Shown: piece by piece, positions 1 through 64,000 of the stretch
Position numbering within the stretch: position 1 is the first letter of the stretch
How the letters are laid out: each line of letters begins with the position of its first letter
DNA from: Candidatus Sulfomarinibacteraceae bacterium
Lineage (GTDB): Bacteria; Acidobacteriota; Thermoanaerobaculia; Thermoanaerobaculales; Sulfomarinibacteraceae
Assembly: GCA_963796455.1 (NCBI GenBank)
Contig: CAWCLO010000002.1
Coordinates: 32,001-96,000, forward strand
Length of the DNA stretch: 64,000 bases
Direction: 5' to 3'
Translations under genes and position numbers: made by a program
The notes under the pieces: generated by a model
Seen by the model: only the letters and a program-made list of their open reading frames with translations
Told to the model about the DNA's origin: nothing
Databases searched by the model: none

Positions 1-1826
1 ACGATTTGACGGTCAGGGTGTAGGTGACGATACGGTCGTCCGGGTCGGCGGGGTCGAGGGGAACGACCGGCGTGTCGGCGACCTTTGTGATCGTCATCGC
101 CGGGTCGAGGAAACTCTGCTGAACCGGATAGACCGTATAACCCGTATCGAGTCCGAATCCACCGCCGTAGGCCCACTCGGGATTCTGGCCCCAGGAGACG
201 GCGATCGGTTTGTTGGAGATGATGCGGGTTCCGGTCATATCGAGATCGCCGGTCGGGTCGAGAACCGTGAGGGCCGCCGGGGTGTCGACCACGTAGGTAT
301 TGTTGGCTTGCGGAGCGGTGTCGGCCGTGCCATCGCCGTCGAGATCAACTTGATCAAAGGTCCCGTCGTTGTCGAGATCGAAGTTGACCAGCGTGTTGTC
401 GGCGGTGGCGGCGACAAAGACCGGGTTCGCCAGTTGGCTCGAGGTCGTGATGTCGGCGTTCGCCGGGGCGTGTCCGACGGTGTAGGAGAGCGTCAGGAAT
501 TTTTTGGCCAGCCACGAGTGGCCCCAGTCGCTTCGGGCGGTGTCGTAGTCGTAAGCGGTAACTCCCCAGAAGGTACGATCGGAGGTCATCCGGACCGTCG
601 AATAGGGTGCGATGTCGCGGCCGGGCGCGAGGTCCTGCATCGAGCGCATCGAATTCGCAGGAATATTGACCGAATACGAGCCCGAACTGTCGGTGATGGC
701 GACATCGATGGCGGTCAGCTGGTCGGGATTGAGGATGTAGATATTTGCCGGTCGGTCCTGTGGTGCGCCGCCGGTGGTCGGGCCGGCGGTGGGGTCGTCG
801 CCGGGCGCCGTGGTCACATAATCGGTGGAGTGGAGGATGTCGGGCAGCAGCGCGTAGTTCCGGGTCGCCCAGGTGCCCTCACCACCGGTGAAAATCATCC
901 CGGTGATCGGCGCGGTCGTCGAAACCTTGGTGCCGGCGTTGATCGTCAGCTGCAAAGTCGGGCTGCGAGGTCGCATCGATAAAGCCCATCGAGCTCCAGT
1001 GCTCACCGCGGGCGAGATCGAAGGAAACTGTGCCGGCTCCGGGGCTTTCGACGGTGATCGAGGTGTCCTCGAAGGCCACCAGATCGAGTTCGACGTACTG
1101 AAACGGTTCGGTCACGGTGTTGAGTGCGTACAGGTCCTCGCCGATCGGCACCGAATAGGATCGTGCCGCCTCGACCGCCTGGCGGGAGAGAATTTCGATG
1201 GCGCCGCCGATGTACTGGCTCAGAGGCCACTGATTGTGAATCAATGAGAGCGGGCCACCGGTGGTGAGCACGAGGTCGCCGCCATCAAAACGCACATGGC
1301 TGGAGTTTCTCGCCAACGGCACCGAGCAATTGAGTGCCCCCGGAATGACGGCTGGGTCGCAGCCACCGGTCAATCCCTGGTCGGAAGCGAAGTTCACATA
1401 GTCGCCGGTGCCGAGTAGATCGGTGCCGCAGGCGATGTTGGAGTTGTACGTGCAGACATCGCCGTTGCTGAGATCACCATCGCCGATGACGATCGTCGAG
1501 GTCTGCAACATGGAGGGATCAACGGTCGGAAAGGTGTCGAGTTCGGAGTCGAGTCCATCTTCCCAGTGGTCGTAGAAAATGACCTGATTGGCCGCCGAGA
1601 CGGTGGCTGTGACAACCGAGTTGGTCCCACTCGGGAACTGCGGCCCGCCTTCGGCATTCTGGACCCGGTCCATCATGTCCCACAGATGCTCTTCCCACCC
1701 GAGCACGAAGTATTCCTGGACGCCGGTCGGCACCATCTGTGCGCCGAGATTGGTTGCGAACAATATCGGACCCAACAGCAGGGCGATGCGCAGTATCGAC
1801 CGTTGGTGTCTATCTGTCGCTTTCAT
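1..1826 (-). CDS. Large secreted/surface protein, N-terminal part. It runs off the window edge, is frameshifted, and is a paralog of the gene at 2078-10812
   Basis: Signal-peptide-like start (RIALLLGPILFATNLGAQ). VPTGVQEYFVLGWEEHLWDMMDRV and SYSVPIGEDL..VTEPFQYVEL.LVAFEDT are nearly identical to the upstream paralog. Homology continues across frame changes to position 1. Confidence 0.8.
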
Positions 1827-2077
1827 GACTGTCTCCCCGTGTCTCGCCCGACGTTTCCAGCAACCGGCGGTGCTCGAAGGGCACAGATTGCCGGGTTGAT
1901 CTTCCGGTGGATAGGTGCAAGTCCGGTGCCAGTTTTCTCTCCACTATTGCGAGCGATTCTCGAATTATACGTTCTGAAACGGTACATGTCTGAGGCATGT
2001 AAACATTGTACCCTTAGAGCTTATCTAAACCCACGCTGCCAACACAGATCGGCCGGTGGTGGATAAGTCACCTCGAT

Positions 2078-5000
2078 TCAGGCCCCCGAGGTGGAGATTC
2101 TCAGGTCGCCGGCGCGTCGTCTGCGACCTGGGCCCGACCAACCGATCCTGACTGCGGGGTCTCCTGAGAAGGGCGAAAATCGGACCAAGGACGAATCGAC
2201 GTTTTCATCGGCGGCATAGGACTCCAGGGCGGCACGAATCGAGGCGCCGATGGTCTGCGCTCGACGACTGGCGATGGCCGTCATATGGTGAAACCCAAGT
2301 TGACTGGCGTCTTGGTTCATCGAGAAGGCCGCGGGCGCCCAGACTCCGACCGATCCTCCATTGGGGTTGATCAACAGCGTTTCGGACAGGATGTCGTAGT
2401 CGGGAATGTCGAATCGGCCGACCATGCAGGTCAGCGCCGCCAGGAATCGAGACTGTTTGCCGCTGTTCATCCCTGCCGCATCCTCATTGGTCAGTAGGCT
2501 GTCGTTTGACAGGAAGTCGAGCGCACCGTGACCGAGAAAGTGAACCAGGACGGCGCCCTCATCCCAGCGCTCAAGGGTTGTTCCCGGGCCCTGGTGCCCC
2601 CCAGTCGATCGGCGAGGATCCTCTCGCGGAGGTATCCCGGTGGTGTCTTGTCGACCATCACCTGGATGTCGATTGGAAACTCACCGCCCTCGTCGGGTTC
2701 ATCGGCGAGCCACAGGGTCCTGGTTCCCACTCTCCGTCATCGGACTCGAAGGCCGCGACTTTTTCCCGATATGCCTGCAATTCGGCCGGGCCGTGTGCCG
2801 GCAGCCGACCAATCGCTATTTCCGGCACACCGTCTTCTCCGGTCCAATCGGCCAGGAGATTGTCGCTTGGGACCAGACCGTCACCGGTCACCGTCATCGG
2901 CGCGGGGATGACGCTATTGCCGGCGCCCCAGATATTGCGGTAGTCGAGGGTGCCGTCCCCGGCGAGAAATACGTGTTGAGGCGCTTCGGCCCAATTCAGT
3001 GCCGCGTAGTGCAGGAAGTCGCGAATTGCCCACGGGCTCACGACACCGCCAGAAAACTCGTCGTAGAAGGCATCAACGGTGCGACGACCGAGCTTGATCC
3101 CTGCGTCTCGCGGTAATCTGCATAGACCTCTGCCTCAGCTTCGAGACCAGGCCCGGCGATGATGATGAATGAACCGCGGCGAGTCCGGTCGATCAGACCC
3201 GCGGCTGTTCCGGCGACAACCAATTCAGGTTCGATCGTCGCAGCCGATGTGGTGGCCACAAATGGGAAGGACTGCCGGCGGTCGAGAATCCGACCGTGTA
3301 CGACCCGCCATCGGAATAGATACGGACCGGGTCGAGCCCCACCGGGTGCAGCGGATCCGAGAGATCGAAGACCGAGATGTCCGATGACGAAAATCCGGAA
3401 ACGAAGACCTCTGGTTGGCCGTGGCTGGACGCCACGAGGCGGTCATCGAGGGCCCGGTAGGAGCGATCGTATTGAAGCTCGAAAGAGTCAAGGTAGTACT
3501 CGTCAAAGTCGAGGCCATCGATCAGCAGCGCGGTGATTTTGATCGTGTTGTCACCATCTGCGAGCAACGCCTCCGGGATATCGAGCGCGAGGCGGTGCGC
3601 GTCGTGGCCGTTCCACGTCTGGCTGCCACCGAGCAAGATGTTGTTGAGCCGCACCTCGGCCACATGGTTGGGTGAGATCTCGCCGATGAATGATCCCTGG
3701 AGATTGACGATCAGGTGTGAGCTGCTGGTTCCGGTCGCAGCGGGAGCGGCAACCGTGAAGCTCTTGCTGACCGACGGTTCGCCGTCGTAGGGGAAGAAGT
3801 AGTCCCACATCCAGAAGTCCGCTTCGGGATCGCTCATGACAGCTGTCAAGGGCCACTGATCTTCTTCGACGACGAGCGCCCTGAAAACTGCCCTCGGTCG
3901 GCGATGCTTCGGTCCACGCCGCCCGGGTGGCCATCAACTGACCGCTTCCGTGGCGGATCCAATAGACGTTGTCATCGGTGTAGATGCTGTCGATGCCCTC
4001 GCCCCAGAACAGAATCCCGTTGTTGTCGATCAAAGGCTGCCAGGCTATACCCTGTGGCGTGTCGGATCCTTCGGCCGAGGGAAGCCATTTCACCGTGTCA
4101 CCGGTCTCGAAATCGTCAAAAAAGATATCGAGGGCTTTGGGTCCCGCGTCGACGCCGGTCTCGATCACCAGGCTGCTGTCGGCAATCCAACTGGAGACCG
4201 TCGCCATCGGTGCCCAATGCCGTCGCCAAGGCCTGGTTCGAGACGGACACCAGACCGGTTTCCCGGACCTTGACCTTGGCCAGACCCGATGGCGCCGGGC
4301 TCGTTTTGATCTGCGGGGCTGATGGGGTGCGGACCGAACTCCGGTTGGGGCTTCGCGATAAACCGGTAGCCGGGACAAAGGCCGCCTTCTCCGCCGAAGC
4401 GTGCTCGCGAATCGTCAGATCGAAGGGGCCGAAGGTGCTGCCGGTGCCCACACGTCCCACTCGTGGAGGATGTACACGACCCGCTCGCCCACCGTGACCT
4501 CTGGGTCCACCAGGCGGTACGTGCCGCCCTGGAGGTGGTGACGCAGACCTGGGATGAGGTTTTCTGTGACATTTTTGTAGTTCTCATCACTTTCCCTCCA
4601 CCGCCACAGGTCGAAACCGATTGTTCCCACCTCGGCTGCGGTCCGCCATTCGACGATCACCTGAGAGCCGACGGCATAAGCATCGAAGTCCGCGAGGACT
4701 GCAGCGGTGGCTGCCGCCACCAGGACGGTTGCGGTGATGCTGTCCTGGTCGCTGGTCGCCTGGGAGACCGCCGTCAAGGTCACCGGGTCGCGAGAGGAAC
4801 CCTGCAGCAGATCGACCGGCCGCTGGAGTTCGTAGGCGATCTCTGAGTCGGCCGCAACAAACACATCGGGTCGGTTGTCGGTATCCGTGTCAAACCCCGG
4901 GGCAATCGTGTCCCAGATCCCGTCACCCTGCGAATCCTCGGCGATCTGGGTGTCGGGGACGCCGTCGGCATCGGTGTCGATGACCAGGAGCGTCGGGTGG

Positions 5001-8000
5001 TCGAGTCCGTCCTGTCCCCAGAACCACGCCTCCGAGATCGAGAAATCGTATATCGATCGCCGCTGTCCTGGAGGCTCTTCAGCGTTCCAGGATAAACCGC
5101 CACAGCACCCGGATCCGCCGGTTGGGTACCGCCGCCGGAGAGATCGAGTTCGACTGGAGGCGAGATGGTGGTGGTATCGGTGGCGCTGGCGTAGATGTAG
5201 ACAGTGCATTCTTCGGTGACCGGGTCACAGACATTGTTGCGCGACACCGCACCGATGTGGAGCACATCCTCGCTGTCGGGGGCGGCAACGGGGAACATCG
5301 ACCACGGCGAAAAAACGTTGCGAGCGCCATCGGCGAGTTGCAGGGTGTTCGTGATCTCGACATCGATCCCAGGGCATAGACGCCGTCGTCGTTGGCGTCC
5401 CAGTAGAAGGCGAAGTCCCACCCGCTCTCGCTCCAACCGTTGAGATCGAAGGTGTCTGTGACGCCGGTGTTGTTGATGATCGTGTGGCTGTAGACCTCGG
5501 TGCCGCCGGCCGAGGCGACGCCGCTGTTGTCGGAAGAACTGCCATGCCGTCGAGATCACCCTGACCCACTACGAAAGTTTCGTCGGTCGCGATTTCGGAA
5601 ACGGTGGCGGTGTGATCGAAACAGCGGTCAGTGTCGTGCTCTCCTGGGCTCCACCGAGTTCCGGCCGGGACCGTCACCCGAATCTCGTACTCGATCAAAG
5701 CGCCCGGTGCCAGCGAGCCGGTGTTGACGGTGATACCACCGTCCCATGTGCCGTCTGTGAAATCGGTATCGGTGGCGATCGTCGCTCCGGAATCCGGATC
5801 GATCAACTCGACCACCCACCCGGCGGCCGGATTGGCAAAACCGAGTTCGCTGAAAGCCGTGACCTGGTAGGAGTCATTCACCAGACCGGAATTGATGACC
5901 TCATGGGCGTAGGTCACCGTCGACGCTGACACGGCGTCGAATTCGACAAAGCCGGCGTTGTTGTACTCGACCACGACGCCGAGCCGGATCACATCGTCGG
6001 TCACCGACGCATCGAGGGGGCCTTCCTGGTCGGTGGTGATCGTGGCTGTGTTTTGAATCTGGGTGATTGCCGGAGCCAGATCGGGGTCGAGGACGACGTC
6101 GAAGGTGACCACGATCGAACCGGTGGGCACGAGCGTCACGCCGTCGCCGGCGTCCACCAGCGCCGTCGGATCGCCGCCTGTGAAGATCGTGGAGGCGGCG
6201 ATGCCCGAAAAATCGATGCCCTGCACCAAGGCTGAAAATCGGCACCCGACCTGCGACGTTCGAGCCGGAATCAGTCGAGGGGTTAAATAGCGCGCCGAAG
6301 AAATCGGGCGGCGGACAATTGTCCGAGGGTGCCATCGGCCTGGCCGTTGGTCGACCAGCGCCATCCGCTGGTGAAATCCGCTCGCCGGCGGATCGACCGT
6401 GAGATTTGCCGCGTCTCCGTCGGCTTTGAAAAGATGTTCCGCCGCCAGCGAGGGGTGAGTCATGGTCCAGACCTCGAAATCGACGGCGGTGCCCGAATTT
6501 CGGTGCCGACCGCGACCAGGGTCTCATTGACTTTCGAGCGGCTCCGTTGCCGAGAGCCATCGATGACGCCTTCTGCCTGGTTGCCGATGCCGTTTCCGTT
6601 GGCGTGGCCGGTGCCCCACACCCAGGTGTTGTCGCGTACAACGGATGAGATGGCTGCGGTGTTGTATTCGCCGGCGGCGTTGAGCCCGTTGCCGCCGTTG
6701 GTGCCCTGGGACCCGGGTTCGCTGTACCGTCCACTCCGATCCCCATTCGACGACCATCACCGGTGCGGTGGCCGCCGTGAGGTTGACGGCGGCGTTGGAG
6801 CCGTCGCGGGTCCAGTTGATCTGGTCCGAACCCGATCGGAAGAGTCGAGCGTGGCAGACGGGATGATCCCGGTCGGTGGTTTCATCCGAAAAGCACCCGG
6901 CGCCGTTGAAGCCTCCCATCAGAAGAACCTGGTTGATGTCACTCCAGGCTGTCGCGGCGGTGTCGTTGCCGCTCTCGGTGGCACCGCCGTGGACGACATC
7001 CTCGACGTCAGCAACTCGAATCCGGCGGTGGTGCAGTCGGCGATGCACTCGACAACCGTGACCACCCCGACCCAGTCATCGGCGCCATCGCTGCGCTGGA
7101 TGCGAAGAACATCGGAGCCCGACGACGCCCCAAGATCGCCGGTGCCAAAGGGGTCCTGAGTCAGCCGGGCATAGTCCGCTTCGGGGTCGCGGTCACCGTT
7201 GGTGCCGCCGTTGCCCGCCGAGCCCTGAACGATGGCGAAATAGTTGGCAGTGAGATTCTGGTCGAAAGTGAGGTCATAGACCGTGCCGCCAAAGACTCCA
7301 GGCGCGATGTAGTACTCGCTGACCCGGAAGACGGGGTTGTTGACCGTGACCTGGGTCGATCCCGCGACGATCGAGGTGCCGGTGGGGAGGGGATCGTCGA
7401 GCAGCGACGGTGGTCTGGTCGATACCGGTGTAATTGGTGGCTTCGATGGTGTAGGTGATGGCGTCCCCGGGGAAGACCTCGCCGCCGGCGCTCGAGGACT
7501 TGAAGAAGGAGAACGGCAGCGGTGTGTAGCCGACTGGGGCCGTCGCCACCGTGCCGCCCGAGATCGCAACCGCGGGTTGCGGATCGTTCGCGGTGCTGAG
7601 AAGCGCTCCATCGGGGAAATCGACATCGTTTTCGTCGACGTCGGCGGTCGCCGCTCCGGCTTCGACGGTCACCGACCAATCGCCGTTGCTGTCGGTGCTG
7701 ACGATCTGTGGGTTGCCCATTGAAATCGACAACCACGACATCGATGTTGGCGAGTCGGGTTCGCCGGCGTCCTGCGTTCCGTTCCCATCGGTGTCGCTGA
7801 AAACGTGACCGGTGAGGACGGCGTCGCCGACGATCGGGACCTGGACCAGATTGGTGTCGCGCGGCGGTGTCTCATCCGAGGTCACGGTCGCCTGGTTGTT
7901 GACGACCAGGCCCTCCGTGCCTGGGTTGACCGTAAGTAAAACCGGAAGGTGATGTCCTGTCCTGCACCGAGGACCGGGATACTCTAATTCGAGCCGGTCG

Positions 8001-10812
8001 ACAAAGGCCGTTCCTTCGTCGGCGTCGGCGGCATCAGTCACCGGGTTGAAGGTACCGACGTTGAGGCCGCCACTCCATCGATTCGGCAAGATAGATGACG
8101 TTGGCCGGGAAGGGGTCGATGATGAGCAGGTTGTTGGCGTCACCGACGCCCGTGTTGCGGACGAGGATTTCAAAGCTCGCGATTTCGTTTGGATGGAGAA
8201 TCGACGGCCCGGTTTTCAACAACTCGAGCCGGGGGCCGTTGACCACCGTCTCGACCTCGTTGGATGTGATGAGGGGTGTCTGGTTGCTTTCGTAATTCGC
8301 GCTGTTGGTGATCGCCGTGCCCGCCGCCGCCCCGGGGTTGACCAGCACCTGAAAAGTCAGAATCACCGGCCCGCCGACCGCGAGGTTCCCTACATTCCAG
8401 ACCACGGCGTTCTGGCCGGGGTCGTAGGCGCCGGGCCCAGGTCCGGTGGGATTGACGCAGGTACCGAGGGCAGGGTGGTTGCATCGCAAAAGATCGTGTC
8501 CGCAGGAATGACATCGGTGATGGTGGCACGGTTTCGGCGGCCACGCCGTTGTTATTCAGTTGAATGGTGTACGTCAGCACGTCTCCCGGGTCGGGCGGTC
8601 GCGAGGTCGACCGACTTGCCGATGGTGATGTCAGTCTGGGTGATATCGGCGGTGTCGAGCGGAGAAAAGACACTGGATCCATAATTGGCTTGGGCATGGG
8701 CCTCGTTGGTCAGGACCCGAGGGGTTCCGCCCGGAGCTGCGGGGATGTTGACCTGGTAACTGATAGTCAATATTTGGTTGGTATCGATCGAGTCAGGGCT
8801 CAGTGCCCAATCGAGACGGCCTGGCGACAGTGCGGGGTCAGTGGTGTCCTGAGCCAGATTGGGATAGGTGATGAGGGTGGAACCAGGCACATAGGCGGTC
8901 TCCGGGACGCCCAACGGCAACAGATCGAAGACCTGGAGGTTGGTCAGAGGCCCGAAATCGAAGGCCGTTACCGTGATGGTATAGGTGACCACGCCACCGG
9001 CGGTCGGGACGACGGAGGTGTCGACTTCCTTGTCGACCACCAGCACCGGATCGAGGAAGAGTTGGTTGGTCGGGTAGACGGTGAAGCCGGTGTCGAGTGC
9101 GACATCGCCGTAGCCGGTGAGATCGGTGTCCTGCCCCCACGCCACCGCCACCGGTTTGTTGGCGATGATCCGGGTGCCGGTGTTGTCGTAATCATTGGGG
9201 TCGAAGACGCGGAGCGAGGCCAGAGAATTGATCGGTGTAGACGTAGTTCGGCGTCGCCATCGCACAAAGGATCGGCGGCCCCGGGTTGATGAGACCATCT
9301 CCGTTGGTGTCGACCGCGTCGAAATCACCGTCGTTGTCGAGGTCGAGCCGGACCAGCGTGTTGTTCTCGGTCGCGGCCATAAACACTCCGTTGAAGATTG
9401 ATCGGGCTGGTTGACGGTGTCTGAGGTTCCCCGGTGCATGAGAAACGGTATAGTCGAGGGTGAGAAATTTTTAGGCCAGCCAGGAGTGCCCCCAATCATT
9501 GGACGTTGGCTGCCGTAGTCGTAGCCGAGACTCCCCAGAAATTGTGGTCCGAGGTGATCCTCACGGTGGAACCCGAGGCGATGTCGCGGGCCGTCGGTAG
9601 ATCCGCATCGAGGCCATCGAGTTGGGCCGGACATTGACGATTCGGTGGCCCGACGCTGTCGGTGGCCGTGATATTGACCGCCGACAGTGGATCAGGGTTG
9701 AATAGATAGATGTTGAGCGGCCTGTTGGCCCCGCTCGGCGGCGGGGTTGTCGCCGGGAGCCGTGATGACGTAGTCGGTGCTGTGGAGGATGTCAGGCAGC
9801 AGGGCGTAGTGACGGGTCGCCCAGGTTCCCTCGCCACCGGTGAAGATCATGCCCGCGATGGTGGAGGTGGTGGAGACCTTGGTGCCCGCGTTGATGGTGA
9901 GGGCCAGGGTTGGTTCGGCGGTCTCGTCGATGGCGCCCATGGAGCTCCAGTGTTCGCCGCGCGACAGATTGAAGCTGACGCTGCCTGCGCCGGGGCTCTC
10001 GACAGTGATGCCGGTGTCTTCGAAGGCAACCAGTTCGAGTTCGACGTATTGAAAAGGCTCTGTAACGGTGCCGTTGATGAAAAGATCCTCACCGATGGGC
10101 ACCGAGTACGAGCGCGCCGCCTCCACCGCCTGTCGCGGCAGGATCTCCGTGGCCCCGCCGATATACTGGGTCATGGGCCACTGGTTGTGAATCAGCGACA
10201 AAGGACCGCCGGTGGTCTTGACCAGGTCACCGCCGTCGTAACGTATTTCGGTGACTGTGCACGGGTCCGCGGCACACCGGCTGTTGAGCGGGACCGAGCA
10301 TTTGTCGGGCTCTCAGGCAAGGAGGCGCAACCAGCTCCGAGGCCCTGGTCGGAGTTGAAGTTCACATAGTCGCCAACCGCCAGGAGATCGGTTCCGCAGG
10401 CGATATTGGCGTTGTAGGTACAAACATCGCCGTTGCCGGGCACACCGTCACCGAGGACCCGGGTCGTGGCCTGGAGCACACCGATGGTGTCGGGAAAATC
10501 GACGAGACCCGTATCGATCCCGTCCTCCCAGTGGTCGTAGTAGAGAACCTGTCCGGTGGCGGATGCGGTTGCCGTCACGACCGAGTTCATACCCGATTGC
10601 AGGGGGCCCGAGCCCTCGGCGTCGACCACGCGATCCATCATGTCCCACATGTGCTGTTCCCAGCCGAGGACGAAATACTCCTGCACACCGGTCGGAACCG
10701 TCTGGGCGGTTGTGAAACCGGCCAGTGCGATGACGACGCAGAGGGCAGCGAAGACCCTGCGCAGGGATACGGGAAATTCAGAGTCGAGAGTCGGTCTTGC
10801 TTGCATCACCAC
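2078..10812 (-). CDS. Giant (about 2,900 aa) secreted protein with DUF11-like repeats, an SdrD/Cna-B-like domain, an FN3-like domain and a C-terminal C25 (gingipain-like) cysteine peptidase; split by many frameshifts
   Basis: Joined from co-linear minus-strand ORF fragments (10192-10812, 9692-10201, 8552-9634, 8034-8489, 7274-8173, 6919-7626, 5225-6463, 4415-5209, 3193-3849, 2658-3041, 2078-2470). Motifs: DUF11-like K.V....PG..VTYTITV.N; GHVFSDTDGNGTQDAGEP; VEWRTAAEVGTIGFDLWR; C25 AIRDFLHYA..W...PQHVFLAGDGTLDY and EIAIGRLPA; catalytic H in FLGHG (about 2525-2540) and C in LTCMVG (2426-2428). Confidence 0.75.
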
Positions 10813-11177
10813 TTCGCCTTTTTGCTGTCTCGTAGACCCATCGCGGTTGTCCGCCCTTCGCCAACAGAAATCGGTTTCCAGGAAAGGGCAACTCGGCCGA
10901 AAAGAGCTGAAGACATCAACGGTTTGTTTCAGGGTGTTCTTTCGAGAGACACCCTCTCCTCTCCATCATAAACGGCAAATCGACCGAATAGCCCGGAAAC
11001 ACAACTATTTGTGCGAACAATTCGATTGTTTTGACATAGCTTTCACCCGTGGAGTCAGAAATGTCCTGAATCGGAAGATCCCGATTCTTGTCAACCCGAT
11101 CGTCCTCTCCGCGTCTGAACGGCGTGCACCAGAGTGATCACTCAGACAGACAACCAGTTTGGAAAGGAGAGAGTCGA

Positions 11178-11669
11178 ATGAAGAGACTTCTGATCGCTGT
11201 TTTCGTGCTTGCGGCCGTCGTGCCGGCCTTCGCCCAACAGGGCCCCGGAGGACCGCCGCCGCGGGGACAGGAACTATCGGACGGACCGCCACCGATCGCC
11301 GAGGCGGCCCACAATGCAGTCGTAAGGTTTCTCCAACTGAGCGAAGAACAGGTGATGGCGTGGGACGAGATCTACTGGATCCACCGCGACGCGGAACAGC
11401 CACTCAAGGAGGAGATCGCCGCCCTCCAGGCCGAGATCGACGCCCTCTTCGAAGCGGGAGATCCCGACCCGACCGAACTCGGGGTGTTGATGATCGAGCG
11501 CCGAGAGCTTGCTGAGGCCTTGATCGATGTTCACGTGGTCTACCACGAGGCATTTGTGGCGCTGCTTGATGACGAGCAGTTGGGCCGCCTCGGGTTCATT
11601 GCCCGGGCCGACCGGGTCGAGAAGATCATTCCCGCCTTCAAGCTCTTCGAGCTGATTCGTAGGCGTTAG
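11178..11669 (+). CDS. Spy/CpxP-family periplasmic helical protein (heavy-metal-resistance-like)
   Basis: AGGAG RBS; signal peptide MKRLLIAVFVLAAVVPAFA; LQLSEEQ and LLDDEQ motifs resemble LTxxQ; followed by a terminator. Confidence 0.7.
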   Translation: MKRLLIAVFVLAAVVPAFAQQGPGGPPPRGQELSDGPPPIAEAAHNAVVRFLQLSEEQVMAWDEIYWIHRDAEQPLKEEIAALQAEIDALFEAGDPDPTELGVLMIERRELAEALIDVHVVYHEAFVALLDDEQLGRLGFIARADRVEKIIPAFKLFELIRRR

Positions 11670-11698
11670 TCGACCTCCCGCCCTCCTGGGGTGTCGTC

Positions 11699-11724
11699 AG
11701 CGGGGCTTCGGCCCCGCTTTTTTT
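11699..11724 (+). terminator. Rho-independent terminator
   Basis: AGCGGGGC-TTCG-GCCCCGCT stem followed by a T-run, 30 bp after the stop codon. Confidence 0.9.
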
Positions 11725-11792
11725 CAAACGAGCGGGTCTGAATTGGGAAACGGAAAATTGGGTTTTGGATTTTCGACCACCCGTCAAATGAG

Positions 11793-11823
11793 AAACCGCA
11801 GATCATCGCAGATGAACGCAGAT
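11793..11823 (+). repeat. Dispersed (CGCAGAT)-unit repeat, copy 1
   Basis: AAACCGCAGATCATCGCAGATGAACGCAGAT; related copies at 31949-31980 (inverted), 53960-53989 and 54007-54023. Confidence 0.75.
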
Positions 11824-11937
11824 AGAGAAACGCAATCGGAATCGGTATCGAAAAGCGAACACGCCGCGTTCCCTTCGATAGTGATGACTCCGTGGGAGCT
11901 GGGAGTTCCCATCCTCGTTTCGCTGCAACGCTTCCGG

Positions 11938-11976
11938 TACGGTTCTCCCTTTCTCCCCTGCTCCCTTTCTCCCTTT
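11938..11976 (-). repeat. Dispersed (GGGAGAAA)n octamer repeat with TACGGTTCTCCCTTT anchor
   Basis: Inverted match to 50608-50648; a related tract lies at about 53845-53885. Confidence 0.7.
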
Positions 11977-12012
11977 CACCTCATCGGGAACGGAAACGGG
12001 ACGGTCGTTCAA

Positions 12013-12135
12013 GATGTCATCCTGAGCGAAGCGCCTTTGGCGCGAAGTCGAAGGATCTGCGGTTCGCGGATCTTCCGGTCCATCTCATAGATCCTTCGAC
12101 TACGCTCCCGGCGGAGCTCCGCTCAGGATGACATC
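12013..12135. repeat. REP-like nested palindrome (GTCATCCTGAGC...GCTCAGGATGAC type)
   Basis: Perfect 16-bp outer inverted repeat at 12013-12028/12120-12135 and 13-bp inner inverted repeat at 12046-12058/12089-12101. Confidence 0.85.
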
Positions 12136-12251
12136 GGGAGGCGACATTCGCTTGAGTGCGAAATCAGTGGGGTGGCTCTCCTTTTTCGCTTGCCCCCTTC
12201 AGGAACGGCAACGGGCTCGGGCTCGGGACCGAAATAGGCATCGACGTCTCG

Positions 12252-12612
12252 ATCCAGCATCCAGCATCACTCTTGTCCAAGACAGAGTCTCGGATTGCGT
12301 TCAGGGGCAGCGGCAGCGAACAGTCACCAGCGGCAGTGTTCAGTCATCAGCGTCGGCGGTCAGTGGCCGGTACTCATTTCTTCGGGACTCCGCCCTTGGT
12401 GGTGCGGCCGTCTCGGCCGCACGTTGGGCAGGCGAGACGCCGACACCACAACGCCTGTTCCCTCTATTGAACGACCCGGAGGTGGTTCCGCCGTCACTGC
12501 ACCTGATTGCTGCCCCTGATCTCTGCCTCTGATCGCTGATCCCTGTCGCTGCCCCTGGACACTGTCGCTGCCGCTGCTGCTGTCCAGGACAAGAATGATC
12601 TTGCATCGAGGA
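12252..12612 (-). mobile_element. Non-autonomous copy A of the four-helix-bundle cassette, with the ORF almost fully deleted
   Basis: 12266-12354 is the reverse complement of 45138-45226 (about 7 mismatches in 89 bp). It keeps the gene's last codons (CCGAAGAAATGA, 12374-12385, minus strand) and the leader arm GAACGACCCGGAGGTGG (12469-12485). Ends are imperfect inverted repeats. Confidence 0.75.
12399..12449. repeat. REP-doublet-like palindrome nested inside cassette copy A
   Basis: GTGGTGCGGCCGTCTCGGCCGCA...GCAGGCGAGACGCCGACACCAC: two imperfect inverted units, each with an internal hairpin. Confidence 0.6.
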
Positions 12613-12624
12613 TTGAGTGTCGGA

Positions 12625-13374
12625 TCACGCCGAGGCCTTTGAGCGCACCGAGGCCAGACCCCCATCGATTCCGATGACCTGGCCGGTGACCCAGGTGCTC
12701 TCGTCGGATAAAAGCCACGCGATGATCGACGCGACCTCGTCGGGACGGCCGATTCGGCCCAGGGGGTGCATCGACTCCGAAGCCTTGAGCATCATCGGGT
12801 TTCCGGTGATCCCCGAGGCGAGCGGCGTGTCGACAAGGCCGGGGGCCACGATGTTGACCCGGATTCCTTTGGGGGCGTAGGTCGCTGCCGCCGAACGGCC
12901 GAGTCCGATGACTCCGGCCTTGGCGGCGGCGATGGCCTCGTGGCTGGGGAGACCGACGCAGGCCGCCGCCGTCGCGATAAGCACGATTGAGCCGCCGCTC
13001 TGTCGCATCGTTTTGGCGCCGGCTCGAACCGTAGCAAAGGCCGTGTCGAGGTTTGCCGAGATGGTGTGCCTCCACTCCTCATCCGACGTCTGATGGGCCG
13101 CCTTCAGGATGATCGAGCCGACACAGTTGACGATTCCATCGACCGAGCCCGTGCGATCGGAGATGCCCTTGACAAATGCCTCGACCGCCGAGGTGTCGGT
13201 TGCGTCGATTGATTCGAAGTGAGCCCCGCCAAGCTCGGCTGAAAGTTCCTGGAGGCGTTCGCTCCCGCGGGCGGCGAGAGCGACCTCTGCGCCCGATGCC
13301 TTGAGGCGGCGGCTGAGAGCGGAGCCGATCCCGCCGGTGGCGCCGAGGATGACATAATTCGGTGTGCGTTCCAT
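12625..13374 (-). CDS. SDR-family oxidoreductase with an atypical catalytic motif
   Basis: GATGGIG Rossmann motif, IRVNIVAPG, HPLGRIG, VTGQVIGIDGG; YxxxK is replaced by IAAAK. Confidence 0.9.
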   Translation of the reverse strand: MERTPNYVILGATGGIGSALSRRLKASGAEVALAARGSERLQELSAELGGAHFESIDATDTSAVEAFVKGISDRTGSVDGIVNCVGSIILKAAHQTSDEEWRHTISANLDTAFATVRAGAKTMRQSGGSIVLIATAAACVGLPSHEAIAAAKAGVIGLGRSAAATYAPKGIRVNIVAPGLVDTPLASGITGNPMMLKASESMHPLGRIGRPDEVASIIAWLLSDESTWVTGQVIGIDGGLASVRSKASA

Positions 13375-13473
13375 TTTGGTCTCCACGAGTTTTTTATTGC
13401 CAGGTGGCGATGGGGCTAAGTAGGCGCCGCCGCCGACATATTCCTTTCAGACACCACCGGAGGACGAATCGAG

Positions 13474-15156
13474 ATGAGTTTGTTCACATCCGCGCTTGCC
13501 GAGCGGCAGCCCGATCCAGCCGACCGGCGGTGGATATACGTCCCCTACGACCAGATCTCGGCGGATATCGGCCCGCTGTCTCGGGTGGACCCTGCCGACA
13601 TCGGTATCGTGCTGGTCGAGAACCCATGGAAGGCCTCTCGCCGCCCCTATCACCGGCAGAAGCTGGCGTTGATTCTCGCCAACGGCCGCCACTTCGCCCT
13701 TGAACAAGCCGAGCGTGGGGTTGCCGTCCGGCTGGAGGTCGCCCGAGGCCCGTATCGGGACAAACTCGCGGAAGTGGTTTCTCAGCTCGGTCGACTCGAG
13801 GTCATGCGCCCCGCGGAGTACGAGCTGCGATTGGATCTCGAGCCGCTGTTTGCCTCCGAGGCATTGGTCGAAATTCCCCACGAGGGCTGGTTGTCGGATA
13901 GCAGCGACTTTGATGCCAGCCAGAAGGAACAGCCCCCGTGGCGAATGGACGCGTTCTACCGTCAGGTGCGCCGGCGTTCGGGAATCCTGATGGACGGCGG
14001 CAAGCCGTTTGGCGGGAAGTACAGCTTTGATGCCGACAACCGTCGGCCCTGGAAGGGTGAGCCGCCGGCACCTTCACCACCGGTCTTCGAACCCGACGAG
14101 ATAACGCTCGAGGTTGGTGAACTGATCGAACGCCGATTTTCGCAGCATCCGGGTACGTGCGACCTGACGGCTCTTCCGGCAACCCACGACGACGCCGAGC
14201 GGCTGTGGCGGTGGGCATTGGAGGCATGCCTTCCGACATTCGGACCGTATGAGGATGCGATGTCGATCCGTAGTCGGGGACTCTTTCATACCCGGATCTC
14301 GGGCCTTCTCAATATCCACCGGTTGGTGCCGAAACGGGTGGTCGACGATGTCGCCGCGATGGATATCGAGCTCGCCAGTCAGGAAGGCTTTATTCGTCAG
14401 GTTCTGGGGTGGCGGGAGTTCGTGCGCCACGTGCACGAACGCACGATGGGTTTCCGCGACCTCGGCGGCGCCCGGCAGACGATCGAGGAGTCTCCCGGCG
14501 ATGGTGGATGGTCGCGTTGGAGCGGACAGGTCTGGCCCGCAAATGAAATCGGCGACGATGTGCACGCCGGCGCCAGCCCGACATACCTCGCAGTCGATCG
14601 TCCGTTGCCTCTTGGTTATTGGCCGGATCAACCGACTGGGCTCGAGTGCCTCGATCGGGTGGTGGACGACGTCTGGTCGGATGCGTGGACCCACCACATC
14701 CCGCGTCTGATGGTCCTCGCCAACCTTGCCACGCTCCTCGATGTGTCGCCACGAGAGCTGACCGACTGGTTCTGGGTCGCCTATCTCGACGCCTTTGATT
14801 GGGTCGTTGAGCCCAATGTGCTCGCCATGGGCACCTTCGGCGTGGGGCCGCTGATGACCACCAAACCCTATGTTTCGGGTGCCGCTTATATCAACAGAAT
14901 GAGCGATTTCTGTGCGGGCTGTGCCTTCGATCCAAAGAAGGACTGCCCGATCACGAACCTGTACTGGGCCTTCCTCGCCCGGCATCGCGATCGCCTGGCT
15001 GACAATCCGCGAATGCGTTTGATCTTCAGTTCTCTCAGCAAACGAAGTGAGAAACTGCAGGAGATCGATCGCCAGGTCTTCGACTGGGTTTCTCAGACGC
15101 TCTCATCGGGTGGGTGCCTCCGGCCCGGTTTCCTTGAGGAGGATCGCGATGAATGA
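13474..15156 (+). CDS. Cryptochrome/photolyase family protein, FeS-BCP (PhrB/CryB-like (6-4) photolyase) type
   Basis: YHRQKL, RMDAFYR, GGKYSFDADNR, FGPYEDAM, EGFIRQVLGWREF, HHIPRLMV, TKPYVSGAAYINRMSDFC..C and CP..NLYW.FL (Fe-S cysteines). Confidence 0.92.
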   Translation: MSLFTSALAERQPDPADRRWIYVPYDQISADIGPLSRVDPADIGIVLVENPWKASRRPYHRQKLALILANGRHFALEQAERGVAVRLEVARGPYRDKLAEVVSQLGRLEVMRPAEYELRLDLEPLFASEALVEIPHEGWLSDSSDFDASQKEQPPWRMDAFYRQVRRRSGILMDGGKPFGGKYSFDADNRRPWKGEPPAPSPPVFEPDEITLEVGELIERRFSQHPGTCDLTALPATHDDAERLWRWALEACLPTFGPYEDAMSIRSRGLFHTRISGLLNIHRLVPKRVVDDVAAMDIELASQEGFIRQVLGWREFVRHVHERTMGFRDLGGARQTIEESPGDGGWSRWSGQVWPANEIGDDVHAGASPTYLAVDRPLPLGYWPDQPTGLECLDRVVDDVWSDAWTHHIPRLMVLANLATLLDVSPRELTDWFWVAYLDAFDWVVEPNVLAMGTFGVGPLMTTKPYVSGAAYINRMSDFCAGCAFDPKKDCPITNLYWAFLARHRDRLADNPRMRLIFSSLSKRSEKLQEIDRQVFDWVSQTLSSGGCLRPGFLEEDRDE

Positions 15157-15448
15157 TCCGCTGCGAATCGAAAACGTCGCCGCCGCCGGCGATCTTGATT
15201 TTGCCGCTGCCAAGGCTTTGGCCGACGAGGTTGCAGCCGGGGCTCTTGACGAACCAATCTGTATGTCGTGGTACGACCGAGCCGCCGACCGCGAGTCGCC
15301 GGCGCACGCCAGCGAGTGTCATGGAGACTGTGAGATGCCGGGTTACGTCGAGTACGCTCTTACCCGTGGAGCGGAACTCCAGGTGGTGGTTGGCGAAGGC
15401 GCCTTTGTCTTCTGCTACCGGCCGCTCGGGGAGTTCGCGAGCTCGTAA
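15149..15448 (+). CDS. AF1514/DUF5619-like small protein
   Basis: Start overlaps the photolyase stop. AKALAD...EP.CMSWYDR...ESP..SEC...PGYVEYA..RGA.L.V.V.EG.FVF.Y pattern recognised from memory of the family. Confidence 0.6.
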   Translation: MNDPLRIENVAAAGDLDFAAAKALADEVAAGALDEPICMSWYDRAADRESPAHASECHGDCEMPGYVEYALTRGAELQVVVGEGAFVFCYRPLGEFASS

Positions 15449-15480
15449 GGGAAGCCTTTTCAGATGGTGGATGTTCGCAA

Positions 15481-16152
15481 ATGGTGATGAAGCAAGTTGT
15501 TGATCTCGATCGTGTGAGCCGCAACTACCGCCGCGGCGATGAAGAGGTGCGGGCCCTGGTCGAGCTGTCCCTGCAACTCGAAGCGGGTGAGATGGTGGCG
15601 TTGGTCGGGCCGTCGGGTTGCGGAAAGTCGACGGCCCTCAATCTGGTGGCGGCGGTGGATCGCCCCGATGGCGGGACGGTGAGAGTTTGCGGAGTCGATC
15701 TCACTTCGGCCACCGAGAAAGATCTCGTCGATCTCCGCCGGCGCCGGATCGGAATGGTCTTCCAGGCCTTTCATCTCGTTCCCCACCTGACCGTCGAAGA
15801 GAACGTCGCCCTGCCGTTGGCCCTCGATCATCGCCGCGATCCACAGCGAGTCGGGGATCTGATCGAGCGGGTCGGATTGGCGCATCGTCGCCAACACTAC
15901 CCGTCCGAGTTGTCGGGCGGAGAGCAACAGCGCACGGCGGTCGCTCGCGCCCTCGTCCACCGTCCACGCATCCTCGTGGCCGACGAACCGACCGGCAATC
16001 TCGACTCGCGCACCGGGGCGGCCGTCATGGAGCTTTTGGCCGAACTGCGCAGGGCCGAAGGGGCCGCGCTCCTGCTGGCGACCCACGACCACGAGGTGGC
16101 CTCCTCGTCGGACCGCGTCTGCGAACTCGCCGACGGCCGGCTGGTTGGTTGA
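15481..16152 (+). CDS. ABC transporter ATP-binding protein (LolD/MacB-type)
   Basis: GPSGCGKS, LSGGEQQR, ADEPTGNLD, ATHD. Confidence 0.95.
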   Translation: MVMKQVVDLDRVSRNYRRGDEEVRALVELSLQLEAGEMVALVGPSGCGKSTALNLVAAVDRPDGGTVRVCGVDLTSATEKDLVDLRRRRIGMVFQAFHLVPHLTVEENVALPLALDHRRDPQRVGDLIERVGLAHRRQHYPSELSGGEQQRTAVARALVHRPRILVADEPTGNLDSRTGAAVMELLAELRRAEGAALLLATHDHEVASSSDRVCELADGRLVG

Positions 16153-18701
16153 GGACTGCCGGGGTGATTCTCCGCGCTCTCTTTCTGAGGCCCTTGCGAC
16201 GACGCCCTCTGCGTTTTGCGGTGACGATCCTCGGTGTGGCCGCCGGGGTGGCTGCTGTGATTTCGACCATCTCGGCGAGCCGTGCGGCGATCGCCTCCTT
16301 TGCCGAAGGCGTGGAGGAAGTGGCCGGTGCCGCCCGTCTCGAGATCACTCGCCCCGGAGGTCTGCCGGAGGGCCTTCTCGCCGACCTGAAACCGTTGGCG
16401 GGCGACGCCCTGGTGGTTCCGGTGGTGGAAGAGAGTTTGCTTCTGATCGAGCTCGATGACGGCGTACGCTTGTTCGGAACCGACCTCCTCCTCGACGCCA
16501 AGATTCGACCGGTGCTCTCGGAGGATCGGCGGCTCCCGGATCTCGAATCGACGCTGCTCGGCTTCGGCGTTCTGGTCTCGCGGCCGCTGGCGTCCCAGCT
16601 CGGGTTGGGGGTCGGGGATGAACTGACGATTTCAGCGGAAGGTCGTCCGCGATCGATCGAGATCGCGGCCGTCTTCGAGGTCGAAGGTCTGTCCGTCATC
16701 TGGGAACGAGTCCTCGTCATGGACGTGGCTCCGGCTCAAGAGCTGCTCGGACGGGTCGGTCGCCTGGACCGTATCGAGCTCGTACCTCGGCCCGGGGTCG
16801 ATCTTTCTGATCTGGAACAAAGGGCCACCGCCCTGATGCCGGCGGACGTCCGGATCGGAGAACCCTCCGAGCGGCGCCGATTTGCCGAACAGATGCTCGC
16901 CTCGTTGCGATTCAATCTGATTGCATTGTCCGCAATCTCGGTTCTCGTGGGTGGTGTTTTGGTGGCCACGACCCTGGCGACATCGGTCGTGCAGAGGCGG
17001 TATGTCGTGTCGCTCCTGAGATCGTTGGGCGCTTCGAGACGGCGGGTCGCTGCCGTGGTTTTGATCGAGGCGGCGGCGATCGGTGTGATCGGTGGCGCCC
17101 TGGGGGTCGGGACCGGGTTTTTTGGCGCCCGGTTGGCTCTCGACAGCGTGCGATTTACGGTTGCTTCGGTGGTGCGCGGGATCCCGGCGTCGGAGATCGT
17201 CTTCGATCCCACGCTGGCTTTCTTTGGAATCCTGATCGCGGTGGCGACCGCGCTTGCCGCAGCGGTTCTCCCGGTACTCGAGGTGACAGCTACGCCGCCG
17301 CTGCAGGGTCTGAGTGCGACGCCTCCCCGCCGGTTGGGGGTCCGCACCTGGTGCTACCTGACGGCTACCCTTCTTGTGATGGCAGCGATCGCCGCTGCAT
17401 TGACCCAGGCGCCGCCGTTGTGGGATCTGCCGGTCGCGGCTCTGGTCGCGGCATTGATCGTCATGTCGGCTCTGTTGGTGGGATCCGGCGCGCTCCTGGA
17501 TGTTCTGGCTCGCCTCGGTCGCCGCCCCCTTTCTCTGCTGGGGGCTGTCGCCCTCCGTCTTGCTTCGGCGGCCCTTTCCGCCGGGCGGCGCCGGGCGGCC
17601 TGGGCGGCGGGTTCGGCGGCCGTCGCGGTGGCCTTGGCAGTGGCGATCGCAACGATGGTGACTTCATTCAGGGCCACGGTCGAAGACTGGACCGAAGCGG
17701 GAATGCGGGCTGATGTCTGGGTCCGTCCGTTGGCTGCGTCCACCGGCGTGTGGGTCGGGCGCCTCAACCCCGAGGTCGTGACCATCGCCGAAGACCTCTT
17801 CGGGGCGGAGGCAGTGGATCCGTTCTATTCCGTAACGGTGTCGTACGAAGACCGTCCGGTGAGCTTTGCCGGGGCGGCCTTCGATGTGGTCCAGCATTTT
17901 GGGAGCGTGCCGTTTCCCGGGCGGGACTCGGCGGCCGTATTTCGGGAGGCATACCGACGGGGTGGCGCGGTGGTCAACGAACCATTTGCCACCCGGTTTT
18001 CGGTTGCTGAAGGAGACACCATTCGGATGGACCTCCCGGGGGGAAGCCTGGAGCGCGAGGTCATTGGTGTCTTTCGCGATTACTCCCGATCGCATGGCCT
18101 GGTGGTGGTGGACCGGGTTGATTTTCTGCGTTTTTTTCCGGACCGGGGCCCCGAGGATATGGCGCTCTTTCTCCCGGGATTGGATCCGTCTTCGGCACGT
18201 GAGCAGATGCTCGAGGCAGTTCGGGGACGGTTCCTGGTCGAGGCGCTCGTCAACCGAGAGCTGCGATCCGCGGTGCTCGACGCCTTCGAGCGAACCTTCG
18301 CGATCACGACGGCGATGTATTTGGTTGCGGCCGTGGTGTCAGTCGTCGCGATCATCACGGTGCTCTTCACTCTGGTGGCGGAGCGGCGGCGCGAGTTGGC
18401 TACGGTGCGGGCCCTCGGTGGCTCAAGATTCCAGCTGATGTCAATGGTGATTGCCGAAGCGGGTCTTCTCGGGCTGGCGGCAGCAGCGGCCGGGAGCGTT
18501 GCGGGGTTGGTGGTCGGCGTCATTCTGGTCAAGGTCGTCAATCTCCAGTCCTTTGGATGGTCGCTCGAGCTGGTCCTGCCGTGGGCTTCCCTCGCTCAAA
18601 TGGCCGGTTGGGTGATGGCGGCCTGCCTGCTTGCGGGACTCCCCCCGGCCTTGGCTGCGGCGCGGATTCAACCGGCCGTTGTCCTGCGGGAGGAGACGTA
18701 G
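16149..18701 (+). CDS. ABC transporter permease with two FtsX-like domains
   Basis: Repeated TM blocks with SVVQRR...LRSLGAS and VAERRRELATVRALG. The start is inferred from the TTGA overlap; the longer ORF from 15618 is a spurious extension. Confidence 0.88.
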   Translation: MRTAGVILRALFLRPLRRRPLRFAVTILGVAAGVAAVISTISASRAAIASFAEGVEEVAGAARLEITRPGGLPEGLLADLKPLAGDALVVPVVEESLLLIELDDGVRLFGTDLLLDAKIRPVLSEDRRLPDLESTLLGFGVLVSRPLASQLGLGVGDELTISAEGRPRSIEIAAVFEVEGLSVIWERVLVMDVAPAQELLGRVGRLDRIELVPRPGVDLSDLEQRATALMPADVRIGEPSERRRFAEQMLASLRFNLIALSAISVLVGGVLVATTLATSVVQRRYVVSLLRSLGASRRRVAAVVLIEAAAIGVIGGALGVGTGFFGARLALDSVRFTVASVVRGIPASEIVFDPTLAFFGILIAVATALAAAVLPVLEVTATPPLQGLSATPPRRLGVRTWCYLTATLLVMAAIAAALTQAPPLWDLPVAALVAALIVMSALLVGSGALLDVLARLGRRPLSLLGAVALRLASAALSAGRRRAAWAAGSAAVAVALAVAIATMVTSFRATVEDWTEAGMRADVWVRPLAASTGVWVGRLNPEVVTIAEDLFGAEAVDPFYSVTVSYEDRPVSFAGAAFDVVQHFGSVPFPGRDSAAVFREAYRRGGAVVNEPFATRFSVAEGDTIRMDLPGGSLEREVIGVFRDYSRSHGLVVVDRVDFLRFFPDRGPEDMALFLPGLDPSSAREQMLEAVRGRFLVEALVNRELRSAVLDAFERTFAITTAMYLVAAVVSVVAIITVLFTLVAERRRELATVRALGGSRFQLMSMVIAEAGLLGLAAAAAGSVAGLVVGVILVKVVNLQSFGWSLELVLPWASLAQMAGWVMAACLLAGLPPALAAARIQPAVVLREET

Positions 18702-19805
18702 ATGAAGAGAAGTCGCATCTTCTGTCCGCTGATCCTCTTTCTCGGCGCGTTTTTGCTGGGTGCTGAGGAGCCGAAACCGCAGTGGCGACGCGTGACGGGA
18801 CCGCCGGTCCTGGACTTTCCACGCGATCACGGGGCCCACCCCGACTACCGCACCGAATGGTGGTACCTGACCGGAATGCTGACCGACGAGCAGGAGCGCC
18901 GATTCGGGTTTCAGGTGACCTTTTTTCGCCACGGTCTCGCACCGGGTGAGTCGGGACCGGAAAGCTCGCAGCTGCGGGCGCGTCAGATTGTGGCCGCCCA
19001 CCTTGCAGTGGCGGATCTTTCAGCGGGGAGATTCCGGCACGCGGAAAGGATTCGCAGAACGGGTGGGGGGCTGGCCGGGTTTTCGGCCACGGATCTCGAG
19101 GTGTGGCTCGATGACTGGCAGATGAGACGACGGAACGATGAAACCATCTTTGTTTCCGCGCGGGATCCGGAGACCGGAATCGGTCTCGAACTCGATGTTC
19201 GCCCGACCCGGGCCATCGTTGCCCATGGCGACGGGGGGTATTCGAAGAAAGGAGCGGAGGACGGGAACGCATCGGTCTATTTGAGTTGGACTCGGTTGGA
19301 AGTCGCCGGAAAAATCGAAGTGGATGGTGAGCCCAGAACGGTCGGGGGTGTGGCGTGGTTTGACCACGAGTGGGGCACCTCGACCCTCGGCGCGGGCGTT
19401 GTCGGGTGGGATTGGTTCAGCCTCAGGCTTGGAGATGGTCGAGATCTCATGGCCTACCGTCTTCGACGGCCGGATGGCTCCGCTGACCCTCGATCATCGG
19501 GAACCCTGGTGGAGGCGACCGGAGAGGTGGCTCACCTGACGCGGGATGAGGTCGAAGTCGAGGTTCTCGAGCACTGGCAAAGCCCCGAAACCGGAGCCCG
19601 ATATCCGACAAGGTGGAAGGTTCGGGTCCCGTCGGTTTCGATCGATCTCGAAGTTCGAGCTCTCATTTCCTCATCCGAACTCGACGGAACCGCGACAACC
19701 GGGGTGGTCTACTGGGAAGGACCGGTTGAAGCTCAGGGCTCCACCACCGGCGAAGGCTACGTCGAGATGACTGGCTACGCCGGCACCCTCGAGGGCAGGT
19801 TTTGA
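18702..19805 (+). CDS. AttH-like secreted lipocalin / CrtC-like hydrolase
   Basis: FPRDHGAHPDYRTEWWY.TG, WFDHEW, GWDWFSL, YWEG, GYVEMTGY; signal peptide. Confidence 0.9.
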   Translation: MKRSRIFCPLILFLGAFLLGAEEPKPQWRRVTGPPVLDFPRDHGAHPDYRTEWWYLTGMLTDEQERRFGFQVTFFRHGLAPGESGPESSQLRARQIVAAHLAVADLSAGRFRHAERIRRTGGGLAGFSATDLEVWLDDWQMRRRNDETIFVSARDPETGIGLELDVRPTRAIVAHGDGGYSKKGAEDGNASVYLSWTRLEVAGKIEVDGEPRTVGGVAWFDHEWGTSTLGAGVVGWDWFSLRLGDGRDLMAYRLRRPDGSADPRSSGTLVEATGEVAHLTRDEVEVEVLEHWQSPETGARYPTRWKVRVPSVSIDLEVRALISSSELDGTATTGVVYWEGPVEAQGSTTGEGYVEMTGYAGTLEGRF

Positions 19806-19902
19806 GTGTGGGCGAGGCGGCAATCCGATAATCGTCACCAACCAAAACGCAAAATCTTGACCCGCGCGTGGCGAGAGGTCATAGTTCGACCGGGTGGCTC
19901 CG

Positions 19903-20730
19903 ATGAAGAATCTCTCCGTTGATGGACAGGAACCCCGGTTCGGGAATGGGATCGCCTCGAAGGATGGCGCGGATCTCCGCCGACCGGTGTCGCTGGTCGT
20001 GGCCCACCCGGGTCATGAATTGCTGGCCTATGGGTGGCTGCTCGAGCACTCACCGTCAGTGCACATCGTGAGCGACGGCTCCGGTCGTGACTCCGATGCC
20101 AGGATCGAAGCCTCGGCGCATCTGTTGCGGAATGACCTGGGGACTCCCGGATCCGTTTTTGGACGGTGGACGGATCTCGAGCTCTACGAAGCGCTGTTTG
20201 CGGGCCGTTTTGAAGCCTTTCTCACTCTTCGCGATGAGCTCGTCGACGCCTGGTGCGCAGAGGGTGTGCAGACGGTGATCTGCGATGCCTATGAGCGCAA
20301 GATTCTGATGCACGACGTCGTGCAACTTGTTGCATCTGCGGCCGTCGATACAGCCGAAAAAAATGGGCTCGTTATAGAACTGCTGGAACTCCCGAACCAT
20401 ATTGCAGCCGATGAAGAGCGACCAGGAGCCCCGCAACGTCTGGCCGCACTGAATCTTTCTGACGAGTTCTTGAAAAAGAAGATCGAAGCTGCCCGCGGCT
20501 ATCAGTCGGAGGTGATTCAACACGAGGTCGAGGAGTTTCTCCGCCTGCGTGGCGAGGAGAGTTTCCGCGAGGAAGTCCTCTTCCGTGCTCACCGTAAATC
20601 AATCAGTGATCTGGAAAATGAGCCGCGTCCCGCATGGGAGGATCATGGTGAAATCCTGATGCAACAGGGTGTGTACGATCATGTGATCCGGCTTCGAGAA
20701 CACGTCATACCGCTGGTTGAGTCATTGTGA
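19903..20730 (+). CDS. Hypothetical protein with a degenerate PIG-L/LmbE-like fold
   Basis: VVAHPGHEL resembles AHPDDE; VSDG; KK.EAA..YQSE; coupled to the downstream glycosyltransferase. Confidence 0.55.
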   Translation: MKNLSVDGQEPRFGNGIASKDGADLRRPVSLVVAHPGHELLAYGWLLEHSPSVHIVSDGSGRDSDARIEASAHLLRNDLGTPGSVFGRWTDLELYEALFAGRFEAFLTLRDELVDAWCAEGVQTVICDAYERKILMHDVVQLVASAAVDTAEKNGLVIELLELPNHIAADEERPGAPQRLAALNLSDEFLKKKIEAARGYQSEVIQHEVEEFLRLRGEESFREEVLFRAHRKSISDLENEPRPAWEDHGEILMQQGVYDHVIRLREHVIPLVESL

Positions 20731-21908
20731 GAATTCTCATCACCAACAACACGCTCGACGTCCGGGCAGGATCGGAGCTCTATGTTCGGGATCTGGCGAT
20801 TGCGCTCATCGGTCGCGGCCACCATCCCATCGCATACAGCCAGAGTCTCGGCGAGGTAGCCGATGAGTTGCGCGCGGCGACCGTGTCGGTGGTGGACGAT
20901 CTGAACAAGGTTTCCGAAGCGCCGCACCTCATTCACGGTCAGCACCATCTCGAGACCATGACCGCGCTGCTCCATTTTCAAGGGGTGCCCGCGGTCTTTT
21001 TCTGTCACGGGTGGATGCCCTGGCAGGAAGCGCCGCCCCTGCACCCGCGGATTGTCCGTTATGTCGCCGTCGATGATGTGTGCCGGCAGCGTCTGGTCGA
21101 CGAGGGCGGGGTTCCTCCGGACATGACCGAGGTTCTCCTGAACTTCGTGGATCTGGAACGGTTTCGACCGCGGCCCTCCCTGCCGAAGGTGCTCCAAAAG
21201 GCCTTGTTCTATTCGAACAACGGTGGAACGGATGGTGGGGTCGCAGCACTGAGACGTGTTTGTTCCGAGCGCGGGATGGAGCTCGATATCGTCGGTCAGG
21301 CGTCGGGGAATCCTACGGCCTCACCGGAATTCCTGCTCCCGGAATACGACCTCGTTTTTGCCCGGGGTCGGGCCGCCCTGGAAGCCATGGCCGTCGGGTG
21401 TGCCGTCATTCTGTGCGATGCCAAAAGGGTGGGGCCGCTGGTGGATTCTTCGAATTTTGACACACTGCGTCCGCTCAATTTTGGTCTTCGGGCGCTGCGG
21501 TCGCCGGTGAGCGCCAAGTCTCTCGGCGCACAGTTGGATTGCTTCGATCGAGACGATGCGGCCTCCGTCAGCGCCCGGGTGCGCCGCGAGGCCGGACTCT
21601 CCGACGTGGTGGATCGTTTGTTGGTTCTGTATCAAGAGTCCGTCAAAACGGTGGAAAGCTCGGCTGCCGCGGAGGGGCGGGCGACGGCCGACTATTTGCG
21701 CGGTCTGGCGCCGAGGATCAAAGAAAACGAGCAGCTCCAGCTGCAATTGACCAACGCCGTTGATGCGGCGCTTCACTGGCAGCAGGGGGCCGAGTCCATA
21801 GCCGGGGCCAACGATTGGCTCGAGCAGGAAAAACGGCGGGCCGAACAGATTGCGGCAGCCCTGGAGGAAGAAAACGCCCGGCTGCGCGGAGAACTCGATG
21901 GTGGCTGA
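20727..21908 (+). CDS. Glycosyltransferase family 4-like protein with a C-terminal coiled coil
   Basis: MRILIT...GSELYVRDLA..L..RGH; RAALEAMAVGCAVI. Confidence 0.85.
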   Translation: MRILITNNTLDVRAGSELYVRDLAIALIGRGHHPIAYSQSLGEVADELRAATVSVVDDLNKVSEAPHLIHGQHHLETMTALLHFQGVPAVFFCHGWMPWQEAPPLHPRIVRYVAVDDVCRQRLVDEGGVPPDMTEVLLNFVDLERFRPRPSLPKVLQKALFYSNNGGTDGGVAALRRVCSERGMELDIVGQASGNPTASPEFLLPEYDLVFARGRAALEAMAVGCAVILCDAKRVGPLVDSSNFDTLRPLNFGLRALRSPVSAKSLGAQLDCFDRDDAASVSARVRREAGLSDVVDRLLVLYQESVKTVESSAAAEGRATADYLRGLAPRIKENEQLQLQLTNAVDAALHWQQGAESIAGANDWLEQEKRRAEQIAAALEEENARLRGELDGG

Positions 21909-21943
21909 TCAGTCCTCCGTTATTTCCCGGCGGGATACGAGAC

Positions 21944-22939
21944 TCACACACGATTGCGCAGCATGAGTTCTCGAGGGTGCGGCTCGAGGTAGAGCTGTCC
22001 CTGCAGATACCCGATGCCGTGCTTGGCCACGTGGTGTCTCAGGAGCGTGACCGGGACAATCAGCGGCACCATGTCGTTGCGGTAGTCCTCGATCAACGAC
22101 ACCAGTTCATTTCGTTCGAAGGAGTCGAGGTCCCGCTTGAGGTATCCGAGGGCGTGATACAGCACATTGGCGTGGCGTTTGCGGGTGGCGCGGTTTGAGA
22201 GGACCTTGTTGAACTCCTCTTCGTATGCCCGGTAGAGCTCGGCGTCGGGAACGCTTCCCGCCGAGGCGACGATGCGACCGAGGCGCCGGTAACCCGCCTC
22301 GTTATGGGCGCGCAGCAACAGTTTGTGGGCGGTGTGGAACTCCACCAGCCGGCGGCGCGAAAAACCTCGCCGCTCCAGCGAGCGCCAGCGGTGGCGGCAG
22401 AAGACGTGTTCGATAAAGCGCGCGCGAAGCATCGGATCATTCAATCGGCCCTCTTCTTCCACCGGCAGATTGGGCCACTTTTCCATCAGGATACGGGCAA
22501 AGACACCGGCCCCCGCTTTCAACGGCATCCCGGCCTCGGTGTAGACCTTGACCCGCTCCATTCCGCAGCTCGGAGAGGCGCGTTTGAGGAGATAGCCGTC
22601 AAGGCCCGAGGCCATAAGCGCGTCGACCTTTTTCTCCGAGTAGATCTCCATCTTTCCGGTCAGGTCCTCGCCGGACTTGGGCTCGATGAGACGCGGGTTG
22701 TCCCCTCCTTCGACGAGCCGGATCGTTGGCCTCGGGATCCCGAGGCCAATATCGAGCTCTGGGCAGACCGGCACCCAGTCGAACCACTCGCCGAGGACAT
22801 CAGTCAGATAGCGGTCGCGTTTGTGGCCGCCGTCGAATCGGACCTTGGCGCCGAGTAGACAGGACGAGACGCCGAGTCGAATGGGTTCGTCGTCGTGCCA
22901 CGGACGCCACGAAGGTTGGGGTTTTTCAGCTTGATTCAT
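21944..22939 (-). CDS. DUF523 + DUF1722 protein (YbgA / 2-thiouracil desulfurase-like)
   Basis: GVSSCLLG..VRFDGGHK, VCPE, SPSCG, EEEGRL, FH..HKLLL.AH, YL.GQ.YL.PHP.EL. Confidence 0.92.
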   Translation of the reverse strand: MNQAEKPQPSWRPWHDDEPIRLGVSSCLLGAKVRFDGGHKRDRYLTDVLGEWFDWVPVCPELDIGLGIPRPTIRLVEGGDNPRLIEPKSGEDLTGKMEIYSEKKVDALMASGLDGYLLKRASPSCGMERVKVYTEAGMPLKAGAGVFARILMEKWPNLPVEEEGRLNDPMLRARFIEHVFCRHRWRSLERRGFSRRRLVEFHTAHKLLLRAHNEAGYRRLGRIVASAGSVPDAELYRAYEEEFNKVLSNRATRKRHANVLYHALGYLKRDLDSFERNELVSLIEDYRNDMVPLIVPVTLLRHHVAKHGIGYLQGQLYLEPHPRELMLRNRV

Positions 22940-23004
22940 GGCCTCATCATGACACGGATCGCACCGGCCCGGGGTTCGGTTAGCATGAGCCCGAGGGGGC
23001 TCAT

Positions 23005-24300
23005 ATGATCGAGCACGACCGACGCGAGTTCATGGGACGCATGCTGACAGGAGTTGCCGGGTCGATGATGGCGTTTTCCTCCGGATCAAGGGAAGCCACG
23101 GCTGGGGAGTTGGCCGCCGCCCACCCGGAGGATTCCGGATACTGGAAGCTCGTCCAGCGCCAGTTCCGATTCGAACCCGGACTGCTGTATTTCAACAACG
23201 CCTCACTGGGGCCGTCGCCCGCCCTGGTGGCTGACGCGACCGAGGCCTTTCGGCGCAAGCTCGACGCTTTTCCGTCACGATATATGTGGGGTGGTTGGAC
23301 CGACGAGAAAGAGGCGGTGCGTTCGAAGGCTGCCGCGCTGCTCGGTGCCTCAGCAGAAGAAATTGCGCTCATCCACAACACCACCGAAGGCATGAATGTG
23401 GTCGCTGCGTCGATGGATCTTGAGGCCGGCGACGAGGTCATCATTGCGGACCATGAGCACTGGTCGGGAACGATCCCCTGGCAGTACTGGCAGGAGCCGA
23501 AGGGCGTGCGCCTAGTCAGGCCGACCCTGCCGATTCTCCCGTCATCACCGGAGGAGATCGTCGATGTCTACCGACGGGCGATCACCGAAAAGACCAGGGT
23601 CATCTCGATGTGCCACGTCGTCAATACCAACGGCATGATCCTGCCAGTCAAGGCGGTGTCGGAGATGGCTCGGAAACGAGGCATCCTGGTCGCCGTTGAC
23701 GGCGCTCAGGCTCCGGGCATGATCGACGTCGACCTCAACGACCTGGGGTGCGATTTCTACGCCGCCTCGTCGCACAAGTGGCTGTTTTCACCAAAGGGTG
23801 TCGGTGTTTTTTATGTCCGGCAGGCGTCGCAGCCGCTGCTCCGGCCGCTGATTGTCGCCCATGGCTGGGACGATCCTTCGATCCGTCGCTTCGAAAACTA
23901 CAACACCCGCAATCTGCCCGAGGTGCTCGGCCTCGGCGCGGCCTTCGATTTTCAGAATCTGATCGGCCCGGACCGAAGAGCTGGACGGATCCTCGAGCTC
24001 AAGAAATACTTCAGGGACCGCATCGAGGAAAAACCCTCGTTTCGGATCAAGACCCCGTCGAACGACGATCTCTCGGCCGGCATCACGACGGTGGAGGTGG
24101 TGGGGCGGGACGTCAAGGCCGTGGCCGAGGCCCTCTTCGATGGCCATCGCATCGACTGCCGGCCCATGAGCACCCACAGTCTCAACGGGGTGCGGATCTC
24201 GCTCTCGGTCTTCAATACCGAAGACCAGATCGACGTGCTGATCGGCGCTCTTCGGGAGATCGCCAGCGAACCGCGGCCGAAGGGCGTGCCCCTCGAGTGA
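23005..24300 (+). CDS. Class V PLP aminotransferase (isopenicillin-N epimerase/cysteine desulfurase-like) with a Tat signal
   Basis: DRREFMG twin-arginine motif; NTTEG, DHEH, VDGAQ, SSHKW (PLP lysine). Confidence 0.88.
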   Translation: MIEHDRREFMGRMLTGVAGSMMAFSSGSREATAGELAAAHPEDSGYWKLVQRQFRFEPGLLYFNNASLGPSPALVADATEAFRRKLDAFPSRYMWGGWTDEKEAVRSKAAALLGASAEEIALIHNTTEGMNVVAASMDLEAGDEVIIADHEHWSGTIPWQYWQEPKGVRLVRPTLPILPSSPEEIVDVYRRAITEKTRVISMCHVVNTNGMILPVKAVSEMARKRGILVAVDGAQAPGMIDVDLNDLGCDFYAASSHKWLFSPKGVGVFYVRQASQPLLRPLIVAHGWDDPSIRRFENYNTRNLPEVLGLGAAFDFQNLIGPDRRAGRILELKKYFRDRIEEKPSFRIKTPSNDDLSAGITTVEVVGRDVKAVAEALFDGHRIDCRPMSTHSLNGVRISLSVFNTEDQIDVLIGALREIASEPRPKGVPLE

Positions 24301-24387
24301 GATTTCCTCCGCTCAGGAGGACCGAAAGCTTGGCGTCTTTCCCGGTGAGGGTCCGTCGAATGGGTGATCTGTTGATACCCTGGTTGC

Positions 24388-24801
24388 ATGGAGAAACCCG
24401 TCAAAGGATTCCGTGAGGTGGAGCACACCGCCGATTGGGAACTCGAGGTGTGGGCGGAGGATCTGGCCGGTCTACTCGAGGAGGCGGCTCGCGGGATGTA
24501 CGAGTTGATGGGGGTCGGTGTCTCAGAAGACGATCGCTGCCACCGCCGGCTCGAGCTCGCCGCCGCCGACCACGAAGGGCTGTTGGTTTCCTTTCTCGGT
24601 GAGTTGCTCCATCTCCTCGACTCCGAGGGGATCGCCTTTGATGGTTTCCTGGTATCGGCTCATGGGGACCGGTTGGATGCGCGGCTCGAGGGCGGCACGG
24701 TGACCGAGCGCGGCAAGGAGATCAAGGCGGTGACCTTTCACCGCCTGACCGTCCGGGACACCGGCTACGGCTTCGAGACCAGAGTGGTCTTCGATGTCTG
24801 A
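24388..24801 (+). CDS. Archease
   Basis: EHTAD at the N-terminus, IKAVTFH and VVFDV at the C-terminus; overlaps the rtcB start. Confidence 0.92.
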
Positions 24802-26251
24802 GATCCACCTGCGGGATCTCAAAAGGCTGTCGAAATACGAATGGGAGATCCCGCAATCCCTTCGATCCGATATGAGGGTGCCGGTGCGGCTCTTTGCATC
24901 GGCCGAGTTGATAAAGGCCATCGGCGGCGATGCCTCGTTGGAACAAGCGATCAACGCCGCCACCCTGCCTGGAGTGGTGGGCGAGGTGCTGGTGATGCCC
25001 GATGTGCACCAGGGTTATGGATTCCCCATCGGTGGGGTGGCCGCGACCGAGCTTCCCTCCGGTGTCATCTCACCCGGCGCCATCGGCTATGACATCAACT
25101 GTGGCGTTCGATTGCTGGCGTCGCGGGTGGAGTTGGGTGAGGCGCAGCCGGTGATGAATGATCTGGCGTCGGCCCTCGACGCTGCCTGCCCGAGTGGCGT
25201 CGGCAAGGGCGGCATACTGCGACTGGACGATCGCGATCTCGAACGCGCCTGTCGCGAAGGCGGGGTCTGGGCGCACCGCGAAGGCTATGGCACCGAGTCG
25301 GACACCGCGAGGACCGAGGAGGGCGGCTTCATCGAAGGCGCCGATTTCTCAGCGGTGAGTCAGCGGGCTCGGCAGCGCGGCAAACCCCAGATGGGAACCC
25401 TTGGCGCTGGCAACCACTTCATCGAGGTGGAGGTGGTGGACGAGGTCTTTGACTCCGAGGCGGCTCGAGTCATGGGTCTGACCGAGGGCTGTCTCACGGT
25501 GATGATCCACTGCGGTTCGCGTGGTTTCGGCCACCAGGTCTGTACCGACTATGTGAGATCTTTCCAGGGCGCGGTCAAGAAGTACGGAATTCGATTGCCT
25601 GACCGCGAGCTGGTCTGTGCGCCTCTCGACTCCCCGGAGGGTATGGCTTACGAGGGCGCCATGAAGGCCGCTGCCAACTATGCCTTTGGTAACCGCCAGG
25701 TGTTGGCTCACTTTGCCAGGGAGGCCTTTACCGAAGTTCTCCGCGGGCGATCGGCGAACCCGTACCTCCATCAGGTCTACGACATCGCCCACAACATGGG
25801 CAAGACCGAGGAACATGTCATCGACGGTAAAAAACGCCGGGTGTGCGTGCACCGGAAAGGCGCCACCCGCGCTTTCGGTCCGGGCTTCGAGGACCTGCCG
25901 CCAGAGTATCGAGCGATCGGTCAACCGGTGCTGGTCCCGGGGTCGATGGGCACCGCCTCGTGGGTCCTCGTTGGCACGGAGCAGGGCGCCGGGAGTGCGC
26001 TCGCCAGTTGCTGCCACGGCGCAGGGCGAACCATGAGTCGCCGCCAGGCCAAGCGGTCGATCCGCGGTTCCGAACTCCGGCAGGAGCTCGAGGAGCGGGG
26101 CATCACCGTTCGTTCTGGCTCCCTGCCCGGTCTGGCCGAAGAGGCGCCTCGGGCCTACAAAGATGTGGATGCCGTTGTGGATGTCGTCGCCGGAGCCGGC
26201 ATCGCCAGAAAGGTCGCTCGCCTCGTTCCGGTGGCGGTGATCAAGGGCTGA
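24794..26251 (+). CDS. rtcB: RNA-splicing/repair ligase RtcB
   Basis: [68 protein letters not shown]. Confidence 0.97.
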
Positions 26252-26361
26252 GCACCGATTCCGGTCCGGGAAGGGATCTCCGGCTTCTTCCCGACTCCAC
26301 CGCGATCCGAATCGACCGGGCATCAGACCCGGTCGCGCCTGGCGCGGGTTTCGTTGATTGT

Positions 26362-26377
26362 TTGAATGGTTGTTCAA
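26362..26377. promoter_or_regulatory. Putative SmtB/ArsR-family metal-sensor operator
   Basis: TTGAA-TGGTTG-TTCAA palindrome in an AT-rich stretch upstream of the heavy-metal RND operon. Confidence 0.5.
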
Positions 26378-26450
26378 TCATCGTCTTAAGCTATTTTTTT
26401 ATGATGACTTAGGCATGGCATACTGAGCGCCGGTGAAGGGAAGGTGACGC

Positions 26451-27737
26451 GTGGTCAAATGCATGACGATCGCCGTTTCGGTGTTTTTCCTCTGTGCGGG
26501 TGTCGCAGCCGGCCAGGAGCCCACCGGCGTGGAGCAACGGGTTGAGTCCGTCCAGCTGGCGGCGGTTGCCTCGTCGCCGGCCCTCCGGGCCCGGCTCCAC
26601 GCAGCAGCCTTCAGAGGGGCGGAGGCGAGGTCGGAGGCGGCAGCCATCAACCCCTACGTGGAATGGCAGAGTGAGGGCCTGGGATCGGATCGCACGCTCA
26701 ACGCCCAGGACGCACTCCGCATCGGCACCCCGTTCAACTTTTTCGGCCAGATGGGCCCGGCCCGCGAGCTCGCCAGGAAGGGTGAAGAGAGCGTGGCGGT
26801 GATCCAGCGAACTGCCGTCCGTGCCACTGCCGTCGAGGCGGTGGATCGTTGGCTCGATCTCGCGGCCGCGGTGAAGCGGCTCGAAGTCAGGAAGGCACGG
26901 TTGGAGCGTCTCGATACCGCGCTCGCGCTCCTTGAGGCCCGCCACCAACTGGGAGAGGTCGCCGGCACCGAAGTCGCCCAACTCGACCTCGAGCACACCA
27001 ATGCCTCGTTGCTGGTTGCGATGACGGCAGCCGAGGTCGAGGTGCTGCGGCAGGCGGTTGCTGAATTGTGTGGTCCCTCTTTCCCGGCCCCCCGGCCGGG
27101 CGATCTCGAGGCGCTTGCTGCGCTTTCGCGCACGCCCGGTGCGAGCGATATCCACGAACAGGCGTTGGCGGTCGGAGTGCCGATGCAAAACGCCGAAACC
27201 GAGGCTGAGATCGAGCAGGCGAGGGCCCGGATGGCGGCGGCCGCGGCGTGGGGGCGGCCGACAATCGAGGCAGAGTGGGAACACTTCCCCGACATCGGCC
27301 CGGTACCCGGATATGACGCCTGGGGATTCCGCTTTTCGGTTCCTTTGCCGCTGGGGAGCGTGGGTGCCCGAAACCGGGCTGCCGCGCGGGAACGGGCGGC
27401 GGAAGCGAATGCTTCGAGACAGGCTGCGGCCCGCGGAACCTTGCGTCGCGCCGAAGCTGCGTTGGCGGTGGCCGAGGGGGCCGAGTCACGTCTCACGACC
27501 CTGGCCTCGTCGGTCGAATCGCTGCCCCGCATCGAAGAGTCGCTCTTTGCTCAGTTTCGTTTGGGGGTGCTCACCCATCTGGAGTACATCTACGGCACGG
27601 TCCGGCACGACGAGTTGTTGTTGACCGCGATCGATGCCCACAATGACCTCCTCTCGGCCCGGTTGCACCTGAGCTATCTGCTGGACGACCCGTCGATCTT
27701 CCCCACCGCGGCGTCTGAAATGGAGGATGAATCATGA
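26451..27737 (+). CDS. TolC/CzcC-like outer-membrane efflux protein
   Basis: Signal peptide, helical OEP-like repeats (ARHQLGEV, QFRLGVLT), first gene of the RND operon. Confidence 0.7.
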   Translation: MVKCMTIAVSVFFLCAGVAAGQEPTGVEQRVESVQLAAVASSPALRARLHAAAFRGAEARSEAAAINPYVEWQSEGLGSDRTLNAQDALRIGTPFNFFGQMGPARELARKGEESVAVIQRTAVRATAVEAVDRWLDLAAAVKRLEVRKARLERLDTALALLEARHQLGEVAGTEVAQLDLEHTNASLLVAMTAAEVEVLRQAVAELCGPSFPAPRPGDLEALAALSRTPGASDIHEQALAVGVPMQNAETEAEIEQARARMAAAAAWGRPTIEAEWEHFPDIGPVPGYDAWGFRFSVPLPLGSVGARNRAAARERAAEANASRQAAARGTLRRAEAALAVAEGAESRLTTLASSVESLPRIEESLFAQFRLGVLTHLEYIYGTVRHDELLLTAIDAHNDLLSARLHLSYLLDDPSIFPTAASEMEDES

Positions 27738-28846
27738 TTCGTTTGCTGGGAACCTGCGTGCTCGCGCTGGCTGCACCCGTGGCCGACGCCACCGATGTTG
27801 TGCAACTGACCGCCGAACAGCGGAGCCGGGCCGGGGTCGAGGTGGCTGCCGTCAGCACCGAGGATTTCGGAAGTCGCCTGCGGGCTGTGGGTATGGTCGT
27901 GAGGTCTCCGGGTTCGACCCTGGTCCTCAAGACGATCGCCGGGGGTCGCGTGGAGTCGCTCGAGGTGGCGCCCGGCGAACGGGTTGAGCGCGGCGACCCG
28001 GTGGCGACTCTGCACTCCCATGAGATGTTGACGATGCAGAGCGAGCTGCTGCTGTCCTTCGACAGGACCAGGCTATCCGAACAGCGCCTCGAGGCCGCCC
28101 GTGAGTTGCTTGCGATCGAGGGTATCAGCCGGATCGAGCTCGAGCGGCGGGAGCAGGAGCTGCTGTCGGCAAAGCTCCGTTACAACACGCTGCGCGAGGA
28201 GCTTCTCGACCACGGCCTTCCGGTAGGCAGCCTCGAACGGGTTCTCGAGACCCAGAGCCTCGATCCCCACCTCCCGGTGAACTCGCCGATCGACGGCGTG
28301 GTGCTCGAGGTCTCGGTGCAGGAACAAGAGTGGGTCCAACCTTACGAACCGTTGATGGTGGTGGGCGACCCGGCCCGAATCGAGCTCGAGCTGCAGCTCG
28401 CCCCAGAGCAGGCTGAGTCGGTCGCGGTCGGCGACCCGGTGGAGTTTGCACCGGTTGGCAGGGCTTCGGAAACGCGGCGTGCGACGGTCATCACCCGGGT
28501 GCCGCAGATTGATCCGGCAACGCGGACCGTCCGCATCAGGGCCAGCATCGAAGAAGGTGCCTGGTCCTTTTTCCCGGGCACCTTTGTCGATGCGACGGTC
28601 AGTCATGGCGCGGCCAGAAAATCGCTTGCGGTGCCGAAATCGGCGGTGATCAGCCTGGGCGGCGGTGACGTGGTGTTCGTGGTTTCCGGCCCCGACGAGT
28701 TTACCGCTCGGTCCGTCGAATTGGGTCAAGGCGACGGCCGGCGTTACGAGGTTGTGAGGGGGCTGGTCGCCGGGGAGGAAATCGCCGTGGCGGGTGTTTT
28801 TCTGTTGAAATCCGCACTGGTCAACTCCGAGGGCGGGGAGAGCTGA
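27734..28846 (+). CDS. RND efflux membrane-fusion subunit (CzcB-like)
   Basis: SPIDGVV, IDPATRT, LAVPKSAV, GL.AGE.I...G.FLLKS. Confidence 0.9.
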   Translation: MIRLLGTCVLALAAPVADATDVVQLTAEQRSRAGVEVAAVSTEDFGSRLRAVGMVVRSPGSTLVLKTIAGGRVESLEVAPGERVERGDPVATLHSHEMLTMQSELLLSFDRTRLSEQRLEAARELLAIEGISRIELERREQELLSAKLRYNTLREELLDHGLPVGSLERVLETQSLDPHLPVNSPIDGVVLEVSVQEQEWVQPYEPLMVVGDPARIELELQLAPEQAESVAVGDPVEFAPVGRASETRRATVITRVPQIDPATRTVRIRASIEEGAWSFFPGTFVDATVSHGAARKSLAVPKSAVISLGGGDVVFVVSGPDEFTARSVELGQGDGRRYEVVRGLVAGEEIAVAGVFLLKSALVNSEGGES

Positions 28847-28847
28847 G

Positions 28848-31800
28848 ATGCGCAATCTTGTCGAGCTCTCACTGAACCACCGTCTGGTGGTGGTTCTGTT
28901 GGCGGTGCTTCTGATCGCGGCAGGGTGGGTGTCGTTCCGTGCGCTGCCAATCGATGCCTTTCCCGACGTAACCAACATCCAGGTGACGGTGATCTCGCAG
29001 GCGGCCACCCTTTCGCCCCTGGAGATCGAACAGCTCGTGACCTACCCCATCGAGCAGGCGTGCACCGGTTTGCCGCACTCGACCGAGGTGCGCTCCCTCT
29101 CCAAGTTCGGCCTCTCCATGGTTACCATCGTATTCGAGGACGGTACCGACATCTACTTCGCCCGCCAGCTGGTTCTGGAGCGGATTTTTTCGGTCCAGGG
29201 CGATCTTCCCGAGGGCGCCAGCAGCGGTCTCGGGCCGATCTCCACCGGTCTCGGTGAGGTCTTCCAGTACACCCTCGAGAGCCCCGATCGCGATCTCATG
29301 GAGCTGCGGTCGTTCCAGGATTGGGTCCTGCGACCGATCCTCCGCACCGTACCGGGAGTCGCTGGTGTCGATAGTTTCGGTGGCTATGTCCGGCAGTTTC
29401 ACGTAGTGGCAGAACCCACGGCTCTGCGCCAGTACGGGCTCGCGCTCGAGGAACTCGCGGCAGCCGTCGCCGCCAACAACGACGTTGCGGGCGGGGCCTT
29501 CGTTGAACGCGGCGGCGAACAGTTCGTGGTCCGGGGTGATGGTTGGGCGCGGGATGGTGAAGACCTCGAAAACACCGTGGTTGCCTATCGCGACAAAGTC
29601 CCGGTCCTGCTCCGCCATGTGGCCGCCGTGGAACTCGCGCCCGAGATCCGGCAGGGGGCCATCAGCCGCGACGGGCGCGGAGAAACCGTCGCCGGGATCG
29701 TGCTCATGCTGCGTGGCGGGTCGGGTCGTGACGTGGTCGCCGGGGTTCGCGAGAAACTCGAACTGGCTCGGCAGTCGCTACCGCCCGATATCGAGATCGT
29801 GCCCTTTTACGACCGCAACGAATTGGTGACGACCGCCCTCGGGACGGTGCGCGGGGCGCTTGTCCAGGGCGCTGTCCTGGTGCTGTTGGTGTTGCTCTTC
29901 TTCATGGGCCATCTGAGGTCGGCCGTTCTGGTGGCACTGCAGCTGCCGATGGCGGCCCTCGCCACCTTCCTCGTGATGGGCTTCTTCGACATGTCGCTCA
30001 ACCTGATGACGCTCTCCGGTCTGGCCATCGCCATCGGTATGCTCGGAGACGGGGCGATCGTCCTGGTGGAAAACGCGGTCCGTTTGTTGGCCCGCCCGCA
30101 GGCTGCTGAAAGCCCGCGGTGCGGTTTGATGTGCCAGGCGGCCACCGAGGTCGCGCGGCCGGTGACCTTCGGAGTGTCGGTGATCATCGTGGTGTTCATC
30201 CCCATCGCGGCGCTGCAGGGGATCGAGGGCAAGATGTTCGCGCCTTTGGCCTACACCATCGGCATCGCCCTCGGTTGTTCGCTGCTGCTCACCATGACCG
30301 TCATCCCGGTGCTGGCGTCGTTGATTCTCAAACCGGTGCCGGTCTTTGGCGGGGGCAGGATCCCGCACCCCGCGGATGTGGTGCGGAAGATGTACCGGCC
30401 CCACCTTCGGTGGGCGCTCACCCACCCCTGGGCCGTGCTCGGAGCTGCCGCCGGGCTGCTGGCGGTCGCGGCGGCACTTGTGCCGACACTGGGAACCGAA
30501 TTTCTGCCGACCATGGACGAGGGCTCGATCGTCGTCCAACCCTTCCAGATTCCCTCGGTCTCCCTCGAACAGTCGCTGCAGACGGTGGCCCTGATCGAGG
30601 CGACCATCATGGAGCTGCCTGAGGTCCGCCATGTCGTCAGCCGTACCGGCCGCTCCGACATTTCCACCGATCCCATGGGCGTCGGCGAGAGCGACACCTA
30701 CGTGCTGTTGGCGCCGCGGTCCGAGTGGACGACCGCCCGTACCAAGGATGGTCTGGTGGCCGCCATCCGGGAACGGCTCGCCACGATCCCGGGAGTCGAG
30801 TTCGGCTACACCCAACCCATCCAGATGCGAGTGGATGAGCTGCTGTCGGGGGTCAAGTCCCAGATCGCGGTCAAGATTTTCGGCGACGAGCTCCATGAGC
30901 TGGCGCGGGTGGGCGAGGAAGCCGCGGCGATTCTTTCCGGCATTCGTGGTGCCGCGGACATCAAGGTTGAAGCCATCGAGGGGCTGGGCTATCTGCAGAT
31001 CGATATGGATCGGCGGCGGATGGCGAGAATGGGGGTAAGCGTCTCCCAGGTGCGGGATTTGATCGAAACCGCCATCGGCGGCCGGGTCGTCACCACCATG
31101 CCGGAGGGAGACCGGCGGACCGACGTCGTGGTGAGGTTGCCGCGGTCCTTCACCGCCGAGGTGAAAAACCTGCACGAGCTGCCCCTTTCGACGCCGACCG
31201 GTGAACGCGTGACCCTTCGTGAAGTGGCCGACATCGGGGTCGTCGAGGGACCGGCACAGATCTCACGCGAAGACGGCAAGCGGCGCGTGGTGGTGGAACT
31301 CAACGTGATCGATCGCGACATCGGCGGTTTTGTCGAGGAGGCGCAGCAAAAATTGTTGGAAGAGCTGCGCCTACCCACCGGCTATTTCGTCACCTGGGGC
31401 GGCCAGTTCGAGCAACAGCAACGGGCGATGGCTCGTCTGCGGCTGATGGTGCCGGTGGTCCTGGTGCTGATCTTCATTCTGCTCTACCTCAATTTCAGAG
31501 ACACGCGGCCGGTCTTCCTGATTCTGGTCAACATCCCCTTGGCGCTGGTCGGTGGGGTCTTCGGGCTCAAGATCTTCGGTCTGTATCTGTCGGTGTCGGC
31601 GTCGGTCGGCTTCATCGCACTCTTCGGGATCGCGGTTCTCAACGGTTTGGTGATGGTGGAGTTTTTCCGCAATCTCGAAGCGGAGGGCCGGCCGCGGCTC
31701 GACGCGGTGCTCGAAGGCGCAGAGCTCAGACTGCGTCCGGTGTTGATGACGGCCGCGACGACCGCACTCGGGCTGGTGCCCATGGTCTGGGCGAGCGGGG

Positions 31801-31928
31801 TCGGTTCGGAGGTTCAGCGGCCCTTGGCCGTGGTGGTCGTGTTCGGGGTCATGACCTCGACCATGTTGACACTGATGGTTTTGCCGGTGCTGTATTTGAA
31901 GTTCGGTGGGGGTGCCGACGCCACCTGA
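28848..31928 (+). CDS. czcA: CusA/CzcA-family heavy-metal efflux RND transporter
   Basis: LPIDAFPDVT..QV, GPISTGLGE.FQY, EGKMF.PLA, GFIALFGIAVLNG, RLRPVLMTA, GSEVQRPLA.VV. Confidence 0.95.
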   Translation: MRNLVELSLNHRLVVVLLAVLLIAAGWVSFRALPIDAFPDVTNIQVTVISQAATLSPLEIEQLVTYPIEQACTGLPHSTEVRSLSKFGLSMVTIVFEDGTDIYFARQLVLERIFSVQGDLPEGASSGLGPISTGLGEVFQYTLESPDRDLMELRSFQDWVLRPILRTVPGVAGVDSFGGYVRQFHVVAEPTALRQYGLALEELAAAVAANNDVAGGAFVERGGEQFVVRGDGWARDGEDLENTVVAYRDKVPVLLRHVAAVELAPEIRQGAISRDGRGETVAGIVLMLRGGSGRDVVAGVREKLELARQSLPPDIEIVPFYDRNELVTTALGTVRGALVQGAVLVLLVLLFFMGHLRSAVLVALQLPMAALATFLVMGFFDMSLNLMTLSGLAIAIGMLGDGAIVLVENAVRLLARPQAAESPRCGLMCQAATEVARPVTFGVSVIIVVFIPIAALQGIEGKMFAPLAYTIGIALGCSLLLTMTVIPVLASLILKPVPVFGGGRIPHPADVVRKMYRPHLRWALTHPWAVLGAAAGLLAVAAALVPTLGTEFLPTMDEGSIVVQPFQIPSVSLEQSLQTVALIEATIMELPEVRHVVSRTGRSDISTDPMGVGESDTYVLLAPRSEWTTARTKDGLVAAIRERLATIPGVEFGYTQPIQMRVDELLSGVKSQIAVKIFGDELHELARVGEEAAAILSGIRGAADIKVEAIEGLGYLQIDMDRRRMARMGVSVSQVRDLIETAIGGRVVTTMPEGDRRTDVVVRLPRSFTAEVKNLHELPLSTPTGERVTLREVADIGVVEGPAQISREDGKRRVVVELNVIDRDIGGFVEEAQQKLLEELRLPTGYFVTWGGQFEQQQRAMARLRLMVPVVLVLIFILLYLNFRDTRPVFLILVNIPLALVGGVFGLKIFGLYLSVSASVGFIALFGIAVLNGLVMVEFFRNLEAEGRPRLDAVLEGAELRLRPVLMTAATTALGLVPMVWASGVGSEVQRPLAVVVVFGVMTSTMLTLMVLPVLYLKFGGGADAT

Positions 31929-31948
31929 CAACGGTGGCGGAACCCGAA

Positions 31949-31980
31949 GATCTGCCTTCATCTGCGTGATCTGCGGTTTT
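31949..31980 (-). repeat. (CGCAGAT)-unit repeat, copy 2
   Basis: Reverse complement AAAACCGCAGATCACGCAGATGAAGGCAGATC nearly matches 11793-11823; lies in a convergent gap. Confidence 0.75.
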
Positions 31981-31990
31981 TCCGGATGGG

Positions 31991-33694
31991 CTAGACCGTA
32001 GCCTCCGGCCACCGGATGCGGCGGTCGAGCAAAAGCGCCGTCGCGACCGCAAAGATCCCGGTGGCGAGACCGGCGGCGATATCGGTGACCCAGTGAATCC
32101 CGAGGACCGAGGTCGAGAGGGCGATCAAAAGACCCAGAAAAAGGGCGCTCCAGCGATAGCGAAGCCGGTAGAAAAAACACAGACCGACCATCACCACAGT
32201 CAGCGAGACGTGGAAGCTCGGGAAACAATTGTCGAGCCCTGAAATCGGACGGAAGATCTCGATGAGTTCGGGTGCCCACAGATCCGACAACAGGATGGCC
32301 CCCGATTCGGGGTAGGCCCATCGTTCGGGAACCGGGAAAAACAGAAAGAACGGCAGGCTGACCAGGTAGTCGATGGCGATGGCGAGGGCAAAGACCCGAA
32401 ACGGCTCGCGGCCGGGCCGGCGGGCGAGAGCCACGCCGGTGGCAAAGATCAGAACCAGAATCACGAAGAAATATGCAAAGGAGTATCCATAGACCAGCAG
32501 CGGCGACGCCGCGTCGTAAGCTTCCGCGGTCATCGAGCCTTCGAAAAAGTGGGCGGCCCGAGCGAGTTGATACCCGAGCTCGCGGCCGATGCCCCAACGA
32601 TCGCGGACCGCTGTCTCGACCGTCGTCTCGATCAGGTTGACGAGAAAGACCGCTCCCAAAAGGACAATGGGAATCGCATGCGCGCTGACAATTTGTCGGG
32701 CCCGTCGGGTGGGTGCCCGCCAGACCGACTCTTCCCTGACGAAACTGTCGGCGCCGGCGGGAGATGAAACTGCGGAGACCGGCGTGGCCATCGATGGTGA
32801 AGAATATTCGCGCCGCAGCATCCGCAGCTGTTCGTGCAGAGTGTTGGCTGACTGCAGCCGTCTGGCGGGGTCTTTTTCCAAACAGGCTTCGATGGACAAT
32901 TCGATTGCGCGCGGAATGTCGCGCCGGTATCTCGAGATGGGTTCGGCGGGTTCGCGCAGAATCGCGGTCATGATGCCGCTGGTGGTAGTGCCGGCGAATG
33001 GGCGTTCGCCGACCAGCATTTCGTAGAGCAGGATCCCGAGGGAGAAAATGTCCGACCGATGATCGACCGGAACACCTGCAGCCTGTTCCGGTGACATATA
33101 GGGAATCGTTCCGAGGAGAGCCCCGTCCTCCGTCAACTGCGCGGAAGGTGGCTTTTGACCACCCACGATGGTCGACCCGTCAAAGGCTTCGTCCGGTGGG
33201 TCCTCCTTGAGCTTGGCGAGTCCGAAATCGAGGACCTTGACGTGACCCGAGTCGGTCACCATCACGTTGTCCGGTTTGAGGTCGCGGTGGGTGATGCCCT
33301 TCGAGTGGGCCACAGCAACCGCCTCGGTCAGCTGTTCGGCGATTCGAAAAAACTCAGGGAGCGGGAGACCACCCTTTGGGATCACGCGCCGCAGAGTTTT
33401 GCCCTCGACGAGTTCCATGGCGATGAAGTGGATGCCCTGATCCTCTTCGACGCCGTGGACCGTGACGATGTTGGGGTGATTCAAAGCCGCGATCGCTTTG
33501 GCCTCGGAGCGGAATCTCTGCATGCGTTCCGCGCTTGACACCGATTCGCTTGGCAAAACCTTGAGGGCAACCCTCCGTTCGAGACGGATGTCTTCTCCAA
33601 CGTAGATCTCACCCATACCACCGCTCGCCAGACGTTCGATGACCCGATAGTGGGCGAGTTGCCCGCCGACGATGGGTTTGTCTTGCTGACTCAC
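31991..33694 (-). CDS. Hanks-type Ser/Thr kinase fused to a C-terminal membrane PAP2/Aur1-like lipid phosphotransferase domain
   Basis: Kinase motifs GGMGEIY, VALK, HRDLKPDN, DFGLAK, GTIPYMSPEQ, SDIFSLG. C-terminal TM helices with FFPVPERW, NCFPSFH and LGIHWVTD. Confidence 0.9.
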   Translation of the reverse strand: MSQQDKPIVGGQLAHYRVIERLASGGMGEIYVGEDIRLERRVALKVLPSESVSSAERMQRFRSEAKAIAALNHPNIVTVHGVEEDQGIHFIAMELVEGKTLRRVIPKGGLPLPEFFRIAEQLTEAVAVAHSKGITHRDLKPDNVMVTDSGHVKVLDFGLAKLKEDPPDEAFDGSTIVGGQKPPSAQLTEDGALLGTIPYMSPEQAAGVPVDHRSDIFSLGILLYEMLVGERPFAGTTTSGIMTAILREPAEPISRYRRDIPRAIELSIEACLEKDPARRLQSANTLHEQLRMLRREYSSPSMATPVSAVSSPAGADSFVREESVWRAPTRRARQIVSAHAIPIVLLGAVFLVNLIETTVETAVRDRWGIGRELGYQLARAAHFFEGSMTAEAYDAASPLLVYGYSFAYFFVILVLIFATGVALARRPGREPFRVFALAIAIDYLVSLPFFLFFPVPERWAYPESGAILLSDLWAPELIEIFRPISGLDNCFPSFHVSLTVVMVGLCFFYRLRYRWSALFLGLLIALSTSVLGIHWVTDIAAGLATGIFAVATALLLDRRIRWPEATV

Positions 33695-35337
33695 GTGACC
33701 ATGGTCTCCGCATCGGCACCGGTTGCCGGACGCTCGCGACGGCGGAAGGCCACGATGGCGGCAATCGCGGCCAGGACGAGCAGGATGATCAAAGCCCCGG
33801 TTGCGATCTGGAACCAGCGGCTCTCGGGAGTCACGCGCAAGAGATAAATCCGGTACGAGGTGTTCGACATCGGGTCGAGATCGGCGGCGCTTCCGACGGC
33901 TGGCCAGAAGTCCTCGGCGGCGAGGTCATGGGTAAAGGCATCCGAATTCTGGACCCGAATCGAAAAAACCGGGCCCGATCGGAAGCTGTTGCGCTTGAGA
34001 TCGAGCCACGTCACCCGCTGGGCTGGTGCGGAGTAATCGGGCGGCAGGGTCAGGGTTGAATCGCGAATCACCCGCGGGCGTCGCCCGCTGTACGGCCAGA
34101 CGGCGCGGATTCGGTGAAGCCGTCCGTGGATCAAATCGACGATGCGCCGGGTGAGGTCCTGAGGATCGCGGAAACTGATCGGGAAGATCTGGTTTTCGAT
34201 CTCGGTTCCGGGGATTGAGCTGGTGAGCCGGGTGGCACCGTCGTGGATTTCTTCCAGGGTCCAGACGTAGTCGATGTGGGCGTGAAAGTCTTCGTCAAAT
34301 AGGACGAGTTCGGTGCTGGAGAGACGAACCGCGTGGCGCGCCGCCTCGACCATGGCGACCGTCCCCGGATGGTCGTTGGCGGCGCGAACATCCACGGTGA
34401 CCCGCGATACCTGTTCGCGAGCCTGCCAGCGCAGATCCGCAAGGGCGGCCCGGGCCTCGGGGGCATCGATGATATCGACCCAGCGAGCAAAATCGCCAAC
34501 CCCGATCTCATCCGGAGGCATCTCTCGGATGGCTGTTCGAAGGCGTTCCTTCAGTTCGGTCGGCGCCCACCGCGAGCAGACCAGCAGATCGTTGGGTATG
34601 GTTGTCGGCAGCCGCACGAAAACCACCGATTGGCCGACCGCACGATCTGCAGGGCTGGCTGACTCACTTTCAAATCGCGCCCGCGTACCGTCCCACACCG
34701 CTGCCAGATCGGCCTCACCCGCTGCCACAGCTCGAACCAGCGCGCTCGAGCTGTTGCTTGAAATCGCGGCCACATCGATCGCCGCCAGGGATTCGGTTGC
34801 TTCGGGCATATGGAAGACACTGTTGGCGCGGAAGTGGAGCGACGGCAAGAAGAAGCTCGAGGTCGAGAAAAGATTGTGATAGATGAAACGGGCTCGATGA
34901 CCCCGGGACGCCACGAAGTCGATCACATCCGAGGCGGTCGGATTGGCTGGCAGGTCCTCGCGCCGCAGCACGAAGTAGGAGCTGTAGGTCGTAGCGCCGG
35001 TGGCCTGGCCGACGTAGGTGGCGATGACCTCCATGTCGGCACCCAGCATCTCCGAAACGACCTGAACGTAGGGCGTGGTGCGGGCGAGAACCAGTCCGTC
35101 CTCCGGATCCCAATTCGATAATCTTTCGATGACCTCGCCGTACTCGAGTTCCTCCGGGGCGAATCGAATCCCCGCGTTTCGCTGAAGGTATTCCTGCAAT
35201 CTTTTGTCGGCCTGGCGGGTCTCCTGGTCAAGGGCAACTCCGACAAAGGCCACCCGGTCTTCGGCGTGGAGACCGATTGTCGATCCAATGAACATCAGGC
35301 AGAGCACCAGGCATCTTCCCGTTGCAACTGCCCTCAT
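33691..35337 (-). CDS. Membrane-anchored PhnD-like phosphate/phosphonate-binding protein with a C-terminal extension
   Basis: GGAGG RBS; signal peptide; TYSSYFVLR, STSSFFLP, VRAVAAGEADLAAVW, IPNDLLV; C-terminal TM followed by RRR; stop overlaps the kinase start (GTGA). Confidence 0.75.
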   Translation of the reverse strand: MRAVATGRCLVLCLMFIGSTIGLHAEDRVAFVGVALDQETRQADKRLQEYLQRNAGIRFAPEELEYGEVIERLSNWDPEDGLVLARTTPYVQVVSEMLGADMEVIATYVGQATGATTYSSYFVLRREDLPANPTASDVIDFVASRGHRARFIYHNLFSTSSFFLPSLHFRANSVFHMPEATESLAAIDVAAISSNSSSALVRAVAAGEADLAAVWDGTRARFESESASPADRAVGQSVVFVRLPTTIPNDLLVCSRWAPTELKERLRTAIREMPPDEIGVGDFARWVDIIDAPEARAALADLRWQAREQVSRVTVDVRAANDHPGTVAMVEAARHAVRLSSTELVLFDEDFHAHIDYVWTLEEIHDGATRLTSSIPGTEIENQIFPISFRDPQDLTRRIVDLIHGRLHRIRAVWPYSGRRPRVIRDSTLTLPPDYSAPAQRVTWLDLKRNSFRSGPVFSIRVQNSDAFTHDLAAEDFWPAVGSAADLDPMSNTSYRIYLLRVTPESRWFQIATGALIILLVLAAIAAIVAFRRRERPATGADAETMVT

Positions 35338-35399
35338 CGTGAACCTCCCACCACTTCGATGAGCAAAGGATAGCAAGAACGGGCCCCGATGGCTTCGAC

Positions 35400-36662
35400 T
35401 CAGATCGGGATGAGGTCTTCCAGGTGTTCCTCGGGGACGAGCCAGTCGACGGGTGGGTCGCCGTTGAGACTCCTGAGTGAGTGATCTACTGTGTCGCGGA
35501 TGTAGCGGCCCCATATCTTGAAGGGGAGTTGATCCACTTCGACCGCCGATGAGACGGCCAGCCGCAACATGTACTCGATGATAAAGGAGGCGTTGCGGGC
35601 GATCCGTCCGTAGTCGTTGGCCAGGCTTCGCTGATCGAGGATCCGCTGCTCGTGAATCCCGACCCCGAATTCCGATTCGACCAGGTCTTCGAATGAGGTC
35701 AGAATAAGCTCGACGCGAAAGGTACGGTGGCAGCTTTCGATATAGGCGCGGAAACGGCGATCGAGGCCATCGAGAGACAGACCGCGGCCGGCCGCAAAGG
35801 ACCAGTCGATGCCATCCATGTTGGCCAGGATCTGTTCGTTTGGCGGGAGTTCCAGATCGACAACCTGGTGGATCCCCACATAGGCCCCGTCGTGTACTCT
35901 GCGATGGAATGCCCAGGTGTACTCCAGCCCATCCAGCGACGCCTCGACCCGTTCGAGTTCTGCCGGGGTCCCGATAATTTTGACCCCGATTACGTCGTCG
36001 ACCCGAAGCGAGTCCGGTTCGAGAGTGAGGCGTCCGGAACGGATGCGGTCGGCAACCAGTCGTTCGGCGGCTCCACCAACCGCGGCCGGTGCTCCCGGCG
36101 GACCGTCGATCTCCGATCGATCGGAGAGTCGCCGCTTCGGCCGGCTTCCAGCAAGGGCACGGGCGACCTTGTCGATCTCGCCGGTCAGTTGTTCGGCGAC
36201 CTTTCGCGAGACCTTGTCAGCGACCCGTCGAATTCTCTTGCGTCGAACGATGGCTGCCAGTTTTCCGGTTCGATGGGTCACCAGCGACATCCGGACCGGG
36301 GTGTGGGGAAAGAACTCCTCCGGCAGCTGCCGGTACCAGTCGATCAGTTCGGCCACCCGGGTTGAAGGGTGGGCCGCGGCGGCGACGATCGCGTCGCGGA
36401 CCGCGTCCTTGTTCGAGATCCGCTCCATGTAGAGGTCGCCTTTGTGACAGGTCCGACAGAGATCGGCGACGAATCTCCGGACCACCGGCGCGGTGATGGC
36501 ACGCTCGAAGGCAAAGATCTCGGTCAGGATGCGGCCATCCTCAGGCTCGGGCCGATCGGCGAGCCAGCGGGTGGCGACATCGAAAAATCGGTCGCGGTGG
36601 GTGAGTCCGGAAAGGTACATCGAGTCGTAGATCAGTTCGTGGGCTTTGTCGATCGGGCCCAC
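35400..36662 (-). CDS. Divergent stand-alone RelA/SpoT synthetase-fold nucleotidyltransferase
   Basis: Motifs in order: RRKRIRRVADK (RxKxxxSxxxK-like), DDVIGVKII (D..G.RI-like), GAYVGIH (GY.S.H-like), ELILTSFEDLVESEFGVGIH (EIQIRT..MH..AE.G.AAH-like, with E, G and H in register). Confidence 0.6.
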   Translation of the reverse strand: MGPIDKAHELIYDSMYLSGLTHRDRFFDVATRWLADRPEPEDGRILTEIFAFERAITAPVVRRFVADLCRTCHKGDLYMERISNKDAVRDAIVAAAAHPSTRVAELIDWYRQLPEEFFPHTPVRMSLVTHRTGKLAAIVRRKRIRRVADKVSRKVAEQLTGEIDKVARALAGSRPKRRLSDRSEIDGPPGAPAAVGGAAERLVADRIRSGRLTLEPDSLRVDDVIGVKIIGTPAELERVEASLDGLEYTWAFHRRVHDGAYVGIHQVVDLELPPNEQILANMDGIDWSFAAGRGLSLDGLDRRFRAYIESCHRTFRVELILTSFEDLVESEFGVGIHEQRILDQRSLANDYGRIARNASFIIEYMLRLAVSSAVEVDQLPFKIWGRYIRDTVDHSLRSLNGDPPVDWLVPEEHLEDLIPI

Positions 36663-36707
36663 ACTCCATGGTATCTCAACAGCGGTCGCGTCGCACCCGG
36701 CATCTCG

Positions 36708-38471
36708 TCACGGTGTGGATGAAGACCACGCCGCGGTGAGCCCGCTGTCGAATCCATCCTCGAAGATTTCATCAAGGGTCCAGAACCCGTTGGCCTGACC
36801 CGTGCGGAGCGGCCCGCCGCGGGCGGTCGCCCACAGGATGCAATTGGTGCCGGAACCGGGCACGGTGAAGACGTCGAGGCCGTGGTCAAAGGTCTGGACA
36901 AAGATTTCGAGCTGGCCGTCGCCGTCGAGATCTCCCACCGCCGGAGCGGCGGGCGCGCCGTTGCCGTTGCCGTTGTGGCCGGGATTCGGCAGCGCCAGAT
37001 CGTGCAGCACCGTGCCGCCCGATGACAAAACCATGAGGCGGCCGGAGTCGTGGACAGCAGGGTCACCATAGGTGGCGAGGAGGAGTTCCGGTTCACCATC
37101 CCGGTTGAGATCGGCAATCGAGACTTCGGTGCCGAAGAGGATCGTTTTTCCGTGACGGATATCCGTGTTCCATCGCCGGCTCCCGTCGGCGTTGTAGGCG
37201 GAAACAAAACCGTCATTGAGCGACACGATGATCTCCAGGCGATCGTCTCCGGCGATATCCACGAGAGCGGGCGCCGGCACCCCATAGGGTGGGTACCAAC
37301 CATCGACATCGATGGGTGTGCCGCCGCGAGGCAGCCTCTCCCAGCCTTCCTTGCGCCGTGCCGATCGTTCGCCGTCTCCATGGGCGCCCTCGAGCACCAT
37401 GACGGCGTAGGCCTGGGTCACGTAGGGCACGTTCATTTCAACGTTGGGCACGCCGATGACCTCGTTCACACCGTCAAGATCGAGATCTGCCACTCCCGGG
37501 GGCGAGGCCGTCCACTGGAGCCATTCGGTCCAGTTCGGGTGGGGCCAGGTCCCGGTGTGGTCGTGGTAGTGGTCGCTCTCCACCTCGGGATCCGCCCAGC
37601 GGATGAACTGGCCCCAGGTGAGACGGTTGCCCACCCAGGGCGATGATCGGTTGGTATAGAAGCTCGATGAGTCGATGGCCACACCGTCGTGATCGAAGGC
37701 CTGGATGTGGTGGTTGTCGTATGTGGCGATGATCTCTTGCTCCGAATCATTGTCGATGTTTCCGACGCCCACATTGAGACCGTAACAACCAAAACCCGAG
37801 TGGCCCTGCCCGTTGCGGTCGGCATCGTTGCCCGATCCGGTCAGAGCGTTGTATCTGGGCCAGGCAGGGCTGTGTCCGCCTGCCGGCTGAAAGACCGATC
37901 CGTCCGCGGCAAACACAAAGATCTGTGCGCCGCCGGAGGAGGTTGGCACGGTCTGGGTGGTCGTGACGATGATTTCGACGGTGCCGTCGCGATCGAGATC
38001 GGCCGCGGCCATACCGCGGATTTCGGGTTCGTTGCCCCCGGTGGTGGTATCGGCCGGCCATCCGTTCTTGACTGTCAGCTCGCCTTCGACCCATTCCCAG
38101 GCCCACACCTCGTGGCCACGCCCTGCGACAACCTCCATGGTGCCGTCGCGATCGATATCGGCCACGACGTGAGGGGCATAGACCCGCCCATCGCCATCGG
38201 TGGCCGTGTCGAGCAGGGATCGGTCGCTGCCGAATACATAAACATCGTAGTAGGCGGCAATGAGTTCGGCCGAGCCATCATCGTCAAGATCGGCAACTAC
38301 AGGGGATGCATACCAGCTGGTCTGTCCCGTGAGGTTGGCGACGAACACGGGTGCCTGGGTCGGTCCACCCGAGATCCCACTCTGACACGAAGGCCCGTCA
38401 TCGGCTGCCGCGGCCGAAGCTGCCGACAAAACCGCCGCCAACAAGATCGAGACCCCGTTCATCCGCCGCAT
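36708..38471 (-). CDS. Secreted FG-GAP/VCBS repeat protein with a C-terminal IFEDGFDSG..W motif
   Basis: GGAGG RBS; signal peptide; about 7 (A/G)DLD.DG..E repeats. Confidence 0.88.
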   Translation of the reverse strand: MRRMNGVSILLAAVLSAASAAAADDGPSCQSGISGGPTQAPVFVANLTGQTSWYASPVVADLDDDGSAELIAAYYDVYVFGSDRSLLDTATDGDGRVYAPHVVADIDRDGTMEVVAGRGHEVWAWEWVEGELTVKNGWPADTTTGGNEPEIRGMAAADLDRDGTVEIIVTTTQTVPTSSGGAQIFVFAADGSVFQPAGGHSPAWPRYNALTGSGNDADRNGQGHSGFGCYGLNVGVGNIDNDSEQEIIATYDNHHIQAFDHDGVAIDSSSFYTNRSSPWVGNRLTWGQFIRWADPEVESDHYHDHTGTWPHPNWTEWLQWTASPPGVADLDLDGVNEVIGVPNVEMNVPYVTQAYAVMVLEGAHGDGERSARRKEGWERLPRGGTPIDVDGWYPPYGVPAPALVDIAGDDRLEIIVSLNDGFVSAYNADGSRRWNTDIRHGKTILFGTEVSIADLNRDGEPELLLATYGDPAVHDSGRLMVLSSGGTVLHDLALPNPGHNGNGNGAPAAPAVGDLDGDGQLEIFVQTFDHGLDVFTVPGSGTNCILWATARGGPLRTGQANGFWTLDEIFEDGFDSGLTAAWSSSTP

Positions 38472-38571
38472 CAGATGCCTCCATTTTTTATTATCCCCTG
38501 GAGCGACCGTTTCGCCCGTGACCGGGGCCACGCCTGGATGAATGTTATTTACCGCCGATGCGTAGAATCCA

Positions 38572-39522
38572 ATGGAACCCGGGGATACACTCATGGTCGT
38601 CATGGCAGTGCAAATGCAACATCACGAAATCGCCTGCGAGTCCTGTGGCGCCAAGATCCTCTTCGAAGCGCTCCACCGGACGACCCGGTGCCCCTATTGC
38701 GATTCGCCATCGGTGATCGACCGACCGGCCACCCCGGACCGACCGGACCCGGTCTTTGCGGTCGGTTTCACGGTGGACCAGATGCAGGCGATTGCCGGCG
38801 TCCGGCGCCACGTCGGTTCCAGGAAATGGGCTCCGGCGGGCCTCAAAAATGCTGCCGCCGAGCGGGTCCGCGGAATCTACGTTCCGACCTATCTCTACTC
38901 GGCCCATGCATCTTCGGTTTTTTCCGCCAGGATCGGTGAGGACTACTACGTGCGAGTCGTGAGCACCGATTCCAAGGGTCGGACGAGGGTCAAGAAAAAA
39001 CGGAAGACCGAATACCGGACGCTCGAGGGAACCCATGAAGCTTACGTGGGAGATCTCCTCGTCACCGCCTCAAGGGGGATTCCCAATACCGAGGTGGAGT
39101 GGCTCGAGCCATACGATCTGGCCCAGCTGCGACGGTATTCACCCGCCCTCATCTCGGGGTGGATCTCCGAAGAACCATCCTTGACCCGCGAGGAATGTCT
39201 CGAGCTCGCCCGTGGTGAGAGCCAGTCGATGATCGGTCGACTGCTGCGCCGTTTCATGCCGGGGGACAGCCACTCCGATCTTCGCTACCGCACTGAGCTT
39301 CGGGATGAGGCCATCGATCTGACCCTGGTGCCGGTCTGGATGCTCGCCCTCCGTTGGCACGAGAAGAAGCAACCGATTCGAATCCTGGTCAATGGGCAGA
39401 CCGGCGAGGTGGTCGGAGAGATCCCAATCTCGTGGACCAGGATCGCTGCCACCATTGCCATCGGGCTCGGTCTCCTGGCCGTGCCCGTCCTCGTCTTGTT
39501 CCTTGTGGGGCTCTTCCGATGA
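38572..39522 (+). CDS. Zinc-ribbon membrane protein
   Basis: CESCGA...CPYCDS; LVPVW; LVNGQTGEV.G..P.SW; C-terminal TM. The exact start is uncertain (possibly 38593-38614). Confidence 0.8.
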   Translation: MEPGDTLMVVMAVQMQHHEIACESCGAKILFEALHRTTRCPYCDSPSVIDRPATPDRPDPVFAVGFTVDQMQAIAGVRRHVGSRKWAPAGLKNAAAERVRGIYVPTYLYSAHASSVFSARIGEDYYVRVVSTDSKGRTRVKKKRKTEYRTLEGTHEAYVGDLLVTASRGIPNTEVEWLEPYDLAQLRRYSPALISGWISEEPSLTREECLELARGESQSMIGRLLRRFMPGDSHSDLRYRTELRDEAIDLTLVPVWMLALRWHEKKQPIRILVNGQTGEVVGEIPISWTRIAATIAIGLGLLAVPVLVLFLVGLFR

Positions 39523-40478
39523 GTGGCTTTGAGATCCACTGCCAACGGTGTGAGAGCCCGCTCGAAAAAGAGGATCTTCGGTGCCCGATCTGCAGCCATG
39601 CCGCATCGAGCACTGCGCCCGAAGATCTGGCGTCCGCCGAGGTCGAAGTGCTGCGCTGCGAGGGATGCGGCGCGGCGGTTTCTTATGACGTCTCTGCAAG
39701 GGCCCCGAGTTGCGCGTTCTGTGCTTCGACCATGGTGGTGGAGGTGCCATCGGACCCGCTCGAACAAACCGAGTTCTTTCTTCCCTTCACGGTTGATCCC
39801 TCTGCCGCCGAGTCCGCCTTCAGACGGTGGCTCGGCGGTCTCGGGTGGTTTCGGCCGTCAAAACTTGGCAGCAGGAGCACCATCGAACAGCTGCGGCCCC
39901 TGTGGTGGGTCGCCTGGGTGTTCGATGCTGATGCGATCGTGAGCTGGGCGGCCGACAGCGATGCCGGGAGTCGGCGCTCGGACTGGGCGCCCCACGCGGG
40001 CCGGGCGATCCTCGAGTTCGATGATGTGGCGGTTTCGGCATCGAGGGGGCTCTCGGCCGAAGAGACCGCCTTTCTCGGCGCGAGCTATGAATTGTCCAGC
40101 GCGTTCGACGAGCCGTCCGGTGCGGAGGGTCAGGCGGCCACGGAGCAGTTCGATCTCCCCCGCTCAGCGGCGCGTAAACGGGTCGCGGAGATGATCGAAC
40201 ATACAGCCAAGGTCCGTCTCGAGGATGGCTATATCCCGGGCCGGCGCTTCCGCAATCTCCACACGGAGGTGCTGCTTCGACGGCTCGTGACCCGGCGCTA
40301 TGCCTTCCCGTCCTTTGTGTTGGCTTATCGTTATCGTGGCGCGCTCTACCGCGTGGTCCTGTCGGGTCAGGATTCCGACCGGATCCTCGGCGATGCCCCC
40401 TATTCGGTGGCCAAGATCCTGTTCACAGTGACCGCTTCGGTGCTCGCCATCGGGGCGCTGGCGGCCATGCTCCTGTGA
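39519..40478 (+). CDS. Zinc-ribbon membrane protein, paralog of the previous gene
   Basis: CQRC..CPIC and CEGCGA..CAFCAS; AYRYRG.LYR...SGQ....G.APYS; ATGA overlap with the previous gene. Confidence 0.8.
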   Translation: MSGFEIHCQRCESPLEKEDLRCPICSHAASSTAPEDLASAEVEVLRCEGCGAAVSYDVSARAPSCAFCASTMVVEVPSDPLEQTEFFLPFTVDPSAAESAFRRWLGGLGWFRPSKLGSRSTIEQLRPLWWVAWVFDADAIVSWAADSDAGSRRSDWAPHAGRAILEFDDVAVSASRGLSAEETAFLGASYELSSAFDEPSGAEGQAATEQFDLPRSAARKRVAEMIEHTAKVRLEDGYIPGRRFRNLHTEVLLRRLVTRRYAFPSFVLAYRYRGALYRVVLSGQDSDRILGDAPYSVAKILFTVTASVLAIGALAAMLL

Positions 40479-40547
40479 CGGCAAACGTCCGCGGCGCCTC
40501 CACCTCAGCTGCGTAAATTTTGCCGGTTGCGTTATGATCACCGCCGG

Positions 40548-41024
40548 ATGAAAAGGGTGTCTCGATTCAGTTGTGGCCGTACGGTCCTTCTCTGTCTGCT
40601 CGCAGCGGCCGGCATGTCCTGTGCGACGGCAGGGCCGATGCCGGAGGTCGATCTGATGGATCCGGGCTGGACGGTCTGGACCGGTCAGGCCTTGTGGCAA
40701 CCCCCCGGCGACAACCCCAGGATTGCCGGCGAGTTGGTGGCGGCGCAGAACTCGAGCGGCGATGTGGTGGTGAGTTTCTCCAAGGCTTCGTTGACGATCT
40801 TTACGGCCCAGGTGGCCGGTTCGGATTGGCGGCTCGATTTCATCGCACGAAGATCTTACGGTGGGCATGGCGGTCCGCCTAAGAGATTCGTCTGGTTTCG
40901 TCTGCCCGGGATTCTCGAGGGAGGCGATGCGCCGGAGAAGTGGCAGCTCGAGCGGCCTTACGACGATGAACTGGTCATGACCAATCCTTCGAGCGGCGAA
41001 TCCATCACGGTGGTGCTCGACTGA
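40548..41024 (+). CDS. Hypothetical lipoprotein (possibly LolB-like beta fold)
   Basis: Lipobox-like AGMSC; translationally coupled to the MMPL gene. Confidence 0.6.
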   Translation: MKRVSRFSCGRTVLLCLLAAAGMSCATAGPMPEVDLMDPGWTVWTGQALWQPPGDNPRIAGELVAAQNSSGDVVVSFSKASLTIFTAQVAGSDWRLDFIARRSYGGHGGPPKRFVWFRLPGILEGGDAPEKWQLERPYDDELVMTNPSSGESITVVLD

Positions 41025-43408
41025 TGAAGCGCTGGTTGCTGATTGCGGTTGTGGTTGCGGTGGTGCTTTTCGCCGGTCTGAGCCGATTCGATCTTGACGC
41101 GGACATTTTTGGTCTGTTGCCGCGGGACGCACCTACCGTCCAGGGCCTCAAGCTCTATCAGGAGACCTTCGGTTCGTCCCGCGAACTCATGCTGACCGTG
41201 CGGTCGCCGGACGCAGACCTCACCGAGCAGAGCGCGCGGTCGCTGGCCGAGGCCCTCGCAGGAGCGGATCTCACGGATCGTGCTTTGTGGAGGGATCCCT
41301 TTCGCGACGACCCGGAAGCACTCGCCGAGCTTCTCGCTTTTCTGTGGTTCAACCAGGACCCCGAGGTTTTTGCTGATTTTGCCCGGCGATTTGACGACGA
41401 TCAGATGCAGCCGACGCTGATCGACAGCATCGACCGCATGACCACATCGCTGAGGGCGGAGGAGATCGGTCGCCTCAGCCGCGACCCCTTCGCGATCACC
41501 AGCCTGCCGTCGGGCATCGAATCACCGATCAGCCGCGCGATGGAAGATCCCTTCGCGTCACCGGACGGGCTCTTCCGGGTGCTCTTTGTTGCGTTCCCAT
41601 ACGACGATGCGGGATACCTTCGGTGCCGCTCGTGGACCGGGGAGGTCACTTCGCTGGTGGATGCATGGCGTGTCGACAACGAGATCGGCGACGAGGTGGT
41701 GATCAAGATGACCGGGGATCCCGCCTTCATCGCGGAGATCGGTTCCGGTCTGGTGAGCGACATGCGGCTGGCGGCCTTCGGGACTCTGATCCTGGTGGCT
41801 GTTCTTTTCTGGCTCGTCCATCGGAGCTGGCTGCCACTTGTGTGGTTGGTCATTCTGCTGCTTTTTGTTTTGGTGGGGACGGTTGCTCTGGCGGGATTGT
41901 TTGTCGGTGCCATCAACGCGGTCAGCCTCGGATTTGCCGCGATCCTTCTCGGTTTGGCGGCCGACTATGCTCTGATCCTGTATCAGGAATTCATCAGCGA
42001 TCCAGGGCTTTCGATTGCCGATCTTCGGCGTTCCGTGGCGCCCAGTATTCTGTGGGCGGCATGCACGACCGCGGGTGCCTTTTTCATGGTTGGTCGCAGC
42101 AGTCTTCCGGGTCTGACCCAGCTGGGAAATCTGGTCGCGACGGGGATTCTACTAGCTGCAATCGTCATGCTGACCGTCTTTTTGCCGCCCCTCGCCCGAT
42201 TTGGTGCGAGCCGGCTGCCGCGGTCGCCAAAGACGCCGGCCACACCCCCGTCGACATGGATTCGAGGCGCCTGGTGGGTGACCGGTGGTGGCCTCGCTCT
42301 CTCGGCGCTCATCCTCTCGCAGCAACTTCCGGCCGTCGACTACAGCACCGAAAAACTGGGACCGAAAGAGGCCGCCGCAAAAGAGGCCCTCGACGAGATG
42401 CACCAGGGAGTCGGCGGGTTCGGCGAGGCCCTGTGGCTGCTGGTGAGCGGCAAGGACGAGGACGATGTGGCACGAAGGCTCGGCCGGGCTTCGGAAAGGC
42501 TCGATGCGGCCCAGCAGGAAGGCCTGATTGAAGACTCTGCCCTGCCGTCTGATTTGTGGCCGCGACCGCGATACCAGAAAATCAATCGCGACCTGGTAAC
42601 GGAAATCCTCGACCGTCGCGAAGCCGCCCGCGTAGCAGCTCTCGAGACCGGTTTTACCGATGAGTCTTTTGAGCTCACCGACGCGGTCTTTGACGAATGG
42701 CAGCGTTTTGCTTCGATCCGCGGAGTCGTGTGGCCGGATCGTCCGGCATCGCAGTGGGCATATCAGAAGTTCACGGCTCGGGACTCCAAGGGGCTGATGG
42801 CCCTGGGCCGGGTCGACCAGGCCGCGGGTGCGGAGGTCGGAGAACTCCGGGGTCTGATTGCGGAGCTCGACGCTGACGGCTCGAAGCTTCTCGGGTGGCC
42901 GCTGATCAGCGACGCCCTGCTCGGCATCATGAAACGGGACATCCGCCGCGTGCTGCTTCCGATGGCAGTGGTGATGTTGGTGCTTCTCGGGTTGGCGTTC
43001 CGGCGGGTGCACGAGGTCGCCCTCAGCCTGGTGACTCTGGTTTTCAGTCTTCTGGTCCTGTCGGCGGTGATGGTGGTCCTCGGCTGGTCCTGGAATCTGA
43101 TGAACGTGATGGCGCTGCCGCTGCTTTTTGGTGCTGCGGTCGACTACGGGATCCACATTCAATTGGCGCTGCGACGTTATGATGGCGACATGCGTCGTGT
43201 GCGTGAGACCGTGGGCCGCGCGATTCTGCTCTGTGGTGCGTCCACCGCGGCGGGTTTCGGGACTCTGGGGCTTGCCTCCAACGTTGGTCTGGCGAGTCTC
43301 GGAAGAATTTGCGCGGCGGGCATCGTGATCGCGGCCCTTGCCTCGGTCTTTCTATTGCCGGTGTGGTGGCGCACGACCTCCCACACGATGCCGGGGAGAG
43401 TGGACTGA
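41024..43408 (+). CDS. MMPL/RND-family exporter
   Basis: Two TM halves with ILLGLAADYA and LLFGAAVDYGIH; STAAGFGTL. Confidence 0.88.
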   Translation: MKRWLLIAVVVAVVLFAGLSRFDLDADIFGLLPRDAPTVQGLKLYQETFGSSRELMLTVRSPDADLTEQSARSLAEALAGADLTDRALWRDPFRDDPEALAELLAFLWFNQDPEVFADFARRFDDDQMQPTLIDSIDRMTTSLRAEEIGRLSRDPFAITSLPSGIESPISRAMEDPFASPDGLFRVLFVAFPYDDAGYLRCRSWTGEVTSLVDAWRVDNEIGDEVVIKMTGDPAFIAEIGSGLVSDMRLAAFGTLILVAVLFWLVHRSWLPLVWLVILLLFVLVGTVALAGLFVGAINAVSLGFAAILLGLAADYALILYQEFISDPGLSIADLRRSVAPSILWAACTTAGAFFMVGRSSLPGLTQLGNLVATGILLAAIVMLTVFLPPLARFGASRLPRSPKTPATPPSTWIRGAWWVTGGGLALSALILSQQLPAVDYSTEKLGPKEAAAKEALDEMHQGVGGFGEALWLLVSGKDEDDVARRLGRASERLDAAQQEGLIEDSALPSDLWPRPRYQKINRDLVTEILDRREAARVAALETGFTDESFELTDAVFDEWQRFASIRGVVWPDRPASQWAYQKFTARDSKGLMALGRVDQAAGAEVGELRGLIAELDADGSKLLGWPLISDALLGIMKRDIRRVLLPMAVVMLVLLGLAFRRVHEVALSLVTLVFSLLVLSAVMVVLGWSWNLMNVMALPLLFGAAVDYGIHIQLALRRYDGDMRRVRETVGRAILLCGASTAAGFGTLGLASNVGLASLGRICAAGIVIAALASVFLLPVWWRTTSHTMPGRVD

Positions 43409-43410
43409 AA

Positions 43411-44100
43411 ATGAATCGACGACTGATTGTTTGTGCCCTTGTGCTGATGTGTGTCGTGCTGTCGAATTCTTCTGTCGGTGCGGAGGAAGCCAGGGAGCGG
43501 CTCGATCGATGGCTGGAAGGGCAGACCGCGATTGCCAGTTGGTCGGCGGACGTCACCCAGATTCGCAGCCTCAAGACCCTGTCGCGGCCCCTCTCGGCCG
43601 TCGGGAAGATCTGGTTTGCCCAGCCCAACAGTTTTCGCTGGCAGCTGGCAGATCCACCAAAAACCATTGCGGTTCGCACGGAAGAAGCTCTGGTGGTCAT
43701 CTATCCACGCCTCAAACAGGTCGAGCGTTTTCCATTGGGCGAAGATGTAGAAGGTTCGTGGAGCAGAGCCCTGGCTCTGCTCGAGATCGGTCTGCCCAAC
43801 GGTGCCGCAACCTTCTGGTCGAACTATGAGTTGACGGATGGTTCGTCCGACGGGGCGACCTGGATCTACGATCTCCAGCCGACTGACAGCGGCGCCCGGC
43901 GTCTGATCGAACGAGTGCGGCTCGAGTTGACCGGTGATGATCTGCTGCTCACCGCCACCGAAATCGGGTTCCCGGATGGTTCGACCATGAGGAATGAGTT
44001 TTCGAACCACCGACTCGATGTCGAAATCGAGCCTTCTGTTTTTGAAGTCGAGATCGACTCGAGCTACGAGGTTGTCGAACCCATGAGCGGCCGCAAGTAG
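43411..44100 (+). CDS. LolA-like lipoprotein/lipid carrier
   Basis: Signal peptide; GKIWFAQPNSFRWQL..P; IYPRLKQVE. Confidence 0.82.
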   Translation: MNRRLIVCALVLMCVVLSNSSVGAEEARERLDRWLEGQTAIASWSADVTQIRSLKTLSRPLSAVGKIWFAQPNSFRWQLADPPKTIAVRTEEALVVIYPRLKQVERFPLGEDVEGSWSRALALLEIGLPNGAATFWSNYELTDGSSDGATWIYDLQPTDSGARRLIERVRLELTGDDLLLTATEIGFPDGSTMRNEFSNHRLDVEIEPSVFEVEIDSSYEVVEPMSGRK

Positions 44101-44104
44101 GGCG

Positions 44105-44352
44105 CTTCAGCGGCAGCGACAGTGTCCAGCGACAGCCACCAACGACCGCGGCAACCTCGGGTCTGACTTGTGTGGAGAGCTGAAATCACGACTATTGGTT
44201 GAGCAAACGCCAGGTCATGGGACGGACCTGATCACTGATTCCTGATCGCTGGCGCTGATGACTGAACACTGCCGCTGGCGACTGTTCACTGCCGCTGCCC
44301 CTGATCGTTGTCCGAGACTCTGTCTTGGACAAGCATGATCCAGCATCCAGCA
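44105..44352. mobile_element. Remnant copy B1 of the four-helix-bundle cassette
   Basis: Left arm CAGCGGCAGCGACAGTGTCCAG is the reverse complement of a tract at about 12556-12577. The minus strand at about 44192-44233 encodes DQVRPMTWRLLNQ*, matching the gene 3' end. 44253-44352 matches 45140-45239 at 97/100. Confidence 0.75.
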
Positions 44353-44570
44353 ACACTGCAGTCCAAAACAAATCGAAATCTGAAGTTGCCCGATTGACAA
44401 CGGGAGGTTTGAGGTGGGTCTTTGGCGTTTTCGTTTCGCGGTTGGCCCGTACCCGTTCCCGATCCCGAGTTGCAGCGACAGCGACAGTTTCCAGCGACAG
44501 CGGCAGGCAACAGCGAACAGGAACAGCGGTCAGTGTTCAGCGGCAGCGATCAGGAGTCCAATCGGCGAAG

Positions 44571-44710
44571 TGGCCACCTCCGGGTCGTTCCAAGGAAGGG
44601 GTAGCCGGTGGGCGGCCGATGTCAAGGACAGGCAGGGTGCAGGGCATCCTTGACATCGGCCGCCACACCGGCTTGTGGATATGGGCATGAACGACCCGGA
44701 GGTGACCATG
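44571..44710 (+). promoter_or_regulatory. Long 5' leader hairpin sequestering the RBS of the four-helix-bundle gene
   Basis: Perfect inverted repeats at 44575-44590/44689-44704 (16 bp, includes GGAGG), 44603-44610/44666-44673 (8 bp) and 44611-44628/44647-44664 (18 bp). Confidence 0.85.
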
Positions 44711-45061
44711 TCCAACGCCGCCACGAACACCAACCTCGTTGCCCACTCGAAAGCCCTCGAAGCAGCAGGAATCGCGATCAATCTGGTGATGAGGGTTCCG
44801 GCTCCGCTGAAGTCGATAGCCGATCAGGTGATCCGGTCGGCAAGTTCAGTCCCTGCAAACCTGGCAGAAGGTCACGGCCGAGTCGGTAGAGACCGGTTGA
44901 ACCACTGGAGAATCGCCTACGCCTCGGCCAAAGAGGTCGACAGCCACTGGATGCTCCTCGCCCACGCCGGTGCGATCAGTCGGAATGGTGCCAGTGAAGC
45001 AACGAACGCCTTCGATCAAGTCCGTGCCATGACCTGGCGGCTGCTGAACCCGAAGAGGTGA
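44708..45061 (+). CDS. Four-helix-bundle protein (23S rRNA IVP / Avd-like family), 117 aa
   Basis: DQVIRSASSVPANLAEG.GR and IAYASAKEV signature; GGAGG RBS. Confidence 0.9.
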   Translation: MSNAATNTNLVAHSKALEAAGIAINLVMRVPAPLKSIADQVIRSASSVPANLAEGHGRVGRDRLNHWRIAYASAKEVDSHWMLLAHAGAISRNGASEATNAFDQVRAMTWRLLNPKR

Positions 45062-45257
45062 GTGCAGTCTCTGCCCCGGTTGCTGGCCGCTGTCGCCGAC
45101 ATCTGTGCACTGCCGCTGATCGCTGGTTTCTGCCGCTGACGCTGATGACTGAACACTGCCGCTGGCGACTGTTCACTGCCGCTGCCCCTGATCGCTGTCC
45201 GAGACTCTGTCTTGGACAAGTATGATCCAGCATTCAGCATCCAGGATCGGCCGACGG

Positions 45258-45893
45258 CTACTGATGCTGGTTGCTGATCTCGTCGGAGACCTCCGAGATG
45301 GCGAGAAAGGTGGCCTTGGCCATCTCGATCATGGCCTCCTCGTCGCTCGCTTCGAAGGAAGTCTGATCCATTGCCTCTTTGAATGCGGCCCACTTGTGGG
45401 GTTGTTCGGCGCCATAAGGATCAAAATAGGAAAGCCCTTCGTTGGCGAGATTCCAGCTCTTGCGCAGGGACATGGCCAGAAAACGGCCGCCGTTGGTGCT
45501 TCCCTCGAGGACGTAGAGCGCCCCGAGGAGGGCCACCGGGTTCGATTCCCCGGCCTCCTCGACGCTGGCTGAAAAGCGGCCCGCAGCGTCACCGGCCTGA
45601 AGCGTGTCCTGGTCGATGCCGTAAAAGGCCAGATCACGGTGGAGATCGGGCACACGCATCCGATCAGCCGAAGCGATGGCGCCGATCGAAGGGTGTTTTT
45701 CGCGATGCGCTTCGAGGATCGTTTCGAGGGAGCTGTGGACATGGTACAGCTGACCGAGGTAGGCGGTAAACGAGTTTCGGTCGACGTCTCCGGTTGCGAT
45801 CGCACGCTGCAGGGTCCGGGACTCGGCGTGGGAGTGAAGGTCGTTCGTCTCGGCTTTGAGCCGCTGCATGATGGTCTGAGGGGCGTCCGTCAT
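45258..45893 (-). CDS. Biliverdin-producing heme oxygenase
   Basis: RLKAET.DLH.HAE (proximal His), LGALYVLEGSTNGG, GLSYF.PYG, W..FK. Confidence 0.9.
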   Translation of the reverse strand: MTDAPQTIMQRLKAETNDLHSHAESRTLQRAIATGDVDRNSFTAYLGQLYHVHSSLETILEAHREKHPSIGAIASADRMRVPDLHRDLAFYGIDQDTLQAGDAAGRFSASVEEAGESNPVALLGALYVLEGSTNGGRFLAMSLRKSWNLANEGLSYFDPYGAEQPHKWAAFKEAMDQTSFEASDEEAMIEMAKATFLAISEVSDEISNQHQ

Positions 45894-45927
45894 TGAATGT
45901 CCTTTTCGCCGGATTCGGGCTGCGCGC

Positions 45928-46050
45928 TCACTGGGCGAGGAGCGCAGCGACACCGGCAACTGCCAGCCAGGCCAAACCCTTGGCGAGGAAAAATAGAAAG
46001 CCGATCGCGCCGACCTTCTCGATCCAGTATTTGAATGATTTTCTGGTCAT
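45928..46050 (-). CDS. Small 40-aa membrane protein MTRKSFKYWIEKVGAIGFLFFLAKGLAWLAVAGVAALLAQ (absent from the ORF track)
   Basis: Hand translation from ATG 46050 to TGA 45928. GFLFFLxKGLxWL motif; same strand as, and directly upstream of, heme oxygenase. Confidence 0.65.
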   Translation of the reverse strand: MTRKSFKYWIEKVGAIGFLFFLAKGLAWLAVAGVAALLAQ

Positions 46051-46069
46051 CGAAAACCCCAACCGGGGG

Positions 46070-46084
46070 TGAGATTCGTTCTCA
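46070..46084. promoter_or_regulatory. Putative Fur-like box
   Basis: TGAGATTCGTTCTCA, a 7-1-7-like palindrome 20 bp upstream of the small ORF and heme oxygenase. Confidence 0.45.
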
Positions 46085-46169
46085 AACAAGTCACTTTAAC
46101 CAGTTCGAGGTCGGCATGTCAAGAAACGAGGCTCGCCTTTGATTCCGGGTGTACACTGCGGGTCGAAAA

Positions 46170-48635
46170 ATGGTGATTCTCGAAGGCGGCAACCCCAGCC
46201 TGCTCGAAGCCGACGCGCTCGCATTTCTCGAGCGCCGGGGAGAGCCACTCGCTTTTGAAGAGGGCGCGGTCATCCTACGTCGCGGCGAGACCGGCGACGC
46301 ATTCTGGGTGGTGTTGTCGGGCGAAGTGGAGATCAGAGTCCGGTCCGGACACGAGGGCCACGATGTACTGACGCGGCTCGGGCCCGGTGAGACCTTTGGC
46401 GAGCTCGCCATATTGCGCTCAGCGCCTGTGGCCGCCGATGTCGTCTCCATCACCGCGGTTGAGGTTCTTCGTTACCCCGCCGCCTTCCTGCCAAACGCCC
46501 TGGCCGAATGTGAGCCTCTGCGTCGTTCCCTACTCACTCGACTGGCCCACAATCAGTTTGCTGCGACGACGGGGGCCCTCGGTCTTTTCAAACGCACTCA
46601 GGCCCTTGCCGATCTCTACGAGAGCGCACCTCCCGGGGAGGCCTTCATTGCCGGATCGGCTCGGATGCGGGCCGTCCAGGCGAGTATCGAAGGCGCCGCC
46701 GAAGGGCGTGGGCCGGTCCTTATTACGGGCGAACTCGGCACCGGCAAGTTGCTGGCGTCAAGAATGATCCATGCACCCTCCCGGCGTCGGGATGCGCCCT
46801 TGATATCCGTCGACTGCCGTGAGCTGAGCGGCCGCGATGCCGGTGAGCTTCTATTCGGCGCGGAGGTCGAACAAGACTTCGATACCGCCGGCGAACATTT
46901 TGGCGCCCTGCACCTGGCCCACCGCGGCACCCTGGTCCTTCGTGGCGTTGACGCTCTCGGTCAGAGCACCCAGCTCGAGTTGGCGCGACATCTGGAAGCC
47001 GACCGCGCGGTCGAGAGACGACCGTTCCCAGATGTCCGTTTGATTGCGACGATGATCGCCGACAGTGCCGAGGCCGCGTCGGGACGTTTGATCCCCGAAC
47101 TGGAAGCGCAGTTCGCCAGGGTCATCCACCTTCCGACCCTCGCCGAGAGGCCGCGCGACATTATCCCGCTGGCGAGATCATTTATCAGGGAGTTCGACCC
47201 GACGGGCGCCGTCCGGTTGAGCAAGGAGGCGGAAGACGCGCTGGTGTCGATCAAGTATCGACACCGCAACGTGGACGAACTGCGGTCGATCATCGAGCTG
47301 GCCGTTCGGGTTGCCGATGGGCCCGAGCTCGAAGCCGAACACATCTTTTCGGGATTTGACGAAGAACGACCGATCGGGATCGATCTCAGCAGATTCTGGT
47401 TGGTGCGTTGGCTTGTTTCCGGTGGCGGACTGCGGATCGCCCGGCTGACGGTGGCGGTGGGGTTTCTCGCGATCGCGCTGATCTGTCTCGGGCCACCATC
47501 CTCACCGGTTGTGCGCACGGCGAATGGCCTGGTGTGGAGCCTGTGGGAGCCGGTTGTTTTCGGTCTGTTTCTGCTCATCGGTTCACTGTGGTGTACGGTG
47601 TGCCCGCTGTCCTCAACCGGTCGTCTGGTCCAGAGGCGATTGAGCCTCGGCCTCCGGCCTCCGGCCTGGATGGTGGCCGCAGGCGCCTGGTTGTCGGCCA
47701 TCGGTTTTGTCCTCATTCTGGGAACCGAACAGGGTTTCCACATGGCCAGTTCACCCTTCCCGACTTCGATGCTGCTGATGGTGCTAGTGCTCTCAGCGGT
47801 GGTTTGCTGCGTCATCTGGCAGCGCGAAGTGTGGTGCCGCCACCTCTGTCCCCTTGGAAGATTGGGTGTGGCCCTGGCGCCAGTGGCGCCGCTGACGGTT
47901 GCCGCCCGTCGCAGTCTGTGCGCCTCCACCTGTACCACCCATGATTGTTACAAAGGCAATGCGGTCGAGCCCGGTTGCCCGGTCTTTCACCACCCGCAAC
48001 TGGTGGGTGAGGCCCATCGCTGCAAGACGTGCCTGACGTGCCTCCGCAGTTGTCCTCATGGTTCGACCGGCCTCTACCTGCGCCCGCGTCTGCGGTCGGC
48101 GTGGCAGTTGGTCAGCGCCGAAAGCTATGTCGTGCCATTTGCGTTGGTGGTCTTTCTCGTCGCACCGGTGATGGTTGTCGCACAGTCCGGCATCCTGGGC
48201 GGTCCGCTCTTGCTGACCATTTCGTGCGTGGCGGTGATTGGCGTGGCCGCGCTGATGTCGAGGACTCTCGGTCCGATGCTCCAGGGACGCGAGCGGACAA
48301 CCGCCTTTACGGCAAGTGTTGCGTGTGCGTTGCTGGTCCTTGGGTGGGGTCCTCTGATGGCCTATCAGATGGATCATATTCCGCTGCTCCACGAGCTCGC
48401 TGTGGTGGGCTCCGCCGGTTCGTTGTGGGTGCGGTGGTTGGGGCCGGAGCTGTCGCTGGTGACGATCGCACGGGTCGCCTTCATCGTGTTTGCTGCGGTG
48501 CTTTCTGCCACCATTTTATGGAACGCCCGCGGCCGGGCCCTGCACAGCGGTGAAACCGTGCGACCCAGCGGTTGGTGGCTGGTGGTGGTCGGCTGCACCA
48601 TTTACACCTTTGGCACCATCTTCCTGGTGATTTGA
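46170..48635 (+). CDS. cNMP-binding + degenerate sigma54-type AAA + membrane 4Fe-4S (NapH/FixG-like) fusion protein
   Basis: LGPGETFGELAIL; GELGTGK; LPTLAER.RDI; WCTVCPL, WCRHLCPLG, CKTCLTCLRSCPH; many TM helices. Confidence 0.85.
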   Translation: MVILEGGNPSLLEADALAFLERRGEPLAFEEGAVILRRGETGDAFWVVLSGEVEIRVRSGHEGHDVLTRLGPGETFGELAILRSAPVAADVVSITAVEVLRYPAAFLPNALAECEPLRRSLLTRLAHNQFAATTGALGLFKRTQALADLYESAPPGEAFIAGSARMRAVQASIEGAAEGRGPVLITGELGTGKLLASRMIHAPSRRRDAPLISVDCRELSGRDAGELLFGAEVEQDFDTAGEHFGALHLAHRGTLVLRGVDALGQSTQLELARHLEADRAVERRPFPDVRLIATMIADSAEAASGRLIPELEAQFARVIHLPTLAERPRDIIPLARSFIREFDPTGAVRLSKEAEDALVSIKYRHRNVDELRSIIELAVRVADGPELEAEHIFSGFDEERPIGIDLSRFWLVRWLVSGGGLRIARLTVAVGFLAIALICLGPPSSPVVRTANGLVWSLWEPVVFGLFLLIGSLWCTVCPLSSTGRLVQRRLSLGLRPPAWMVAAGAWLSAIGFVLILGTEQGFHMASSPFPTSMLLMVLVLSAVVCCVIWQREVWCRHLCPLGRLGVALAPVAPLTVAARRSLCASTCTTHDCYKGNAVEPGCPVFHHPQLVGEAHRCKTCLTCLRSCPHGSTGLYLRPRLRSAWQLVSAESYVVPFALVVFLVAPVMVVAQSGILGGPLLLTISCVAVIGVAALMSRTLGPMLQGRERTTAFTASVACALLVLGWGPLMAYQMDHIPLLHELAVVGSAGSLWVRWLGPELSLVTIARVAFIVFAAVLSATILWNARGRALHSGETVRPSGWWLVVVGCTIYTFGTIFLVI

Positions 48636-48730
48636 TACTGCCCGTTGTCGATGAGAACCCGGCGCAAGACGGCAACCGGGAATTCATCCCACCGTATGAC
48701 CTAGGGATTGTCTTCAATGGAGGTTCTCCC

Positions 48731-50608
48731 GTGGTTCAGAGCCGATCATTCTGTGTATTCACAATCGTCTTGGTTTGTGCGTCAGTTGCGGCGGCCGCCG
48801 ATTTCGAATTCGAGACGGTGCCCTTCGACGAAGAACATTGGCAGCTCGCCCGCGCCCGTGTCCTCGAGGTCGACGGTCGCGCCGCGATCGCGGGAACGGC
48901 CTTTGCCACCGGTATCGAGTTCGTTGACGGCGTGCTCGAGGTGGATATCAAGGTCCCATCAAGGGAGGCGAGATCCTATCCCGGGTTTATATTCCGAATG
49001 ACCTCGCCTGCCGATGCCGAGCGAGTATATCTGCGACCCCACCGCGCACCGATGTACGACGATGCGGTGCAATACGCGGCGGTTTTTAACGGCAACGCCG
49101 GCTGGCAGCTCTATGCCGGTGACGGAGCGACCGCCTCCACCTCGATGCCGACGGACGAGTGGTTCACCCTCAGGCTGGAGATCAAAGGGAGCCGTGCGCG
49201 GGTTCTGATCGATGGCAAGGAGGTACTGCTGGTCGGCGAGCTTCGGCACGGGGCCCGCTCGGGTGGAGTCGGGCTGATCGGTCCCGCCAATGGAGCCGCG
49301 GTCTTCTCGAATTTTCGTTGGGCCGCGGTGGAGGATCTCGATCTCGGGCCGTCGACACCGGTCTTCGATCCACCGGGGTCCTTCACAAATTGGCAGGTGT
49401 CGAAGCCCTTCCAATTTGCCGATGTGGATCCCGAGCACATGCCGGATCTCCAGGGTCTCGAGTGGACTTCGGTCACGAGCGAAAAATCCGGATTGGTGGA
49501 TATCTCGCGCCACGTCGCTTCAACGGTGGCCGGACCACCGACGGTTGTCGCCCGAACCACCGTGCGTACGGCGTCCGCCCGGACCCTGCCGCTCCAGCTT
49601 GGATACTCCGATCGGGTGACGGTCTTTCTCGACGGCAAACCGGTCTATCGCGGCATCAGTGACTACCGCTCCCGTGATTCGGGCTTTCTCGGCGTGGTCG
49701 GGCCCTTTGACACCATTTATCTCGAGCTCGCCGAAGGCGAACATGAACTGGCGTTGCAGCTGACCGAGACCTTTGGCGGTTGGGGCTTCCTGTGTCGCGA
49801 CGGGTCCGTGGTCGACTTTGCTGCCGGAGTCGGGGAGCAATGGCGGTCGAGCGGGTTCGCAGTGCCGGAATCGGTCTTGTATGACCCCCAACGGAAGCTC
49901 ATCTATGTCTCGAACAACGATGGGTTCCGGCTCGGCGGCGAGGGTGGTCAGCATCTGAGCCGCATCGACAACAAGGGCGTCGTGCTCGATGAAGTGTGGG
50001 TGGAGGGTCTGACCAACCCCACCGGTCTTGCCTGGCGCGGGGAAAAAATCCTGGCGGTCGAGCGGCGCTCGGTGGCCGTCATCGATCCCACTGCCGCGGC
50101 CGTTACCTCCAGGATCCCGATTCCCGAAGGCCGTCTGCTCAACGACATCGCCGTTGCGTCCGACGGCACGGCCTATGTCTCCGACTCCCAGGCCGGGCTG
50201 ATCTACCGGATCACCTCCGAAGGAGTTGTGGAAAAGTGGTTGAAGCTCGACCCGGGCCTCAACCCCAACGGCGTCTGCGTGGTAGGTACGAAGCTGATGA
50301 TCGGGCTCAACCCTGTGCACCGGCTGGTTGCCGCCGATCTGTCGGACGGAGCCCTCAGTGACGTCGCGGTGCTCCCGGCGGGCCGGGTGGATGGGATCGA
50401 GGCTTTGGCAGACGGTTCGCTCGTGGTTTCCCTGGGCGAGGGTCATCTGATACGCGTTGCTGGAGACGGTTCGGTGAAATCCGTCATCAACGCTTCAAAT
50501 CAGGACCACCCCTTTGCCGATATCGATGTGACACCGGAGGGCGATCGGGTCTTCGTTCCGACCTACTACTCGGGCACGGTGGCCGCGTATTCGTTGCCGA
50601 AATTCTGA
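48731..50608 (+). CDS. Secreted protein with a DUF1080-like lectin domain and an SMP-30/gluconolactonase-like beta-propeller
   Basis: GGAGG RBS plus GTG start; signal peptide; DEWFTLRLEIKG...FSNF; PESVLYD, LNDIAVASDGTAYVSDS. Confidence 0.75.
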   Translation: MVQSRSFCVFTIVLVCASVAAAADFEFETVPFDEEHWQLARARVLEVDGRAAIAGTAFATGIEFVDGVLEVDIKVPSREARSYPGFIFRMTSPADAERVYLRPHRAPMYDDAVQYAAVFNGNAGWQLYAGDGATASTSMPTDEWFTLRLEIKGSRARVLIDGKEVLLVGELRHGARSGGVGLIGPANGAAVFSNFRWAAVEDLDLGPSTPVFDPPGSFTNWQVSKPFQFADVDPEHMPDLQGLEWTSVTSEKSGLVDISRHVASTVAGPPTVVARTTVRTASARTLPLQLGYSDRVTVFLDGKPVYRGISDYRSRDSGFLGVVGPFDTIYLELAEGEHELALQLTETFGGWGFLCRDGSVVDFAAGVGEQWRSSGFAVPESVLYDPQRKLIYVSNNDGFRLGGEGGQHLSRIDNKGVVLDEVWVEGLTNPTGLAWRGEKILAVERRSVAVIDPTAAAVTSRIPIPEGRLLNDIAVASDGTAYVSDSQAGLIYRITSEGVVEKWLKLDPGLNPNGVCVVGTKLMIGLNPVHRLVAADLSDGALSDVAVLPAGRVDGIEALADGSLVVSLGEGHLIRVAGDGSVKSVINASNQDHPFADIDVTPEGDRVFVPTYYSGTVAAYSLPKF

Positions 50609-50690
50609 GCAGGGGAGAAGGGGAGAAAGGGGGAAAGGGAGAACCGTATCTCGCGTGGCAGAGGAGCAGAGGAGCAGAGGGGCAGAGGGG
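50608..50690 (+). repeat. Octamer tandem repeats (GGGAGAAR)n and (GCAGAGGR)n
   Basis: Read directly from the sequence; the first tract is an inverted match to 11938-11976. Confidence 0.75.
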
Positions 50691-51287
50691 CTCGATTCTC
50701 GATGCTGGATCACTCTTGCCCAAGACAGAGTCTCGGATGGCGTTCATGAACAGTCCTGAAGGTGGGCCAAGGCCCACCTTCAGAGTTGTTTCCAACATCC
50801 TGGATTACTCGTGCCCGGGTGCGAGTTTCGGACAGCGATCAGGGACAGCGACGGGGAACGGCAGACAGCGTCAGCAAACAGGAGTCAGCGGCAGCGACCA
50901 GCGGCCGGGGCAGCGACAGCGCCAGCTAACACCAATCACTCCGTCGGGTTCAAGAACCGCCAGGTCATGGCACGGACTTGATGCCTTCATCGCTTCACCG
51001 GCTACCCCTTCCTTGGAACGACCCGGAGGAGGCCACATCGTCGCCTGTACTCCTACCCGCTGCCACTGAACGCTGAACACTGATCGCTGTTCTCTGTCGC
51101 TGGCGCTGAACACTGCCGCTGCCCCTGCCCCTGCCGCTGCAAATCGGGATCGGGAATTAGTACGGGCCAACCGCAAACCGGATATGCCAAAAACCAACCC
51201 GTAAATCACGTGTTGTCGGGTGGGAACCTTCAGGTGACGACCTGTTTTAGCCAGCAGTGATCCGGCATCCAGCATCGAGCATCGAGC
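50691..51287 (-). mobile_element. Internally deleted copy C of the four-helix-bundle cassette
   Basis: Reverse-complement homology to 44380-44610 is fused directly to the gene's 3' end (CAAGTCCGTGCCATGACCTGGCGG). Terminal inverted heptamer tracts (CTCGATGCTGGATCACT / AGTGATCCGGCATCCAGCATCGAG). A perfect 13-bp hairpin is nested at 50756-50783. Confidence 0.85.
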
Positions 51288-51288
51288 G

Positions 51289-53187
51289 TCAGTCCGCCTC
51301 TTCGCCGCCGAACTCCCGGCGGAGCGATTCGGCGTCCCACGCACTATCGCGCTCCTCGTGGCCTTCTTCCTCCGCGTCCGACCGCATGAGGTTTTCGAGG
51401 GTCTCGGTCTGAAGGCGTACCGTCCGGACAAAGGAGTCCCGATCGGATCGCATCGCACGCTGCTCGCGCAGAATCTCTTCGTCGTGGGAGCGGAACATGA
51501 GTCCGCGGCGGTGGGCCTCGTGGGCCGGGATGCCGAGCAGCCGCATCACATCGACGCCGATCTTGATCGAGGTGTCGAAGTTCTCGCGATAGACCCGATC
51601 AACCCCGGCATCAAGCACCTCGAAGGCGTGGGTCCGGCCGGTTGCCCGGGCCAGGATCTCGAGGTAGGGGAAGTGCTTCTGGGTGCTTTCGATGATCTCG
51701 AGGATGCGCTCCGGATCATCCACGGCGATCACCAGGATCTTGGCCCTTTCAGCGCCCGCGGCCCGGAGCAGTTCGACTCGGGAAGCATCGCCGTAGAAGA
51801 CCTTGGCGCCAAAGGTACGAAGCATCTCCACGTGATCGGAATCGAGATCGAGCACGGTGACCCCGAAACCGCTCGCCTGAAGCAGACGGCCGACGACAGT
51901 GCCGACCCGGCCATAGCCGGCGATGATCACGTTGTTTTCTTCGTCGATCGCATCGGCTTCCCGTTTGACGGTCTCGCGAGTACCGAGTCGGGGCCGAACC
52001 AGCCTTTCGTTGATCAGCATGGCAAAGGGCGTCAGCGCCATCGTCAGGGCCACCGCCGCGATCAGCGGCGTCGTGATCTCAGGCGACAGCACACCGCGCT
52101 GGTTGGCAAAGGAGAAGAGAACAAAGGCGAACTCGCCGCCCTGGGCGAGGGCGAAGGAAAAGAGCAGATTCTGGTCGAGGCCCATCTTGAAGAATCGTCC
52201 GAGAATGAAGAGCACGACGAATTTGACCGTCATCAGACCCAGCACGATGCCGCCGACCAGCATTGGTCGGGAGGCCACCTGATTGAAATCGATCGAAGCT
52301 CCCACCGCAATAAAGAACAGACCCAGGAGGAGCGCCTTGAAGGGTTCGATGTCGCTCTCGAGTTCGTGTCGGTACTGGCTGGTTGCCAGGACCACACCGG
52401 CAAGAAATGTCCCGAGTGCGGGGCTGAGACCGACTTTGGTCATCAAGAGCGCGATGGAGATCACGAGCAACAGGGCGGCGGCGGTGAAGATCTCGGGAAC
52501 GTGGGCGCGGGCGATGAATCGAAAGGCCGGCCGCATCACCGTTCTCCCGACGATGACGATTCCGGCCACCGCCGCCAGCACCACCAGAGTGGCGGCCCAA
52601 CCGGGCAGACCTGCGACCCAGGTGGTTGCGTGGTCTGCCGACCCGTGGTTGGCCGCGGCGTGTGTTTGGGCGAGCAAGGGCATCAGCGCCAGGATGGGGA
52701 TCACCGCCAGATCCTGAAAGAGCAGCACGGCAAAGGAGCCCTGCCCGCCGGAGGTCTTCATCAGATCCTTTTCCTGCAAGGTCTGGATGACGATGGCGGT
52801 GGACGACAGTGCCAGGGTGAGGCCGATGGCGAGCGCCGCCCTCCAGTCGAATCCAAAAACGAGGCCGATTCCGGTGATCGCAGCCGTGGTGACACCAACC
52901 TGGAGACCGCCGAGACCGAGAATCGCCCCTCGCAGCCGCCACAGCAGGGAGGGTTGCAGCTCGAGCCCGATCAGGAAAAGCATCATCACCACCCCGAACT
53001 CGGCGAAGTGGAGCACGTCCTGGCCCTCTTCGCCGATCAGCTTGAGGCCGAAGGGTCCGATGGCGATCCCTGCCAGGAGATAGCCGAGCACCGAACCGAG
53101 GCCGAGTCGTTTGGCGATGGGCACCGAAATGACCGCCGCCGCGAGGTAGATGAATGCCTGGTAGAAAAATCCTTCGCCGTGCATCAT
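51289..53187 (-). CDS. kefC: Glutathione-regulated potassium efflux antiporter KefC/KefB (CPA2)
   Basis: LGSVLGYL.AG, AEFGVV, LALSSTAI, RHELESDIEPFK, QGGEFAFV, IIAGYGRVG, FYGDASR. Confidence 0.93.
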   Translation of the reverse strand: MMHGEGFFYQAFIYLAAAVISVPIAKRLGLGSVLGYLLAGIAIGPFGLKLIGEEGQDVLHFAEFGVVMMLFLIGLELQPSLLWRLRGAILGLGGLQVGVTTAAITGIGLVFGFDWRAALAIGLTLALSSTAIVIQTLQEKDLMKTSGGQGSFAVLLFQDLAVIPILALMPLLAQTHAAANHGSADHATTWVAGLPGWAATLVVLAAVAGIVIVGRTVMRPAFRFIARAHVPEIFTAAALLLVISIALLMTKVGLSPALGTFLAGVVLATSQYRHELESDIEPFKALLLGLFFIAVGASIDFNQVASRPMLVGGIVLGLMTVKFVVLFILGRFFKMGLDQNLLFSFALAQGGEFAFVLFSFANQRGVLSPEITTPLIAAVALTMALTPFAMLINERLVRPRLGTRETVKREADAIDEENNVIIAGYGRVGTVVGRLLQASGFGVTVLDLDSDHVEMLRTFGAKVFYGDASRVELLRAAGAERAKILVIAVDDPERILEIIESTQKHFPYLEILARATGRTHAFEVLDAGVDRVYRENFDTSIKIGVDVMRLLGIPAHEAHRRGLMFRSHDEEILREQRAMRSDRDSFVRTVRLQTETLENLMRSDAEEEGHEERDSAWDAESLRREFGGEEAD

Positions 53188-53798
53188 CAGCCCCCGATCA
53201 GGGCATCGAGATCGTGGTTGAGGCGCGGCCAGTCGCGGGCTGCGTCGAGATCGAGGGTGCCATCGCGAAGGGCCTCGATGGTGCGGCGATAGTCGGTGGC
53301 GTGGCGGTTGATGTCTTCGGGTCCGAGACTGTGGGTGCCGTAGACCACGAATGGAGGAGGGTAGTCCATTCCACACAACCACGCCGTTTGAGAAATGGGC
53401 GCCAACAGCTCACGGATGGTATGTTGGTTCGGAGCATTCCGAAGATAATTTTCTTCACTGGCACCGGTGGTGATGGCGCTCAAGAGTCGTTTGCCTCGGA
53501 GCGCACGCCCCTCGTGTCCATAGGCCCAGCCGTGTTCGAGCACCAGATCCTGCCACTCCTTGAGGATCGACGGCGTCGAGTACCAGTAGAAAGGATGCTG
53601 AAAAACCACCAGGTCGTGGTCGAGCAGCAGCGCCTGTTCGCGTCCCACCTCGATGTTGTGGTCCGGATAGGCCTCGTAGAGATCGTGGATCGTGATTCCC
53701 TCCAGTCCGCTGACTGCGTCGATCAGGACCTGGTTGACCCGTGATTTCCGGATTGCAGGGTGCGCGAAGAGCACGAGGACTGGTTGTTTGTTCGCCAT
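53187..53798 (-). CDS. kefF: KefF/KefG-like NAD(P)H oxidoreductase (flavodoxin-like)
   Basis: LFAHP...SRVN, HDLYEAYPD, QHPFYWYSTP..LKEW.D.VL..GWAYG. Confidence 0.92.
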   Translation of the reverse strand: MANKQPVLVLFAHPAIRKSRVNQVLIDAVSGLEGITIHDLYEAYPDHNIEVGREQALLLDHDLVVFQHPFYWYSTPSILKEWQDLVLEHGWAYGHEGRALRGKRLLSAITTGASEENYLRNAPNQHTIRELLAPISQTAWLCGMDYPPPFVVYGTHSLGPEDINRHATDYRRTIEALRDGTLDLDAARDWPRLNHDLDALIGG

Positions 53799-53844
53799 GA
53801 TCGCTGTGGACAACCGTTCATGCCGCCAACCAATTCCGTTCCCG

Positions 53845-54023
53845 AAAGGGAGAAAGGGAGAAAGGGAGAAAGGGAAGGGGAGAAACGGCGACAGCCCGAC
53901 TGCGCGACCAGATACCAGATACTCGATTCTCGAGACGGTCCGCCCATCCAGCGGCGGAGAAACCGCAGATAGCGCAGATAGACGCAGATTGTCGGGCCCG
54001 AATTGGTCTGCGTGATCTGCGGT
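53845..54023. repeat. Composite repeat patch: (GGGAGAAA)n, heptamer tract and an inverted pair of (CGCAGAT)-unit repeats
   Basis: Tracts at 53845-53885, 53909-53931, 53960-53989 and 54007-54023. Confidence 0.7.
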
Positions 54024-54063
54024 CTGCAGCGGGAGACGCTTGCCTACGGTAAAATAAACGCAC

Positions 54064-55416
54064 ATGGCCAATCGAGTTCGGCAGGTGGCGGATCTGGCGC
54101 GTCGCATCGGCGCTGACGATGCTGCCGAGCCGGCGTCGCTCGATCGATTCCGACGCCTCTACGGAGCCCTCTCCGATGACGATCGCCTCGAACTTTTTCA
54201 TTGGTTGTCGACCAAACTGGAAGTCGGCCGCGGCCGCCTCGACGAGCCCCTCCTGGAGGTTCAGTCGGCGTCGCAGGACGACCCGGTGGAGTGGAACGAT
54301 CGACTGCGAGCGCTGCGCAAGGCCATCGCGTCACCGCGTCAACGCCTCTTCGAGGGACTCATCAACACCTCCGGCGGCATGAAGTTCGTGCTCGATCTGC
54401 GGGCCGAGGTCCTTGATGCCCAGCGCCACGGGGCCAGTGGTCTCGACGCCCTCGAGGAGGACATCGCCCACCTGCTCAACCGCTGGTGCCAACACCGCCT
54501 GCTCTATCTCGAGGAGATCGATCTCCAATCCCCCTTCCAGACCATCCGCTTTCTCAAAGACCGCGAGATGGTGCATCCCATGGTGGGTCTGGAGGAGATG
54601 GGCCGGCGGCTCGGCGAGGATCGCATGTGCTTCGCCCTCCACCATGTGGCCATGCCCGAGGAGCCCGTGGTCTTTATCGAGGTCGCCCTGAGCCGCGGTC
54701 TGATCCGCTCCATCCACGATGTGATCGATAGCCCCGAGGGTGAACGGTCGTCGATCAAGACCCCCGACGCGGCCATCTTCTATTCGATCAACAACACCCA
54801 GAACGGGCTCTCCGGTCTCGGGCTCGGCAAGGTGCTGATCTTCCGAGTCACCGAGGCGCTGCGCGAGCGGCGCCCGACCCTCAAGACCTTTGCGACCCTC
54901 AGCCCGATTCCGGGATTTTGGCCGCGCTATCTGCGCCCGATCCTCGAAGGCCGGGACAAAAAGTTCAAGCTCAAACAGGCCGATGCGATCGCCAAGGTGC
55001 CGGACAAGTCCATGGCTGCCATCGCCGCCCGGTTGCGCGAACTCGGCAGCCCGGTCGATGGTCCCGCCGAGGTCCTGCTCGCGGTCCTGTCGCGGCCGGA
55101 TTGGATCAGCGATCGTGTCTTTTCCCGGCTGTTGCGGAAACCGCTGATCGAGATCGCCCATATCCATATCGCGGTCGAAAAAGACCCGCGCGGAAAACCA
55201 CTCAACCCGGTGGCCGGCTTTCACCTCGGTAACGGGGCCAAGGTGTCGCGCGCCAGCATCGATTTTGCGGCCAACCGTTCCGAGCGCGGTCTGGCCGAGT
55301 CCTGTTCCTTGATGGTGAACTACGTGTACTCGCAGCGGGCGCTGGCGCCGATCGGCCGGGCCCTTCGCTCCCTCTTGCCGTGGAGCGGAGGCGGGCGCGC
55401 CGGCCACGTCGAATGA
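54064..55416 (+). CDS. Malonyl-CoA decarboxylase
   Basis: E.VHP, R.CFAL.H..MPEEP.VFIEVAL, AIFYSINNTQ.GL.G, FATLSPIPGF, NPVA.FHL.NGA, LMVNY.Y. Confidence 0.93.
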   Translation: MANRVRQVADLARRIGADDAAEPASLDRFRRLYGALSDDDRLELFHWLSTKLEVGRGRLDEPLLEVQSASQDDPVEWNDRLRALRKAIASPRQRLFEGLINTSGGMKFVLDLRAEVLDAQRHGASGLDALEEDIAHLLNRWCQHRLLYLEEIDLQSPFQTIRFLKDREMVHPMVGLEEMGRRLGEDRMCFALHHVAMPEEPVVFIEVALSRGLIRSIHDVIDSPEGERSSIKTPDAAIFYSINNTQNGLSGLGLGKVLIFRVTEALRERRPTLKTFATLSPIPGFWPRYLRPILEGRDKKFKLKQADAIAKVPDKSMAAIAARLRELGSPVDGPAEVLLAVLSRPDWISDRVFSRLLRKPLIEIAHIHIAVEKDPRGKPLNPVAGFHLGNGAKVSRASIDFAANRSERGLAESCSLMVNYVYSQRALAPIGRALRSLLPWSGGGRAGHVE

Positions 55417-55444
55417 TCGTGTCGAGCGGACAGGGAGGTGACCC

Positions 55445-55726
55445 ATGAGCGTCGAACGGCGCAACGTGCAACGGGATTCGAACTTCGTCAATGTGGAACT
55501 GGTCACCACCGATGCGGCCGGCAGGGAAAAGATCTACCCCATAGTCCTCCGCGATCGCAGCGGTTCGGGACTCGGGGCCATGTACATCGGCAAGGAGGTG
55601 CTGAGCCCGACGAAGGATTTTCTGCTTCGTGCGGGAGACGATGATGAGTTGAGGGTTCGGATCGTGTGGACCAAACAGGTGGCCGATTTCGTGCTGATGA
55701 TGGGGATGGAGGTGGCGGAGGCCTAG
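55445..55726 (+). CDS. Hypothetical protein
   Basis: GGAGG RBS; 93-aa ORF co-directional with malonyl-CoA decarboxylase. Confidence 0.6.
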   Translation: MSVERRNVQRDSNFVNVELVTTDAAGREKIYPIVLRDRSGSGLGAMYIGKEVLSPTKDFLLRAGDDDELRVRIVWTKQVADFVLMMGMEVAEA

Positions 55727-55746
55727 GTTCTCCCAAAACCGAAAAC

Positions 55747-55778
55747 AAAAAAGAGCCCCCTCCCGATTGGGAGGGGGC
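55747..55778 (-). terminator. Rho-independent terminator (possibly bidirectional)
   Basis: GCCCCCTCCC-GATT-GGGAGGGGGC stem with an A-run on the left, between convergent genes. Confidence 0.85.
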
Positions 55779-55810
55779 ATTTGTTCGGCCGGTTCAGCGA
55801 TCTGAACCGT

Positions 55811-58800
55811 CTATTGGATTGCCCCGGTCCAGCTCGACAAATCGCCGGATTCGAATCCGTTGCTGAAAACCATCGGTTCGACGACCCGGAGCGCCAGCGA
55901 ATCGACGTCGAACTCGAAACCGGATCCAACGATCTTCACTTTGCAGTAGGACGACCCCGTGCCATCGGGTGGGTTCACCGGGAACGAGAGATCGACCCAG
56001 GTGTCGAGATCGTCGAGATAATTCAGATCCCTGTCGATCGCACCGAGCGAGACCTCGCAGTAGGTGTCGGAAAAGTGGTCGCAGATGAGAGCGACGGTCG
56101 GTTTGCGGGAGAAGGATTTCAGAAAGACCGATGCTTCGAGTCGAGTTCTCTCGTTGCTGTGAGCCACGCACTGTCCGAGTTCGTTGCGCAGCCCGCCGAC
56201 AACGAGGGCGGCGCCGGAATCGGCCTCGGCGTCGCGATCCGAGTCATCCATCCAGTCCGAGTTTTGCGGGAACCCGATCGACCAGCCGTCGAGACCGCAG
56301 TCCATCTGCCCGTTGTCGAAGAGGTTGCCCTGATCGACCCGGAAGCCGATGACGAGGTCGTCGCCCGGAGTGCCGTCGCCGTCGCCATCGAGGCCCTTGC
56401 CGGCGGCATCCTGGAGCGAGCCGGAGGCGCAGACCAGGAAGCGGTAGAGATCGTTGTCCAGTGGTTCGTCGAATTGCAGCGCCGCGACGCTACCGTCCTC
56501 GAACCACAGGATGTCATCGATGGTGACCCAACGATCGTCCCCCGCGGAATCGTAGCCGCAAGCGACGGTCTCAAAGAGACCATCCTCACCCGAGGTCACG
56601 AGGAGGAAATCGGGAACACCCCTCTTCGCCTGGGCGCCCTCGGTGGCCGGATCGGAGACCGCTTCGCTGAAGACCACGACGATCGAGTCGGCCGCTGAGG
56701 TGACGCTCTCGCATTCGGAGAGTGCCTCTTCGCCGGCGTCAATCGACAGGACTGTCGGAAAGGCGGTGTCGACCAGGATCACGAGCTCGTCCTGGTTGTT
56801 GTTGCTGTCAGGGTCGTCCTGTTCGGCGTCGGTCCAGCCCGCCACCGTGAACTCGGTCCCGTCCTCAGCCTCGGCGGGAATCCGGACCACCATGGTGTGC
56901 TCGGTCCAATCGTCGGCCTCGAGGCTCTCGAAGTCGCAGTGCACATCCACCGCGACCTTGTTGTCGGACGAGACGCAGCCGTCTTCGGACGAGACAAAGA
57001 CCAGACCGTCAAGGAGGAGACCGACCGATCCACCGGTGGCATCTGACGGGCCCAGGTTCTCGACGATCGCGGTGATCTCGACCTCCTCGCCCGGGACCAC
57101 GCTGTCAAACTCCGAGTTCAGATCAAGAGCGAGATCAGCCGAGTACACCACCGGATCGCTGTCGGCGTCGGAGTTGTTGTCGTCGTTGGGGTCGACGACT
57201 TCCGGCACCGGGGTCTTCGCAACCTTGGTGAAATCGCCGCCATCGGTGACGATCGAGGCCGAGACCTCGAAATCACCCGAGGCCGTCTGCCCCACGTCGC
57301 CCGTGATTGTGTAGGTAATGGATGAGCCTGCGGGGAGGTTCACCGGGTCGTTGAACCCCCACCCGGTTTTCTCCTGGTCGCACAGGGCCTCACCGGTGGC
57401 GACGCAGTCCCAGCTCGTTTCCTCGAGGTGTTCCGGCCAGTTGACGAAGACCATGGCGTTCGGGGCGTCGCTGGGGCCGTCGTTGCTGGCGACGATGGAG
57501 TAGCTCACTTCCTCCCCGGCCACCACCTCATCGACCTCGTTGTCGACCGTGACTCCAAGGTCAGCGGCCGGATACAGGAGTTCGTTGGCGGTCGCCCTGT
57601 TGTTTTCCGGATTGGGGTCGACAACGCCGATTTCAATCTCGATGGTCTTGTGGTCCTCGAGCCTGCTTTCAAGAGTCACCTCGGTACCGATCGTGAGATC
57701 GCCGGTTGCCGATGAGTCGACTTCGCCGGTCACGGTGAAGGTGAGCGACGAACCGCTCGGCAGACCGACCGGATCCTCGAGCACGCCGAAGGCCTTGTCG
57801 GTTTCCTCCGGGCAGAGCGCCTCGCCCCCGGTCTGACAAGACCACCCGACCTCGGCGAGCCCTTCGCCCCAGTCCGCCGACACAAAGGCGTTTGGCGCAT
57901 CACTGGGTCCGTTGTTGCTGGCGACGATGCTGTAGGTGACGGCTTCTCCCGGTACCAATGGGCCGGGTCCGCCGGTTTTTGTGTTCTCGTTCGGGATTCG
58001 GGTGATGGTCACCGCAAGATCCGCCAACGGGGTCAGATCCTCGCTCGACGTGGCCGAGTTGTTTTCGAGATTCGGATCCGTGATCTGTGCGATCGGGATG
58101 AACTTGTCCTCACCACCACTCAAGGAGATGGAGGCTTGCATGTCGAAAGTTCCTGTCGCCGAAGGATCGACCATGCCGGTAACGGTGTACACAACGTAGC
58201 TTTCCGGGGCCAGTTCGACCGTCTCCGCGATGTTACCGAGCCTTTGTCCGGAGAGCATGAACCGCCTTCGGAGGTCTCGCAGTCCCAGCTGACGTCGCCC
58301 AGGAACTCGGGCCAGGCGATGGCCACGAGATTTGCGGGCGAGTTGCTGGGTCCTTCGTTGCTCGCATAAATGGAATAGGTGACCTCGGTGCCGGGGACGA
58401 CTCCTTCGGGCGGACCTTCCTTGCCTGGCTCCGCGAATGCACGCTTGATCTTGACCGAAATGTCGGCCTCCGGAGCCAGGGTCTCGGAGAGAAGGGCCGA
58501 GTTGTTTTGTGGGTTGGGGTCGTTCTGACCTTGAGGGATCGTGGCCGACACCTCGAAGCTGCCCACCGCCGACGCGTCGATCGTGCCGGTCAGCGAGAAG
58601 GTCACCGACGAGTTGGCGGGAAGATCGACAAATTGGTTGAGACCGCCAGCGACCTTGTTCTTGGCATCGCAGCTGGCACCGTCCGAGGCATCGCACCCAT
58701 GCTGTGCGTTGAGCAACGATTGCGGCCACAGGGCCGAGGCCTGGACTCCGAATTCGTCGCCATCACCGGTATTGGTAAACACGATGCTGTATTGGACCGA

Positions 58801-59320
58801 GGTGCCCGGTACCGGTCCGGTGGGTCCGATGACCTTGCTCTCTTCGACCCGGGTGACCTTCACCGAAAGATCGGCCTCGGGTTCGGGTTCTTCACCACCC
58901 CCACCCAGATCCCATGTCTCGGCGGGGCAAGCCTCATCATAATTGCTGCTAGATTCACCGTTTGGGCAGATTGTCTGAAAAAAGGTTGCGGTTTCTGAGC
59001 CAACCGGTTGGCCTTTTGCTCCGAGAAATGTGCTGTTGAAAAACCCCACAAAACCGCCGAATACGGCCTGATCCACGATGGCATTTGTGAAATTGCAGCC
59101 GATGCATTCGACGTTTGTGAAGTCGGCACCCGTCAGATTCGCGGACGAGAAGTCCGCGGACTCAAAATAACAAGACGAATAGTCGACGCCGGGCCCCGGC
59201 GGATCCGCAGCAGCCTGCGGCCGCCATATTGGCGGTCAGCAGAACGGCTACCAAGACGGCAAGATGGATGATCCAGGTCGGTGGACTTTTGATGAATCTG
59301 TATTTCGACTGAACGCTCAC
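55811..59320 (-). CDS. Secreted DUF11-repeat surface protein with a C-terminal VFSNGFESGDLSSW motif; frameshifted
   Basis: GGAG + GTG at 59320 with a signal peptide. Five ADL.V...PG..VTY.I...N.GPSDA repeats run across ORFs 58120-59076 and 55811-58729, with frame changes at about 59150-59200 and about 58240. Confidence 0.8.
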
Positions 59321-59606
59321 AGTGGTCTCCTTTCGGGAGGCAGGGGAAAATTGGTCTGCAATGGGATTGGCAATCACATAAAGACCGCCCTTTGGCATCA
59401 AATGCCTGTGGACGGTCATAGTTTTCTGATTTTTGGATGAGCTCTGAACGGACACGTCAGTCAAAAGGTGTTCCTCCATCCTTTGAACCCTTGACTGATT
59501 TGCAATTGTGATGCCACGTTCTGGTCAGAAAAGACCATGAGTGGTGTGACGCATCTGTTCCATTTTCGAGCAATCGGTGCCACAGACTGTCTCGCTTGGT
59601 CCGTTG

Positions 59607-60551
59607 CTAGCGGATAAACTCCAGCTCGCCCATATTCGATGAGGTGGAGAAACGCAGGACCGGGAGCTCGGACTCGTCCTCTCCATCGAGCTTGGTGTCG
59701 TGGCGGCCGAGACCGCGGATGATCACATCCCGCGGCAGCTGCACGCTGACCCCACCCATGCTCTGCGAGATGTCGATCTCGGCGTCGCGCTGCCAGACGC
59801 CGCTCAGATCGAGGTGGCCGCCGCCCATGGAGAAGCCTGCCTCGAGGACCCTCGGCGATGCGTTGGCCACACCCTCGACGGCGCCGCCGCCCTGGGTGAA
59901 GTCGATGCCGAGATAATCCATCGGGGCGTGGAGCGGTTCGGAGATCTCCACCGCACCGCCGCCCTGGAGGAAGCTGATGTCGGCGTTGGTCAGCCACAGA
60001 CCGCCGAGTTCGACCTCGGCGCCGCCCTGGAGCACATCGAGTTCGAGATCGTAGGGAACGTCGAGGGGGAGGTAGATCTTGACCCTGGGTTTGCTGCCGC
60101 CGAGCATTTCTTTGAGGACGGCCATCAGATATGAATCGGAGGTACGGCGGAAGCCCACTTCATAGACCCAGCCCTCGTCACCTTCCTCGAAGGACTGTGA
60201 GAGCTCGTAGTCGTTGACATCGAACTCGGCCTTGACCTCGAGGGGGTCGCCGGGCTGTGCCGGTCGGATGGTGAAGACGGTGTTGCGCAGATCGAGCACC
60301 ACCCGGCCCGCGGGCCCTTCCGGCGCCACAAACTCCGAGGGGACCTCGGCGGGCCCGTCCTCGATTCCGATGGGCTCCTGATGAGTGAGAATCTGACGCA
60401 GTTCCTGTTTTTCGATTTCCTGGTTCTGCACGCTCGACCACGCAAAGCCGAAGATCAGCCCGAAGAGCACGAGCACGAGGATCAGCAGCCCCAGACACCC
60501 CAGGCAACCGAACTTGAAGACTTTTCCACATCCGCTTTTCTGCTCAGCCAT
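59607..60551 (-). CDS. Membrane-anchored hypothetical protein (toast-rack/DUF2154-like beta repeats)
   Basis: GC-rich TM segment GCLGCLG; repeated xQGGx / xMGGx strands. Confidence 0.6.
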   Translation of the reverse strand: MAEQKSGCGKVFKFGCLGCLGLLILVLVLFGLIFGFAWSSVQNQEIEKQELRQILTHQEPIGIEDGPAEVPSEFVAPEGPAGRVVLDLRNTVFTIRPAQPGDPLEVKAEFDVNDYELSQSFEEGDEGWVYEVGFRRTSDSYLMAVLKEMLGGSKPRVKIYLPLDVPYDLELDVLQGGAEVELGGLWLTNADISFLQGGGAVEISEPLHAPMDYLGIDFTQGGGAVEGVANASPRVLEAGFSMGGGHLDLSGVWQRDAEIDISQSMGGVSVQLPRDVIIRGLGRHDTKLDGEDESELPVLRFSTSSNMGELEFIR

Positions 60552-60659
60552 GCCCGAACCTCCGCGCTGCGATCAGAGTTCTGTCATTAAGGTACACGAA
60601 TGTTCGGCTGCTTTGGTTCACGGAGGGCTTTGATAGGATGGCGGTCTGCGGACACTGAG

Positions 60660-61191
60660 GTGAAAATCCCAGGCAATCTGCCCCTGCCGGTCACCATTGA
60701 GAATCGGGCGCGGTACCGCCGCCTGCGCCGCGATATCGGACTGATCGCGGTCGACCTCCTCTTTCTCTCTTCGGTGCTGGACCTTTCCATTCAAGGGTCG
60801 CTGCAACTCATCTCCCGCGGCCGCTCCGCTCCCACAGTCAAGTGCGTCAATTGTTGTGGTGGTGATTGCCACTGCACCGGTTCGTGCTGCGCCGACTCGC
60901 ATGTCCTCGTCGAGGAGAACAAGGAGCCGCCGGCCGATTCGGCAGGGCCGGCTCTATCGCGAACAACCGCATTGACCCGCCAGAAGGACTGTGACGGCGG
61001 GTACGTCCTCCCGACCGTTTCGGGGGTCTCGCAATATCGCGCTGCCCGCAGGTGATGGAGTGCGGGCCGCCCCCTCAGAACACGATCGCCTCCGTCTGAT
61101 CGTCTGGGTCAAACAGGCATCCTCTTTTGATGCTTCGAATACCTCGCCGCGGGGCCCACCTGCAGATCCTTTCCGCTCCCTCGAAATCTGA
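60660..61191 (+). CDS. Cys-rich DUF2946/CruR-like leader protein with an RGPP motif near its C-terminus (one frameshift at about 61025)
   Basis: TM segment, CVNCCGGDCHCTGSCC, and SPRGPP at 61144-61161 in the +1 frame; directly upstream of the copper TonB receptor. Confidence 0.55.
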
Positions 61192-61275
61192 ATCGATTTC
61201 CACGCCGCACGAATCGGTGCGCCTTTTGATGAGGGGCGCCCGGAATGTGGCCGCTGTTTGTGGGAGGAGGACCCA

Positions 61276-63429
61276 TTGAAATCCATGTTGCACATGGTCA
61301 TTGTCTTCTTGATCATCTCGGCTCCCGTGTGGGCCGGTGAACCAACCCGGGATGACGATAAGAAACCTGCGATTCCGGAAGCGGATGCTGCAGCCGATAA
61401 TCCGGGTGATCCTGGCAAGGCGCCGACCGTTCGCGCCTCTATCGACGTCACTGCCAGGCTCCCGGATTCACCTGCGGTCACCGTGCTCGGAGGTGATCGA
61501 TTGGACAACCTACCGCCAAAGGACGCCGGTGATCTTCTCCGGGTGGCGCCGGGTGTGAGCTCCGGCCGCATGGGCGGCCACGGTCTCGATCCTCGGGTGC
61601 GAGGTCTTGGTGAGGGCAGCATCCGGATCCTGCTCGACGGTGCCGAAATCCACGGCGGGTGTCCGAACCGGATGGATCCACCCTCGTCCTTTGCCGCCGT
61701 CGAAGCATTTGATCGAGTGACTGTGGTCCGGGGTGTCCAGACCCTGCGTTACGGCACCGCGGTCGGCACGGTGCTTTTTGAAAAGGATCCCGTGCGCTTT
61801 CTCGACGACAGCTGGTGGCGGGCCGGCGTCAACCTGGCGGGAGGCACCTACAACAACGGCCCGGCGATCGGTGTCAATGCTTCATTCGGAAGCTCGAAGT
61901 TTTCGGTCGAGGCCGGTGGTGACCAACTGAATATGGAGAGCTACTCCGACGGTGACGGTGAGGTCGTGCCCTCGGCCTACGACAGCCGCAACGCTTCCCT
62001 GGCCCTTGGTTGGACCCCGGATGCGATGACCTCCCTCAGCATTTCCTACCAGGCCAACCGAACCCGGGATGCACTCTATGCCGGAGCAGGCATGGACAGT
62101 CCTTTCTCGGACAACGATGCGATCCGGCTCAAGTTCCGGCGTGGAGCGGGGTCCGGTGTGCTCGGCGAGATTGCCGCCGATGTCTATCGCAGCGATGTGA
62201 AACACCTGATGGACAATTATTCGTTGCGGGAGTGGACGGCGCCGATGGCGATGCGAGCTCCCAGCACCTCCGACTCCACGGGCGGCCGAATCTGGAGCGA
62301 CCTTGTTGTTGCACCAAAGCTGGAACTCACCGTAGGCCTCGATATCGCTCGCAACCAGAGGCAGGCACTGCGTTTTGCCGGACCCAACCCCGGCACGGTC
62401 GAGATGCTGCAATCGGTGTTGTGGCCTGATGTGGACCTCAATCAAGGTGGTTTGCTGCTCGAGGGCGCCTATCTTTTGCGCGGCAACAGCAGGCTTCGCT
62501 TTGGTCTGCGTGGCGATCGCCATTCGGCGTCAGCCGCCGCCGCGGATCTCAAACCCGCTGGGATGAACCTGACCCCGCGGGCGCTCTGGGAGAGCTACTA
62601 CGAATTGGTGGATGACCGCTGGGACAAGACTGCCCTGGGTGGTTTCGTCCGGTGGGAACAGCAGTTGGAAGAAACCGGTTTCGGGTTCTTTGTCGGTCTG
62701 AGCCGGACCGCCCGCGCGGCCGACACCACCCAGCGCTATATGGCGGCCAACAGCGGCAACCCGGGGCTGCGCTGGATCGGCAACCCGAATCTCGATGCGG
62801 CCGTTCACAACCAACTCGATGCGGGTCTGAGCTGGTCCGGCCCCAAGCACACCGCGGATGTCACTGTATTTTTTGACGATGTGGAAGACGAGATCCTGCG
62901 CGACCGGGCGCACGGACAGGATGGCATCCTCAAGAATGACAACGCCACCATCTATCGCAACATCGAGGCCAGACGAACAGGTGTGGAACTCGTGGCCCAA
63001 TGGCGATTGGGCTCCGGGGTCACCCTCGGTGGTGATGCCGCGTTTGTGTATGCGCAGAACACGACCGACGACCGGCCCATCGCGCAGACGCCGCCCTTCG
63101 AGGGCAGCCTCTTCGCCGGCTGGTCGAGTGCCATCTTGAGCGCCACGGGCACGGTGCGGTGGGCGTCCCTACAGACCCGGGTCGATGACAATCCTCTGAC
63201 CGGAAGTGGGCTCGACAGCGGCGAGACACCAGGGTGGGCGATCCTCGACCTTTCCGGGTCGTGGGACGCCGGGGCGGGTTTCAGGTTGATCGCCGGCATC
63301 GACAACACCTTCGACCGGACCTATGCGTACCACCTCAACCGCGACGATTTTTTCGACCCGGTGAGGATTCAGATCAACGAACCGGGGCGTACGTTCTGGC
63401 TTCGTGTCGGATGGACCGGAGGCAACTGA
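61276..63429 (+). CDS. oprC: TonB-dependent copper receptor (OprC/NosA-like)
   Basis: GGCPNRMDPP copper motif, HLMDNYSLR, INEPGRTFW; Met-rich; strong RBS before TTG. Confidence 0.88.
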   Translation: MKSMLHMVIVFLIISAPVWAGEPTRDDDKKPAIPEADAAADNPGDPGKAPTVRASIDVTARLPDSPAVTVLGGDRLDNLPPKDAGDLLRVAPGVSSGRMGGHGLDPRVRGLGEGSIRILLDGAEIHGGCPNRMDPPSSFAAVEAFDRVTVVRGVQTLRYGTAVGTVLFEKDPVRFLDDSWWRAGVNLAGGTYNNGPAIGVNASFGSSKFSVEAGGDQLNMESYSDGDGEVVPSAYDSRNASLALGWTPDAMTSLSISYQANRTRDALYAGAGMDSPFSDNDAIRLKFRRGAGSGVLGEIAADVYRSDVKHLMDNYSLREWTAPMAMRAPSTSDSTGGRIWSDLVVAPKLELTVGLDIARNQRQALRFAGPNPGTVEMLQSVLWPDVDLNQGGLLLEGAYLLRGNSRLRFGLRGDRHSASAAAADLKPAGMNLTPRALWESYYELVDDRWDKTALGGFVRWEQQLEETGFGFFVGLSRTARAADTTQRYMAANSGNPGLRWIGNPNLDAAVHNQLDAGLSWSGPKHTADVTVFFDDVEDEILRDRAHGQDGILKNDNATIYRNIEARRTGVELVAQWRLGSGVTLGGDAAFVYAQNTTDDRPIAQTPPFEGSLFAGWSSAILSATGTVRWASLQTRVDDNPLTGSGLDSGETPGWAILDLSGSWDAGAGFRLIAGIDNTFDRTYAYHLNRDDFFDPVRIQINEPGRTFWLRVGWTGGN

Positions 63430-63438
63430 GCATCCGAA

Positions 63439-64000
63439 TCACATCGGAAAAAAGGCCACCAACAGACCGATGATGGAGAAGAGAATCAGAAAGGGGACGA
63501 AGTAGAAACCGACCACATCGCGGGCCTGGATCTTCAGGCCCACGCCCATCACCGGCAGGACGATCAGCAAGAAAAATGGTTGCAGCAAATTGGTCAGCGA
63601 CTCGCCATATGCCACGGACATCGCGACCCGCGCGACATGGGCGTTGAGAGCCTCAGCGGTCGTGGCCCCCGACAGCTCGCGGGCGGCCTCCACGAGCGGC
63701 GGCCCGATGACCGCCCACTCTCCGCCGGCCGAAGGAATCGAGAAATTGACCGCTCCGCCCAGGAGGAACGCCGCCACGGGCAAGGTCTTGAGAGTTACCA
63801 CCGAAGCCATCCATGCTGCGATCGCCTTGCCCAGGCCGGTAGCCATCATGATCCCCATGATGCCGGCATAAAAGGGGTACTGGAATACAATTCCCGAAAT
63901 ATTGGCGCAGGCACGGCCCATGACCACGACGTAGCGTATCGGGGTGCGGTGGAGCATCATGCCGAAGATCAGGAACATGAAGATCATGAGGTTGAGGTTG
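63439..64000 (-). CDS. atoE: Short-chain fatty acid transporter AtoE (TIGR00366), C-terminal part
   Basis: QYPFYAGIMG, NFSIPSAGGEWAV.GP, AYGE.LTNL.QPF. Confidence 0.88.
   Translation of the reverse strand, partial: NLNLMIFMFLIFGMMLHRTPIRYVVVMGRACANISGIVFQYPFYAGIMGIMMATGLGKAIAAWMASVVTLKTLPVAAFLLGGAVNFSIPSAGGEWAVIGPPLVEAARELSGATTAEALNAHVARVAMSVAYGESLTNLLQPFFLLIVLPVMGVGLKIQARDVVGFYFVPFLILFSIIGLLVAFFPM

Follow-up and report, generated by a model that had tools for sequence, protein, structure and literature searches.

An IS4-ended, transposase-less cassette family in a Candidatus Sulfomarinibacteraceae genome carries a four-helix-bundle gene behind a predicted single-strand promoter

Introduction

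Four-helix-bundle genes of family PF05635 are common, and apart from Avd no role is given for them in the cited parts of PMC4990558 and PMC10053308. One known setting is the ORF-bearing 23S rRNA intervening sequence (S23p; PMC4990558), which has the protein family, the fold, and a gene framed by inverted repeats in common with the locus described here, and for which the discussion of that paper proposes a mobile-element origin. A second is Avd of the diversity-generating retroelements (DGRs), likewise a basic protein of the four-helix fold (TM 0.76–0.79 to our model; 10.1101/2023.10.23.563531; PMC10053308). Two further systems resemble the locus in its DNA. Mobile insertion cassettes of the MIC231 type (IS231/IS4 family) have, as outlined in PMC6199540, two IS4-family inverted ends, a cargo gene and no transposase, fall within 0.7–3 kb, and are likely mobilised in trans. 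The Frpo/ssi promoters of F and ColIb-P9, as described in PMC9849209 and 10.1101/2023.02.15.528439, are stem-loops directly upstream of a gene that are predicted to form a -35/-10 duplex when single-stranded.

We analysed a 64-kb stretch of DNA (the window) from a Candidatus Sulfomarinibacteraceae genome (G000) and the family of elements to which one of its loci belongs. By its ends the element is a mobile insertion cassette, and its core is unaccounted for by that class. Relative to MIC231 as described in the cited parts of PMC6199540, the present family has ~220 loci, its cargo is under purifying selection yet recombines freely among copies, and in sister species the same cargo travels between ISL3 ends or without any IS ends; relative to IS231, the ends fit the IS4Sa signature (CA------T, 8–10 bp repeat; PMC2266710). 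In design the core would work like an Frpo-led gene, but it lies outside any conjugative leading region: compared with the cited accounts of Frpo/ssi, the leader is chromosomal and dispersed among ordinary genes, and its predicted promoter retains only -12T/-11A of the -10. Unlike the 23S intervening sequences of PMC4990558, the window copies sit between protein genes with no rRNA match around them and have IS ends, target duplications and a promoter-like leader. Unlike the Avd/DGR systems of the cited reports, the protein is only 7–9% identical to Avd and comes from a genome without a detected reverse transcriptase and without adenine-biased mutation. We class the element neither with the rRNA intervening sequences nor with the DGRs. 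In the literature searched, which mostly lay outside subscription journals, we found no paper describing this gene family as a mobile unit in many copies; leaders of this kind might be listed in the supplements to the Frpo survey. With dozens of copies in each genome, well-defined ends, a strong signal of selection and a leader from which the time of expression can be predicted, the family makes the role of PF05635 testable.

Results and discussion

Structure of the cassette

The full cassette occupies 44354..45224 on the plus strand (871 bp) and is bounded by paired termini. It is flanked by a 9-bp target duplication whose left copy (44345..44353, within a heptamer tract) matches the right copy (45225..45233) at 8/9 bases. 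The first-pass annotation had recognised this copy and missed its left end at 44354, so that the unit is now 44354-45224 with its duplication; it had also counted the heptamer tracts among the parts of the element, which we reassign to the insertion target outside it. The left end (44354..44450, plus) comprises a 19-bp terminal repeat and ~80 bp more, and corresponds to the end that, in autonomous IS4 elements, follows the transposase on its downstream side. Across the family its 19-bp terminus is that of the autonomous IS4 elements L061 and L046, and 18 bases match the same-genus IS4 L081. The right end (45191..45224, plus; terminal repeat 45206-45224) corresponds to the end upstream of the IS4 transposase.

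Between the ends lie a 5' hexamer arm, (CAGCGN)n, at 44472..44553, a palindromic leader at 44572..44710, the 117-aa four-helix-bundle gene at 44708..45061, and a 3' hexamer arm, (NCGCTG)n, at 45070..45190, all on the plus strand. The position of the ORF between the two arms had been described correctly, and the ORF matches PF05635/TIGR02436; its product is basic (14 K+R, 8 D+E).

The proposal that the gene is looped out of a stem formed by the arms agrees with the predicted fold of 44335-45245, in which the arms pair (z -5.7, 0/20 shuffles). The pairing is not specific to the copy, though. A copy's own arms paired at -107.6 kcal/mol, against -107.3 for arms taken from other copies and -71.4 for shuffled arms, and the comparison of own with other copies' arms in G000 (p 0.39) gave no sign of the covariation that had been anticipated. 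Elsewhere p was 0.89 in G006, 0.27 in G014, 0.85 in G017 and 0.03 in G008. We therefore rejected a copy-specific arm RNA stem, since own arms pair no better than those of other copies; the arms are complementary in composition only.

Copies within the window

Three further window copies had been listed, and all three exist, with the right end, heptamer tracts and last codons in common. The first leader arm is retained, as reported, in the copies at 12.3 kb and 50.7 kb. The deletion derivative at 12268..12597 (minus) consists of an arm, the first leader arm, another hairpin in place of the original centre, the last codons, an arm and the right end; its other end is truncated. A 549-bp deletion derivative at 50711..51259 (minus) has both ends, a leader fused to the last codons and an extra hairpin in its 3' part, and its flanks differ at 3/9 bases. 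The piece first given as 44105-44352 is a family copy as well, although it proved to be a separate rearranged derivative (44105..44337) with its gene end inverted and no left end. At 44105-44233 (minus) it has the 3' end of the gene, inverted, and the arm belonging to it; fused to these, at 44247-44337 (plus), are a 3' arm and a right end that are 96% identical to the main copy.

An exact empty site was sought at the window loci and none was recovered: the lolA orthologue occurred in 1/24 genus genomes, on a contig ending 58 bp past the gene. At the site equivalent to 50.7 kb, G004 has another gene and no element.

Other repeats share these gaps. Just left of the 12.3-kb copy, a long REP-like palindrome from a different repeat family occupies 12015-12135, and its type recurs beside other family loci. 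Purine-rich heptamer/octamer tracts of other sequence occupy 11950-11980 and 50610-50690. These intergenic gaps act as hubs for several repeat families.

Family size and distribution

BLAST with the four window copies returned 250 clusters in the 5.0-Mb genome, and module profiles resolved 220 loci covering ~99 kb, or ~2% of the genome, so the search for copies beyond the initial four found a far larger family. A gene piece was present in 113/220 loci, with both gene halves nearly complete in 65, and the remaining 107 had no gene piece. Most loci are deletion forms, which supports the MITE-like derivatives proposed from the window. There were 59 ungapped full-length PF05635 genes, 58 of them intact; because these were chosen as ungapped, about six more carry indels. 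The statement that all copies sit between convergent genes held for all three window sites, while genome-wide it is only a tendency: 75/207 loci (36%) lay in convergent gaps compared with 325/1915 gaps >100 bp (17%), using a crude gene caller and leaving out 13 loci far from called genes.

Of the genomes drawn from the same genus, 15/18 had related genes; G006 gave 52 matches and G004 gave 45. Named records sharing the family's end belonged to Ca. Sulfomarinibacteraceae (Acidobacteriota), and in a phylum sample 1/150 other genomes had a match at E 1e-25. One contig from an outside DNA run, possibly not independent of the assembly, covers both the right end and the gene next to it and shows one difference over 179 bases.

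Copies in G000 are old, with a median pairwise difference of 11% and 0/1711 identical pairs, and those in G006 are young, most nearest neighbours being 0–6 bases apart. Among 90 loci of relatives, 43 mapped to a syntenic gap in G000, of which 24 were empty and 19 occupied. Where orientation could be compared (n = 10 occupied gaps), the gene faced the same way in 3 and the opposite way in 7, which points to independent insertion into favoured gaps; we rejected inherited copies on this basis, with hotspots the more likely explanation.

Rearranged forms were also present. The core was inverted relative to the IS4 ends in 5/113 gene-bearing G000 loci and right ends stood on both sides in 3 more, as expected from recombination between the arms. 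Seven partial G000 copies begin at codon 57. Here a recurrent deletion has fused the 5' leader arm with codon 57, its junction lying in a short stretch of sequence common to both, and a near-identical joint occurred in contigs of two DNA runs.

Ends, target duplications and mobilisation

The termini are imperfect inverted repeats of IS4 type. Among 82 elements with paired termini, 76 were left-right and 6 right-right pairs. The search for target-site duplications was positive: an exact 9-bp direct repeat flanked 21/82 elements, against 2.8 with shuffled partners, and allowing one mismatch raised this to 40/82 against 8.9. Outside heptamer tracts 9/26 elements also showed the 9-bp repeat. The target consensus was AT-N5-AT, which the heptamer tracts offer every 7 bases. 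These tracts exist apart from the element, because 63/132 had no terminus within 40 bases. In G006, both IS4 ends were present in 30/34 fetched copies and exact duplications in 16.

The longest paired element was 895 bp, and the sole ORF in the cassette is PF05635, with no transposase. Candidate enzymes were found in relatives. L061 is an autonomous IS4 of 1372 bp with an exact 9-bp duplication, and its transposase and that of L046 exceed the NF033592 cut-off. L081, in G017 of the same genus, encodes a transposase 56% identical to that of L061, has matching ends, and adjoins a heptamer tract. A matching IS4 transposase occurred in only 1/25 genus genomes, and none was found in G000 (90.5% complete), which counts against a borrowed enzyme. 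We nevertheless regard past transposition in trans as very probable, which upholds the initial description of a multicopy, transposase-less element that is likely mobilised in trans and whose sole cargo is a protein of the Avd/IVP fold. The single DDE transposase match in G000 was considered as mobiliser and set aside, as it has other ends and its best score, IS1182/IS5-like, is below the cut-off.

The description of the family as a structured-RNA element defined by the arm stem was not supported. Its ends, like its target duplications, are of the DNA-transposon kind, no reverse transcriptase and no adenine-biased mutation was found, and the conserved structure is the leader, with its DNA-promoter hexamer bases. 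A suggested search for reverse transcriptase returned 0 PF00078 matches in the genome at 90.5% completeness. As mobiliser such an enzyme was rejected: none was found in G000 or G004, and G001, where three matches occurred, has just one match to the gene, a weak one.

A REP-associated HUH (RAYT-type) transposase could instead have moved the core, as in REPINs. HUH enzymes act on single-stranded hairpins, the family is palindromic, intergenic and enriched between convergent genes, and the genome has six Y1 transposase matches. However, the nearest family locus lies 7.6–42 kb from each Y1 match, the insertions in G000 bear DDE-type duplications, and the G004 copies have no common terminal motif (best 12-mer in 6/30 loci). 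We consider a RAYT-driven core highly improbable.

Two other sets of inverted-ended elements were seen. In G000:C7, L020:1290-2670 holds an IS1182/IS5-like transposase gene that has inverted ends of its own and no relation to the family. Named Sulfomarinibacteraceae (L021-L079) contain IS4-ended MITEs of 246–388 bp that show 9-bp duplications and carry unrelated REP-like hairpins as cargo.

Age of the core

The core consists of the hexamer arms, the palindromic leader and the four-helix-bundle gene. It predates its present IS4 vehicle, because in relatives this core is found between ISL3 ends or without IS ends. ISL3-type ends stood on both sides of 9/12 copies in G014, 9/12 in G008, 3/4 in G005, 4/6 in G016 and 2/8 in G017, and G017 also contains an autonomous ISL3 with the same ends; the apparent 8-bp duplications of these ISL3-ended copies lie within repeat tracts. 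Neither end type was present in 22/24 G004 copies with long flanks, and 18/18 metagenome loci with long flanks were without IS ends. Conversely, spread by IS4 needs neither leader nor gene, as 11/34 G006 copies had no parsable leader (in two read by eye the centre is replaced) and 107/220 loci in G000 are geneless.

The leader as a predicted promoter

The covarying part of the element is the 140-nt leader. Its outer stem (44572-44590 with 44689-44708) contains the ribosome-binding site and encloses an internal bubble and a spacer stem. TTGACA occurs on both arms, at 44620-44625 on the minus strand and 44650-44655 on the plus strand, and the spacer stem varies freely yet stays paired. A -10-like TA lies at 44602-44603 (minus) and an upstream in-frame ATG at 44687. 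The arms are asymmetric in the TA. Among distinct leaders (124/149 parsed), TA stood 16–17 nt past the -35 on the outward arm in 109/113 and on the gene-facing arm in 0/113. A separate metagenome set (41/49 leaders parsed, from 80 loci) gave 36/39 outward and 1/39 gene-facing, and leaders with non-redundant spacers (169/198 parsed, 29 unparsed) gave 66/71 and 1/71; the pairing score of this last set is inflated, as the mirror -35 was chosen by pairing. The -10 retains -12T and -11A (66/71); the near absence of -7T (2/66) counts against a promoter. The upstream ATG lies 12–15 nt from -12 in the non-redundant set and is kept in frame in 58/59 G000 copies.

Folded as DNA, the minus strand of the leader had a z of -11.6. 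In the predicted structure the TA arm is the non-template strand, -11A is unpaired, and the bubble ends 12–15 nt later at the in-frame ATG, which is the geometry of an open promoter complex. Our model, which we hold to be probable, is that the leader acts as a promoter only once the DNA is single-stranded and folded, and that read-through RNA would be locked against translation.

The leader might instead act as RNA. Read-through transcripts would then form a long hairpin that masks the ribosome-binding site and is a target for binding or processing, in the manner of rRNA intervening sequences or Avd-bound RNA, and the element would be an RNA-protein unit. Its outer stem does bury the ribosome-binding site, leader covariation fits RNA as well as DNA, and Avd binds RNA stem-loops according to the cited part of 10.1101/2023.10.23.563531. 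Yet what stays invariant is TTGACA and the TA, set at the spacing of a promoter, whereas the paired spacer varies freely. By inspection, the plus strand showed no preference for G-U pairs over A-C mismatches, no Rfam family reached threshold (the one weak match was far below it), and neither G000 nor G004 yielded a reverse transcriptase. We judge an RNA role unlikely.

Another reading would be an ordinary IS4 cassette or MITE with scooped-up intergenic repeats, its gene kept by host benefit and gene conversion and its leader either a weak double-strand promoter that faces outward or a switch that can be inverted. The IS4-ended MITEs of named relatives, with their unrelated hairpin repeats, and the preponderance of deletion forms speak for it, as does one flipped leader among 39 from metagenomes. 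That leader, L251, is the sole exception to the asymmetry: the whole leader is flipped, with the TA arm toward the gene and the upstream ATG lost, and a second leader lies upstream. An outward promoter, however, has no need of a mirrored -35 or of a spacer that pairs, a switch should show mixed states where we found 0/113 and 1/39 flipped, and the G004 core is multicopy without IS ends. An ordinary cassette is improbable on this evidence, and we retain the single-strand promoter as the preferred reading of the leader.

Counting against a single-stranded phase of the core, IS4 transposition is cut-and-paste, and we found no clear replication-strand bias: copies with the 5' gene half numbered 44 leading and 29 lagging, partial copies 17 and 23, and host genes 2098 and 1794. 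No circle junction occurred among the joints listed, and a single-stranded intermediate was not detected; contigs of seven DNA runs likewise held no empty-site or circle joint among the rows listed and are uninformative about absence. No RNA data set was among the sequencing runs listed as containing the sequence. The leader could also prime second-strand synthesis, because RNA-polymerase-primed single-strand origins are known from rolling-circle plasmids (as described in the cited part of PMC5714925).

L181, a distant relative from another family, has a similar hairpin of different sequence with CA instead of TA.

Protein fold, selection and recombination

The protein is predicted to fold into four helices (pLDDT 93), and the model matches both XCC0516 and BT_0352 at a TM of about 0.83, next to the values for Avd given above. 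From its homologues we assume that the protein would be a pentamer.

The gene is under purifying selection, with dN/dS of 0.16 and 0.14 among the 59 copies and 0.11–0.24 in nine other genomes. Changes common to several copies had a pN/pS of ~0.16, and private changes were near neutral (67 amino-acid-changing, 38 silent and 1 stop, against ~73–77, 26–31 and 3 expected). Resident copies are thus weakly constrained, and the selective filter likely acts mainly on alleles that spread. There was no adenine-biased (DGR-like) mutagenesis among private changes, whose frequencies per base were 0.26 for A, 0.38 for C, 0.28 for G and 0.32 for T.

Among 148 genes (one dropped for an indel) the 59 copies group as a single clade, yet within it they are short-patch recombinants. 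Linkage (r2) drops from 0.21 to ~0.03 within 40 bp, and the incompatibility test gave 0/1000 permutations in G000. A 3-base change at codon 3, carried by 23 copies, required 18 steps on the tree of the rest, where shuffling gave a mean of 18.0, and similarity of the ends was uncorrelated with similarity of the gene across 28 copies. The recombination signal recurs in G006 (p 0.002) and G014 (p 0.003), which argues against an assembly artefact.

Proposed mechanism

On balance we favour, with some confidence, an IS4-borrowing cassette that carries an older core with a fold-back promoter. A borrowed IS4 transposase likely pastes the 871-bp cassette around the genome. In double-stranded DNA the gene would be off, because the gene-facing arm has a -35 box and no -10, and because read-through RNA would bury the ribosome-binding site. 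Once the minus strand is folded, TTGACA, a paired 16–17-bp spacer, the TA and a ready bubble of ~12–15 nt would start RNA at or near the upstream ATG. If this is true, a dispersed chromosomal single-strand promoter extends such promoters beyond plasmid leading regions.

The least certain step concerns the protein. A basic, Avd-like protein made in a single-stranded phase would help core DNA persist and would aid its recombination into repeat-rich intergenic sites; protein-aided recombination of this kind would explain both the selection on the gene and the mosaic copies. That the protein acts in a single-stranded phase and in recombination is a tentative proposal. We offer as a possibility, and a somewhat doubtful one, that the core is an enzyme-less selfish gene living through a single-stranded DNA phase, in which the leader would be both promoter and single-strand origin, the Avd-like protein would chaperone the strand into hexamer arrays via short-patch recombination, and the IS4 and ISL3 ends would be occasional vehicles. 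Were that so, PF05635 would gain a function, and the rRNA intervening sequences and Avd would be offshoots of the same element.

Distant relatives of the gene

A distant paralogue (33% identity) at G000:C10:733028-733321 lies between inverted hexamer arrays of other sequence and is without IS ends or this leader. Viral contigs contained 7 distant loci, and the hairpin of this leader was absent from the six leaders folded. In L173-L178 the distant four-helix-bundle genes lie head-on inside phage structural regions, and inverted heptamer arms frame the gene in the three contigs whose downstream side was read.
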